In this document: positions 1-46,015 of the stretch, one piece after another
Position numbering within the stretch: the first letter of the stretch is position 1
Layout: every line of letters begins with the position of its first letter
Origin: a virus
Taxonomy: Duplodnaviria > Caudoviricetes
Length of the DNA stretch: 46,015 bases
Reading direction: 5' to 3' (one strand)
Virus record (IMG/VR): IMGVR_UViG_3300037044_000012
Span: 1 to 46,015 of that record
Notes under the pieces: generated by a model
What the model was told of the DNA's origin: nothing
Database searches by the model: none
Seen by the model: only the letters and a program-made list of their open reading frames with translations
Position numbers and translations under genes: made by a program

Positions 1-108
1 ATGAACGTCGAGCTGGGGCGTATCTGTCTCGAACAGACCGCAAGCAATCGCGTCGTCAACGCTTATGCTGCGCGACGCGATCCAGTCCTCCAGTGTAAAG
101 TCTGTCAT
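1..108 (-). CDS. N-terminal 36 codons of the primase-helicase (continues across the window junction into 46015-43937)
   Basis: ATG at 108 overlaps the TGA of the upstream ORF (ATGA). MTDFTLEDWIASRSISVDDAIACGLFETDTPQLDVH has no stop and is in frame with the open frame at the right end. Confidence 0.75.
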   Translation of the reverse strand, partial: MTDFTLEDWIASRSISVDDAIACGLFETDTPQLDVH

Positions 109-536
109 AGCTTACCCTCGACGTAATCCGCCAAGCGGCGAAGTTCTTGAGGATCAGTGCAGTTTGACTTCATCGTGTTAGCGCGTTTGCTGATTACACG
201 AACATTGCCTTTAACGTAACCAAGTTCCGGGCGTAGCTTGTCAACACTTGGGTTCATTTCACTTTGCTTGCCGAGTACAAACGGGCACAGCATTACGGGA
301 CAAGCGGCGGGGACGGTAATGTCGTCCGGTTCAATGTTGAACGGAATATTTTTCGCAGCAGCCTTGTATTTTAACCGCGCCCAGGCGTGCTTGGGCCATG
401 TAACTGTGTCAGTTCTGCGCTTACGCGCGTGCTCGCGACGCCGCGTTTTTATACGCTCGCGAAATTCTATATCGTCGCGATAACGCGCATTATGTCGAGC
501 GCGTTTGCGAGCAACTAGTTGGGCGGGGTCAGCCAC
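105..536 (-). CDS. HNH-like endonuclease
   Basis: Basic N-terminus, CPVMLCPF, and SVDKLRPELGYVKGNVRVISKRANTMK, resembling the phage HNH beta-beta-alpha motif (SxDR...GY..GNV..I...AN..K). Confidence 0.7.
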   Translation of the reverse strand: MADPAQLVARKRARHNARYRDDIEFRERIKTRRREHARKRRTDTVTWPKHAWARLKYKAAAKNIPFNIEPDDITVPAACPVMLCPFVLGKQSEMNPSVDKLRPELGYVKGNVRVISKRANTMKSNCTDPQELRRLADYVEGKL

Positions 537-543
537 GCTCTAA

Positions 544-912
544 TCAATCGGCGATGTGTTTGCCAAACTGCGCGACCGCGTGCTCTGCGTTCGCGTAAAT
601 GTGCGAGGGCGGAACATGAAGCGGCCCTTTCGATTGGTTGCGCAGCCAACGCTTGCCGCGCACGATAGCGCGCCGCGCATCAGCTTCTGAGTTGAACGGC
701 GCGAAAGTCGCGGTCGGAACGTAGCCCGCAACTTGAGACGGCACATAGCGTCGCGTTTTCTTGCCACTGTAATAGCCGAGTTGCTGAAACATACGGTCGG
801 ACTTCACGCCGCGCCGCTGGTGATGAACAACGGCGTTTATCGGCGCAGCGCCGAACAAGTCGCCAGTGCTCGCGACCATAGAGATAGCCGCCCCAATTAA
901 TCCCCGCCGCAT
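544..912 (-). CDS. hypothetical early protein
   Basis: 122 aa ORF in a tightly packed - strand operon; GGAGGG-like RBS. Confidence 0.6.
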   Translation of the reverse strand: MRRGLIGAAISMVASTGDLFGAAPINAVVHHQRRGVKSDRMFQQLGYYSGKKTRRYVPSQVAGYVPTATFAPFNSEADARRAIVRGKRWLRNQSKGPLHVPPSHIYANAEHAVAQFGKHIAD

Positions 913-914
913 GT

Positions 915-1598
915 TTACGCCCTCCGTGGTAGCTCTGGAAACGCTTGTTCAAGTGTTTGCGCCAACTTCTCCGCTGGCGTTCCGCTGACGTAAACACTCA
1001 CCACGACGCGGTAGTACACGCCGGGATTAGTGCCGACTTCGAAAAAGCTTGCGATGTCACTTGACGGAAAATGAAAGCCGGCCGTGTCGCGATCTTGCCC
1101 GCGCGCTCGGCTGATTTGTGCGCGGAAGCCCTTCTCGCGACGCTCGCACTCGGCGTAGCTCATGCACTCCGGCACGTCGCCCAAAACGTCTTGAACGTAC
1201 ATCGCGACGTTGAACATAAGGCCCATTAGACCTTCGCCGACAATTTCTTTCGTGGCGACTTCTTCGGCCGCTGATTTGGCAGTGCCCAGCAGGCGCATGA
1301 TAGTCGCCGTTGCGTGGAATGTTTTGACGCGGCCGTCAGGCTCTTGCTCTTGCTCGGCGCGACGTCGCGCGATGTCTCGCGCTACGTCGTCGCGAATAAT
1401 CATCACGCGGCCGTTCTCAACAGCAATGATCGCAGCGCCGCCGCCTAGCGTCATGGCGGGCGATACAGTTGCCTTGTTGTGAGCCTTGCCGCCCCAGGTC
1501 TCGCTGATCTTGTCCAGCACAGACTGCAAGCCTTCGAGCGTGAAGCCTTCGCCGTCCACGTTGATAGGGTCGACCGTGTAAAAGCGCTCATTGCTCAC
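915..1598 (-). CDS. hypothetical early protein
   Basis: 227 aa ORF with GGAG upstream and operon packing. Confidence 0.7.
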   Translation of the reverse strand: MSNERFYTVDPINVDGEGFTLEGLQSVLDKISETWGGKAHNKATVSPAMTLGGGAAIIAVENGRVMIIRDDVARDIARRRAEQEQEPDGRVKTFHATATIMRLLGTAKSAAEEVATKEIVGEGLMGLMFNVAMYVQDVLGDVPECMSYAECERREKGFRAQISRARGQDRDTAGFHFPSSDIASFFEVGTNPGVYYRVVVSVYVSGTPAEKLAQTLEQAFPELPRRA

Positions 1599-1601
1599 GG
1601 G

Positions 1602-1787
1602 TTACTCTCCGTGCTCTGTAAGCAGTTCAGCAATGCGCAACGTGATCTTGTCGGCCTCTTCCTGTGTGGCGCTCGGTGCGTGCGCGAAGAACGCGGACGG
1701 CACGGCCACCAACAGAAACGTTTCGCCATTTTTGAGGATTACGCGCCCCGGCTCGACGGTAAACGTCGCGCGCTCTTTCTTAGCCAT
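1602..1787 (-). CDS. hypothetical early protein
   Basis: 61 aa; RBS GGAGTAGGA before ATG. Confidence 0.65.
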   Translation of the reverse strand: MAKKERATFTVEPGRVILKNGETFLLVAVPSAFFAHAPSATQEEADKITLRIAELLTEHGE

Positions 1788-1817
1788 CGTCCTACTCCCA
1801 GTCTCAGAATTGCACAG

Positions 1818-1919
1818 TTAGAAACGTTTTGTCAAACGCTCCACGGAATCGGCCAGGATCAGCACGCCCACTAGGCACGCCATAATCAGCCAAAAGCCCA
1901 GTAACGGAGCGCCTTTCAT
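1818..1919 (-). CDS. small single-pass membrane protein (33 aa, not in ORF track)
   Basis: MKGAPLLGFWLIMACLVGVLILADSVERLTKRF; ATG overlaps the upstream stop (ATGA). Confidence 0.6.
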   Translation of the reverse strand: MKGAPLLGFWLIMACLVGVLILADSVERLTKRF

Positions 1920-2098
1920 GACTTGTCAGGGTAGCCAAAAGAATGCCAACGCCAAAGAGCCTCCCACGTGTAATGTCGCGCCATAGTCTGCGCGCCAATT
2001 GTCGGAAACAAAACGGGGTAGATAAGCAACCGCCGCACTAGCTCAGCGTGTGCGTCGGACTTCGGGCTTATCTCTTGGCCGCAGTGTGCGCACTTCAC
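1916..2098 (-). CDS. hypothetical protein with CxxC and hydrophobic segments
   Basis: 60 aa, GTGA overlap with the upstream ORF, MKCAHC. Confidence 0.55.
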   Translation of the reverse strand: MKCAHCGQEISPKSDAHAELVRRLLIYPVLFPTIGAQTMARHYTWEALWRWHSFGYPDKS

Positions 2099-2301
2099 TT
2101 GTCAGTTCTCCACTTGTCGAGCTGACGCGCTAGATCGTTCAGCTCGTCTTGATCTAGCGTCGTCAGCACTTTCCAGCCCGTCGCGCGCTGCACGATTTCG
2201 CACACATAGCCTGTAGCTCTGCTGCGACGCATCGTAAAGTTAGAGGCGTGCCCCGGCTTCCGATCGTCGCGCGTTGTGAACATCGTTTTGCGGTTTCTCA
2301 T
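2095..2301 (-). CDS. hypothetical early protein
   Basis: Start reassigned to ATG 2301 (GGGAG RBS, ATGA overlap with the upstream micro-ORF). Confidence 0.6.
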   Translation of the reverse strand: MRNRKTMFTTRDDRKPGHASNFTMRRSRATGYVCEIVQRATGWKVLTTLDQDELNDLARQLDKWRTDK

Positions 2302-2402
2302 TGTCTGAACAGCTCCCAAATAGAAAACGCCAACGCCCAATAGAGCGCGAGGCAAATCAGAATTGCCGCCGCGTTAATCGCGACCTTCCCCCAGTCAATC
2401 AT
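2298..2402 (-). CDS. small single-pass membrane protein (34 aa, not in ORF track)
   Basis: MIDWGKVAINAAAILICLALYWALAFSIWELFRQ; ATGA overlaps at both ends; GGGAG RBS. Confidence 0.65.
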   Translation of the reverse strand: MIDWGKVAINAAAILICLALYWALAFSIWELFRQ

Positions 2403-2686
2403 GTGACTTTCTCCCTTCCAGTAAGCGGCTTGCCGCGCGCAAGCTCTGCTATTGTTGTCTCGACGCCTTGCGCAGTCATTGGCGCGGCGAGTATAGCGCG
2501 CACGCTTCGCGCGGACCTGTCTAGTGATCGTGCGTGATTTTCAAACTCAACGCGGCTCTTAGTGCCGCGCTTGCGATGCGTCGCCATATAGCGCCAGCGC
2601 GTCGCCTCTATCTCTAAGTTGTAAGCACATATCGCCAGCGCGTTGCGCAAGTCCGCGACAGTGACGGGAAGGATTGCTTCGCTCAT
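2399..2686 (-). CDS. hypothetical early protein
   Basis: 95 aa ORF, GGAG RBS. Confidence 0.6.
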   Translation of the reverse strand: MSEAILPVTVADLRNALAICAYNLEIEATRWRYMATHRKRGTKSRVEFENHARSLDRSARSVRAILAAPMTAQGVETTIAELARGKPLTGREKVT

Positions 2687-2751
2687 AGCTCAACGTCTCC
2701 AGAAATACGGAACGAAGCGTGGGCGCTTCAGTGGCCAAAGGCGCAGCCATT

Positions 2752-2961
2752 TTAGGCGCATGACTTAGCATCCATTGCTAAAGCTTCGAGCCAATTGGCA
2801 GCATGGCGAAGCGGTCGAGACATATAAGAATCGGTGGCCTCTGTATATGTCTCGCCCTCTCGCAAGTGCCGACAAACGCCAGTTGATTGCGCAAACATCA
2901 CATGAGCTTCGCGCGTTGGATACCAGCCCGCAGCGCGCGCCTTCTCTTCAAGTGTGCTCAT
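2752..2961 (-). CDS. hypothetical early protein
   Basis: 69 aa, ATGA overlap, AAGGGA RBS. Confidence 0.6.
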   Translation of the reverse strand: MSTLEEKARAAGWYPTREAHVMFAQSTGVCRHLREGETYTEATDSYMSRPLRHAANWLEALAMDAKSCA

Positions 2962-3188
2962 TGTGCAAGTCCCTTTAAATGATCCAGCTCGGCTCTGCGG
3001 CTTCCGTTGTCAGTAGCGTCGGCAGCATCGGCCGCGCGCTCAAGCTCAGACCAAGCTTGATCCAACCACAAACGCCGCAGCGCCTTAGTGGAAGCCTGCG
3101 CTGCAAGTTCTAGGCTAGTGGCCGCTTCGCGCATGAAGAAGCTCCAGCGCGCGCCATAGCGCGTTTCTAGCGCGCTCACGGCTGACAC
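2958..3188 (-). CDS. hypothetical early protein
   Basis: 76 aa helical ORF overlapping its neighbours. Confidence 0.55.
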   Translation of the reverse strand: MSAVSALETRYGARWSFFMREAATSLELAAQASTKALRRLWLDQAWSELERAADAADATDNGSRRAELDHLKGLAQ

Positions 3189-3460
3189 GCGCGCAAAAAA
3201 CGCTCCCGATCAAAGCGCGGGTTTGTGTCAGCGAGGCGCAACGCGAATTGCTTCGCGATGTCAGCTCGCAACGCTTCCGGCTCGGCGTCATAGCCCGTGC
3301 AATCGAGCGCGCTAATGATCGTCGCCACGGTTGCAAAGTGTCTGTGTTGCATGTCGCCTAACTTGCCGCGATCCTTGCCGTGCGCGGCGGACTGCGTTAG
3401 CTTGGAAGTTGCGCAGCGTGGCTTATAGCCCGTGCGTCCGTCTGTTTTGTTCGTTCCCAT
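3176..3460 (-). CDS. hypothetical early protein
   Basis: Start reassigned to ATG 3460 (GGAG RBS). C-terminal NPRFDRERFLRAC resembles a motif seen in small phage proteins. Confidence 0.65.
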   Translation of the reverse strand: MGTNKTDGRTGYKPRCATSKLTQSAAHGKDRGKLGDMQHRHFATVATIISALDCTGYDAEPEALRADIAKQFALRLADTNPRFDRERFLRACQP

Positions 3461-3525
3461 AGCTCTAAGCTCCAAATCGCACCTAGCGTGCGGCGCTGCG
3501 TCCAGTGGGCGCAAGGCGACGCGCT

Positions 3526-3633
3526 AAGAAAGCGGGCGAGGCATTGGCTTACAGAGCAGCTTCTAAGCTGATGTGACTTCATGCCCCGCCCTAGGTATCG
3601 CCGTGCATCGGGAGGAGAGTGATGCGCGGCGAT
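3526..3633 (-). ncRNA. structured 3' element after the DUF932 gene: hairpin with ACUCUCCUCCC loop plus an 11-bp stem with U-rich tail
   Basis: 13-bp inverted repeat 3597-3609/3621-3633 with one mismatch on the - strand; second stem 3534-3544/3581-3591 followed by GCUUUCUU. Confidence 0.5.
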
Positions 3634-3638
3634 TGTTC

Positions 3639-4655
3639 TTAGGCGGCTAGCAACAGGTCGACCGCACGCGCCTTCAAGTCAGCGCCTGAACCGAATTGAG
3701 CCGAGTAGAGACGCGACAGCTTAGCGCCGTCACCATTGTCGCGGGCGCTGCGTTCGTGGTCAACGTAGCGTGTAACGGCTTGCAGCGCCGCGAACTTGGT
3801 CATGGGCGCGTTAGCTGCCTCTGCCTTGTGCGCGTCCTGCATCGCACGCGTCAGCGCGTCGAATTGATTCGCCTTGCGCGTCGAAATGTCTTCGCGCTTG
3901 TCGCCAAGTGGAATGTCCAGCAACGTTTTAAAGAACGTGGCAATATATTCCTTGCTGACTTGCTGCGTCGCGAACGCGTCGCCCATTTCCTTGAACTTGT
4001 CGAAACCCTGCACGAGCTTCGCAAAGTCGCGCGCCGCGTTGTCGCGCACTTGCCCCGCAAACTTGGTGCGGTGCGTGAACGACAGCGTTGACGCGTTGTC
4101 GGCATCGCTCATTTGCAGCGTGTTGTTACACACGACGCAAGTCGACGTAGCGCGAAGCGAAGAGCGGCGCGACTTGTCAAACGACGTGAAAAACAGAGCG
4201 AACATTTCATGCTTCGCGCCGCCAATTTGGAAGTCAGCTGCGTTAAAGCGAGCCGTTGCCCAAATCACTGCGCCGCCTTTGAGCGCGCCTGCGGTTTCCA
4301 TCGTAAAGCGATCGTCGACCGTGAAATATTCGCTGACGAATTGCAGCACGTCGAGAGGCTGAACCGGGTGATATTGTTCGCTCACGGGTTGGCCGATCGG
4401 CTTCATCACGTCATCGCGGACAAGGTGAAACACGTTGCCGACTTCTTCCATGACGGGCGAGCCGTCAGCATTCATGCCGGCTTTGAAATAGCTCGGCACA
4501 CGCGCCACGTGATAATCCAAGCCCGCATCGCGCGCCCAAACTTCTACCGGAGCGCCTTTAGGCGTGACTTGGCCGAGACCATGCCAAGCGTCGCGCGAGC
4601 CCTCAACGCGTGAGAAAGCGTCGATGCCTTTTGTGTTGTCGATCATATGTGCCAT
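3639..4655 (-). CDS. DUF932 / LGT_TIGR03299-family protein
   Basis: MAH..., AWHGLG, AGLDY, ETAGALKGG, VVCNNTL, HRTK and QAVTRYVDH are the characteristic motifs of this family. Confidence 0.85.
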   Translation of the reverse strand: MAHMIDNTKGIDAFSRVEGSRDAWHGLGQVTPKGAPVEVWARDAGLDYHVARVPSYFKAGMNADGSPVMEEVGNVFHLVRDDVMKPIGQPVSEQYHPVQPLDVLQFVSEYFTVDDRFTMETAGALKGGAVIWATARFNAADFQIGGAKHEMFALFFTSFDKSRRSSLRATSTCVVCNNTLQMSDADNASTLSFTHRTKFAGQVRDNAARDFAKLVQGFDKFKEMGDAFATQQVSKEYIATFFKTLLDIPLGDKREDISTRKANQFDALTRAMQDAHKAEAANAPMTKFAALQAVTRYVDHERSARDNGDGAKLSRLYSAQFGSGADLKARAVDLLLAA

Positions 4656-4670
4656 GAGATTTAGTCCCTT

Positions 4671-4723
4671 TGCGTTTCGGCCCTAGTTGGCCTCATCAGG
4701 CGGGCAAGATAACCCGCGACGCA
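4671..4723 (-). ncRNA. type III hammerhead ribozyme
   Basis: - strand reads UGCG-U-C / GCGGGU UAUCUU GCCCGC / CUGAUGA / GGCC AACUAG GGCC / GAAA / CGCA. Full conserved core, three stems, GUC cleavage triplet (cut between 4718 and 4717). Confidence 0.93.
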
Positions 4724-4729
4724 TCAGCC

Positions 4730-5035
4730 CTAGCGTGGCCCGTTTCTAACGGACCACGCTTGCGCCAGCTCGACGCGCTTAGAACGCGGCGTGTGTGCCG
4801 ACAAATCGCCAGCCATAAGGCTATCAAGAACGCCATCGCCCAAATGATAGGCGTAGCTGATATGTGTTAGCCGGCCGACTTGCAGCGTACGCTTGAGCCC
4901 TATTTGAAAGCGCGAAGGGTCCGCGAACGCCTCATACATACGGTCACCAAAATCCAGCAGGTACGCTGCGTGATCCACGTCGATTACGTCTTCGCCGTCG
5001 AGCGTCTCAATGATCCAGTCAAACTCTGCGGCCAC
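4730..5035 (-). CDS. hypothetical early protein
   Basis: 101 aa, GTG start with GGAGG RBS; stop ends just before the ribozyme. Confidence 0.65.
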   Translation of the reverse strand: MAAEFDWIIETLDGEDVIDVDHAAYLLDFGDRMYEAFADPSRFQIGLKRTLQVGRLTHISYAYHLGDGVLDSLMAGDLSAHTPRSKRVELAQAWSVRNGPR

Positions 5036-5038
5036 GAC

Positions 5039-5347
5039 TCAGCCCTCCCGCGCTTGTGCGAAGTCGACGGCAAAGCCGCGCTCTTCAGCAACTACGCCAG
5101 TGGGCGCTTCGCGATCATAGCGCGGCGTGAACGTCAACACGTTATAGAATGGCGCAGCTTCATGCGAGCGCGTCAGCACGTAGGAATGTAAGCCAGTGCT
5201 GCGGCAAGCGTGCTCGGCGATGCAGCGAGCTGACTCCAATGTGAGAGCGCGCGGTTTGCTGGATTCCGTCAAGCCTTCGCGGTCGAAATACTCAACCGGC
5301 TTAGCGCCAGCGACGCCACTCTCGCGGATGACTTTAAATTCCTGCAT
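5039..5347 (-). CDS. hypothetical early protein (first gene of the leftward operon)
   Basis: 102 aa, AGGGAGG RBS, directly downstream of a near-consensus promoter. Confidence 0.7.
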   Translation of the reverse strand: MQEFKVIRESGVAGAKPVEYFDREGLTESSKPRALTLESARCIAEHACRSTGLHSYVLTRSHEAAPFYNVLTFTPRYDREAPTGVVAEERGFAVDFAQAREG

Positions 5348-5389
5348 CAGATGCCTCCCTAAAGCGCCGCAACTGCTGCGACAGCTACG

Positions 5390-5418
5390 GTTATAAGGCA
5401 GCTAGTGTGTAATGTCAA
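5390..5418 (-). promoter_or_regulatory. sigma70-type early promoter (leftward)
   Basis: TTGACA (5418-5413), 17-bp spacer, TATAAC (5395-5390). Confidence 0.8.
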
Positions 5419-5490
5419 GCGGTTATAAGTTAGCTGCATGATCGAAATTCGCTTATTGTTTATGTCTCTATGTGGTTACTCTTTATTACA

Positions 5491-5523
5491 TTACTACTTA
5501 TATACCTTAGCCTTACTACTTAT
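5491..5523. repeat. 11-bp AT-rich direct repeat TTACTACTTAT x2
   Basis: Copies at 5491-5501 and 5513-5523 (22-bp period) in the most AT-rich part of the window. Confidence 0.6.
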
Positions 5524-5650
5524 TAAACAGAACGCGTATAGAAGCAGAAAAGAAAAGTTATGCGAACCTGCGCAATGTGCGCAGTATCTCGGCCGCTTTC
5601 ACCGGGCACGGAGCCGGCCGAGAAACTTCGCAACCACGCCACATAGTCGC

Positions 5651-5678
5651 TTGACATTATACAGCTACATGCTATGTT
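5651..5678 (+). promoter_or_regulatory. rightward sigma70-type promoter
   Basis: TTGACA, 16-bp spacer, (TGC)TATGTT. Confidence 0.6.
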
Positions 5679-5710
5679 CTAAGTACGTTAGCTTATAAGG
5701 AACTAGAGAC

Positions 5711-5812
5711 ATGAACATTCCCGCCCTTCGCACCCTTCTCGCCCCTAGCTACGTGGCCCGCAAGCCTGCGTGGTTCGTAGCTGCCCAGGTTCGTGAGGCA
5801 ACCAAGCGTTAA
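5711..5812 (+). CDS. small basic protein (33 aa, not in ORF track)
   Basis: MNIPALRTLLAPSYVARKPAWFVAAQVREATKR; AAGGA RBS; directly after the promoter and followed by a palindrome. Confidence 0.5.
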   Translation: MNIPALRTLLAPSYVARKPAWFVAAQVREATKR

Positions 5813-5820
5813 GTTATAAT

Positions 5821-5849
5821 GTGACATGGCTATGTGTTAGCCATGTCAC
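5821..5849. repeat. perfect 12-bp inverted repeat
   Basis: GTGACATGGCTA-tgtgt-TAGCCATGTCAC. Confidence 0.8.
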
Positions 5850-6029
5850 TCTAACTCGCAGCTGCGGCGTAGCGCGGCGGCTTCGGGTTCGACTACCGGG
5901 GGCGGGGTTCGTGGCTGGTTGGGCTTGCCATGTCAGACACAGCCCGCCAAGTACACATAATTTCACAACAACCATATAACCAATCAACAAAGTACCATAG
6001 CTCACATTATCCGTCAATTCGCCCGTGTC

Positions 6030-6057
6030 TTGACATGCCGGATAACTCAGCCATGCT
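6030..6057 (+). promoter_or_regulatory. putative late-operon promoter
   Basis: TTGACA, 16-bp spacer, CATGCT; same spacing as the other rightward candidates. Confidence 0.45.
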
Positions 6058-6168
6058 CGCGGCGAGAGAAACCAACCACGGGCCGGGGCAGGCGCTTCGG
6101 GGCAGTGCGTGATCGGCACAAGAGCGCCCCGTGTGTTGGTATCTCGATCGACTTGAAGGCTGACGACT

Positions 6169-6378
6169 ATGGGCGAGAGAACTGCTGAACATCGCCGCCG
6201 CATTTTGCGCGCGGCCAACATCATTCCGGGCGCAGCGCCTGTGAATGCGCTCAACGGCATCGTCGTGCGAAATCGCGCGCGCCAAGCGCAGCGTGAGAAT
6301 CCGCCTCCGCAAATTCCGCTGCATCGGCGCACGGGCGTCAACGCGCTTCGCGGCCGTATGCGTGAACCGGCGTACTAG
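6169..6378 (+). CDS. hypothetical Arg-rich protein
   Basis: 69 aa, GAAGG RBS, 2 bp before the next ORF. Confidence 0.5.
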   Translation: MGERTAEHRRRILRAANIIPGAAPVNALNGIVVRNRARQAQRENPPPQIPLHRRTGVNALRGRMREPAY

Positions 6379-6380
6379 TC

Positions 6381-7121
6381 GTGCTCTCGAATTTTCTTCG
6401 ACGGATTCTCAGCGGCGGGCGCGCGCAGCCGCAGCTCGACACTGTGCGAGCAAATCCGAACGACCCGATTCACTCCGCGCTCGGTCAAGGCGGGCCGCAA
6501 GATGGGCTCGGTGGCGGCGGATATGCTTCAGGCTCAGGCGTCGCGACTGGCGGCGATCGGTTCGGCCGCACTGGCGGATCGCAGTTGAGCGGCGGACAGC
6601 AGCGCTACAACGCGATCATGGCGAACTTGCACGAAGATCAGAACGCGCCGCGTCGATTCTCGGAAGCCGGTGGAATTTTGCCCGCGCCGTACGAAGCGCA
6701 CATGAGTCCCGATGTGCTCGAAGCGCATCCGAACGAAACGATGGGCCAACGTTACGGGCCTTCAGCACAAGCGACGATGCCTTTGCCGCCGACGCCCGGT
6801 GCGACTGAGTTGACGCCTGCACAGGCGCAGCACTACGCGATTGATCCGACTTCGCCGACAGGCTACCGCGTGTTGAACGAAAACACGCGCTATGCGCAAG
6901 TGCGGCCGGGCGCGCTCGGCGACGTTGCGCGCGCTCACGCTGAAAATTCGCTCCGTCAAAATTCTCTCGGCCGCTTTGTCGGCTCGCGCGCAACACCTTC
7001 GCGCGGCGGTTCGGGCGGCAGCGGCGGACGCAGTGCTCCGTCATCGAGCGGCGGGAAGAAGAGTTCGGGCGGAAGCTCAGGTGGAAGTTCAGGCGGCGGC
7101 GGAAAAGGCGGCGGCAAGTAA
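6381..7121 (+). CDS. hypothetical Gly/Ser-rich protein
   Basis: 246 aa with a low-complexity G/S/K tail; codon usage like neighbouring genes. Confidence 0.65.
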   Translation: MLSNFLRRILSGGRAQPQLDTVRANPNDPIHSALGQGGPQDGLGGGGYASGSGVATGGDRFGRTGGSQLSGGQQRYNAIMANLHEDQNAPRRFSEAGGILPAPYEAHMSPDVLEAHPNETMGQRYGPSAQATMPLPPTPGATELTPAQAQHYAIDPTSPTGYRVLNENTRYAQVRPGALGDVARAHAENSLRQNSLGRFVGSRATPSRGGSGGSGGRSAPSSSGGKKSSGGSSGGSSGGGGKGGGK

Positions 7122-7133
7122 GAGGGGGACAAC

Positions 7134-7457
7134 ATGGCTTATCGAACTCGGAAGCGCCGCGCGCGAAAACCTGCGGCGCTTCATCTGTACGAAGTGACGT
7201 ACACGATCATCGGCGGCGAGATTGAGCATCACGTTTATCGGCTGCGTTGCCGAAAGCTGACGCCGGCAATCATGCGCTCGAACAAACCGCTGATCGGTGA
7301 AGTTTGCGCGAAGCTCGATGCGAGACATTGGACGCCGTTCGGCCTCGGCGCGCTGCCGGGCGTTGAAGCATACAACCCGCGCACTGTTCGCGAATTGCCG
7401 AACGTCGACGTTCCGGCTAAACCGGCCGTTGAGATTATCGAAGGGGGAAAGAAATGA
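7134..7457 (+). CDS. hypothetical protein
   Basis: 107 aa, GAGGGGG RBS. Confidence 0.65.
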   Translation: MAYRTRKRRARKPAALHLYEVTYTIIGGEIEHHVYRLRCRKLTPAIMRSNKPLIGEVCAKLDARHWTPFGLGALPGVEAYNPRTVRELPNVDVPAKPAVEIIEGGKK

Positions 7458-7756
7458 GCATGTGGGAAACGTTGGAGACGGGCGAGAACACGACGCTCGC
7501 GACGGAAGTGCCCGGCGTCGGCTGCATCGTCGCGGTCCCAGGTGTCGGCCTCACGTTCGTTCCGCACACGCGATTGCGCATGATGAACCAACCGAACAAC
7601 GGCGCAACGCACGTCATCACGCGCGACGATCGAAATCGCCCGCCGCTTACGCCGACTGGAAAAAGCGCGGCTGAAATTCGCGCGGCGCAGCCCAATGTTG
7701 TCGATCCGGGCGCTTTGAACTATCTTGTGCTCGACGAAGACGCAGCGGAATACTGA
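7454..7756 (+). CDS. hypothetical protein
   Basis: 100 aa, ATGA overlap. Confidence 0.65.
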   Translation: MSMWETLETGENTTLATEVPGVGCIVAVPGVGLTFVPHTRLRMMNQPNNGATHVITRDDRNRPPLTPTGKSAAEIRAAQPNVVDPGALNYLVLDEDAAEY

Positions 7757-7757
7757 C

Positions 7758-7961
7758 ATGACACACGAAGAACTCGACAAGGACATAGCGACCTGCAAGC
7801 GCAAAATCGCGCACTACGAAGAAATGCTCAGCGTGAAGCAGGAAGACATGCTCGTGGGCTCGGTCCAAGAGCTGCACAGCGGCGCGAAATCTTTTTTGAA
7901 AAAGTTTCAGCGCGACTTGGAAATTCTGACGTTGGCTAAGCGCGGGCTTGGAGTCATCTAA
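7758..7961 (+). CDS. hypothetical coiled-coil protein
   Basis: Start reassigned to ATG 7758; TAATG coupling to the next gene. Confidence 0.6.
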   Translation: MTHEELDKDIATCKRKIAHYEEMLSVKQEDMLVGSVQELHSGAKSFLKKFQRDLEILTLAKRGLGVI

Positions 7962-8320
7962 TGCCCGTCCCGGCTCTACTCGTAAATGAAATTTACGCCG
8001 CGAGTGGCAGCTACCTTCGCGACGCGTTTCGCCGCGTGCATGAGCGTTTGGGCGGCGACGATCGGTTGTTGCAGGAAGCGAACCGTTCGAGCGCCGCTTA
8101 CTGGGAATTTCAGAAGCTAAACGTGAAGCAGCAGCCGAAGGACGTGAACGTCACGCACGACAACAGCGCGGAAGCTCTGCTCGCGGCGCTCGAAGCACGT
8201 CAGCGCGGCGAAATCATCCAATATGTTGACGAGCAAAATTCCGCAGAAGATGCGACTTTCGTCGAGATTCCGAAGTCGTCGTTGTGGTCCGCAAAAGTGG
8301 TCGCACAGAGCGTCGTTTGA
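7961..8320 (+). CDS. putative terminase small subunit
   Basis: 119 aa helical protein upstream of TerL (AF...GG...L...A......YW pattern, PKDVNVTH). Called mainly from position. Confidence 0.5.
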   Translation: MPVPALLVNEIYAASGSYLRDAFRRVHERLGGDDRLLQEANRSSAAYWEFQKLNVKQQPKDVNVTHDNSAEALLAALEARQRGEIIQYVDEQNSAEDATFVEIPKSSLWSAKVVAQSVV

Positions 8321-8344
8321 CGAACTCGCCCGTTCGCGTATCCT
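8317..8344 (+). promoter_or_regulatory. putative promoter
   Basis: TTGACG, 16 bp, TATCCT; shares TTCGCGTATCCT with the 10451 element. Confidence 0.55.
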
Positions 8345-8447
8345 AGGAACGGGCTGGGTTGGACGCTGATCGTCCCCTCGCAGCTCGATCCGGCCAGGGC
8401 CACGCGCACAGCTCCCGCGCGGGGCCCACGGTCAGCGGGGATTTAGG

Positions 8448-8774
8448 ATGCTCAAGGGCCTTATCTGCTTTTTCGCCTACGCGCTCGTGATGATCGCGCT
8501 TGCTTGGCTGTGCATCGCAGGCCCTGCTGACGCGACGCCGCGCGAGGGACGCCCGCTACGCGGTCACTTGACGCTCTGTATCGTCGAAGCCGGTAGGCCG
8601 CTTCAATGCGGGCGCACAGAAACGCTCGCGCTGTTTGACACGCACGCAGAGTGCGTAAATTTTTTGAACACGGCGTTTGCGCGTTATCGCGACACTGTGC
8701 GCCTTCAGCGTCCGCTCGCTGTGTTGCGCGGCGAGTATAGTTGCCGTTTCGAAGACGGCGTGTTTGAGGCGTAA
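8448..8774 (+). CDS. secreted/membrane-anchored Cys-containing hypothetical protein
   Basis: N-terminal hydrophobic segment with ADA cleavage-like motif; four Cys in the mature part. Confidence 0.6.
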   Translation: MLKGLICFFAYALVMIALAWLCIAGPADATPREGRPLRGHLTLCIVEAGRPLQCGRTETLALFDTHAECVNFLNTAFARYRDTVRLQRPLAVLRGEYSCRFEDGVFEA

Positions 8775-10448
8775 ATGGCTGCCGTCGATCGAAAGCTGCT
8801 CGAAGCTTATGAGCAATGCCGAACGGACTTCCGCTTCTTCGGCGAGAACTGCCTAAAGATCAAAAACAAGCTCGGCAACCCGCAGTCGTTCACGTGGAAT
8901 AGCGCGCAAGAGCTGCTGCACGAGAGCATCGAAGAGCAGAAGCGCCGCACGGGCCGCGTACGCAAGATTATCGTGAAAGGCCGGCAACAAGGCGTATCGA
9001 CGTACGTCGGCGCGCGCTACTATCACAACACGACGATGAATCGCGGGCGCAATACGTTCATCCTCTCGCACAAAAAGGACACGACAGACGCGCTCGCGGC
9101 GATCGTCGACCGCTATCAGAAACACAACCCGTTCGCGCCGCAAAAGGGCAAGGACAACGTTCTCGAACTCGAATTTCCGCGTCTCGACGCAAGCTATTAT
9201 CTCGAAACGGCCGGCGCGCAATCATCGGGGCGCGGTAAGACATCGTTGAACTTCCACGGCTCGGAAGTCGCGTTCTGGAATAACGCTGGCGCGCACTTCT
9301 CAGGCTCTGTGCAAACCGTGCCCGACGATGACGGCACGGAAGTCTGCTTGGAGAGCACGGCGAACGGCGTGACCGGCGCGTTTTACGAGCGCACGCAAGA
9401 CGCAATTCAGCGACGCGGCGACTACGAGCTGTGCTTCATCCCGTGGTATCTGCAAAAAGAATATACGCGCCGCGTGCCCGAAGGCTTCGAACTTAGCGAC
9501 GCGCTCGAAGACGCGTACGCGTGCAACATCGGGCTCAGCGAACGCGAGTACATGGAAATGTTCGAGCTTACGCTTGGACAAATGGTTTGGCGTCGCAACA
9601 AAATTCACGAGCTGAAAGCCGAAGGCGGCTTGTCGCTGTTCGACCAAGAATATCCGGCGACAGTCGAGCTTGCGTTCCAACAAAAAGCCGAAGGCGCGTA
9701 CCACAAAGTTTCGGATATTCTGAAAGCGCGCAAGCGCACAGGCGTTCACGCGGCGGGGCCTCTCATTCTCGGCGTCGACCCCGCTGGCGAAGGCGGCGAC
9801 CGCTTTGCGATTGCGTTCCGTCGCGGTCACGTGTGCGAAAAAATAATCTGGCGCGATAAAGTCACGCACGACGAAGCCGTGGAGTGGCTTAAGTCCGTCA
9901 TCGACGAAGCGAACCCCGCCCTTGTGTTCATCGACGCGGGCGGTCTCGGTAAGGCGATCATCACGTCGCTGCGTGCGAAAGGCCCGGCGTACAATCTGCC
10001 GCGCGTTCACGCAGTAAACTTCGGCGGCAAGTCGCAAGCGAAACTTGCGCGTCCGCAAATGCCCGGCCCGAAGATGCGCCGCGATGAAATGCAGCAGCGC
10101 GTTGCGGAATGGCTCGCTGATCCGAACATGCCACCCAGCATTCCCGATCTTGACACGCTGCAAGCTGACTTGATCGAAATGAAGATCAAAAAAATCAACA
10201 CGAACGATTTGCAGCTCGAAAGTAAGCAGGAAATCAAGGCTCGCGGCGGGCGCTCGCCCGACTTGGCCGACGCGCTCGGGCTCACGTTCGCAGATTTGAT
10301 TTACGTGAAGAACTTCGCGCCGCCGAAACAGCAAACAAACTTCATGGAAGACGCGCCGAAAACCGCGCTAATTCAGCCTTCTCTGCAAGAAGTCATCGAC
10401 TACGGCGGCGACGATTGGGGCGGCGGTTCGGGCTCGTGGATGGGCTGA
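8775..10448 (+). CDS. terL: terminase large subunit
   Basis: Walker A KGRQQGVST, FHGSEVAFW, ESTANG, nuclease GVDPA, IDAGGLG and SPDLADAL. Confidence 0.95.
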   Translation: MAAVDRKLLEAYEQCRTDFRFFGENCLKIKNKLGNPQSFTWNSAQELLHESIEEQKRRTGRVRKIIVKGRQQGVSTYVGARYYHNTTMNRGRNTFILSHKKDTTDALAAIVDRYQKHNPFAPQKGKDNVLELEFPRLDASYYLETAGAQSSGRGKTSLNFHGSEVAFWNNAGAHFSGSVQTVPDDDGTEVCLESTANGVTGAFYERTQDAIQRRGDYELCFIPWYLQKEYTRRVPEGFELSDALEDAYACNIGLSEREYMEMFELTLGQMVWRRNKIHELKAEGGLSLFDQEYPATVELAFQQKAEGAYHKVSDILKARKRTGVHAAGPLILGVDPAGEGGDRFAIAFRRGHVCEKIIWRDKVTHDEAVEWLKSVIDEANPALVFIDAGGLGKAIITSLRAKGPAYNLPRVHAVNFGGKSQAKLARPQMPGPKMRRDEMQQRVAEWLADPNMPPSIPDLDTLQADLIEMKIKKINTNDLQLESKQEIKARGGRSPDLADALGLTFADLIYVKNFAPPKQQTNFMEDAPKTALIQPSLQEVIDYGGDDWGGGSGSWMG

Positions 10449-10450
10449 TG

Positions 10451-10478
10451 TTGCGCGAAGTCTAATTTCGCGTATCCT
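10451..10478 (+). promoter_or_regulatory. putative promoter
   Basis: TTGCGC, 16 bp, TATCCT. Confidence 0.45.
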
Positions 10479-10540
10479 TAGGCACGTGCTTGGGCGCGGT
10501 GCCCATCTGCCAAAAACATCAACAGATAGGAAAACCCCCA

Positions 10541-11158
10541 ATGGTTGACGTACGCAATGCAACTGACACGAAGTCGCCGCGCGGCTTCCCAAACTACGGT
10601 CTCAATCCGACGCAGCCGTTTCCGACTCCTGCGCAATACGACGCACTGAGCGGCGGCGGCACCGCGCCGGGCTCTGTGCCTTCAGCTTCGACGACTGCCG
10701 GCGTAGGCACGCCGCAAGCGGGCGCTGCTGCATTCATTCGCACGGTACGCGTTCCGATCACGAACGTTGTGCTCGACCTTGGCGCGGCCGACTTCGCAGG
10801 CATCCAGCTTCTCGAACTTGCTCGCCCGGTCATGTGGCTCGGCGGCAATTTCGACATCGACATCGCTGCCGCTGGCGGCTCGGCGATGGACAGCGCAGTT
10901 GTCGAACTCGGCGTCGGCACGGTTGTCGCATCGGCTGATCCGATCGCGACCACGGCGCAGAACATCGTCACGCTCGACAGCACGACGCTCGCGTCGAAGC
11001 TCGGCACTTCGGTCCAAGCAACCGCCGTCACTCCGCTTGTTGCGGCCGTGGCTGGCGACGTGTTCTTGAACCTGTCTGCGACGGAAGCCACGACCGGCTA
11101 CACCGTCACGCTCAACGGCTTCGTTGAGCTGTTCTACATCGACTTCGCTGCGGCTTAA
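10541..11158 (+). CDS. putative virion (decoration-like) beta-rich protein
   Basis: Start reassigned to ATG 10541 (AGGA RBS); A/T/G/V-rich composition typical of structural proteins. Confidence 0.55.
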   Translation: MVDVRNATDTKSPRGFPNYGLNPTQPFPTPAQYDALSGGGTAPGSVPSASTTAGVGTPQAGAAAFIRTVRVPITNVVLDLGAADFAGIQLLELARPVMWLGGNFDIDIAAAGGSAMDSAVVELGVGTVVASADPIATTAQNIVTLDSTTLASKLGTSVQATAVTPLVAAVAGDVFLNLSATEATTGYTVTLNGFVELFYIDFAAA

Positions 11159-11170
11159 GCCGCAGCGAGG
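11143..11170 (+). terminator. hairpin centred on a stop codon just upstream of the portal RBS
   Basis: CTTCGCTGCGGC-ttaa-GCCGCAGCGAGG; no strong U tract. Confidence 0.45.
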
Positions 11171-11185
11171 GCGGGGATTTGATAA

Positions 11186-13444
11186 GTGGCTGACGAACGA
11201 ATCAAAAACCAGCGCGACATCGCTGCGGCTTATCCCGGCACTTCGCCGGGAGCTGGCCCGACTGGCGATGTCGCGCCGCGCTCTCAAGGCGCGAAGACGC
11301 GTCGGCACAAAGAAGTCGCGCCGCCCGACGACTTCGAAACGAAAGAAGACTTTCTCGCGCACGTCCGCAAACTGTACTCGGACGATCGCGACGCGGACCA
11401 AGAGAACCGCGACGCTGCTATCGAAGACGCGGAGTTCTTCGCTGGCAAGCAATGGGACGACAAAATCAAAGCGCGCCGTGAAGGCAAGCGCAAGCCGGTC
11501 CTGACGGTCAACCGCACGATTGCATTCGTGGGCCAAATCGTCGGCACGCGGCGCATGAACGAAACCGTTATCAAAATTCTGCCGGAATACGGCGGCAAGC
11601 AAGCAATCGCCGAGAAGCGTGGCGGCTTGATCCGTCACTGCGAAAAGAAGTCGAAGGCCGACCGTGCGCGCGACACTGCGCTGCAAAACTGCGTCATCGG
11701 CGGACTTGGCAACTACGGCATTGCGCTCGACTACGCGCGCTTCGACGTGTTCGACCAAGACATCAATTGGCGCGAGTATCCCGATGCGTACAGCGTCACA
11801 TGGGACCGCTTGAGCGTCGATAAGACAGGCCGCGACGCGAACCACGTGTTCATCGAAGACACGATGTCGCGCACGGCCTACGAAGACAAATACCCCGGCG
11901 TTGAGCCTTCCGAGTTCACTGACGATCAGGCGGATCTTTCGGGCTGGTTTACGTCGGACGATGTTCGCGTCGTCCAATTCTGGCGTATGCGTTACCGTGA
12001 CTGTGAGCTGGCGCTGCTTCAAGACGGCACCGTGCATGACATTACCGACTGGCCGGAAAACGACCAACGTCGCTTGCAGATCGCGATAAAGCCGAACGGC
12101 GAGTTGTTCACGCGGCAGACGGTGCGGCCGTTCGCAGAGTGTTACGTCGTCAGCGGCACAGACATTCTCGACGGGCCGTATCAGCTCGACATCAGCCGCG
12201 TTCCTGTATTCCGCGTGCCGGCGTGGGAAATCACGATCAACGGCAAGCGTTATCGCTTCGGCCTTCTGCGCTTCCTGAAAGACCCGCAGCGTCTGCATAA
12301 CTACTGGCGTTCGACGATCGCTGAAAAGCTGATGATGACGCCGCGTGCGCGCTGGGTAGCGTCTGACGCGGCCGTGGCGGGCCGCGAGGCGCAGTGGCGT
12401 AACGCGCACTTGAGCGACGATCCGCTGTTGATCTACAACGGCGAGAGCGGCCAAGCGCCAGAGTACACGCAGCCGGCGCAGCTCGAAGTTGCTCTTATCC
12501 AAGAGAGCAACATGAGCGTGCAAGACTTGCGCGACGTGTCGAACCTGCATGAAGCGTCGCTCGGCCAGCAGTCGAACGAAGTGAGCGGCAAAGCGATCGT
12601 CGCGCGCCAGCGCGTCGGCGACATCGGCACGATTGTCTATCACGACAACCTAAACGCGGCGATCGAAGAAGATGGCAGCGTCGCAAACGAAATGATCGAC
12701 ATTGCGTACGATGCGCCGCGTACGATCATCGTGCTCGGCGACGACGGCAAGCCGCAAGAGCAGCGTATCAACGATCCAGGCGACGAAGCCTCTATCAACA
12801 TAAACGAAGGGCGCTACGGCGTCACAGTGACCACTGGGCCGTCGACTGCGACGAAGCGCGTCGAAGCGCAAGAAGCCATGTTGAGCGTGTTCAACGCCGC
12901 GCCGCAAGTGTTCGCGCAAGCTGCGGACTTGTGGGCCGAAGAACTCGACTTCCCCGGCGCGCACAAGCTCGCGAAGCGTCTCCGCGCGCTGTTGCCGTCG
13001 CACCTTGTCGACCGCAGCTCGCTTGATACCGAAGAACAAGCTGCCTTCGACAAAAAGGCCGAAGGCGAAGCACAGAGCGCGCAAATTCAACAACAAGTCG
13101 AGACAGCGCAGTTACAGGCGCAGCTCGCGGAAATTCAAGCGAAGACCGAGAAGGCCAAGGCCGAAGCGGCTAAGGCCGTCGCCGACGCGCGTTACGCGGA
13201 AGCCCGTGCCGACAGCGAAGAGACGCGCCGCGAGCTTATGCAAGCGCAGGCAGAAGCGGCGCGCGCCAACGGCTTCAAGAACATCAGCGACGCTCTGCTC
13301 AACGGCAACGCGCCGGAAGCGGACGCACAGCTCGAAAACCAAGCGAACGACGAAGAAGCTACACACGGCGAAATCAGTTCGCTACTTCACGACGATCAAA
13401 CGCTCGCGCCCATCGTCGAACAAGAAGAAACGGGCGGCGAGTAA
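11186..13444 (+). CDS. P22-like portal protein
   Basis: FFAGKQW, PVLTVN, GLLRFLKDPQRLHNYW, SNEVSGKAIVARQ and YGVTVTTGPS; long coiled-coil C-terminus. Confidence 0.93.
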   Translation: MADERIKNQRDIAAAYPGTSPGAGPTGDVAPRSQGAKTRRHKEVAPPDDFETKEDFLAHVRKLYSDDRDADQENRDAAIEDAEFFAGKQWDDKIKARREGKRKPVLTVNRTIAFVGQIVGTRRMNETVIKILPEYGGKQAIAEKRGGLIRHCEKKSKADRARDTALQNCVIGGLGNYGIALDYARFDVFDQDINWREYPDAYSVTWDRLSVDKTGRDANHVFIEDTMSRTAYEDKYPGVEPSEFTDDQADLSGWFTSDDVRVVQFWRMRYRDCELALLQDGTVHDITDWPENDQRRLQIAIKPNGELFTRQTVRPFAECYVVSGTDILDGPYQLDISRVPVFRVPAWEITINGKRYRFGLLRFLKDPQRLHNYWRSTIAEKLMMTPRARWVASDAAVAGREAQWRNAHLSDDPLLIYNGESGQAPEYTQPAQLEVALIQESNMSVQDLRDVSNLHEASLGQQSNEVSGKAIVARQRVGDIGTIVYHDNLNAAIEEDGSVANEMIDIAYDAPRTIIVLGDDGKPQEQRINDPGDEASININEGRYGVTVTTGPSTATKRVEAQEAMLSVFNAAPQVFAQAADLWAEELDFPGAHKLAKRLRALLPSHLVDRSSLDTEEQAAFDKKAEGEAQSAQIQQQVETAQLQAQLAEIQAKTEKAKAEAAKAVADARYAEARADSEETRRELMQAQAEAARANGFKNISDALLNGNAPEADAQLENQANDEEATHGEISSLLHDDQTLAPIVEQEETGGE

Positions 13445-13468
13445 TTTTAGCAGCGGGGAATAGGTAAC

Positions 13469-14554
13469 ATGGCTGAAGAATTTGAAGAAGGTCTGAAAGA
13501 CCTTATGTCCGAACAATTCAAGGACAACGAAGTTATGCCGCTTCGTGACGAGAAGACCGGCAAGTTTGTCAACAGCGGCGACGCGGAAGAGCCCGCCGAC
13601 GAAGAAGTCAACGAGAACGAGCCGGGCGAAGAAGTCAACGAAAACGAGCCCGACTCCGAAGAAGCTGGCGAAGGCGAAGAGGGCGACGAAGAAGAAAACG
13701 AAGAGGGCGAAGAAGAACAGCCCGACGAAGGCAAGGGCAAAGGCAAAGGCCGCTTTCAAAAGCGCGTCGACACGCTAACCGCCACCGTGCGCCGCCTTGA
13801 GCGCGACCTGCAAGCCGAACGTGAAGCGAAGGCCGTTGCCGCAGAGCGCGAGAAGAACACGCCGAAGCGAGCTGACGGTACGCCGTACACCGACGCGGCT
13901 GACTACGCGCGCGACAAGCTGAAAACCGACGACAAAGCGCCGAAGAAACCGAACCCCGCCGCGAAGGGCGCGGACGGCAAACCGCTATATAAACTCGGCG
14001 AATTTGACGAACAGTACGCCGAAGACAAAGACGACTATTTGGACGCGCGCCGCCGCTATCTTGACGCGAAAGAAAAAGAATACGATACTGCGGTCACTGC
14101 CCCGGCCGTGGACGCCGCCGCTGTTCAACAGCAAGAGTTCCAAACCAAGATCAACTCCAAAATCGAAGACGGCAAAAAAGCCTACAAAGACTTCGACGAA
14201 AAAGTTGTGAAGGGTATCGAGCAAGATGCTTGGCCGCTTTCCGAAGCTGGCGCTTTGTTTCTCGCCGACAGCGACGTAGGCGCTGACATTGCCTACTACT
14301 TGGCGTCCAACGTGAAGGAAGCCAAGGAAATCGCGGACCTGAGCCCAGTGCAACAGGTCAAGCGCTTCACGAAACTCGAAGAAAAGCTCACAGCCGAAGT
14401 TGCTGCGAAGAAAGCCAAGCGCGGATCAAAAGCGCCTGAGCCTCTTGCGCACAAAGCACGCGGCGGCGGTCGAGCTGAAACTAATCGCTTCGACGGCGAA
14501 GACTTCGAGAGCGTCGAAAAGAATTGGAACGCGGCCAACAAGGCCAAGAAATAG
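13469..14554 (+). CDS. scaffolding protein
   Basis: Acidic N-terminus, RFQKRVDTLT, GADIAYYLASN; lies between portal and coat; contains a tandem EEVNENEP repeat (~13601-13654). Confidence 0.85.
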   Translation: MAEEFEEGLKDLMSEQFKDNEVMPLRDEKTGKFVNSGDAEEPADEEVNENEPGEEVNENEPDSEEAGEGEEGDEEENEEGEEEQPDEGKGKGKGRFQKRVDTLTATVRRLERDLQAEREAKAVAAEREKNTPKRADGTPYTDAADYARDKLKTDDKAPKKPNPAAKGADGKPLYKLGEFDEQYAEDKDDYLDARRRYLDAKEKEYDTAVTAPAVDAAAVQQQEFQTKINSKIEDGKKAYKDFDEKVVKGIEQDAWPLSEAGALFLADSDVGADIAYYLASNVKEAKEIADLSPVQQVKRFTKLEEKLTAEVAAKKAKRGSKAPEPLAHKARGGGRAETNRFDGEDFESVEKNWNAANKAKK

Positions 14555-14589
14555 CGCCCTGATAGTCGGCGGCGCGTGAAGAGGATAAA

Positions 14590-15864
14590 ATGGCGAACGG
14601 TTTTCTTAATGCCCAAACCTACAGCAACGCGCTGATGCTGTTGGTAAAGAACAGCCTCGTGTGGGGCCGTTTGGTCAACGGGCAGTTCAAAAACGAAGTC
14701 ACGGACGAAAACGGTCTGACGACTTCGGTCAAAGCGCCGCCGCACTTCATTGCGCAAGACGGCCCGACTCTGCAAGCGCAGCGCTTGCTGATCGGTTCGC
14801 GCACCGTGCAAGTCGACCAGTACAAGAACGTTCACTGCACGATCGGCGACCTTGAGTACGTCCAGTCGTTCGGCGACCTGATGAAGAACTCGGCGATGCA
14901 ATCCGCCGCGTCTGCATTGGCTCACGCGATCGACGCGCATATCGCGGGCAAGGCTCTTGAGTTCCCGTCCGCCGTGTACACGAACTACGGCGCGGGCATC
15001 AAAACGACCGCCGACGTGAACAAGGCTCACACGCAGCTCATGGTACAAGGCGTGCCGAACGAGCAGTTGAAGGGCGTCTTGACCTTCGGCGATAGCGAGC
15101 GCATCGCGAACCAACTTGTCGCCTATGCAAACGATGGCATCAACGCGCGCTCTGCGCTCGAAGAAGCTCGTGTGCAAACTCCGATGCGGAACATTGCGTT
15201 CTACGCGACGCAACAAGTCCCGTACTGGGCCAACGGCGATCACACGATGTCTGCCGGCCCGCAAGTCAAGGGCGCGGCGCAGAACGTGAACTACAAGGAC
15301 GTGAAGACGGCGATGACGCAATCGCTCGTGCTCGACGGCCTTGGCAACTCGAAGACCGTCGTCAAGGGTGAGCAGTTCACGATCAGCGGTGTCAAAGAGT
15401 ACGACTGGCGTCAGCAAAAGACGCTGCCGAACGGCCAAATCTTCACCGTCATCGTTGGCGGCACGACTGACGCGGCGAACGGCTCGATTACGGTCACGGT
15501 TGCTCCGGCGATCATCGTACCGGGCACGACGGACGGCACTGACACCATTGCTAACTCTGCGTTCGCGACCGTCAGCGCAGTTCCGGCTGACGACGCGGCT
15601 GTGACGTTCCTCGGCGCGGCTTCGACTTCGTATGACGCGCGTGTCGCGTTCCACAAGTCGGCAATCGCGCTCGTGTCGGCGAAGCTGCAACGTCCGTTCA
15701 CGGGCGAATGCTCCTTCACGACCGACAAGGAAACGGGCATCACGATCCGCTACTGGCGCGGTTCGGACATCACGACCGGCGTACACGCCCACCGTTGGGA
15801 TTGTATCTTCGGCGCGGTGAACGTTGACCGCCGTCTCGGCGTCCGTATCTTCGGCACGACCTAA
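14590..15864 (+). CDS. P22-like major capsid (coat) protein
   Basis: MANGFL start, GEQFTISGV insertion domain, AFHKSAIALVSA and RWDCIFG; strong GAGGA RBS; followed by a terminator. Confidence 0.92.
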   Translation: MANGFLNAQTYSNALMLLVKNSLVWGRLVNGQFKNEVTDENGLTTSVKAPPHFIAQDGPTLQAQRLLIGSRTVQVDQYKNVHCTIGDLEYVQSFGDLMKNSAMQSAASALAHAIDAHIAGKALEFPSAVYTNYGAGIKTTADVNKAHTQLMVQGVPNEQLKGVLTFGDSERIANQLVAYANDGINARSALEEARVQTPMRNIAFYATQQVPYWANGDHTMSAGPQVKGAAQNVNYKDVKTAMTQSLVLDGLGNSKTVVKGEQFTISGVKEYDWRQQKTLPNGQIFTVIVGGTTDAANGSITVTVAPAIIVPGTTDGTDTIANSAFATVSAVPADDAAVTFLGAASTSYDARVAFHKSAIALVSAKLQRPFTGECSFTTDKETGITIRYWRGSDITTGVHAHRWDCIFGAVNVDRRLGVRIFGTT

Positions 15865-15892
15865 TAAGTCGTCGCAGTTGAACTAGGCTACA

Positions 15893-15925
15893 GCGGCCCG
15901 CCCCTTCGCACCGGGCGGGCCGTTT
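15893..15925 (+). terminator. rho-independent terminator after the coat gene
   Basis: CGGCCCGCCC-cttcgcacc-GGGCGGGCCG-TTT. Confidence 0.75.
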
Positions 15926-15952
15926 GCGTAACAGGTGCGAGTAAGGTATTCT
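15924..15952 (+). promoter_or_regulatory. putative promoter restarting transcription for tail genes
   Basis: TTGCGT, 17 bp, TATTCT immediately after the terminator. Confidence 0.45.
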
Positions 15953-15985
15953 CAAATGGCTAAGGCTAAATCCCAGGGGGACATC

Positions 15986-16444
15986 ATGGAAAACAAGGAC
16001 GATCCGCAAATCGACGTGTCGAAGGGCGTGAAAGCGGCTGCAAATGAGTTTGCGCCGAATCTCGTGAACGACGGCGGCGAAGGTGGCGCGCGCGAAGTTG
16101 CGCCGGCTCCGACACCGGAGGCGTCACTTGCGCCGCCCGAAGAACAGGCTGCGCCGGAAGATCAGCTCACGGACGAAGAACGCGCCGCAGCCGCGCAGAA
16201 GTCACATGCGCGCGAGTTCGTGACGTACGTTGTCGGCGAACTGAGCGACGTTGCCGAACAGTTCGGCTACGAACGCATCGTGCTCAAGCCGAAAATCACT
16301 GCCGCCGTGCGCGGCCCGGTTATGATGTACCATCGCGTCACTGAGCAGGGCAAAGTGTTCAACTCGCCTGCGGAAGCCGGCGACGATTACATCAGCGGCG
16401 ACGAACTTCGCGTTCGCCAAAACAGCGCCCGCGCTGCGGAGTAA
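15986..16444 (+). CDS. hypothetical protein (head-associated position)
   Basis: Start reassigned to ATG 15986 (AGGGGG RBS). Confidence 0.65.
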   Translation: MENKDDPQIDVSKGVKAAANEFAPNLVNDGGEGGAREVAPAPTPEASLAPPEEQAAPEDQLTDEERAAAAQKSHAREFVTYVVGELSDVAEQFGYERIVLKPKITAAVRGPVMMYHRVTEQGKVFNSPAEAGDDYISGDELRVRQNSARAAE

Positions 16445-16450
16445 TTCGAC

Positions 16451-17200
16451 ATGCTCGCTTCCGAGTGCATCAGTGCCGCGTTTCGCGAGGCGGACGTAAC
16501 GACTATTGGAACAACGCCGACCGATGCCGAACTCGCGGAGGGCCTTGCGCTGCTCAACGGGTTTGTCACTCGGCTGTTCGGAACCGAGTTCGGCGAGAAC
16601 ATGCAGGACTGGCCGCTTCCGCCTCAAGCGGGCCAGTTTCCTAACGCGCCCGGCGTTCCAGACAATCTCGTGCAGCCCATTATGGGCGATACTTGGTATC
16701 TTGCGCCGCGCGTGAACTCGCGCCTGCTGCTGAAAACCACGTCGGGCGTTACGATCAAATTTCCCGAAGCTCCGTTCGACGGTTCGCAAATCGCGATCGT
16801 CGACGTTGGCTCGAACTCGACCGAAATTACGTTGAGCGGCAACGGTCGCTTGATCGACGGTCAACAAACTCTTGTCGACACGCCGCAAGCGTTCAGCGGC
16901 AAGCGCTACTTCTATCGCAGCGACATCGCGTCGTGGCAGGAAGTGGAAGCGCTAGCGCTCGACGATCCGCTGCCGCTCGTGGCCGACTTCGACGACTTGT
17001 TCATCACGTATCTTGCGATCCGCCTCGCGCCGCGCAATGCGCAGTCGACGACGGACGAAACGGCGAAGGTCTATCAGGACTTGCTGAAGAAGGCGCGCAC
17101 GCGCTATCGCCAAGAACAAGCGACGGCGGTTACGCCCGACAGCAACATTTCGCAGTCCATTCAAAGCTACGGCCCTACGGGCTCAGACTGGTTCGGCTAA
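16451..17200 (+). CDS. head-tail adaptor, P22 gp4-like
   Basis: I..AFRE..V...G..PT..E...GL..LN N-terminus and YLAIRLAP near the C-terminus; synteny. Confidence 0.75.
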   Translation: MLASECISAAFREADVTTIGTTPTDAELAEGLALLNGFVTRLFGTEFGENMQDWPLPPQAGQFPNAPGVPDNLVQPIMGDTWYLAPRVNSRLLLKTTSGVTIKFPEAPFDGSQIAIVDVGSNSTEITLSGNGRLIDGQQTLVDTPQAFSGKRYFYRSDIASWQEVEALALDDPLPLVADFDDLFITYLAIRLAPRNAQSTTDETAKVYQDLLKKARTRYRQEQATAVTPDSNISQSIQSYGPTGSDWFG

Positions 17201-17203
17201 GTC

Positions 17204-18457
17204 ATGGCGCGCGTTCCTCTCGGTAAAGGCGCGTTCAACCGCACGTTCGGCCGACAAGCTGAAATCGTGTTGCTGAATCGTTTCTTCGAACAAAGTCCCG
17301 CGAACCAAACTGACGGTGTGAACTTGCTCAGCCGGCCGGGCTCGACGGAAGAAGCTGCGTTCGGCGACGGCCCTATTCGCAAACAGTTCACGCTGCCGGG
17401 CTTGCTCGAAGGCGACTTGTTCATCGTCAGCGGCGCAGCGTTCTATCGCTACGACATCGACGGAAACTCGCAGCTCGTCACTGGCGCGATTGCCACGCCC
17501 GGTACGCCCAGTATGACCGGCGCGAAGGGCGCGGGCTATCAGCGCGTGTTCATCGCTGACGGCACGTCGCTTCAATACTATGGCGGACAGGCTTACAGCG
17601 CCACGCTGACGCTCACGCCGGGCACGATCGCCGACGACACGGTGCGTGTTGACAGCACGTATTACAAATTCGCGGCGGACCCGACCACGGGCACGCCTGA
17701 CGGCTCTTCGGGCAATCCGTATCTTGTCGCCGTGGGCGGCAGCAATGCGAACGCACTGGCGAACTTGCGCAAGGCGATCAACGCGACTGGCGTCGGCGGC
17801 ACTGACTACAGCGTCGAAATTACGGAGCCTAACGAGCGCGTCACGGCGAACGCAAACACTTCGACCACGATGAGCGTACGTGGCGTCGTGCCCGGCCCGC
17901 TTGATCCTATCGCCCCAGTGAGCGTGTCGGCCTCTGGCGGCGCTGACGGCCTTGCGTGGGACGTTGCCCAGCTCACGGCCGGCGCACACGTTCTGTACGG
18001 CATTCCGACGCCCGACGACGTTGGTATCGTCAGCGTTGCCGAACTGGGCAGCTTCATTCTGTGCGTGCAAGCGAACAGCGACCGCGTTTACTTCATCCGC
18101 CCCGGCGAGACGACGATCGACCCGCTCGACTTCTTCACGGCTGAAAGCGAAGCAGACAGTCTGCTCGAAGCGATCAAAGTCGGCGACCAAGTTTGGCTGA
18201 TCGGCGAAACGAGCATCGAGCCTTGGTATCTCAACGGCTCGACTGATCCGCTCGCGAACCCGCTCTCGAAGATGCAGGGCCGTCCCTTCAGCATTGGCGC
18301 TATCGAAGGCACGATTGTAAAGCTGGCGAATAGCATCTTTCTTGTCGGCAACGATCAAGTCGCGTATCGCATCGAAGGCGGGCCGCAGCCAATTTCAAAC
18401 CCCGGCATTGCAGAGCGCATCCGCAAAGCGCTCAAGGCGGAAAAGGACAGCGCATGA
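17204..18457 (+). CDS. tail hub / DNA stabilisation protein (P22 gp10-like), N-terminal part with an inserted domain
   Basis: LLSRPG, FFTAESEAD, GETSIEPWY, IFLVGND.VAYR and ISNPGI match the N-terminal two-thirds of gp10-like proteins. Confidence 0.75.
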   Translation: MARVPLGKGAFNRTFGRQAEIVLLNRFFEQSPANQTDGVNLLSRPGSTEEAAFGDGPIRKQFTLPGLLEGDLFIVSGAAFYRYDIDGNSQLVTGAIATPGTPSMTGAKGAGYQRVFIADGTSLQYYGGQAYSATLTLTPGTIADDTVRVDSTYYKFAADPTTGTPDGSSGNPYLVAVGGSNANALANLRKAINATGVGGTDYSVEITEPNERVTANANTSTTMSVRGVVPGPLDPIAPVSVSASGGADGLAWDVAQLTAGAHVLYGIPTPDDVGIVSVAELGSFILCVQANSDRVYFIRPGETTIDPLDFFTAESEADSLLEAIKVGDQVWLIGETSIEPWYLNGSTDPLANPLSKMQGRPFSIGAIEGTIVKLANSIFLVGNDQVAYRIEGGPQPISNPGIAERIRKALKAEKDSA

Positions 18458-20604
18458 CGATCGTATTTCAAGACAGCTTCGACCACTACGGCGATGGCTC
18501 TCTCGGCGTGACGCGCATGAAAGAGGGTCCGAACTCGCCCGGCGTCGGCAGCTGGGTTGCTTCGGTAAGCTGCGACATTTCGGAATCGCCGACTGGCGCG
18601 GGGCGCACAGGCCCTTACGCGCTCGAACTCACTCGCGGAAACTCGGGCGGCGTGCGCGGCGCGCTACCTGACACGTATCCCGAAGTGTATGTCCACTTGG
18701 CATACTACGCGATTGACTTGCCGAACACGGACAGCTCTGACGCAATCTTCGTGGCGAAGAGCGCCGCGAACGCGCGCATTGGATCGGTGTTCGTCACGAG
18801 CAGCGGCGCTATCCGCGTGCTGAACAGTGCTGCGGCGGAAATCGCGAACACTGGCGCTCCCGTCGTCGCGGCCGGTGGCTGGCATCAAATCGCCATTCGC
18901 TTCAAGATCGGCGCGGGCACTGGCGAAGTCGAAGTCAAAGTCAACAACGTCGGCGTGCTCGATGTCGACACGCTCTCACTCGGCGCGACCGAAATCGGCC
19001 AATGGGAAGTTTACGGCGCAACCAACCCGATCACGCAAGGCTACTGGGTTGACGATTACGTCATCAGCTTCGACGACAGCGCGACGCCGGGCACTCACAA
19101 TAACGGCTTTCTCGGCAGCGGCGTTCGCGTCGCTACATTGCGCCCGCGTCTCGACGACGAAACGGGCTGGACTGCGAACCGCCGCTACAAGAACGGCACT
19201 GGCGTAGGCCGTTGCGTCGACGGCAATGACGCGTTTACGTGCGCCGACAACGTGCAGTTCGAACTGGGCGCTAGCGACTACACTATGGAAGGCTTCTTCA
19301 AGTTCACGTCGCTTCCGTCAGCGGCGAACTTGTCGCAGCTCTTCGGCAAGTATCGCGAGAGCACGAACGAACGCAGCTATTCGCTGTACTATCAAGACAG
19401 CGAGCTTCTGTTTGACGTGGCGACTGACGGCACGGTTGGCACGCTCTCGACGCTCGTGCGCGGCGCGTTCAGCCCGATTCCCGAACACTACTACCACGTG
19501 TGCATTCAGCGTGCGTCGAGCGTCACGACGCTGTTCGTCGACGGCGTTCCTATCGCAGCGCCCGTCGCCGATGCGAACACCTATCACGACAATACGTCGC
19601 TGTTCGCGCTCGGCGGTCGACAAAACGGAGCTACTAGCATCCTTTCAAACACGTCGTTCTTCGGCTTCATGGACGAAGTTCGCGTGACCAAAGGCGTTGC
19701 GCGCTACAACACGACCGGCTTCGCTGTGCCGTCTGTGCCGCTCGGCCGCAATGTCGGCGACGACACTGACTTCGCCAGTGTTTCGCTTCTGCTCGGCTTC
19801 GACGCCGGCATCATTGACGAAAGCTCGTTTGCGCGCGCAGTCACTGCTCGCGGCGACGCTGTGCGATACGCCGTCGATGACGCGCCGACTTCACAGTATC
19901 CGACTGTCAACAACGATCCTCCGATCGACGACACAGGCATCGAAGCGCCGTTTATCGCGGCGTCTTCTGTGCTCACGTTCACGGGCCAGCCCAGCAACGG
20001 CAATACGGTCACGGTCGACGACAATGTGTACACGTTTAACACCGTGCTCGGCGGCGCTGGTAGCGTGCTGATCGGCGCGAGCGTTAGCGCCTCGATTGAC
20101 AACCTTGTCGCGGCGATCAACGGCGACGCTGGCGAAGGTACGACTTACGGCACGGGCACTGTTCCTAGTGACGAAGCGACGGCGCAGAATATCGACAACG
20201 ACCAAATGTTCGTCTTCGCGAACACGCCCGGCGCGGCTGGTAACGCGATCGACATTGCAGAGAGCGGCAGCACTATGTCGTGGGCGCTCGGCGCTACTGC
20301 GCTCTCGGGCGGTCTCGATATTCCGACGCCTTCTTCGTTCTTCGTAACGCGCTTGCCGGCGCAGACTACGGGCGTTCGCGCCGTCGCGCTTTATGCGCGC
20401 GCTCGCAAGACTGACGTGGGCGACGGCAAAATTCAAATGTCGTTCGTTACGGCCGATGACAGCTCGGCGAACGGCACTGAGCACGAGCTGACTACTAACT
20501 ATGCGTGGATTGCCGACATTATCGAAGAAGACCCTTCGACGACGGCGGCGCTCACGCCTGCATCGTTCACTGGCGCACGTATTCGCGTTGACCGTACGGA
20601 GTAA
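18454..20604 (+). CDS. tail protein with concanavalin A/LamG-like domains
   Basis: GGWHQIAIRF...VDDYVI and DYTMEGFF...YHVCIQR...LFVDG...FFGFMDEVRVTKGVARY LamG signatures. Confidence 0.8.
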   Translation: MTIVFQDSFDHYGDGSLGVTRMKEGPNSPGVGSWVASVSCDISESPTGAGRTGPYALELTRGNSGGVRGALPDTYPEVYVHLAYYAIDLPNTDSSDAIFVAKSAANARIGSVFVTSSGAIRVLNSAAAEIANTGAPVVAAGGWHQIAIRFKIGAGTGEVEVKVNNVGVLDVDTLSLGATEIGQWEVYGATNPITQGYWVDDYVISFDDSATPGTHNNGFLGSGVRVATLRPRLDDETGWTANRRYKNGTGVGRCVDGNDAFTCADNVQFELGASDYTMEGFFKFTSLPSAANLSQLFGKYRESTNERSYSLYYQDSELLFDVATDGTVGTLSTLVRGAFSPIPEHYYHVCIQRASSVTTLFVDGVPIAAPVADANTYHDNTSLFALGGRQNGATSILSNTSFFGFMDEVRVTKGVARYNTTGFAVPSVPLGRNVGDDTDFASVSLLLGFDAGIIDESSFARAVTARGDAVRYAVDDAPTSQYPTVNNDPPIDDTGIEAPFIAASSVLTFTGQPSNGNTVTVDDNVYTFNTVLGGAGSVLIGASVSASIDNLVAAINGDAGEGTTYGTGTVPSDEATAQNIDNDQMFVFANTPGAAGNAIDIAESGSTMSWALGATALSGGLDIPTPSSFFVTRLPAQTTGVRAVALYARARKTDVGDGKIQMSFVTADDSSANGTEHELTTNYAWIADIIEEDPSTTAALTPASFTGARIRVDRTE

Positions 20605-20607
20605 CCC

Positions 20608-21408
20608 GTGGCTGCTCCGTACGGCACAGCAGGCGGGCTTGTCGTTCTTGTCACCAAGGACGGCCTGCCTGTAACACGCGTCAGCGAGTTTTATGCGCTT
20701 GCTGTTACGGGACAGCCACGCGTCGAGTACACTCCTGTCAGCGAGCTTGTTATTCTCGCGACTATTGAGAAGGCAAAGGTTGTGACGCACGTTTCTGAAT
20801 TTGTCGCCCTAGTGACCTACACTTCGGAAGCGACGGAGCGTTTTGACAACCGCTCATGGGGCTTCACGCTCGATCAGCACGCGTTCTATGTGCTGCACTT
20901 GGGCTCGGAAGGCACGTTCGTTTATGACGCGCTGACGACGGAATGGTCGCAGTGGAAGACTGAAGGCTTCGTTTCGTGGAACGCAGAGAACGGCGTCACT
21001 TGGAACGACGAAATTTACTTCGGCGGCGCTGAAGACAACGTGCTCTGGCGCATGGTCCCCACGAGCTTCCTTGACGAAGACTTCCGCACTATCAAACGCG
21101 TCGTAACGGGCGGCATTCCGGCCGAGGCGCGCGACACGTTGCGCACTGGTATGTTCGTGCTCAGCGCGACCAATCAAGGCACGCTCGATGACGAAAGCAC
21201 GCCTTACGTGCAGCTCAGCATCAGCGACGACGGCGGCAATACCTTCACTGATCGAGAAGCGCTCACGCTCGACGGTAGCGCAACGCAAGACTTTTCGTGG
21301 CGCGGGCTCGGCACGATCCGCGCGCCCGGCCGCGTGTTCAAGATCACTGACGAAGGCGGCTTCGTGACGATCAAGGGCGCGGATCAGAAGATCGCGGGCG
21401 AAGAGTAA
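20608..21408 (+). CDS. tail hub (P22 gp10-like), C-terminal part
   Basis: HAFYVL, TFVYDALTTEW, LSISDDGGNTF, WRGLG and RVFKI match the C-terminal third of gp10-like proteins. Confidence 0.7.
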   Translation: MAAPYGTAGGLVVLVTKDGLPVTRVSEFYALAVTGQPRVEYTPVSELVILATIEKAKVVTHVSEFVALVTYTSEATERFDNRSWGFTLDQHAFYVLHLGSEGTFVYDALTTEWSQWKTEGFVSWNAENGVTWNDEIYFGGAEDNVLWRMVPTSFLDEDFRTIKRVVTGGIPAEARDTLRTGMFVLSATNQGTLDDESTPYVQLSISDDGGNTFTDREALTLDGSATQDFSWRGLGTIRAPGRVFKITDEGGFVTIKGADQKIAGEE

Positions 21409-22349
21409 TGCCTAAGCCCGTAATCGACCCGCTTCAGTGGAATACGCCGATTGTCGACCCGCGCACGGGTTTCCCTTCGGAATGGTTCATGCGCCAGTTC
21501 TCGGTGCAGCGCGGCAACTCGTCTGAACTCGGGGCCGTGTTTGGAATCACGCTGATTGCCGGCGCGGGCTTGACGGGCGGCGGCACGCTCGGCGACTTGG
21601 CCGACATCACGTTCACGCTCGACCTTGAAGTCGTGCGCGACACTGTTGCGACGTTCATCGACGACAGCGCTGACATTGAGTGGACGCACGTCGACGGAAG
21701 CGATTCGTTGACGGCGGAGCTGACTACAACGGGCATCACGCCCGGCGCATACACAAATGTCGACATCACTGTTGACGACAAAGGGCGCATCACGGCCATT
21801 GCGAACGGCTCGGGTGGCGGCGGTGGCGGCGGGTTTGCGTCGGGCGCTACGGGCATTCTGAACACAGCCTCGACATCGGCGAACGCGTCTAAGGGTATGC
21901 AGTTTACGCCCGATCGCGACATGGAAGTCGAAGCCATTGTCGCGTTCATCGACGCGGCTGCGGCGAGCGAGAATCACGACGCGTCTGTGTATTCGCTCGA
22001 CGGCTCTAACCTTATCGTTGCGCTTATTGGAACGTCGTCAGTCGTCGCCACGGGTGGCACGAACATGACTGCGTATCGCTTTGTGTTTTCGTCTCCGCTG
22101 GCGCTTACTGGCGGCACTAGCTACGTGTTCGTTATCCGCAACTCGTCAGGCACGGGTACGACGGTACTGCGTCTCGGGGCCAACGGCGGCGGCGCAGTTA
22201 ACCAGTGGCGATTTAATGCGCCGGGCTCGCACAATCGCGCTTGCGCGTATATCTACAATCTGAATAGTATTCTGACTGCGGGACAGGCTGTGACGACGGC
22301 CGCGAGCAACGACGATAGTTTCTGCCTCTATCCAGAAGTGTCTTTCTGA
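21408..22349 (+). CDS. tail fibre/needle-like protein
   Basis: PIVDPRTG N-terminus, AGAGLTGGG and GITPGAYTNVDITVDDKGRIT fibre repeats, beta-rich tip. Confidence 0.7.
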   Translation: MPKPVIDPLQWNTPIVDPRTGFPSEWFMRQFSVQRGNSSELGAVFGITLIAGAGLTGGGTLGDLADITFTLDLEVVRDTVATFIDDSADIEWTHVDGSDSLTAELTTTGITPGAYTNVDITVDDKGRITAIANGSGGGGGGGFASGATGILNTASTSANASKGMQFTPDRDMEVEAIVAFIDAAAASENHDASVYSLDGSNLIVALIGTSSVVATGGTNMTAYRFVFSSPLALTGGTSYVFVIRNSSGTGTTVLRLGANGGGAVNQWRFNAPGSHNRACAYIYNLNSILTAGQAVTTAASNDDSFCLYPEVSF

Positions 22350-22819
22350 TGCGCGTGATTGACGTAACGCTGAATGAGTTCAACGAAATTGCCAACGATC
22401 CAGAAGTGCTCGCGGCAATAAATCCGTTCGTCGACCGCATTGACTTGGCGTGGGCGTACCAGCAGCCCGGTACGTGGTGTAAAGGCGTCGACGGCGTGCG
22501 CGGCTGTGCGCTGATTATCCCGTGGCCCGACAACGCTCGCGAAATACACTGGTTCTTCCCCGGCTACGGTGGAATGCGCGCCATCAGGACGATTGTCGAC
22601 TGGGTGTTTGAGAACACGAACACGGACATTTTGTTCGGCAACACGCCCAAGCAAAACCTCGGCGCGCGCATCGTAAATCGTTGGCTCGGCGGCAAAATCG
22701 TCGGCGAGTTGGTCGACGATCACGGACGCCCCGCCGTGACGTTCTCGCTGGCGCGGGAAGAGTGGGCGAACCACAAAAAGCCGGTCAACTTGACCGATAA
22801 GCGCGCTCTGCTAATATAG
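22349..22819 (+). CDS. GNAT-fold protein typical of podophage tail/ejection clusters
   Basis: EIHW..., GNTPKQNLGARIVNRWLGG GNAT-like motif; synteny before the ejection genes. Confidence 0.6.
   Translation: MRVIDVTLNEFNEIANDPEVLAAINPFVDRIDLAWAYQQPGTWCKGVDGVRGCALIIPWPDNAREIHWFFPGYGGMRAIRTIVDWVFENTNTDILFGNTPKQNLGARIVNRWLGGKIVGELVDDHGRPAVTFSLAREEWANHKKPVNLTDKRALLI
22790..22817 (+). promoter_or_regulatory. putative promoter for ejection genes
   Basis: TTGACC, 16 bp, (GC)TAATAT. Confidence 0.5.
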
Positions 22820-22908
22820 GGCCTTCGACGTTAAATCGTCGCTGCCAATACGGCTCGGTAACGCCCCACGAGAGCGGGCCTAAAAATCGAGACTTCAAGT
22901 GCAGCGTA

Positions 22909-23346
22909 ATGAGTTTTGGCGGCGGTAAATCTAAATCGTCATCTAGCAACAAGGCGTTCGACTTCCTCAAGGGAGCGTACGGCGGGCAAATCAACACGGG
23001 CGTCGGCGCGTCGAACGCGCTCGCCGGTCTGCTCGGCGTCGGCGGCGATCCTGCTGCGTCGCAAGGTGCGTTCCAGAATTATCTGAACAGCGCGGGCTAC
23101 AAGTTCCAGCTCGGCGAAGGGCAGAACGCGATTGCGTCGAGCAACGCGGCAAGCGGCTTGCTGAACAGCGGCTCGGCGCTGAAGCGCCTCACGTCGTACG
23201 GCCAAGGCCTCGCGTCGAACTACCTGCAACAATACATGGCGCAGCTCGGCGGCTTGTCGCAGCAAGGGCTCGGCGCTGGTTCGCTGATCGGCCAAGCTGG
23301 GCAGACTTCGAACAGTTCGTCCAAACAGTTCAACTTCGGTTTCTAA
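22909..23346 (+). CDS. DNA ejection/transfer protein (P22 gp7-like)
   Basis: GYKFQLGEGQ and AASGLLNSGSALKRL..YGQ motifs typical of this class. Confidence 0.75.
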   Translation: MSFGGGKSKSSSSNKAFDFLKGAYGGQINTGVGASNALAGLLGVGGDPAASQGAFQNYLNSAGYKFQLGEGQNAIASSNAASGLLNSGSALKRLTSYGQGLASNYLQQYMAQLGGLSQQGLGAGSLIGQAGQTSNSSSKQFNFGF

Positions 23347-23356
23347 GGGGGATTAG

Positions 23357-24550
23357 ATGCCGCGTAATTGGCTCAACATTTTCACAGCGGTTCGCAATGC
23401 CAACCAGTTCGAAGCGAATCAGGAACAGCAGGTTGTCGAGAATAAGCGCGCTGATGCGCAGCTCGGCTTCCAACAAGCTGACGAAGCGCGCGAAGCGACC
23501 GACTGGGACACCGAACGTTCCACGCGCACTACGCTTGGCGCGCTCGGCGCGTTTACGAACATGGCCGACAGTATCGCGAACGATACTTCGATCGCAGAAG
23601 AAATGCGCCCGCAAGCGTATGCTCAGGCGTTCGACCGCATTGCGCCGGCACTGCAAGCGAGCGGCTTCGATCCGCAGCAAGTCGACGGATTGCGCGCCCA
23701 GCTTCTTGAGAACCCCGCACAGGCCAGCGACCTTCTAGCTGGCCTCGAAGCCTTGCGCCCCGGTGGCGGCGGCTCAGCGCCTTCTCTGGCCGCTGCGTTC
23801 GGCCCTAATGGCGAACCCGTGTTCATCAACCAACGCACCGGGCGACCGGCTGCACGCGGCTACGCGCCGGCTACGGCCGTTCTCGGCTCAGAGCGCGTCG
23901 AGATTTCGCGCCGCAACGCGGATACGTCTTTCGGCAATCTCGAACAGCGCCGGCTCACGAACGATCCGAACCACGTGTTCGACGTTAGCTCGGCGCGCTC
24001 CGAAGGCCGTGTCGCTGGCGAGAGCGCCGCGCGTGAGCCTGAAGCGGTCGCGGCCGGTAACGAAGTCGTTCGCCGCATCGACGGCATTCTCAACACGCCT
24101 CCCGAAGAGCTGGGCGACGTTCTCGGTATGCCGTCACTTGGCGGCGCGCTTCGCGGCGGCTACGGCCAATACGGCGCGTGGCCGGGCAGCGAGCGTGCGA
24201 ACATTCAGTCCGACATCGTTGCGCTTAGCTCGTCTCTGCGCAGCGCGGCTTATCAGCTCGTGCTGAAAGGCGGCGGTCAAATTACGGAAGCGGAAAGCGC
24301 GTTCGCCGCAGAAGCATTCGTGAACCTGCAACGTTCGCAATCGCCGGCACAGTTCCGCGAGAACTTGGTGACGGCGCGCTCTTACTTCCAAGGTCTCATT
24401 CAGCGCTATCAGGACTCGGCCGCGCCGACGCGCAACCCGAATCGCAGCGATAGCGGCCGTGCGCCGGCTGCCGCCGCTCCTGCGGCTGGCGCAGCTCCAG
24501 CAGCCCCTACAATCAACGTGGATGAATTTCTGCGCGAACGGGGCATGTAA
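23357..24550 (+). CDS. internal virion/ejection protein
   Basis: 397 aa Ala-rich; LKGGGQITEAE motif; synteny. Confidence 0.65.
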   Translation: MPRNWLNIFTAVRNANQFEANQEQQVVENKRADAQLGFQQADEAREATDWDTERSTRTTLGALGAFTNMADSIANDTSIAEEMRPQAYAQAFDRIAPALQASGFDPQQVDGLRAQLLENPAQASDLLAGLEALRPGGGGSAPSLAAAFGPNGEPVFINQRTGRPAARGYAPATAVLGSERVEISRRNADTSFGNLEQRRLTNDPNHVFDVSSARSEGRVAGESAAREPEAVAAGNEVVRRIDGILNTPPEELGDVLGMPSLGGALRGGYGQYGAWPGSERANIQSDIVALSSSLRSAAYQLVLKGGGQITEAESAFAAEAFVNLQRSQSPAQFRENLVTARSYFQGLIQRYQDSAAPTRNPNRSDSGRAPAAAAPAAGAAPAAPTINVDEFLRERGM

Positions 24551-26802
24551 TGGCCGAACTCGACGACGTTCGAGCGCAGATCGCTCAAGCAGCGCAGGAA
24601 GGCAACGAAACCGCCGTTGCTCAGCTCAGCGAGCGTTATCGCGACCTGCAAGCTCAGGCCGGCGAACTGCAACCTGTTGGGCGCGGCTTCGTCGCGCAAA
24701 CTGGCCGCGAATATCAGCTCGCTAATCGCGCGCTCGAAATGCGCCGTGCTGGCCGTGAAGACGAAGCGACGCAGCTTATCCGCGTCATCAGCCGCGAGCG
24801 CGTAGCTCGAAATATCACGCGCGGCGGGCGCGGCCGTGGCGAAGCGGCTCTGTTCGGTGCTAACCGTGGCATCTTCAATCTCGGCACGCTCGCCACTGGC
24901 GCGGGCGAACTTGTCGAAGATACGCTTGGCGGAAATCGCAACCGCGTCACTTCGCGCGAGCGCATGGAAGACTACAGCGCCGTTCAAGACGCCGTGCGCG
25001 AACGTCACCCTGTCTCCGCTGGTATCGGCGAAGTCGGCGGGACTATTGTCTCAGCCGTCGCGACGCCGGGCGGTGTAGCTACCCAGGGCGCAACACGTGG
25101 CGGTCGCGTCGTCCGTGCAGCAGCCACAGGCGCAGTCGAAGGCGGCATTCAAGGCGGCTCTGACGCGTTTGTGCGCGGTCAAGACGTGGTTGAAGGCGCA
25201 ACGCGTGGTGCGCAAACTGGCGCAGTTGTCGGTGGCAGTCTTAGCGTTCTCGGCCAAGCTATCGCGCCGGTCATTCGCGCGGCCGGTAATCGTCTTGCTG
25301 ACAACCAAGGCTTGCGTCTGCTCGCGGAGCACGTGAACCCGCAACAGCTAAACGCGATCGTTGCTGCAACGCGTCAGTTTCAGCGCCAGTTCAACCGTAT
25401 CCCGACGCTCGCAGAAGCTGCCGGTATGGTCGACAGTACGATCGCGCGCGAAGCGGGCCAAATTGTCGAAGCGCGTGTGCCAGCATCAGCCGTGGCGCAA
25501 CAAGGCGCGGCGCGCGTTCGCGTGCAAGCTCAGCGCGACCTTGCTGAATCCGTGATGCCCAATAGCTCCGGTGCGCCGGGCGCTCGCAGCTCTGAAGGCG
25601 GCAGCAACCCGATTACGTCGGAAGCGACGAACCGCGCCATGCGCGCGATTGCGAACTCTGGCGCGGTGGCGCGTCAAGGCAATCCGCTTCACACCTTCCT
25701 TACGTCACCCGACGTTGCCAACGCCATTCGCGGTATGCCGCCGTCTATTCGTGCGGCGTTCGACGACGCGCTCACTGTGAACGCGAACGGCGCTGTGCGC
25801 CCTGTGACTGTACGTATGCTTGACGATCTTCGTCAGGAAATGGGCAACCTTGCCGCCAATAGCGGCGCAAACCGTGCGTGGACCGAAGTAGCCAACGAAG
25901 CGCGCCGGTTCGCCGACGAAATTTCGAATAACGCGTACTCGCGCGCTACTCGACAACATGGACAGAATGCTCTCCGCGAGGAAATCGCAAACGAAGCGCT
26001 GCGGTCCCCCGCTGCCGCGCAACGCGTTGCTGGCGACCTTGCGGAGAGCGCCCAGCGGGCGCGCGACTTGTCGGCCAACCTTGGCCCGGCAGAGGCGACG
26101 CGTATTCGCAACGCGGGCGCAACAGTTCAGCGCGCTCTTCGCGGCGTTGACGAGTTCGAGCCACGCAACGCCATTTCTCGCGGCGAAGAAGCTGCGAACA
26201 ATGTCGGCGAAGCGGCTCGTGGCGCACTGCTGCCGAAAACGGGCGGCGCTGGTATCGCTGCCTTCATCGCTCGAAACGTGCGCCGGCTTGGCATTACGCC
26301 TGCTGAAGCCGAACGCTTTGCGCGTGACTTCACGGACCCGTCTCAAACGCGCCGCGCTATCGCGTTTCTGCAACAGCGCATCGGCCAAGGCCCTGCGACG
26401 AACTTCATGGCTATGCTCGAACGTGCCGGCGTTCGCCCGACAGTCGAACGCACTGCTCGCGTTGGCGCGCGCTTGGCGTCGCAAGGCCCGAATACGGAAG
26501 TGCGCGGCACGCAGGAATTGCTCGGCAACGAACAAGCGCCGGCCGAAGAGCCTGCTGCGGAAGCTGAACAGACTTCGTTCGATCCTGCGAGCGTTCAACT
26601 GTCCACAGAGGCGCAAGGCATTCTCGACCAAGCGGCCGAACTCGAAGAGCGCGACCCCGAAGCGGCTGGCGAACTGTACGACGTGGGCAACCGCCTCGCA
26701 GAGCTTGAGCGTCAAATGATCCAAGCCGCGCAAGCGGGGGACGAAGAAACTGCAACCATGTTGGCGCAACAACGTCGCGCCATCCTAAACAACGAAATGT
26801 AA
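24550..26802 (+). CDS. large internal virion/ejection protein
   Basis: 750 aa Ala/Arg-rich helical protein with a G/A-rich membrane-like segment; similar AAQ(E/A)G(N/D)E..A..L motif at both termini. Confidence 0.65.
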   Translation: MAELDDVRAQIAQAAQEGNETAVAQLSERYRDLQAQAGELQPVGRGFVAQTGREYQLANRALEMRRAGREDEATQLIRVISRERVARNITRGGRGRGEAALFGANRGIFNLGTLATGAGELVEDTLGGNRNRVTSRERMEDYSAVQDAVRERHPVSAGIGEVGGTIVSAVATPGGVATQGATRGGRVVRAAATGAVEGGIQGGSDAFVRGQDVVEGATRGAQTGAVVGGSLSVLGQAIAPVIRAAGNRLADNQGLRLLAEHVNPQQLNAIVAATRQFQRQFNRIPTLAEAAGMVDSTIAREAGQIVEARVPASAVAQQGAARVRVQAQRDLAESVMPNSSGAPGARSSEGGSNPITSEATNRAMRAIANSGAVARQGNPLHTFLTSPDVANAIRGMPPSIRAAFDDALTVNANGAVRPVTVRMLDDLRQEMGNLAANSGANRAWTEVANEARRFADEISNNAYSRATRQHGQNALREEIANEALRSPAAAQRVAGDLAESAQRARDLSANLGPAEATRIRNAGATVQRALRGVDEFEPRNAISRGEEAANNVGEAARGALLPKTGGAGIAAFIARNVRRLGITPAEAERFARDFTDPSQTRRAIAFLQQRIGQGPATNFMAMLERAGVRPTVERTARVGARLASQGPNTEVRGTQELLGNEQAPAEEPAAEAEQTSFDPASVQLSTEAQGILDQAAELEERDPEAAGELYDVGNRLAELERQMIQAAQAGDEETATMLAQQRRAILNNEM

Positions 26803-26814
26803 TTACGTGCTACC

Positions 26815-27099
26815 ATGCTGGAAGAAGTTCTCAACGAATTGCGGCTGATCCGCAGCGAGCAAACAGAGCAAGGCAAACTGCTCGTGCGCGTCGATGAACG
26901 CACGCTTGCGCTTGACGAGAAAGTCGAAGCGCACTTGTCGGCCGACGATAAGTTTCACGGCGGCATCGAGAAGCGCGTCAACACGCTCGAACATTGGCGC
27001 ACGCGCGCTGCGGCCGTCGTCGGTTTCGTTGGCTTGGTCGCGGGCGCGTTTGCCGGCGCGATCAAAGATGCCGTCGCGCATATCTTCTGGCCGAATTAA
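26815..27099 (+). CDS. coiled-coil protein with C-terminal TM helix (XhlA/holin-like)
   Basis: RVNTLEHWR followed by hydrophobic AAAVVGFVGLVAGAFAGAI. Confidence 0.55.
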   Translation: MLEEVLNELRLIRSEQTEQGKLLVRVDERTLALDEKVEAHLSADDKFHGGIEKRVNTLEHWRTRAAAVVGFVGLVAGAFAGAIKDAVAHIFWPN

Positions 27100-27171
27100 G
27101 CTGTTGACAGACACAATAGGTAGTGCTTCCATGACATCGCTGCGACCACTACCAACAAGGGGACTACCTAC

Positions 27172-27456
27172 ATGACTGCTGTAAAGGCAAAGTCGTTGGC
27201 CGACTTTAAAGCGGCCCACGACAAAAACTTCATCGTGCCCAACAAGATCAAAGCCGCGTTCGAAAAGCTCGGCAGCGGCGGCTGGGAATACGAGCAGGAC
27301 TTCGCGCGCCTCGCCACCGTCAGTATGACGGACATCACGAAATTCCGAGAGCAGTTCAACGATCAAGTCGTGCTGATTAAGGAAAACGGCCGCGAACGCC
27401 GCGCATGGGTTGGCTCCAAGTCGACCGCCGACAAAATGCGGGAAATGCTCGCTTAA
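27172..27456 (+). CDS. hypothetical protein
   Basis: 94 aa, AAGGGG RBS; upstream TTGACA at 27104. Confidence 0.7.
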   Translation: MTAVKAKSLADFKAAHDKNFIVPNKIKAAFEKLGSGGWEYEQDFARLATVSMTDITKFREQFNDQVVLIKENGRERRAWVGSKSTADKMREMLA

Positions 27457-27484
27457 CCAGCTCTGACTTCGGAAAGTAAACGCG

Positions 27485-28525
27485 ATGACGAAAACGCTCG
27501 ATGACTTTGACGCAAAGCACAATCTCTTAACCAAAGAGAAAGCCGCGCACAGCATGACGAAGGACGCGCTGAAGAAGGCGCTGGACGACGCAACTGTGTT
27601 GCGCAGGGAAATCGAGCGTTTTCAGTACGCCACGAAAGCCGGCGTCGTGCCGGCCGACTGGACGCTGCCTTCACGCACGAGCAGCAAGGGCGACCATATG
27701 CCCGTTCTGTTCGTCAGCGACGCGCAAGTCGGCGAAGTCATCGACCCGCTGGAAGTCGAGTTCGGGCGCGGCTACAACACGCCAATCTTCCGCGAACGTT
27801 ATCGCGAGCTGATCGCCACTACGATCTATCTGTCTGAACAGCACGTCGGCGACGACTGGACGTTCCCCGGCATGATCTACATTCGCGGCGGCGACGCCGT
27901 GTCGGGCGGCATTCACGAAGAACTCGCAATGACCGATGACAGCTCGCCGCTCGAAGCCGCGCGCGTCGTGTTCGAAGAAGAGAGCGCCGGCATCGAAAAG
28001 TTGGCCGACTTCTTCGGCAAGGTCGAAGTCAAGAGCGTCGGCGGCGGCAATCACGATCGCACCACGTTCAAGACGCACACAAAGCACCGTGCCGACAACT
28101 ACGACAGCATGATTGACTTCATGCTCGCTCACCATTTCCGCAACGATCCGCGCGTGACGTTCCAGCTCACGAAGTCGACGGACGTGCTGTTCCCGATCTT
28201 CAACAAGCAAGTGCTCGCGACGCACGGCGACAACATTGGCGCTGGCGGCGGCACGGGCTTCATTGGCCCGCTGGCGACGATCCTGAAGGGCGTCTCCAAG
28301 ATCATGCTCGAACAGGCGCGGCTCAAGCGTACGCTCGATCACGTGTACGTCGGCCACTTCCACACGTTCAACCAAAACCGCCGCTTCACTGCGAACGGTT
28401 GCTTCCCTGGCTACAGCGAGTTCGCCAAGCGTTTCCGCATGGACCCTGAAGAGCCGGTGCAGTCGCTGCAATACTGGCATCCGACGCGCGGCCTTGTCGA
28501 CTTCAAGCCGATTGTGCTGACGTGA
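27485..28525 (+). CDS. calcineurin-like metallophosphoesterase
   Basis: VSDAQ, GGDAVSG, GNHD, HGD and GHFH metal-binding motifs. Confidence 0.85.
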   Translation: MTKTLDDFDAKHNLLTKEKAAHSMTKDALKKALDDATVLRREIERFQYATKAGVVPADWTLPSRTSSKGDHMPVLFVSDAQVGEVIDPLEVEFGRGYNTPIFRERYRELIATTIYLSEQHVGDDWTFPGMIYIRGGDAVSGGIHEELAMTDDSSPLEAARVVFEEESAGIEKLADFFGKVEVKSVGGGNHDRTTFKTHTKHRADNYDSMIDFMLAHHFRNDPRVTFQLTKSTDVLFPIFNKQVLATHGDNIGAGGGTGFIGPLATILKGVSKIMLEQARLKRTLDHVYVGHFHTFNQNRRFTANGCFPGYSEFAKRFRMDPEEPVQSLQYWHPTRGLVDFKPIVLT

Positions 28526-28830
28526 CCTTCGACGAAGCCGCGCGCGTCCTTGGCGTCACGCTGAAGGGGCTCACTGAGCAAGACGTGAAGATCGCGTACG
28601 GCCGCGCTGTGCGCCTCACACACTCTGATGTCGGCGGCGTCGGCGGGGACATGAACCGCGCCAAACTGGCGAAGGATACGCTGCTGAAGATCACAACTGC
28701 TGACGTTGCGTTGGACGACGCGTGTAAGCAGTGCAAGGGGACGGGTTCTGTTCGGGGCTCGTTCGTTATGGCCGTCTGCAAGACGTGCAATGGGAGCGGG
28801 AAGAATGCGAAGGATATATCTGGACGTTGA
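28522..28830 (+). CDS. J-domain-like protein with DnaJ-type zinc finger
   Basis: ARVLGV...DVKIAY...HSD.GG, plus CKQCKGTG and CKTCNGSG. Confidence 0.75.
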   Translation: MTFDEAARVLGVTLKGLTEQDVKIAYGRAVRLTHSDVGGVGGDMNRAKLAKDTLLKITTADVALDDACKQCKGTGSVRGSFVMAVCKTCNGSGKNAKDISGR

Positions 28831-29353
28831 CGACACGCTGGCGCTTTTCCGTCAGCACGCAATCGCCAACGGAGTGCCGGCGTGGGAAGGCTCGTGGTAC
28901 ACGGCGCCGCGCGAAGGCTGGACTGACGAACAGAAGTTCATTCAGGACAAAACCAACGAGCTGATGCGAACCGAAGACTTCTGGATGACGATGCCGGTTG
29001 CGCCGCTCGCGCACGAAGTCATCGCCGCCGCGAGCTTTCACGGTCCCGTTGAGTTGCTGACGGCCGTCCCTTCGTCGCTGCTGCACGAAGTCGACACTAT
29101 CAACATGATTCGCCGCGCTAAGGTGCGCTACGCTTGGCAGGCGCTGCACGTGCCGCCCGAACGCATTCTCGTTGTCGATCGCCGCGACAAGGTGCGCTAT
29201 GCGTGGAATCACTTCGACAACGTGCAAAACGTTCTTGTCGACGACGCGATTGACACGTGCAACGCGTGGGCTAATCAAGGCGGTCTCGCGTTTCACTTGG
29301 AGCACGTCGAAGACGGGCTGCACGAAGCGCTGAATTTCATCAAGTGCCTGTAA
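28805..29353 (+). CDS. HAD-superfamily 5'(3')-deoxyribonucleotidase-like phosphatase
   Basis: IYLDVDDTL, LLTA, K, VLVDD motifs; start reassigned to ATG 28805. Confidence 0.8.
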   Translation: MRRIYLDVDDTLALFRQHAIANGVPAWEGSWYTAPREGWTDEQKFIQDKTNELMRTEDFWMTMPVAPLAHEVIAAASFHGPVELLTAVPSSLLHEVDTINMIRRAKVRYAWQALHVPPERILVVDRRDKVRYAWNHFDNVQNVLVDDAIDTCNAWANQGGLAFHLEHVEDGLHEALNFIKCL

Positions 29354-29363
29354 GGGGGATACC

Positions 29364-30179
29364 GTGAATCAAACTCCAAAGTTCAAAGCCGGCGACATCG
29401 TTGTCGGTCATACGCGCGGCGGCTGGAGCTTCAGCAAAGGGCGCGTTGAAAGCTCCCCCAACGTTGACCTTGCGTCGAACCGCTACGCTTACCCAGTGGC
29501 CGTGCTCGAAGGGAGCGGCCACGTTCCAGCCGGGCAAGTCATTACGGCTTACGAAAACGACCTTGCGCACTTCAGCCCAGTCGTCGCGGCGCTCAAGCCG
29601 CAGCTCGACGGACTGGAAGGCAGCGAGCGCCGGATCGAACTGCGCAAAGAGCGCGCCGCTCGCGAAGCTGAAGAGAGCGAGAAGATCGCAACGGTTCGAG
29701 ACGCCGAAAATCGTGCCGCGCGGGAAGAGTTGAGCAAGGGGCTCGGCCTCATTCAGAAAGCGCCGAAGAACTGCGGCCTGACTGAAGCGCAGATTCGGAA
29801 GATGCAGCCGGTCGGCACGATCGTCCGCAGCTACTTCCCTGACGCGCTCCGCGCCGTCGCGGCCGTCGCCTTTGTCGGCAATGAGAAGCACAATCCCGGC
29901 GAGCCGCTGCACTGGGCGCGCGGCAAGTCCGACGATCACGACAACGCCATGTTGCGGCACTTCATCGACGGTCCTGACGGCTGGAACCGCGAAGAGCTGA
30001 AAGACGGCCGCATGTTCGAACTGCTGCACGCTGCTAACGCGGCTTGGCGGGCGCTGGCCGAATTGCAGCTCGCGGTCGAGCGGGCCGACGGCGAAGTCAT
30101 CCGCGTCCTGAGCCTCCCGAATACCGCTGGCGAAGCGTGCCAGCGCGTACAACTTCCCCTGGGCGGGGAAACGGCCTAG
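29364..30179 (+). CDS. dATP/dGTP diphosphohydrolase domain protein (DUF5664-like) with N-terminal extension
   Basis: YFPDALRAVA.V...GNEKHNPGEPLHWARGKS.DH..AMLRH...HAANAAWRALAELQ. Confidence 0.8.
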   Translation: MNQTPKFKAGDIVVGHTRGGWSFSKGRVESSPNVDLASNRYAYPVAVLEGSGHVPAGQVITAYENDLAHFSPVVAALKPQLDGLEGSERRIELRKERAAREAEESEKIATVRDAENRAAREELSKGLGLIQKAPKNCGLTEAQIRKMQPVGTIVRSYFPDALRAVAAVAFVGNEKHNPGEPLHWARGKSDDHDNAMLRHFIDGPDGWNREELKDGRMFELLHAANAAWRALAELQLAVERADGEVIRVLSLPNTAGEACQRVQLPLGGETA

Positions 30180-30303
30180 AATGCCCGCTGACGGGCGTTT
30201 GACAGCCTCGCTCCCAAGGCATCGACAAGACGGCTAACCGCCGCCCTGAACCAAGGCTCGCAGCCGACATAGCGGTTTCAGGCGATGTCCTTGGAGAGCA
30301 ACG

Positions 30304-30343
30304 GAAGCCCCGCCCCGGTAACTCAGGGCGGGGCTTCTTCGTT
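30304..30343. terminator. probable bidirectional terminator between converging arms
   Basis: GAAGCCCCGCCC-N10-GGGCGGGGCTTC, a 12-bp perfect stem followed by TTCGTT. Confidence 0.65.
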
Positions 30344-30607
30344 CCAAAATTGCGGCCGCAAATATTTCTGCGATTCAGCACGATCGCGTACGGAACGGCC
30401 GGGCGATTTAGGGCATTGTCTTCTTGCCGGGCCTACTCCCCCCGCCCAGTCCCGGCACAGCAGCAAGAGAGCCGCCCTAGGATCAGCCGGGGCGGCTCTC
30501 AACTGTTCAGCGGCGGCTGACTGTAGCCCGTAGGCCCTCTCCCCAGCTCTTTAAGCGCCCTTCGGCGGCGCACCATTCTATAGGGTTGTTTGGTCGACCC
30601 GACCTAA

Positions 30608-31600
30608 CTAGGCGTCGCCCATGTGGATTATGCCGCCAACTACGCCGCCAATCTGTTTGGGCTCGGGAGTGAGCACGCGACTGCGGCTCATGTCGCGGGG
30701 ATCACGGATCGCCTTGTAGATCGGAAAGCGTGGCGCGTCCTTTGCGCCGGCCGGCTGATGTTTAAACACGACCGTCTTGCCGACGAAATATTCGATCGCT
30801 TCCGCCATCGGCATGTCAGGCAGGTTCGAGCTGCCGACGCGAACTTCGACGCCCGGCCACAGCGATTCGTTGATACCTACGAGACAGCCCAGCTTGCCGT
30901 TCGGGATCATGCCCTCTTTGGCCTTCGAACGTTTGGCCTTGCCGCGCTTGTCGACGGTCTTTTCGTTCGTGTTCGTCTCGCCCTCTTCGACGGCGATGAT
31001 TAGAATTTCGTCGTCCTGCATCCGCTTAATCTTCCACAGGCTGCCTTCGCTCTCGGTGGCGCGGCCGTGTTTGTAGATCGCGTGAAAGTCGCGGACCACG
31101 CCGCCTTCGTAGCCCATTTCGAACAACGGCTCGGCGAGCGCCATCAGCTCAACTTCGTCGTCGATAAGGTTCGCTGGCACGGCTTGAATAATGCCGCCTT
31201 CTGGATCGTCGCAAAGCTTGGCGATGCGCGCCTGCGCCTTGGCGTAGCGGAGCTGGTAGGGCACACGCGGATCAGTGAAGTCGTCGAACACGAAGTAAGT
31301 GATACCGGTAGGGTCAGCGCTGGCATCCATAACGACGTCTTGCGTCGCGTTGTACACGTCCTTAGCCGTGGGATCGCCTAAGATCAACTCGCCGTCGAAG
31401 CCGTTGAAGTCAGGATGGCTGAGCGTCATGCGAATCAAATCGTTCGCGATCGGTTCGAGATTGCGGCTCATGGCGACGCCGTTGCGCACGACGCAGCGAA
31501 TGCCGTCGTACTTAGGCTGCAACATGCATGGAAACTTCAGCTTGCCGCGCGGCGACGCAAGCATCGGCTCGAACGGTTTCAGCAGCGACTTCTCTGTCAT
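30608..31600 (-). CDS. ATP-dependent DNA ligase
   Basis: QPKYDGIRC, FDGEL, YEGGVVR, WKIKR and PRFP motifs. Confidence 0.93.
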   Translation of the reverse strand: MTEKSLLKPFEPMLASPRGKLKFPCMLQPKYDGIRCVVRNGVAMSRNLEPIANDLIRMTLSHPDFNGFDGELILGDPTAKDVYNATQDVVMDASADPTGITYFVFDDFTDPRVPYQLRYAKAQARIAKLCDDPEGGIIQAVPANLIDDEVELMALAEPLFEMGYEGGVVRDFHAIYKHGRATESEGSLWKIKRMQDDEILIIAVEEGETNTNEKTVDKRGKAKRSKAKEGMIPNGKLGCLVGINESLWPGVEVRVGSSNLPDMPMAEAIEYFVGKTVVFKHQPAGAKDAPRFPIYKAIRDPRDMSRSRVLTPEPKQIGGVVGGIIHMGDA

Positions 31601-31779
31601 TTTGTCCCCCGTTTTCTCAGCAACCGCAGCAACGGGTGCTTGATCGTACGTTTACGACGCTCGCGGCGTTCGAGTTCTTTACGCGCGGCCTCTGCATGAT
31701 CCTGCGGCCCCCATTGCGCAATGGCTTCAAGCTCGTCACGCGGCGCGTTGCTCAAAGGCCCTCCCATCCACGTGTGCAT
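31597..31779 (-). CDS. hypothetical protein
   Basis: 60 aa, GGGGAG RBS, ATGA overlap with the ligase. Confidence 0.55.
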   Translation of the reverse strand: MHTWMGGPLSNAPRDELEAIAQWGPQDHAEAARKELERRERRKRTIKHPLLRLLRKRGTK

Positions 31780-31807
31780 TAGAACTCCCCTCGCTCCATC
31801 AGTGCAG

Positions 31808-32005
31808 CTATTGCGGCTCGTCGTAAGATCGCTTCGCTTGTGCCAGGGCGGTAGATAGCTCCTTGTCGAAGCATTTCGCTAGCGACTCGATCTTCTCTTG
31901 TCTCAGGCGTTGTGACCGGCGCGTCATCTGAACTATCGCCCACGTCAGCCACAGCCACGCGAGCGCGGCGATCACGAACAGTGTATTTGTGATCGCTTCC
32001 GCCAC
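31808..32005 (-). CDS. small membrane protein
   Basis: N-terminal TM segment (LFVIAALAWLWLTWAIV); starts 3 bp after the o-spanin stop. Confidence 0.5.
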   Translation of the reverse strand: MAEAITNTLFVIAALAWLWLTWAIVQMTRRSQRLRQEKIESLAKCFDKELSTALAQAKRSYDEPQ

Positions 32006-32008
32006 GAC

Positions 32009-32236
32009 TCACCGTCCCCACCCGCACAGCTCGACGCCAAGCGCGTTGTGCGCCTTAATGTTTCGAATGTCTTCGTCGAGCATGTACTGCGCCCACGGGA
32101 TCGGGCGAGCCAAGTCGCAGAAGCGCGGCTCAGCGTCTCTCGAAGGGATCAGACTGGCGCAGCTCGTCAACAGGCTGCACGCGGACACGATCAGCAGCGT
32201 CTTCAGCGCGCCGTTCGTTTTCGTTACGAGCTTCAT
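32009..32236 (-). CDS. o-spanin (Rz1-like lipoprotein)
   Basis: Lipobox LLTSC; FCDLARPI and HNALGVELCGW; overlaps the 3' end of the Rz-like gene in another frame. Confidence 0.7.
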   Translation of the reverse strand: MKLVTKTNGALKTLLIVSACSLLTSCASLIPSRDAEPRFCDLARPIPWAQYMLDEDIRNIKAHNALGVELCGWGR

Positions 32237-32429
32237 CGTTCTTCACCCTCTCTTTGAGTTGATCGTTCTCAACTTCCTGTTTCACGCCGTCGCGGAGCTT
32301 CAGCCACACGAGCAGCGCTGCAAGGATCGCGCCTGCGATCGTCGCGAACTTCTCGCCGAAGCGCAACCAAATGAACGCGACAAGGAAGCACGCGCCCGCG
32401 ACGATCCAGGGAAACAATGAATTAAGCAT
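32130..32429 (-). CDS. i-spanin (Rz-like)
   Basis: N-terminal TM segments followed by a charged coiled coil. Confidence 0.65.
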   Translation of the reverse strand: MLNSLFPWIVAGACFLVAFIWLRFGEKFATIAGAILAALLVWLKLRDGVKQEVENDQLKERVKNDEARNENERRAEDAADRVRVQPVDELRQSDPFERR

Positions 32430-32637
32430 TGTCGCGCTCGATCTTCGAGAACAGCGCCACGAGCGCTCGGCCCAACGCGATGCCAGCGCCTGCCACGGCC
32501 GCGCCCTCGGCCGAGAAGATGACGTTCCAGTCGACGCCTTGGATGAATGCGAAGAGGCTGCCCAGGAAGGCCAGAACGCCGCCCAGCGTGTACGTCTTCC
32601 AGCCCTTGCGGCGCAGCACGTTCGTTTCGTCGTTCAT
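32422..32637 (-). CDS. holin-like protein
   Basis: 71 aa, KGWKT start and two hydrophobic helices; first gene of the cassette. Confidence 0.6.
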   Translation of the reverse strand: MNDETNVLRRKGWKTYTLGGVLAFLGSLFAFIQGVDWNVIFSAEGAAVAGAGIALGRALVALFSKIERDNA

Positions 32638-32661
32638 TTCGAAGTCCCTACCCTTAGTAAC

Positions 32662-32702
32662 AAAAACGCCCCGACTATAAGCCGGGGCGCTCTGTTTGTC
32701 GA
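32662..32702 (-). terminator. terminator after the helicase, overlapping a promoter-like element for the lysis genes
   Basis: - strand CGCCCCGGCT-tat-AGTCGGGGCG-TTTTT; TCGACA (32702-32697), 17 bp, TATAGT (32679-32674). Confidence 0.65.
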
Positions 32703-32718
32703 CTTGCCGAAGCTTGGA

Positions 32719-34740
32719 CTATTCCTTGCCTTCAATGTGGTCCGTCAGGTTGCCCAGGGCTTCCATTGCCACATCGAGCGGCGTGCCGGTGTTCAGCATC
32801 GCGGCAAGGATCGCGCCAACGTCAACGTTATAGTTCACGTTGCGATTCGCAAACACTTGCGCGTCGGCGAGAACGCGGCGAGCAATTTCGCCTTGCGGTT
32901 CGCCGCCAAGTGTCGCCGACTTAGCAACGTTGGCATTGCGCTGCGCACGCGTCGCCTTGACCTTTTCAGGCGCAGCGAGCAGAGCGGGACCGCCGCCGTC
33001 GAACGGCGCTGATTGGTCTTGTTCTTGCTCTTGAGCCTGCTCTTGCTCGACGGCAGTGTTTTCAGGCTGCGGCGCAGCGTTGGCAAACGCCGTAGCGCCC
33101 CAACCCTTTGCCGTCGTCGTTGCCGGCGCTTGTTCAGCGGGCGGCGCGGGCGGAGCAGCATTAACCGGGGCCTTAGCGCCCCAGCCTTTCACGCCGCCCG
33201 TTTGAGCCGGCGCGGCTTGTTGAGTTTGAGCCGGAGCTTGCGCAGCTTGTTGCGACGCATTGCCCGGCGAAGACAGCTTACGCATGTTCGCTCCTACAGT
33301 TGTGTCAAACGCCGACATGGCGCTGGGATCGTCCCGAATAATCTCGCTCTTCAACGCGGCGAGAAGTGCGTCCTGCGTGGTTTCTTTGCCCGTGAGAGCA
33401 TCTTCCACGAGTTCGTCGATGCTATCAAGCACCATTATTTTGTGCATCACGATTCGCTCAGCAGAGTTACCTTGTCTGTGAACGCGCCTGATGAATTGAT
33501 CGTAAAGCTCATAGTCCCATGTTTGCGTGTACCAGCACACGTGCCCGGCCCCGCCGAGCTGCATGTTCAGTCCGTGGCCGGCGCTTGCCGGGTGACACAG
33601 CAGCATCGGACATTTGCCGGCGTTCCAATCGCGCTCGATTTCTTCCGCACGCTTGCCACTAACGCCCCCGCCCAAATAAGGCGTGTTGGGATGCCGCTTA
33701 AGTATTCTTTCAAGCTCGTGTCCATAGGCGTACGCGACAAGCAGCGGCTGCCCCGCGAGTTCTTCCAGAAGATCATCGAGCGCGTCCAGCTTCAGGTTGT
33801 GAATGTCAACGTAGTCGGGCGGGCTCGTGTACATCGCGCCACCGCAGAACTGTTGCAGCTTGTTGTACACGGCTGCCATGTTCGCGGCCGTGATCGTCTT
33901 GCCCTCAAGGTTGACGATCATGTCGCGCTTCATTTCGCGATACTTGGTGCGCGTTTCCTTCGTGAACTCGACTTCAATGCGCCGCGTACTTAGTGGCGGC
34001 AACGTCAGATAATCCTCTGCGTCGGCGCGGAAGACGTACGGTTCGACGGCCGCTTCAATTTGCTTTGCGGAGTTCGGCCGCAGGTCGTAGCTGAAACCGT
34101 CGCGGCCAACTTGAAAGAAGCGGTCGCGGAAGTGTGTGATGTACTTGCCCAGCGCCGCGCCGCCGTCGAGCAGCTTCATCTGCCCGAACAAATCCATGTA
34201 GCCGTTCGGCACTGGCGTACCAGTCAAGCCCCAGCGGCGCGGCGTCTTGTCCATGAACGGTTGCAGCTTCTTGCTGCGGAGCGCGGCCGAGTTCTTGAAT
34301 TTCGTCAGCTCGTCAATCGCGATCGTGTCGAACGGCATACGCGCCATGAAGAACTGATCGCACAGCCACGGCACGCTTTCGGGATTGAGCAGCCAAATAT
34401 CAGCGTCGGCGCGCAACAGCTTCTTGCGCTCTTCCGCATTCTTGCCCGCCATCATGGCGAAACGCAGGTGACGGAACTGCGACCACTTCGCAGCTTCTTG
34501 TCGCCAAACGAGCTGACACACGCGCATCGGCGCAATCACGAGCATGTTGTTCGCAATGCCGGCGTCTTGCAGCTCGCAGAACGCCGCGAGCGTCACGGCC
34601 GTCTTGCCCATGCCGGGATCAAGAAACAGCGCCGCAGCGCCGCGCGCACACAAATGGTCGATCGAGCGTGTTTGATAGCCGTGCGGCGTCCAAACGTTGT
34701 GCGTCGGCGCTACGCGGCGCAGTGCGGCGGACGGCATCAT
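32719..34740 (-). CDS. SNF2-family helicase with low-complexity C-terminal extension
   Basis: DPGMGKT, IDELTKFK, GLTGTP, HPASAGHGLN and QFIRRVHRQG; start reassigned to ATG 34740. Confidence 0.92.
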   Translation of the reverse strand: MMPSAALRRVAPTHNVWTPHGYQTRSIDHLCARGAAALFLDPGMGKTAVTLAAFCELQDAGIANNMLVIAPMRVCQLVWRQEAAKWSQFRHLRFAMMAGKNAEERKKLLRADADIWLLNPESVPWLCDQFFMARMPFDTIAIDELTKFKNSAALRSKKLQPFMDKTPRRWGLTGTPVPNGYMDLFGQMKLLDGGAALGKYITHFRDRFFQVGRDGFSYDLRPNSAKQIEAAVEPYVFRADAEDYLTLPPLSTRRIEVEFTKETRTKYREMKRDMIVNLEGKTITAANMAAVYNKLQQFCGGAMYTSPPDYVDIHNLKLDALDDLLEELAGQPLLVAYAYGHELERILKRHPNTPYLGGGVSGKRAEEIERDWNAGKCPMLLCHPASAGHGLNMQLGGAGHVCWYTQTWDYELYDQFIRRVHRQGNSAERIVMHKIMVLDSIDELVEDALTGKETTQDALLAALKSEIIRDDPSAMSAFDTTVGANMRKLSSPGNASQQAAQAPAQTQQAAPAQTGGVKGWGAKAPVNAAPPAPPAEQAPATTTAKGWGATAFANAAPQPENTAVEQEQAQEQEQDQSAPFDGGGPALLAAPEKVKATRAQRNANVAKSATLGGEPQGEIARRVLADAQVFANRNVNYNVDVGAILAAMLNTGTPLDVAMEALGNLTDHIEGKE

Positions 34741-34829
34741 TGATAGATTATTTGGGCAAGAGCTACGGCGACGGCGAGCGCCACACACAAGGCGTAGCCA
34801 AGCAAGGCGCGATCATGTTTCATTGTCAT
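34737..34829 (-). CDS. small single-pass membrane protein (30 aa, not in ORF track)
   Basis: MTMKHDRALLGYALCVALAVAVALAQIIYQ; ATGA overlaps at both ends. Confidence 0.55.
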   Translation of the reverse strand: MTMKHDRALLGYALCVALAVAVALAQIIYQ

Positions 34830-35185
34830 CCTGCGTGCGCCCCCAGCCGCTTGTCGAACTCTGCCTTGAACAGCTCGAAATTGTCAATGACAGAAACGTC
34901 GCCGCGCATCAGCACAATGTTGTCGTGAACGTGCTCTTGCAGCGGACGCGGTTCTTTGCCTTCGCCTTTGAACTCAACCCACCAATGATGCCCGTCGCGA
35001 AACATAAACAAGTCGTCAGGCCAGCCCGTCGCTGCGCCGTGTCCGAAGTGCATACGCTTGTAGATGCCGGCGTTGCCCGTCTCGCCGCAGAAGTCGTCGA
35101 GTTCGTCAGTCGACAGCTTGAAGCCCGCGCGCTTGGCGTGCGCCAGCGACGGATTGCGGACAGCTTTCTCGACCTTGTTGCTCAT
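34826..35185 (-). CDS. VRR-NUC domain nuclease
   Basis: GWPDDL...VEFKGEG..PRPLQ; upstream of the SNF2 helicase; start ATG 35185. Confidence 0.85.
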   Translation of the reverse strand: MSNKVEKAVRNPSLAHAKRAGFKLSTDELDDFCGETGNAGIYKRMHFGHGAATGWPDDLFMFRDGHHWWVEFKGEGKEPRPLQEHVHDNIVLMRGDVSVIDNFELFKAEFDKRLGAHAG

Positions 35186-35469
35186 GGGAAGTACAGCTTC
35201 TTGTGAACGTATTCGAGACAACGGATCAGCGTGCGCGCCTCCTCTGGCACGCTAACGCAAGTCATGCGCTTAACTGGCGTCACATACTCGGGAGCCATCG
35301 GAAGCTTCACGCCAAAGCCGTCGCACACAACTTCGACGTAGGGCGTCGGGCGCATGTGACATTCCCTCTCGGCAACCTTTGGGTTGACGATCGTGACATG
35401 CACAGCGCCCTTCGCGGCGAGCGCAATGATGTAGCTGCCGATTAAAGCGGGATCGGAACTATCACTCAT
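35182..35469 (-). CDS. hypothetical protein
   Basis: Start reassigned to ATG 35469 (ATGA overlap). Confidence 0.55.
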   Translation of the reverse strand: MSDSSDPALIGSYIIALAAKGAVHVTIVNPKVAERECHMRPTPYVEVVCDGFGVKLPMAPEYVTPVKRMTCVSVPEEARTLIRCLEYVHKKLYFP

Positions 35470-35561
35470 AGCCCGCACAGCTTCAAAACGCCGCCGATGC
35501 AAAACGAAGCAATGCCAAGAAGACAAAGCACTAGTCCCGCGTACAGTAGAAAGTCGCTCAT
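35466..35561 (-). CDS. small single-pass membrane protein (31 aa, not in ORF track)
   Basis: MSDFLLYAGLVLCLLGIASFCIGGVLKLCGL; ATGA overlaps at both ends. Confidence 0.6.
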   Translation of the reverse strand: MSDFLLYAGLVLCLLGIASFCIGGVLKLCGL

Positions 35562-36010
35562 TTACGTTTCCCCGGCGCGTACGGCTTGGCGAGATAACGC
35601 TGAAACAGTGCGCGCTTCTCTTCGTTGTACATGATCCACTTTCGATCGCCCTTCTTGAACGCCTCGAACAGCGCGGAAAGCTCTGCCTCAAAGTCGCACA
35701 GCACGGCCGGGTGCAGAAGACGAAAGGCGCACCACGAAGCCCAGCCGGGCTGATGAAACGCGGGCATTGCTTCTCGATGTGCAACAGTGCCCGCGTAGCT
35801 CGTGAATATCACTGCACGTTTCGTGCCGCGTCCTTCGACGGTTATGTCAGTCGGCGACTTCTTCGCGAACCGAATCATTTCGTCGATGAATGCAAGCTCG
35901 CTCAGAACTTTCGGCTTCTTAGCCGAAGTCGCACTTGCCACCTTTGCTTTTTGCGAGCGGGCAGTATTTGCAGCCTTGGTCACTCGGCCTTTTAGTAAAG
36001 GTTTTGTCAT
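35558..36010 (-). CDS. hypothetical basic protein
   Basis: GGGAG RBS; overlaps the exonuclease 3' end by ~90 nt. Confidence 0.5.
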   Translation of the reverse strand: MTKPLLKGRVTKAANTARSQKAKVASATSAKKPKVLSELAFIDEMIRFAKKSPTDITVEGRGTKRAVIFTSYAGTVAHREAMPAFHQPGWASWCAFRLLHPAVLCDFEAELSALFEAFKKGDRKWIMYNEEKRALFQRYLAKPYAPGKRK

Positions 36011-36635
36011 TCTCAACGGCTCCCGCCCGTTTGTCCCACTTCGCGATCAGCGCTGATAGGTCTTTTCGAAAAAATTCGTCGTGCTTCTCTTGTCCAGTGT
36101 CAAGGTAGAAAAGCCGCGTCTCAACCCAATGTACTTGAGGGTAGCGCTGAAACACTGCGAGCGCCTGCGTCTCCATCTGCTCGACGTGATCTTCTTTCGG
36201 CTTGCCCGTCTTCCAGTCGGCGTTGCTGAAATGATTCGTCGGCCACAACACGCCGGCATCGAGAATGCTGCGGAAGTACGTGTCTTTTCCAAACCAGCTC
36301 GTAGGTTTGTATTCGCGCGTGTAGCCCCACTGTTGCTCAACAACGGGCTTCTGCTGACGAATCTCTTCGATGATGTGCGCGAACTTGTCGTACTTCTTCG
36401 CCTCGAAGCGCTGCGACGCGTGATAAGTCACCTTCTCTTGATCGGCGTAGTACGTGCCGTCAGGCCCGCCGATAAGATACGCCGCGATGCCGCCGTGAAC
36501 GCGCCGGCCGTGGATCAGCGGCGGGCCGGGATCGTCGACGAACACCGGATTCTTAAGGATGACCTTTTCGAGATACTTGAAGCCGCACTCGTTGTGCAGC
36601 TGCCACTTCGAATAGGACCAAGAGAAGTTAGCCAC
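35919..36635 (-). CDS. Cas4-like PD-(D/E)XK exonuclease
   Basis: SWSYS...C, GRRVH, ILD, ADWKTGK, Q, and C-terminal CKYCP...C; start reassigned to GTG 36635. Confidence 0.85.
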   Translation of the reverse strand: MANFSWSYSKWQLHNECGFKYLEKVILKNPVFVDDPGPPLIHGRRVHGGIAAYLIGGPDGTYYADQEKVTYHASQRFEAKKYDKFAHIIEEIRQQKPVVEQQWGYTREYKPTSWFGKDTYFRSILDAGVLWPTNHFSNADWKTGKPKEDHVEQMETQALAVFQRYPQVHWVETRLFYLDTGQEKHDEFFRKDLSALIAKWDKRAGAVENDKTFTKRPSDQGCKYCPLAKSKGGKCDFG

Positions 36636-36945
36636 TGACTTCGGTCCCCGCGACTTCCACTTCTTCGCCGCGCTCGAACTTAAGCACGGCCGCTTCAGCG
36701 TCCGCAAGCTCTTTCTCGGCGTCAGCTAGCATCGCCTTGCGCAGCGGCGTCCATGCGCGCAGCACGACAAACGTTGCGCGCGCCTCTTCCTCGGTCAAGC
36801 TGCCGCGCGTCCAAGTCACAGCGAGCGAAGGCGGCGCTTCCGTGGGCAAGTTGGCGTCGATGTCCGCGAGCTTCGCTTGCGCCGCCGCGTAGCGCTCATA
36901 CAGAGCGATGCGCTCGGCGATTTGCGCGGGAGTAAGAACAGCCAT
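36628..36945 (-). CDS. hypothetical protein
   Basis: Helical ORF, GGGGAG RBS. Confidence 0.6.
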   Translation of the reverse strand: MAVLTPAQIAERIALYERYAAAQAKLADIDANLPTEAPPSLAVTWTRGSLTEEEARATFVVLRAWTPLRKAMLADAEKELADAEAAVLKFERGEEVEVAGTEVSG

Positions 36946-37058
36946 CACGCTCCCCAAAAGATAAAGCGCACAGCCGCCGCGAACATCGCCAGCCTAAAGA
37001 TAAGCGTGGCGAGCGCGTCGCGTGTGGCGATGTATTTTTGTTGTTCGAGCCAATTCAT
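36945..37058 (-). CDS. small membrane protein (37 aa, not in ORF track)
   Basis: MNWLEQQKYIATRDALATLIFRLAMFAAAVRFIFWGA; fills the gap exactly, TGATG coupling. Confidence 0.55.
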   Translation of the reverse strand: MNWLEQQKYIATRDALATLIFRLAMFAAAVRFIFWGA

Positions 37059-37060
37059 AA

Positions 37061-37774
37061 TCAGATTTTCTCTGGAAAGCCCATTTCGTCGGACTTTGTG
37101 TTGAAGGCGAGTTGCAGGCAGTCGTACGCATCGAACTGCAACTTGTTGGCAAGGTTGAACACCGTGCAGAGCACATCGCCCAGCTCGTACGCCGCGCGCT
37201 TATGAAGCTCGTGTTCGTTGTCTTCGCCCGGCTTGTAGTTGCCCGGCATCTTCATTTCGTGCCGGCGCAGTTTCTTGACGGCGTTGACGAGTTCGCCGAC
37301 TTCGCCAGCGACTTCCGCAGCGCGCTCGAAGCACGTGAACTGCGGATTAGCGAACGCAACAGCGTCGGCCATGTTCGTAAACGTCGCAAGCGGATTGCCG
37401 TCTGCGTCGTGGACGTGGAACGGGCCAGCGTCACTAGTGGCTTTCAACGTACGTCCGCCGTTGTCAGCGTTCCAGCGCGAGTTGCGATGCGCGTGCAGCG
37501 ACTGAATGAGCTGGAAGCTCGTCTGCGGGAGGCTGATGCCACGCCGCTCGATTTCGCCCAGCAGTTCGGGCACGCTCGCGCCGGTCAAGGCGAGATTGCC
37601 CAGCACTGCGGCTTCAGGCTTCTTGCCGATAATCAAATGGTCGCTCATGTTTATCCACTCCACTTTGTCTTCTTCGCCGCTGAATACTTTCCACGCCCAG
37701 CTATCGCGCCAACCTGACGGCCCTTCGAGAATTATAGTGCGTTCACTAGGGTTTGAATGTTCTCTTTCAAGCAC
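37061..37774 (-). CDS. MazG-like nucleotide pyrophosphohydrolase
   Basis: EVAGEVGELVNAVKK...ELGDVL motif; an alternative start at ATG 37648 is possible. Confidence 0.8.
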   Translation of the reverse strand: MLEREHSNPSERTIILEGPSGWRDSWAWKVFSGEEDKVEWINMSDHLIIGKKPEAAVLGNLALTGASVPELLGEIERRGISLPQTSFQLIQSLHAHRNSRWNADNGGRTLKATSDAGPFHVHDADGNPLATFTNMADAVAFANPQFTCFERAAEVAGEVGELVNAVKKLRRHEMKMPGNYKPGEDNEHELHKRAAYELGDVLCTVFNLANKLQFDAYDCLQLAFNTKSDEMGFPEKI

Positions 37775-37971
37775 AGCACGCGCTCCCGTTCTCGCTTAGC
37801 GTGGGCGTCCATAGGTGCGACGCTAGTCTGAAGCACCGTACGCAAATCTTCGAGCGCTTTGAAAGTCGAAACTACCTTGCCGTCGTTGAGCAAGTTCATA
37901 ATGCGCTGCAACTCGCTGTTCAGCGCACGCTGCGTATCGGGAGTCATTGTCAGTGTTGCGCCGCGTAACAT
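37732..37971 (-). CDS. hypothetical protein
   Basis: TAATG coupling at 37971. Confidence 0.5.
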   Translation of the reverse strand: MLRGATLTMTPDTQRALNSELQRIMNLLNDGKVVSTFKALEDLRTVLQTSVAPMDAHAKRERERVLCLKENIQTLVNAL

Positions 37972-38192
37972 TATCGCATCCCCGCCAGCTTCATGCCGAA
38001 ACGAGAGCCCGGCTCGAAGCGCCCGTTTGCTTGGCACTTCTCGAAAAAGTTTTGCAGCGCTCGCTCGTAGTTGAAGCGCGCCTCTGGATAGAAGTCGTCG
38101 ACGATTGCGACGCTCTGAATTGTTTCCTTGTACGTCTTAGCGAGCGCTTCCAGCGCGTCGAACTCTGCGCTCTGCGTTTCAACGGTGCTCAT
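37971..38192 (-). CDS. hypothetical protein
   Basis: Start ATG 38192 overlapping the polymerase stop. Confidence 0.55.
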   Translation of the reverse strand: MSTVETQSAEFDALEALAKTYKETIQSVAIVDDFYPEARFNYERALQNFFEKCQANGRFEPGSRFGMKLAGMR

Positions 38193-40252
38193 GCTGCTTC
38201 CTTCCACGGCTCGTAAGCTTCTTCTTTCACCACTGCGCCCCAGCGCTCGCCGACTTTCCCGTCGCTCAGCATCGGGCAGCGGTTCAAGCGTTGCTTGCAC
38301 ATTTCTTCGCGCAATATCCGCATCTGCTGTTTCGCGATGTCGCGCGGCGACGACACGTTTATTTCGTCGTACACCGTCACAAGGAAGCGCGCCGCGCGGT
38401 ACGGATTATTGTACCAGTCAATGAGCGCTTGCTTTGTGATGTCGGCAGCGCTCCCCTGTACGAGATAGTTGATAAGCTTGTATTCGAACGACTTGAGACG
38501 GCCTTCAATGAATTTCGGCTCTTCGACGAAATAGATACGCCCGCCCCACGTGCGGATCGGCTGGCCGAACTGCGCCTGTTTCTTACACCAATCGTCGAGC
38601 AGCTTGCGACCGGGCAGCGCTTGATCGTGGTCCGCGCAGAACTGTTTAGCGTCTGGCATCGACAGCCCCAGCGCTTGCGCCACAGCGCCCGCGCCGCCGC
38701 CGTAAATCTTGCGGAAGTTCGTGACCTTGACTTGTGTGCGCAAGTGCGAGTTGAACTTGTCGAGACGGTCTTGCTCCCACGCCTTGTCAGGCTGGAAGCG
38801 CGCGACCTTGCCTTGCAGATTGTTCTTAACCCAAGTGTGAGGGTCGAGCGCCGGATCAATCAGATACTGCGCGAGCAGCGACTGATCGAAGTTCTCGGTA
38901 GCCCATTGCGCGCCTTCGAAGTCGGCGAACACTCGCAGCTCTTGGCCGCTGAAATCTCGGTGTAGCCACAGCTCGCCGGGGTCGGGCAAGTTGTATTTAC
39001 GCACGAGCGGCAAGTTCGGCACGCCTAGAAACGACGGATGCACGTAGCCGTCAGGGCGGTCTTCAAAGCTATTGCTGATGTTTAGGAAGTTGTGATCGTG
39101 GCAACTCGGTCGGCCCGTACGCGTACCGCCGTCGACGCCGCGCGTTTGATTCCAGTTCGTCGTTATGACGCCGCCGCTCTGCTGCGCTTGCGCGAGCCAC
39201 GGGCGCATGAACATTTTCAGACACGTCGCCAGTCTATTACGATAACTAACGGCTGATGCGACGGCGGGGTCGCTAAACATTTCGGGCTTGAGGCTATCTT
39301 TTCCCACGCGATATTCTTTTTTCGCGGGGGTTCGCTCGAACTGATCTTCGCGGACAATTCCCGCTCTAATGAGTGCATGAGCGAAATCTTGGTCGGCGTC
39401 AAAGTTAAGATCAGGCGCATCAAGTCGTTCGCGCAAGGCACGTTCAACGTGGTCAAAGGCAGCGCCATAAAGCTCCGTCTCCTGTTCGAGCAGCGGCAGA
39501 TCGACAAAGATGCCGGTTTGCTCGTTCTCCAGCAAGATCGGCATTAGCTCGCGTTCGCGGTCATACGCTTCGAGCATTTCCCACTGCACGACGTAATCGT
39601 ACATCATAACGAACAGCGCTTCGGTGCGATCCGTGTCGCCCTCCGCGTAACGTCCGACTAGATCGCCGGGAGCCCACGGGAAGTAGTCGGACGGGTTCGT
39701 TGACTTCACCGTACCGTCAGCGAGCTTCTTCTGCGAACGCTTGACCTTGAGCGGGCCGGTTTCCTTATCGTTGAGCCAGTGCGGATAGTTCGTTGCAACT
39801 GTGTGGTCGAGTTGCAGGCGATGCTCCCAGCACCAAATCGCAACTTCGTCGCGCTCGCCAGCCGGCCAGTTCAAGTGTTGCGCGGCCAGCTCTTTCAAGC
39901 CGTGGTTGAACGCATGAGGGTCGCACAGGAACGCTAAGAACGCCGTGTCATGTAGGCGCGTCCAATGCAGACGCGGATCGCGTAGCCCGATGCCAAGCCA
40001 ACTGCACAACACTTCCACATCGAACTTGGAGTTATGGAAGCACAGGAACTCGTCACTGTTGATCGCCTTGAGCAGCGCTTCCTTAGCTGTGCCTTCTTCG
40101 CAGTTGTTCTCGGTCGCGTGACCGAAGGCGTAATAACGCGACGGTTGGCCCGGCCACTTGATCGACACGCCGACAGGACGCGGCGGATAGACGGGACGCG
40201 ATTCGATGCGCCACGTTTCGAAGTCGATGCTGATGACGGGCGGAGCGCTCAC
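38189..40252 (-). CDS. family A DNA polymerase with 3'-5' exonuclease
   Basis: IDFET, HNSKFD, YAEGD exo motifs; TRTGRPS, DFSGQELR, KVTNF..IYG, QGSAAD and VYDEI; start GTG 40252. Confidence 0.95.
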   Translation of the reverse strand: MSAPPVISIDFETWRIESRPVYPPRPVGVSIKWPGQPSRYYAFGHATENNCEEGTAKEALLKAINSDEFLCFHNSKFDVEVLCSWLGIGLRDPRLHWTRLHDTAFLAFLCDPHAFNHGLKELAAQHLNWPAGERDEVAIWCWEHRLQLDHTVATNYPHWLNDKETGPLKVKRSQKKLADGTVKSTNPSDYFPWAPGDLVGRYAEGDTDRTEALFVMMYDYVVQWEMLEAYDRERELMPILLENEQTGIFVDLPLLEQETELYGAAFDHVERALRERLDAPDLNFDADQDFAHALIRAGIVREDQFERTPAKKEYRVGKDSLKPEMFSDPAVASAVSYRNRLATCLKMFMRPWLAQAQQSGGVITTNWNQTRGVDGGTRTGRPSCHDHNFLNISNSFEDRPDGYVHPSFLGVPNLPLVRKYNLPDPGELWLHRDFSGQELRVFADFEGAQWATENFDQSLLAQYLIDPALDPHTWVKNNLQGKVARFQPDKAWEQDRLDKFNSHLRTQVKVTNFRKIYGGGAGAVAQALGLSMPDAKQFCADHDQALPGRKLLDDWCKKQAQFGQPIRTWGGRIYFVEEPKFIEGRLKSFEYKLINYLVQGSAADITKQALIDWYNNPYRAARFLVTVYDEINVSSPRDIAKQQMRILREEMCKQRLNRCPMLSDGKVGERWGAVVKEEAYEPWKEAA

Positions 40253-40701
40253 TTGCGCAACGCCATAGCTTGGTGCCACACGCCCGGCTCTGAGCGAACC
40301 GTCATCACGGCGAACTCTTGCCCCGACTTAACGGCGGGCTTCTTTTCAAACGTCACGCCAACGCCGCGCAACAACTCAGTCAAAACGTGCTCAGCCAAGC
40401 TTGCTGACAGCTCTTCTCGAACACGCTTCTGATATGCTTCGTCGGCGAAGATAGGGCCAGTCCGTGCGCGGCGGTCGATTTCTTCTCGCACAGTTGCAGA
40501 CGTGACAACCCTATTTATTAGAGCCTGCCAATCCTTCGACGCCTCAAGCGCACGCTCAGCTTTGAGCATCCTTTCACGCGCACGATCGCGCTCGTCTTGG
40601 CGTTGCTTGCGATAGGTGTCGAGAGAGTGCAGCTCAGTTTGCAGCAGCCAACAGGCGAGACGGCTCAGAAGCGTCTTCTTTTGATACTGTAACTTATACA
40701 T
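40249..40701 (-). CDS. hypothetical protein
   Basis: 150 aa, AGGGGA RBS. Confidence 0.6.
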   Translation of the reverse strand: MYKLQYQKKTLLSRLACWLLQTELHSLDTYRKQRQDERDRARERMLKAERALEASKDWQALINRVVTSATVREEIDRRARTGPIFADEAYQKRVREELSASLAEHVLTELLRGVGVTFEKKPAVKSGQEFAVMTVRSEPGVWHQAMALRK

Positions 40702-40888
40702 TACGTCCCCTGAAACTGCTATCTGGAAAGGCTGTGCAACCCTAATTACCGCGCCCTGTGCTTGCTCACTGTTAGTCCGGCGCGAACCAGAAACTGTGCC
40801 CGATATCTCGCCTCGGAGCCGGGCTACGGTTCAGCTGAAGGCTCGACCGTTGCGCGGGCGAGTTGTTCCAGCAGCCTCCCCAACCTTC

Positions 40889-41752
40889 TTAGCGGCGAAT
40901 ACCGCGTTGCCCACCGAAGCGCCCAGCAGCCACGGGCGGAGGCGCGATGTCTTCCGCGCTCGGCGCTTCATAGCCCTTGAACGGCTCGCTTTCGAGCACG
41001 TCGACGCGCGGGATAATGCCCTTGAGCATTTCCGGCGTCGCCAGCTCGATCAGCTCGAAGTTCACGCTGAACTGGTTCGTTTGGTGCGGCGTCAGATAGA
41101 TTTTCGTGACAGCGCCGTACGGCGCGCGGGCGTGCTGAACGCGAAGCATCTTGCGATACTTCTCGAACGCACTGCCGCTCGTCACAGGAATGTTCAAGAA
41201 CACAACGTCCGCGCCGGCATAGTGATCGGCAGTGTCGTGCAGCCCCAGCTCCCAGTCGCGGCGGTTCGGCGCTTGCTGATACAAGCCGGCCGGCAGCAGC
41301 GCGAGGCGATACTGATTCTTGCACGCCTTGCCACGGCCCGGAACGCCGTTGCGCATTGCGCTCCCCCACTCGGCCATCGGGCAGCCGTCACAGCCGCCGA
41401 CAATCACGCCGCCCTTGCCGTCGTCGGCCATGTTCTGCGGCATGAAGTATTCTTGGTCGCGGCTCATGCTCTCCAAGTGCGGAACCATGTCGCGCGGCTC
41501 GCCGCGTGTGAACGCGTAGCAGACTGGCGGCACTTTGTTGTTCGGATCGTACGCGCCTTCGTAATACAGGTTCTGCAAGACGCTATCGACGATGACGACG
41601 GCGACTTGGTTGCCCGGCAGCTGTTCGTCGCCAAGCGCCAGAACGCCGCTGCGTGTCGACAGGAATGCGCCTTCGCTGCTGCGATCTTGCTTCGCGTACT
41701 TCTCCGCGTCGGCAGCTAGCCGCGCGTCGTAGTTCATAATCTCAGTGCCCAC
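40889..41752 (-). CDS. putative ssDNA-binding/annealing protein
   Basis: YYEGAYDP...PVCYA, CDGCP..EWGS...GRGKACK pattern seen in conserved replication-module proteins upstream of phage PolA. Function inferred. Confidence 0.55.
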   Translation of the reverse strand: MGTEIMNYDARLAADAEKYAKQDRSSEGAFLSTRSGVLALGDEQLPGNQVAVVIVDSVLQNLYYEGAYDPNNKVPPVCYAFTRGEPRDMVPHLESMSRDQEYFMPQNMADDGKGGVIVGGCDGCPMAEWGSAMRNGVPGRGKACKNQYRLALLPAGLYQQAPNRRDWELGLHDTADHYAGADVVFLNIPVTSGSAFEKYRKMLRVQHARAPYGAVTKIYLTPHQTNQFSVNFELIELATPEMLKGIIPRVDVLESEPFKGYEAPSAEDIAPPPVAAGRFGGQRGIRR

Positions 41753-41753
41753 T

Positions 41754-42671
41754 TCAGCCTCCGCTGGACAGTTTGTTCAGTGCCAAGAAATCGACAGGCT
41801 TGGCGAGCCCGACTTTTGGAAATTCGTCCCACTCTCGCGGCCCTGACGGTGGACCGCCTTCGTCTTCCATGCGCTCAATCGGGCACGGCTCTTTCAGAGC
41901 TTCGTCACGACGCCCTGTAATTTCGTCGACAACGGCGGCGGCCTTCTCGATTATGTCATGCACAACCATGCCGTTGTCGTCAACGCTCATTAGTACGCCG
42001 AAAGAGCGGTCGCCGTAATCCCAACCTGTAAACACAGGCTCAGACTTAACGCCTAGCTGTGCAACGTCGAGTTTCCAGTCTTCCCCTGAATAGCGCGCGC
42101 TTCCACGTCTGAACGTGTCCCACAAGTCTGCGGAAGCTTTTGCCCACTCTTCGGCGCGGCTCAACGCGTCGGATTCGCTGACTATATGCGCCGGGCGCGC
42201 GTCCGAAGGGTTGGCAGAGTAAAGGCCGTGCGCGATGCGCGGATCGACGGACGTGTCGCCCCAAATCACGTCTTCGGCGCGCACTGCCGTCGTCGGGGGA
42301 AGGTCTAGCAGGCGGCGCATGTTCTCGTATTTCGCCGCACGTGCAGCAGCAACTTCTGCGCTGATGCCTTGTTGACGCGACTTTATGACGACGTGATACG
42401 GGCGCGGACCCTTCTCGACGATCGGCGGAGTTATGCGCGTGGCAAGGTTGTGCGCCAGTGGATCGCGAAGGCCAAGTGTTCGAAGGCCAACGCGAAGGCC
42501 AAGCTCATAGGCGCGGCGCGCAAGCGCGCAAATGTCGTCGTGCTCAAGCCTGTGGTTGTCGTCAATAGCGTCCGTTACGAACGCGTGCAGAACGCGCAAG
42601 TTTTCGTCGCGCTCGCGCTCAAGCGGCGCTTCGTCTTGAATGCGCAAGTGATCGCTATGCGACTTACTCAT
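41754..42671 (-). CDS. hypothetical protein
   Basis: 305 aa ORF in the operon. Confidence 0.6.
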   Translation of the reverse strand: MSKSHSDHLRIQDEAPLERERDENLRVLHAFVTDAIDDNHRLEHDDICALARRAYELGLRVGLRTLGLRDPLAHNLATRITPPIVEKGPRPYHVVIKSRQQGISAEVAAARAAKYENMRRLLDLPPTTAVRAEDVIWGDTSVDPRIAHGLYSANPSDARPAHIVSESDALSRAEEWAKASADLWDTFRRGSARYSGEDWKLDVAQLGVKSEPVFTGWDYGDRSFGVLMSVDDNGMVVHDIIEKAAAVVDEITGRRDEALKEPCPIERMEDEGGPPSGPREWDEFPKVGLAKPVDFLALNKLSSGG

Positions 42672-42972
42672 CGTCTTCGCCCTCTTCCGCCGCCATACGC
42701 TCAGCCAACTCGGCCGCGATGATCGCTTTCTCGAACACGAGCACAGCGTTACGCGCCGGCCCGCCCATTTCCTCGAACAGCGCTTCGGCGCTCTCTTCGT
42801 GCGTCACGGCCGCTTGCGCCACGGTCGACGCGAACAGCGAAACAGAGACGCTAAGCGCTAAGTCCCAGTCGCCGTCACAGATCGTGAGCAGCATCTGGCC
42901 CATGTTGTTCGTAAGCTTGTTGACAAGCTCGACGCGCTCAGCGTCTGCGGTTTTGCGTTCGCGCAGTGCCAT
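42664..42972 (-). CDS. hypothetical protein
   Basis: 102 aa, TAATG coupling. Confidence 0.65.
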   Translation of the reverse strand: MALRERKTADAERVELVNKLTNNMGQMLLTICDGDWDLALSVSVSLFASTVAQAAVTHEESAEALFEEMGGPARNAVLVFEKAIIAAELAERMAAEEGEDDE

Positions 42973-43238
42973 TAGCGAACCCCGCCCGGCCCGGCCGGCT
43001 TATCTTGCATCGCATTGATGCGCTCGTCGAGCACGTCGCGATACAGGCTCATGTACGTGTGCTGACGACGCAGCCGCGCAACTTCGTCGGCGGGCACGCC
43101 TAGGCGATCCAGGCGCGGTTGATCCGTGAGAAAGTTGCGCAGAGCTTCGAGCTTGTCGCTCAGCTCGGCGCGCTCGGTCATAACGCGGGCTTTGTAAGCG
43201 TCAGCCATTGCGTTCGCTACGTCCTGAAGGTTTGCCAT
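42972..43238 (-). CDS. crAss001_48-like coiled-coil protein
   Basis: YKARV..ERAELSDKLEALRNFL...L.RQ..YM..YRDVLDERI pattern. Confidence 0.65.
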   Translation of the reverse strand: MANLQDVANAMADAYKARVMTERAELSDKLEALRNFLTDQPRLDRLGVPADEVARLRRQHTYMSLYRDVLDERINAMQDKPAGPGGVR

Positions 43239-43498
43239 TAGTCCGAATATCCCCCGCCGCTCGCCAAGTACGGCCGTCCCTTAAACGCTAGCGCCAAGGC
43301 GCGCGCCTTAGCCTCGGTGTTCAGCACGCGAGCAGCGCTGCGCGCGCCGGCCTCGGTCTTCCACCAACTGCGCTTGAACCGCTTGATACGCTTAGTGAGC
43401 GTGTAGCCGTTGCACGTCAACGCCCAAACCTTCGTTATTGGGAGAAACGTAACGTCGTATTCTGCGGCGGGCGAACGGTCGGGAGTGTCGCTAATCAT
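43238..43498 (-). CDS. hypothetical protein
   Basis: Start reassigned to ATG 43498 (ATGA overlap). Confidence 0.55.
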   Translation of the reverse strand: MISDTPDRSPAAEYDVTFLPITKVWALTCNGYTLTKRIKRFKRSWWKTEAGARSAARVLNTEAKARALALAFKGRPYLASGGGYSD

Positions 43499-43914
43499 CG
43501 CTTTGTCACCGAAAGCTTCGGCGTGTTGAACCGTTGGATACCGGGCAGCTTCCACCACTCGTCAGTGTCCGTGACGGCCTTGTCGCTCAGGCGCTTTTGC
43601 AGGAAGTCGAAGCGCCCCGTCTCGCCGATGTACGCGAGTATCGCGTCCCAATCTTTAATCGTCGGCACTTCTTTGTTGATGACTGCGAACGAATAGCCGC
43701 CGCTGACGAAGCCCTTGTCGACCGGCACTTCTGCAATAATGCTTTCGCTAATCAGCGTCTCGAACGCCTTGAGCCGCGCCGCAGCCTTGTCGGCCTCAAG
43801 ACGCTCTTCGCGCACAGCGCGGTAAATGTCGCCGCGATCTTCCAGGCTCAGCGTGCGAATGTAGTTCGCACAAGCCTCTGGCGCGTCGCGCAAGGCGTCG
43901 GCATTAAGTATCAT
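43495..43914 (-). CDS. conserved replication-module protein
   Basis: DWDAILAYI.E.GRFDFLQKRLS...LPGI motif, typical of small genes upstream of phage ssDNA-binding/PolA genes. Confidence 0.6.
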   Translation of the reverse strand: MILNADALRDAPEACANYIRTLSLEDRGDIYRAVREERLEADKAAARLKAFETLISESIIAEVPVDKGFVSGGYSFAVINKEVPTIKDWDAILAYIGETGRFDFLQKRLSDKAVTDTDEWWKLPGIQRFNTPKLSVTKR

Positions 43915-43936
43915 AGTGAAACAGGCTCCCTCTTAC

Positions 43937-46015
43937 CTAGCGCTTCGTAGCAACTCGCGCGCCGGGCAGCTCAGCATACGTGCCGAACGACAACATAAGA
44001 TCGTCGAACTCTGCTTGTGTCAACGATTTTTTCCAAGCTTCGTTGTGAACGTCGGCGATAATCAGGAAGGGTTCAATGATTCCCTGATACCGGAAGCCGC
44101 GAACATCGTCCTTGTTGCGAAGCGTTTTCACTCCGCTCGTACGGAGCTGCGAACTAATCTGCTCTGGCGTGTAGTTGCGATAGCGCCCGCCCTTGTTGCC
44201 CATTAGCTGCTCACTGAGACCGGGGAAGAGCAGAGCTAGCTCTGACATGCTGTAGAACGGTCGAACCGGCCACTGGGGCATCACAGCTTCAACCTGCATG
44301 ATCTTCTTGAGCAGCGACATTGGCGCATTGGCGGGCGGGTTCGCTTTCGTCTCCGCCGCCCAGCGCATCGAGTTGTCAATCCACAGCTTCACGACGTTTT
44401 CGTCGGCCGTCAGCATCTGCTCGGCGAGCGATGTGATCGGGTTCAGCCCTTCGCGATAGGCGTTGTAGCGTGCGCCAGTGATCGGCGCTTCCATCGGCGG
44501 CTCCCAGCCCTCTAGGTCGATGTTCAGCAAGTGATGCATGATCGCCGGGCCGGGATTGTTGTTCTTGTACGTCACAAGATTTCGGTAGTACGCCGCGCCG
44601 ATTTCGCCGTCGAGTTTGTCGGGCGTGTTCACAACGAAGTAGCGGCGTTCGTCGCGGCTGAAGCTTGCCGCTTCTGGATAGTTGGACGTGAGCAGATAGA
44701 GCCCCAAGTTGTCGACGGGCTTCATCGGGCGATACTTTTCGTTGAGCATCACTTCCGGTTGCGACACGAGCAGCTTGAGCATTTCGCCGGCTTGATCCAT
44801 GACGCGCGGCGTCACTTCGTCGATGAACAACAGCACGTTGCGATCGACATACGGATTATAGTCGGCGAGCAGCAGCGTCGGCTGGATCATCTTACTCGCG
44901 GGCGCGAAGGCTTTCTGAACCAACTCACACCACATTGATTTGCCGCTTCCCTTCGTGCCCACGAGAAATGTCGCGATCGGCACTTTGCGGCCGGGGTTCT
45001 GCGCTTTGTACGCCAGCAGCTTCAACGCGAACCCAGCTGTTTCGTCTTCGAGTTCGCTGAAGATAAAGTTCGTCAGGTCAAGGAACGGTTCGCAATTGCC
45101 GGGCGCGGCGTCGAAGCCTTGCCAGCGATTGAGCATTGCGCCGCGCGCGGTCTTTATGATCCGCTCTTCGCCGGGCTTGAATACAGTCGAAGCGTAGCGG
45201 CGCGCGTTAGCGTGACTGCACCACTCTTTCGCAACGAGAATGGGCGGACGCTCAACGGGACCAGTCTTACCCATAGCGATAACAGGAAGCTTGAGAGAAG
45301 CGAACCGGCTTTCATTGCGGAAGAACGACGACGAATAGAATTGATCGCGCTTCTCATCATAGATCGCCTCTTCGTCGTCGATGATCGAACACGACGCGTT
45401 GATTTGCATGATTGCTTTGTCGAGCTTGCTTGCGCTCTGCGTCGAGTGCAGCAGGCGCTGCAACTCAATGCGCCCTTTCCACAACAGATAGTCGTCAAGC
45501 CCAACCTTCTCGTCAGGTTGCTCTTCGCCGTCAGCGTTCGGCGGAACGGGCTTGCCCGGCAGCACGACGATACGCACGTCAGCGCCGCGATTGACACTCA
45601 ACTCAGAGCGAATTGCTTCTTGCGCCGCGAACACGTCGGGGTTCTGTTGCGCGTCGCTATCGAAGCAAATGTACACGACACGGTTGCGCCACACGCAGCC
45701 CTCTAGGCCGGGCAGAAACTCGCCAGTGATGCTATCGCGCGTCGAAGTGACGCCACCGAGGGCAAGGGTAGCGAACCCTTGGGAGCAGGTCGCAATCGCC
45801 TTCGCCTCACCCTCGGTGACAATCAGAGGGCACTTAGGATCAGCAAAGATCGCGGCCCAATCTACAAACGGGCACAGATAGACGTGAACGCCCGTCCCCG
45901 TGCCTTGAACATATTTCGCAGTACCCTTCGCCAGCTCGCCGAGGCGGCGCATACGCACGTGCTCGCGACCGTCGACGATCTTCGGCGTTGCGTCCGCATT
46001 CCAGTAGGGAATGCC
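43937..46015 (-). CDS. primase-helicase (Toprim DUF3854-like plus SF3/DUF5906-like helicase); 5' end lies at 1-108
   Basis: VTEGEAKA, ICFDSD and GLDDYL Toprim motifs; GTKGSGKS Walker A, FIDE Walker B, LTSN, ERRY. Frame is open to the window end. Confidence 0.9.
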   Translation of the reverse strand, partial: GIPYWNADATPKIVDGREHVRMRRLGELAKGTAKYVQGTGTGVHVYLCPFVDWAAIFADPKCPLIVTEGEAKAIATCSQGFATLALGGVTSTRDSITGEFLPGLEGCVWRNRVVYICFDSDAQQNPDVFAAQEAIRSELSVNRGADVRIVVLPGKPVPPNADGEEQPDEKVGLDDYLLWKGRIELQRLLHSTQSASKLDKAIMQINASCSIIDDEEAIYDEKRDQFYSSSFFRNESRFASLKLPVIAMGKTGPVERPPILVAKEWCSHANARRYASTVFKPGEERIIKTARGAMLNRWQGFDAAPGNCEPFLDLTNFIFSELEDETAGFALKLLAYKAQNPGRKVPIATFLVGTKGSGKSMWCELVQKAFAPASKMIQPTLLLADYNPYVDRNVLLFIDEVTPRVMDQAGEMLKLLVSQPEVMLNEKYRPMKPVDNLGLYLLTSNYPEAASFSRDERRYFVVNTPDKLDGEIGAAYYRNLVTYKNNNPGPAIMHHLLNIDLEGWEPPMEAPITGARYNAYREGLNPITSLAEQMLTADENVVKLWIDNSMRWAAETKANPPANAPMSLLKKIMQVEAVMPQWPVRPFYSMSELALLFPGLSEQLMGNKGGRYRNYTPEQISSQLRTSGVKTLRNKDDVRGFRYQGIIEPFLIIADVHNEAWKKSLTQAEFDDLMLSFGTYAELPGARVATKR

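Follow-up and report, generated by a model that had tools for sequence, protein, structure and literature searches.

Hammerhead ribozymes between the genes of phages and prophages have been known since 2011, when Perreault et al. proposed that they cut long transcripts into gene-length mRNAs (PMC3088659). In the searched text and supplements of that paper, tandem hammerheads of the phage type cut polycistronic transcripts both in vitro and in E. coli, HHphage of the haloviruses HF1 and HF2 lies 13 nt before the start of an early gene with a mapped 5' end no more than 3 nt from the cut, ardA lies directly downstream of hammerheads in Agrobacterium and Legionella, and DUF932 is not named (PMC3088659). 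Type II hammerheads near phage-like genes cleave in vivo in Desulfovibrio (PMC8782182). Beside published self-cleaving ribozymes particular phage-like genes recur, and it has been proposed that the ribozymes divide polycistronic RNA into parts that differ in stability. Their role in phages is still called unresolved (PMC6765202).

Here we describe a type III hammerhead directly before a DUF932 gene of an uncultured groundwater phage. As in the 2011 collection, it is intergenic, in sense with the flanking genes and located in what is predicted to be the phage early region; the hammerheads there are clustered (commonly, not obligatorily), whereas this is the single credible one in 46 kb. The layout of hammerhead and gene is known, and its recurrence before DUF932 across types I, II and III is the addition made here. 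This pairing was not found in the literature searched, but DUF932 may be among the ribozyme-associated genes given in the supplements to Roth 2014, Weinberg 2015 and Weinberg 2017.

The hammerhead and its genomic setting

The window analysed is an entire virus record (46,015 bases), present in three groundwater DNA runs and in no RNA run listed. The DNA at the locus was identical in the three runs, with no variant letters, although two of the runs are possibly the source of the record itself. The genome encodes a terminase, a P22-like portal, capsid, DNA polymerase, primase, helicase and ligase, and no integrase family was found among the 48 proteins scanned. Head-closure family phrog_578 matched in two pieces (17204-18457 and 20608-21408), with a 716-aa gene of tail-fibre-like similarity between them. 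Scans of viral contigs with terminase and capsid, and a close-clade genome scan, returned no close relatives. The nearest cultured relatives are distant and mostly infect Proteobacteria; as their best matches reach only 21-37% identity, a host assignment is not supported.

Gene order on the minus strand is a promoter-like site, two small ORFs, the ribozyme, the DUF932 gene and more small genes (Table 1), and this layout suggests that the transcription unit from 5418 is an early operon. The promoter-like site is omitted from a stock promoter listing because its last -10 base is C. It is followed by a Shine-Dalgarno (SD) sequence and a short leader with a weak hairpin, whose fold was no better than shuffles (z 0.18). 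The leftward site (5406-5426) and a rightward promoter-like site at 5651 (5643-5663; TTGACA-16-TATGTT) are 21-nt inverted copies, 86% alike, and the stretch at 5815-5836 is related to them; these copies are possibly a duplicated promoter or operator. The 101-aa ORF had one homologue (69% identity), which differs in the last ~10 residues, those coded by the hairpin region. This hairpin, missed in the preliminary description, has a stability matched by 0.03% of 6570 sampled 29-mers. No promoter-like site was found within 100 nt upstream of the DUF932 AUG. In the 125-nt gap after the DUF932 gene (3640-3500, minus strand) there are several stable hairpins (-58 kcal/mol for 141 nt, no Rfam match), which may protect the 3' end of its message.

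Membership of the encoded protein in DUF932 is clear (PF06067, E 2e-34, 119.8 bits against a curated cut-off of 23 bits). Thirteen homologues at 70-83% identity exist; the best loci retrieved with DNA are at most 43% identical. The structure model was confident (pLDDT 88) and had no Foldseek match among solved folds at E ≤ 0.001; the best VIA match (Z 6.9) fell on a helical part. Atlas features of the protein point only to DUF3871. A small plasmid DUF932 gene has been linked to phage selection in a preprint (10.1101/2025.06.20.660599).

Table 1. Features of the DUF932 locus, with positions in the 46,015-nt window
Feature	Position	Strand	Remarks
Sigma70-like early promoter (predicted)	5390..5418	-	TTGACA, 17 nt, TATAAC; 11/12 consensus
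First small early ORF	5039..5347	-	102 aa, no family (ORF and profile scan)
Second small early ORF	4730..5035	-	101 aa, no family; stop 12 nt before predicted cut
13-bp hairpin	4732..4760	-	-21.9 kcal/mol; last codons of 101-aa ORF
Type III hammerhead ribozyme	4671..4723	-	Complete core; predicted cut C4718/G4717
Stem III, 5' arm	4723-4720, plus U4719	-	From sequence
GUC triplet; cleavage nucleotide C4718	4720-4718	-	From sequence
Stem I	4717-4712 with 4705-4700	-	6 bp, one U-G; 6-nt loop starting with U
Core CUGAUGA	4699-4693	-	From sequence
Stem II	4692-4689 with 4682-4679	-	4 bp, G-C closing pair, 6-nt loop
Core GAAA	4678-4675	-	From sequence
Stem III, 3' arm	4674-4671	-	4 pairs plus U-A pair
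Shine-Dalgarno-like AAGGGA	4665..4670	-	9 nt before DUF932 AUG
DUF932 gene	3639..4655	-	338 aa; PF06067, phrog_1221, TIGR03299-like

The hammerhead lies between the 101-aa ORF and the DUF932 gene, its cut site 12 nt after the intact upstream stop and its end directly before the SD. The core (CUGANGA, GAAA and an NUH triplet) shows no departure from the consensus. Of its three helices, stem III is open and stems I and II are loop-closed, with a G-C pair closing stem II. The preliminary description had given the same type, core, GUC triplet and stems (6, 4 and 4 bp), a 74-nt gap between the stop at 4730 and the AUG at 4655, AAGGGA directly after stem III and a 62-nt leader on the predicted 3' product, all of which the sequence bears out.

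That description had also proposed a covariance search with Rfam. RF00008 (Hammerhead_3, clan CL00010) matched at 4669-4725 over its full length (model positions 1-54 of 54) with 39.5 bits and E 4.8e-6, which supports the type III assignment; at the gathering score (48.5 bits) the scan gave no match at the hammerhead, which is 9 bits short. This lowers only the automatic Rfam annotation. The element is like RF00008 in core, GUC triplet, three stems and loops on stems I and II, and differs from it in score, in a loop 2 A that is next to last and in its occurrence in a DNA phage mRNA rather than a circular RNA. It was the sole Rfam ribozyme match at E ≤ 1 in the whole genome. A descriptor scan of the genome returned the same site and one weak type I pattern near 22150, dropped as spurious for an implausibly long stem II region. 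One hundred order-3 Markov genomes gave 0 equally good matches and 0.02 loose matches per genome. Across 19 motifs, 98.9% of stem cells were paired and double changes occurred at 11 of 15 pairs, figures that are partly circular because the motifs were chosen for having these stems. The tertiary contact between the two loops of hammerheads joins a U in loop 1 with an A in loop 2. Loop 1 opens with U here, as in 18 of 22 type III motifs (the phage's own included), and the loop 2 A is next to last, as in 3 of the 22; it is last in 17.

Predicted folding of the transcript

The minimum-energy fold of 4765-4668 was the hairpin plus the hammerhead (z = -5.1; 0 of 200 shuffles as good). Stems I and II were robust in folding, while stem III competed with other pairings as the flanks lengthened. 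In equilibrium secondary-structure folding, all three stems formed together at 0.61 in minimal context, at 0.14 with 40 nt of downstream RNA and at 0.001-0.11 with longer upstream RNA. When the 5' arm of the upstream hairpin was removed or blocked, an alternative fold appeared and stem II fell to 0.33-0.55. On the minus strand, the 3' arm of this hairpin and the next bases (4740-4727) are an imperfect direct repeat of stem II (4692-4679), hence the alternative fold. The hairpin is predicted to shield the 3' end of the upstream product and to sequester the stretch able to mispair with stem II.

An inactive or poorly active motif in the native context, through misfolding or lack of transcription, would agree with the Rfam score below the gathering threshold and with the displacement of stem III in longer contexts. 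We regard this as extremely unlikely, given a core that keeps to the consensus, a hammerhead that is the minimum-energy fold on emerging with its upstream hairpin, and a promoter-like site upstream on the same strand.

The predicted 3' product opens with the stem I hairpin flush to its 5' end, with a predicted stem I pairing of 0.76-1.0. The G bases of the SD were unpaired at 0.05-0.20 after cleavage, compared to 0.14-0.28 before. An on-switch by SD unmasking is rejected on this predicted folding, in which the SD is about equally paired in both states, and the idea in the preliminary description that cleavage would insulate translation from the upstream genes found no folding support for the same reason. 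Direct coupling to the upstream gene is unlikely because the SD sits 60 nt past the upstream stop.

The upstream stop is 12 nt from the cut, and a ribosome at the end of the upstream ORF could melt the 13-bp hairpin or cover the 5' arm of stem III and so tune cleavage. The alternative fold obtained without the hairpin's 5' arm agrees with such gating by translation, as do upstream stops that overlap the first bases of the ribozyme in most of the type II loci described below. The absence of predicted SD unmasking on cleavage argues against it, and upstream hairpins are not generally this strong (mean -11.7 kcal/mol over 66 motifs vs. -29.2 here). We consider a switch of this kind very unlikely.

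Hammerheads and DUF932 genes in other phages

An unbiased set was collected with a pattern of the core and a GGCC stem II (91 viral loci, 76 with a complete type I/III motif, 74 non-redundant motifs). An SD, an ATG and an ORF followed within ~60 nt in 44 of the 68 non-redundant motifs with enough flank; the opposite strand gave 2 such cases, and random positions 398 of 2720 (14.6%). An upstream stop lay no more than 30 nt from the motif in 45 of 66 cases, compared to 511 of 2363 random positions (21.6%). The genes behind these hammerheads are diverse, with any PHROG family in 5 of 44 proteins. Hammerheads just ahead of phage ribosome binding sites (RBSs) are common and already published, and as an element this one is unremarkable. 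Seven short viral contigs (L040, L059, L061, L067, L086, L087 and L096; 1.8-4.8 kb where listed) share an identical AT-rich type I hammerhead with no SD-led gene behind the motif; they may be replicons of small RNAs or retro-elements.

In 33 loci DUF932 was immediately preceded by a hammerhead; these loci form 26, 17 and 11 clusters at 90, 70 and 45% identity. The hammerhead was of type III in this phage and in L320, of type I in L210 and of type II in the other 30, and PF06067 was confirmed in 12 of 12 DUF932 proteins tested. In a quick tree, with long branches that are unsure, this phage, L210 and L320 were not one clade of near kin; L210 and L320 share with it the layout of promoter-like site, one or two genes, hammerhead and DUF932. 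A type I/III pattern combined with a MAH/MAQ protein start gave 47 loci with 11 complete motifs and 1 DUF932 gene (L320, which is L091 of the unbiased set), and a type II pattern with a MAH/MSH start gave 66 loci with 46 complete motifs and the 30 DUF932 genes. In 29 of these 30 the motif was complete by scan, and the thirtieth was confirmed by Rfam RF02276. Among the 30 type II loci, 28 had an upstream ORF whose stop was no more than 30 nt from the ribozyme, only 2 had a promoter-like site within 100 nt, and the leaders were of 49-70 nt, compared to 62 nt in this phage. In L271, a long type III pattern that overlaps the start of DUF932 was discarded as spurious.

The MAH/MSH filter favours DUF932 (66 of 80, vs. 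10 of 1694 other genes). Corrected for it, DUF932 makes up ~1% of the genes behind type II hammerheads, and it accounts for 1 of 74 in the unbiased set. By rough estimate, this is probably well above its share of all phage genes, with about 3500 matching stretches estimated among 2.9 million contigs. As 21 of the 30 type II loci had further hammerheads close by, DUF932 may chiefly be a marker of early operons rich in ribozymes; the flanks retrieved for the remaining 9 contained only one. Arrays of 3-5 type II hammerheads occurred among small early genes around DUF932 in L347 (1821-4020), L348, L350, L364 and L376. The early region of L372 contains a Twister-P5 ribozyme (3303-3366, minus strand; RF02684, above gathering score) together with a type II and a type I hammerhead, placed before and after DUF932, respectively. 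At E ≤ 0.01, Rfam missed 8 of 12 comparable ribozymes before DUF932. At the gathering score it gave 0 matches in 20 DUF932 loci, although the descriptor scan identifies hammerheads in three of them, and therefore under-calls hammerheads.

The preliminary description had also proposed to look for hammerheads upstream of DUF932 homologues. They exist, as shown above, but among DUF932 loci selected by protein and with enough upstream DNA only 1 of 139 had a hammerhead before the gene (L210, type I). Type II hammerheads with a CUGAAGA core lay right after the gene, between the DUF932 stop and the next SD, in L122 (~2470-2530), L153 (~3305-3365) and L216 (~4930-4990), with no Rfam match at the gathering score. 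These four were the only credible hammerheads in 0.9 Mb of protein-selected loci, in which DUF932 and the gene that follows it account for 173 of 1026 gene starts. DUF932 does not need the ribozyme. The nearest kin of L210 (74-86%) have other leaders without a hammerhead, and in L214 DUF932 is second in an operon, coupled to the upstream gene, without a ribozyme.

A promoter-like site 27-54 nt before the AUG was present in 36 of 77 leader clusters of the protein-selected DUF932 loci, compared to 95 of 422 other genes (Fisher p 3e-5, uncorrected for kinship), and a stricter promoter rule pointed in the same direction (10 of 39 clusters vs. 17 of 198 controls). A short 5' hairpin was frequent in promoter-bearing DUF932 leaders, of which 20 of 33 reached a folding energy of at least -5 kcal/mol in stability. 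No hammerhead was found in 40 of the 41 leader clusters lacking a promoter-like site. Five promoter-less leaders (L104 ~1670-1700, L110 ~3935-3980, L163 ~1225-1270, L167 ~960-1005 and L198 ~1365-1405) have, directly before the SD, a long stem whose internal loop is alike in sequence and whose apical hairpin varies; looser forms occur in L148 and L262. No Rfam family matched these leaders at the gathering score, and they may represent a site of RNase III-type processing or a motif not yet described.

Active hammerheads might also spread with cassettes in a variable early region and be tolerated there as they cut between genes, DUF932 adjoining them by location and the cuts being nearly neutral. 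This would explain why so few protein-selected DUF932 genes follow a hammerhead, why the close kin of L210 swap leaders freely, why hammerheads also occur right after DUF932 (the three loci above and 5 of the 30 with type II) as well as ahead of many small genes unrelated to it, and why arrays are common. It fits less well with intact cores, nearly all of which face a downstream RBS, with recurrence in 11 distant DUF932 clusters, or with single hammerheads that precede DUF932, as in this genome and in the 9 type II loci without others in their flanks. We judge this explanation possible, if rather unlikely.

Proposed processing of the early transcript

We propose, from sequence and predicted structure, that the hammerhead probably cuts the early transcript at 4718/4717, which would give DUF932 and the later genes a hairpin-capped 5'-OH end and uncouple their decay from the upstream portion. 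Transcription would start from the promoter at 5418. Cleavage would take place while the RNA is still being made, after GAAAC emerges and the upstream stop is cleared by the ribosome, and because this stop is 12 nt before the cut, both messages would be left whole. The upstream product would carry two whole ORFs and end in the 13-bp hairpin and a cyclic phosphate. The downstream product would have its 5' end 62 nt ahead of the AUG, with a 5'-OH followed by the hairpin of stem I, and would decay separately. Processing to such a 62-nt 5'-OH DUF932 leader would fit the anatomy of the locus and the comparative data, and agrees with what was proposed in 2011 for phage hammerheads (PMC3088659). The predicted downstream product resembles the short hairpin leaders of DUF932 genes preceded by their own promoter, and the ribozyme would stand in for the promoter and 5' hairpin found with many DUF932 genes that are first in a transcript.

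In the RNase III processing of the T7 early transcript and in RiboJ, a synthetic insulator, a cut between genes leaves a defined 5' end that has a hairpin close to the RBS; RNase III processing needs a host protein and leaves a 5' monophosphate. The locus described here shares with both the intergenic cut, in this case predicted, and the hairpin-bearing 5' end near the RBS.

According to the preliminary description, the 5'-OH leader would resist 5'-monophosphate-dependent decay. RNase E indeed cuts 5'-OH substrates poorly, yet direct entry is a major pathway (PMC4191395), and RNase J1 digests 5'-OH RNA (PMC4477667), so the direction of any effect, and with it this claim, would depend on the host. 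The 5'-OH product might accordingly feed RNase J or other decay, the ribozyme limiting or timing DUF932 and the later genes in the manner of glmS, whose cleavage lowers expression (PMC6765202). The host may have RNase J, although the nearest cultured relatives, distant as they are, are mostly phages of Proteobacteria. Type III and type II products are also predicted to begin with a paired stem I, and a base-paired stem at the 5' end should hinder the entry of 5' exonucleases. For these reasons we find down-regulation unlikely, and prefer processing into two messages that decay separately.

More tentatively, and with considerable doubt, DUF932 might be selected for a fresh, structured 5' end of its own near the RBS. 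A promoter with a hairpin, a hammerhead of any type and possibly a long RNase III-like stem would then be interchangeable, and the ribozyme would be a promoter substitute used when genes are inserted ahead of DUF932. For the role of self-cleaving ribozymes in phages the locus is a clean test case, with one hammerhead, one promoter and a conserved gene family that occurs with and without the ribozyme. If true, the ribozyme as promoter substitute would give the hammerheads of bacteria and phages a definite task and would single out DUF932 as an early protein whose dose or timing is critical.
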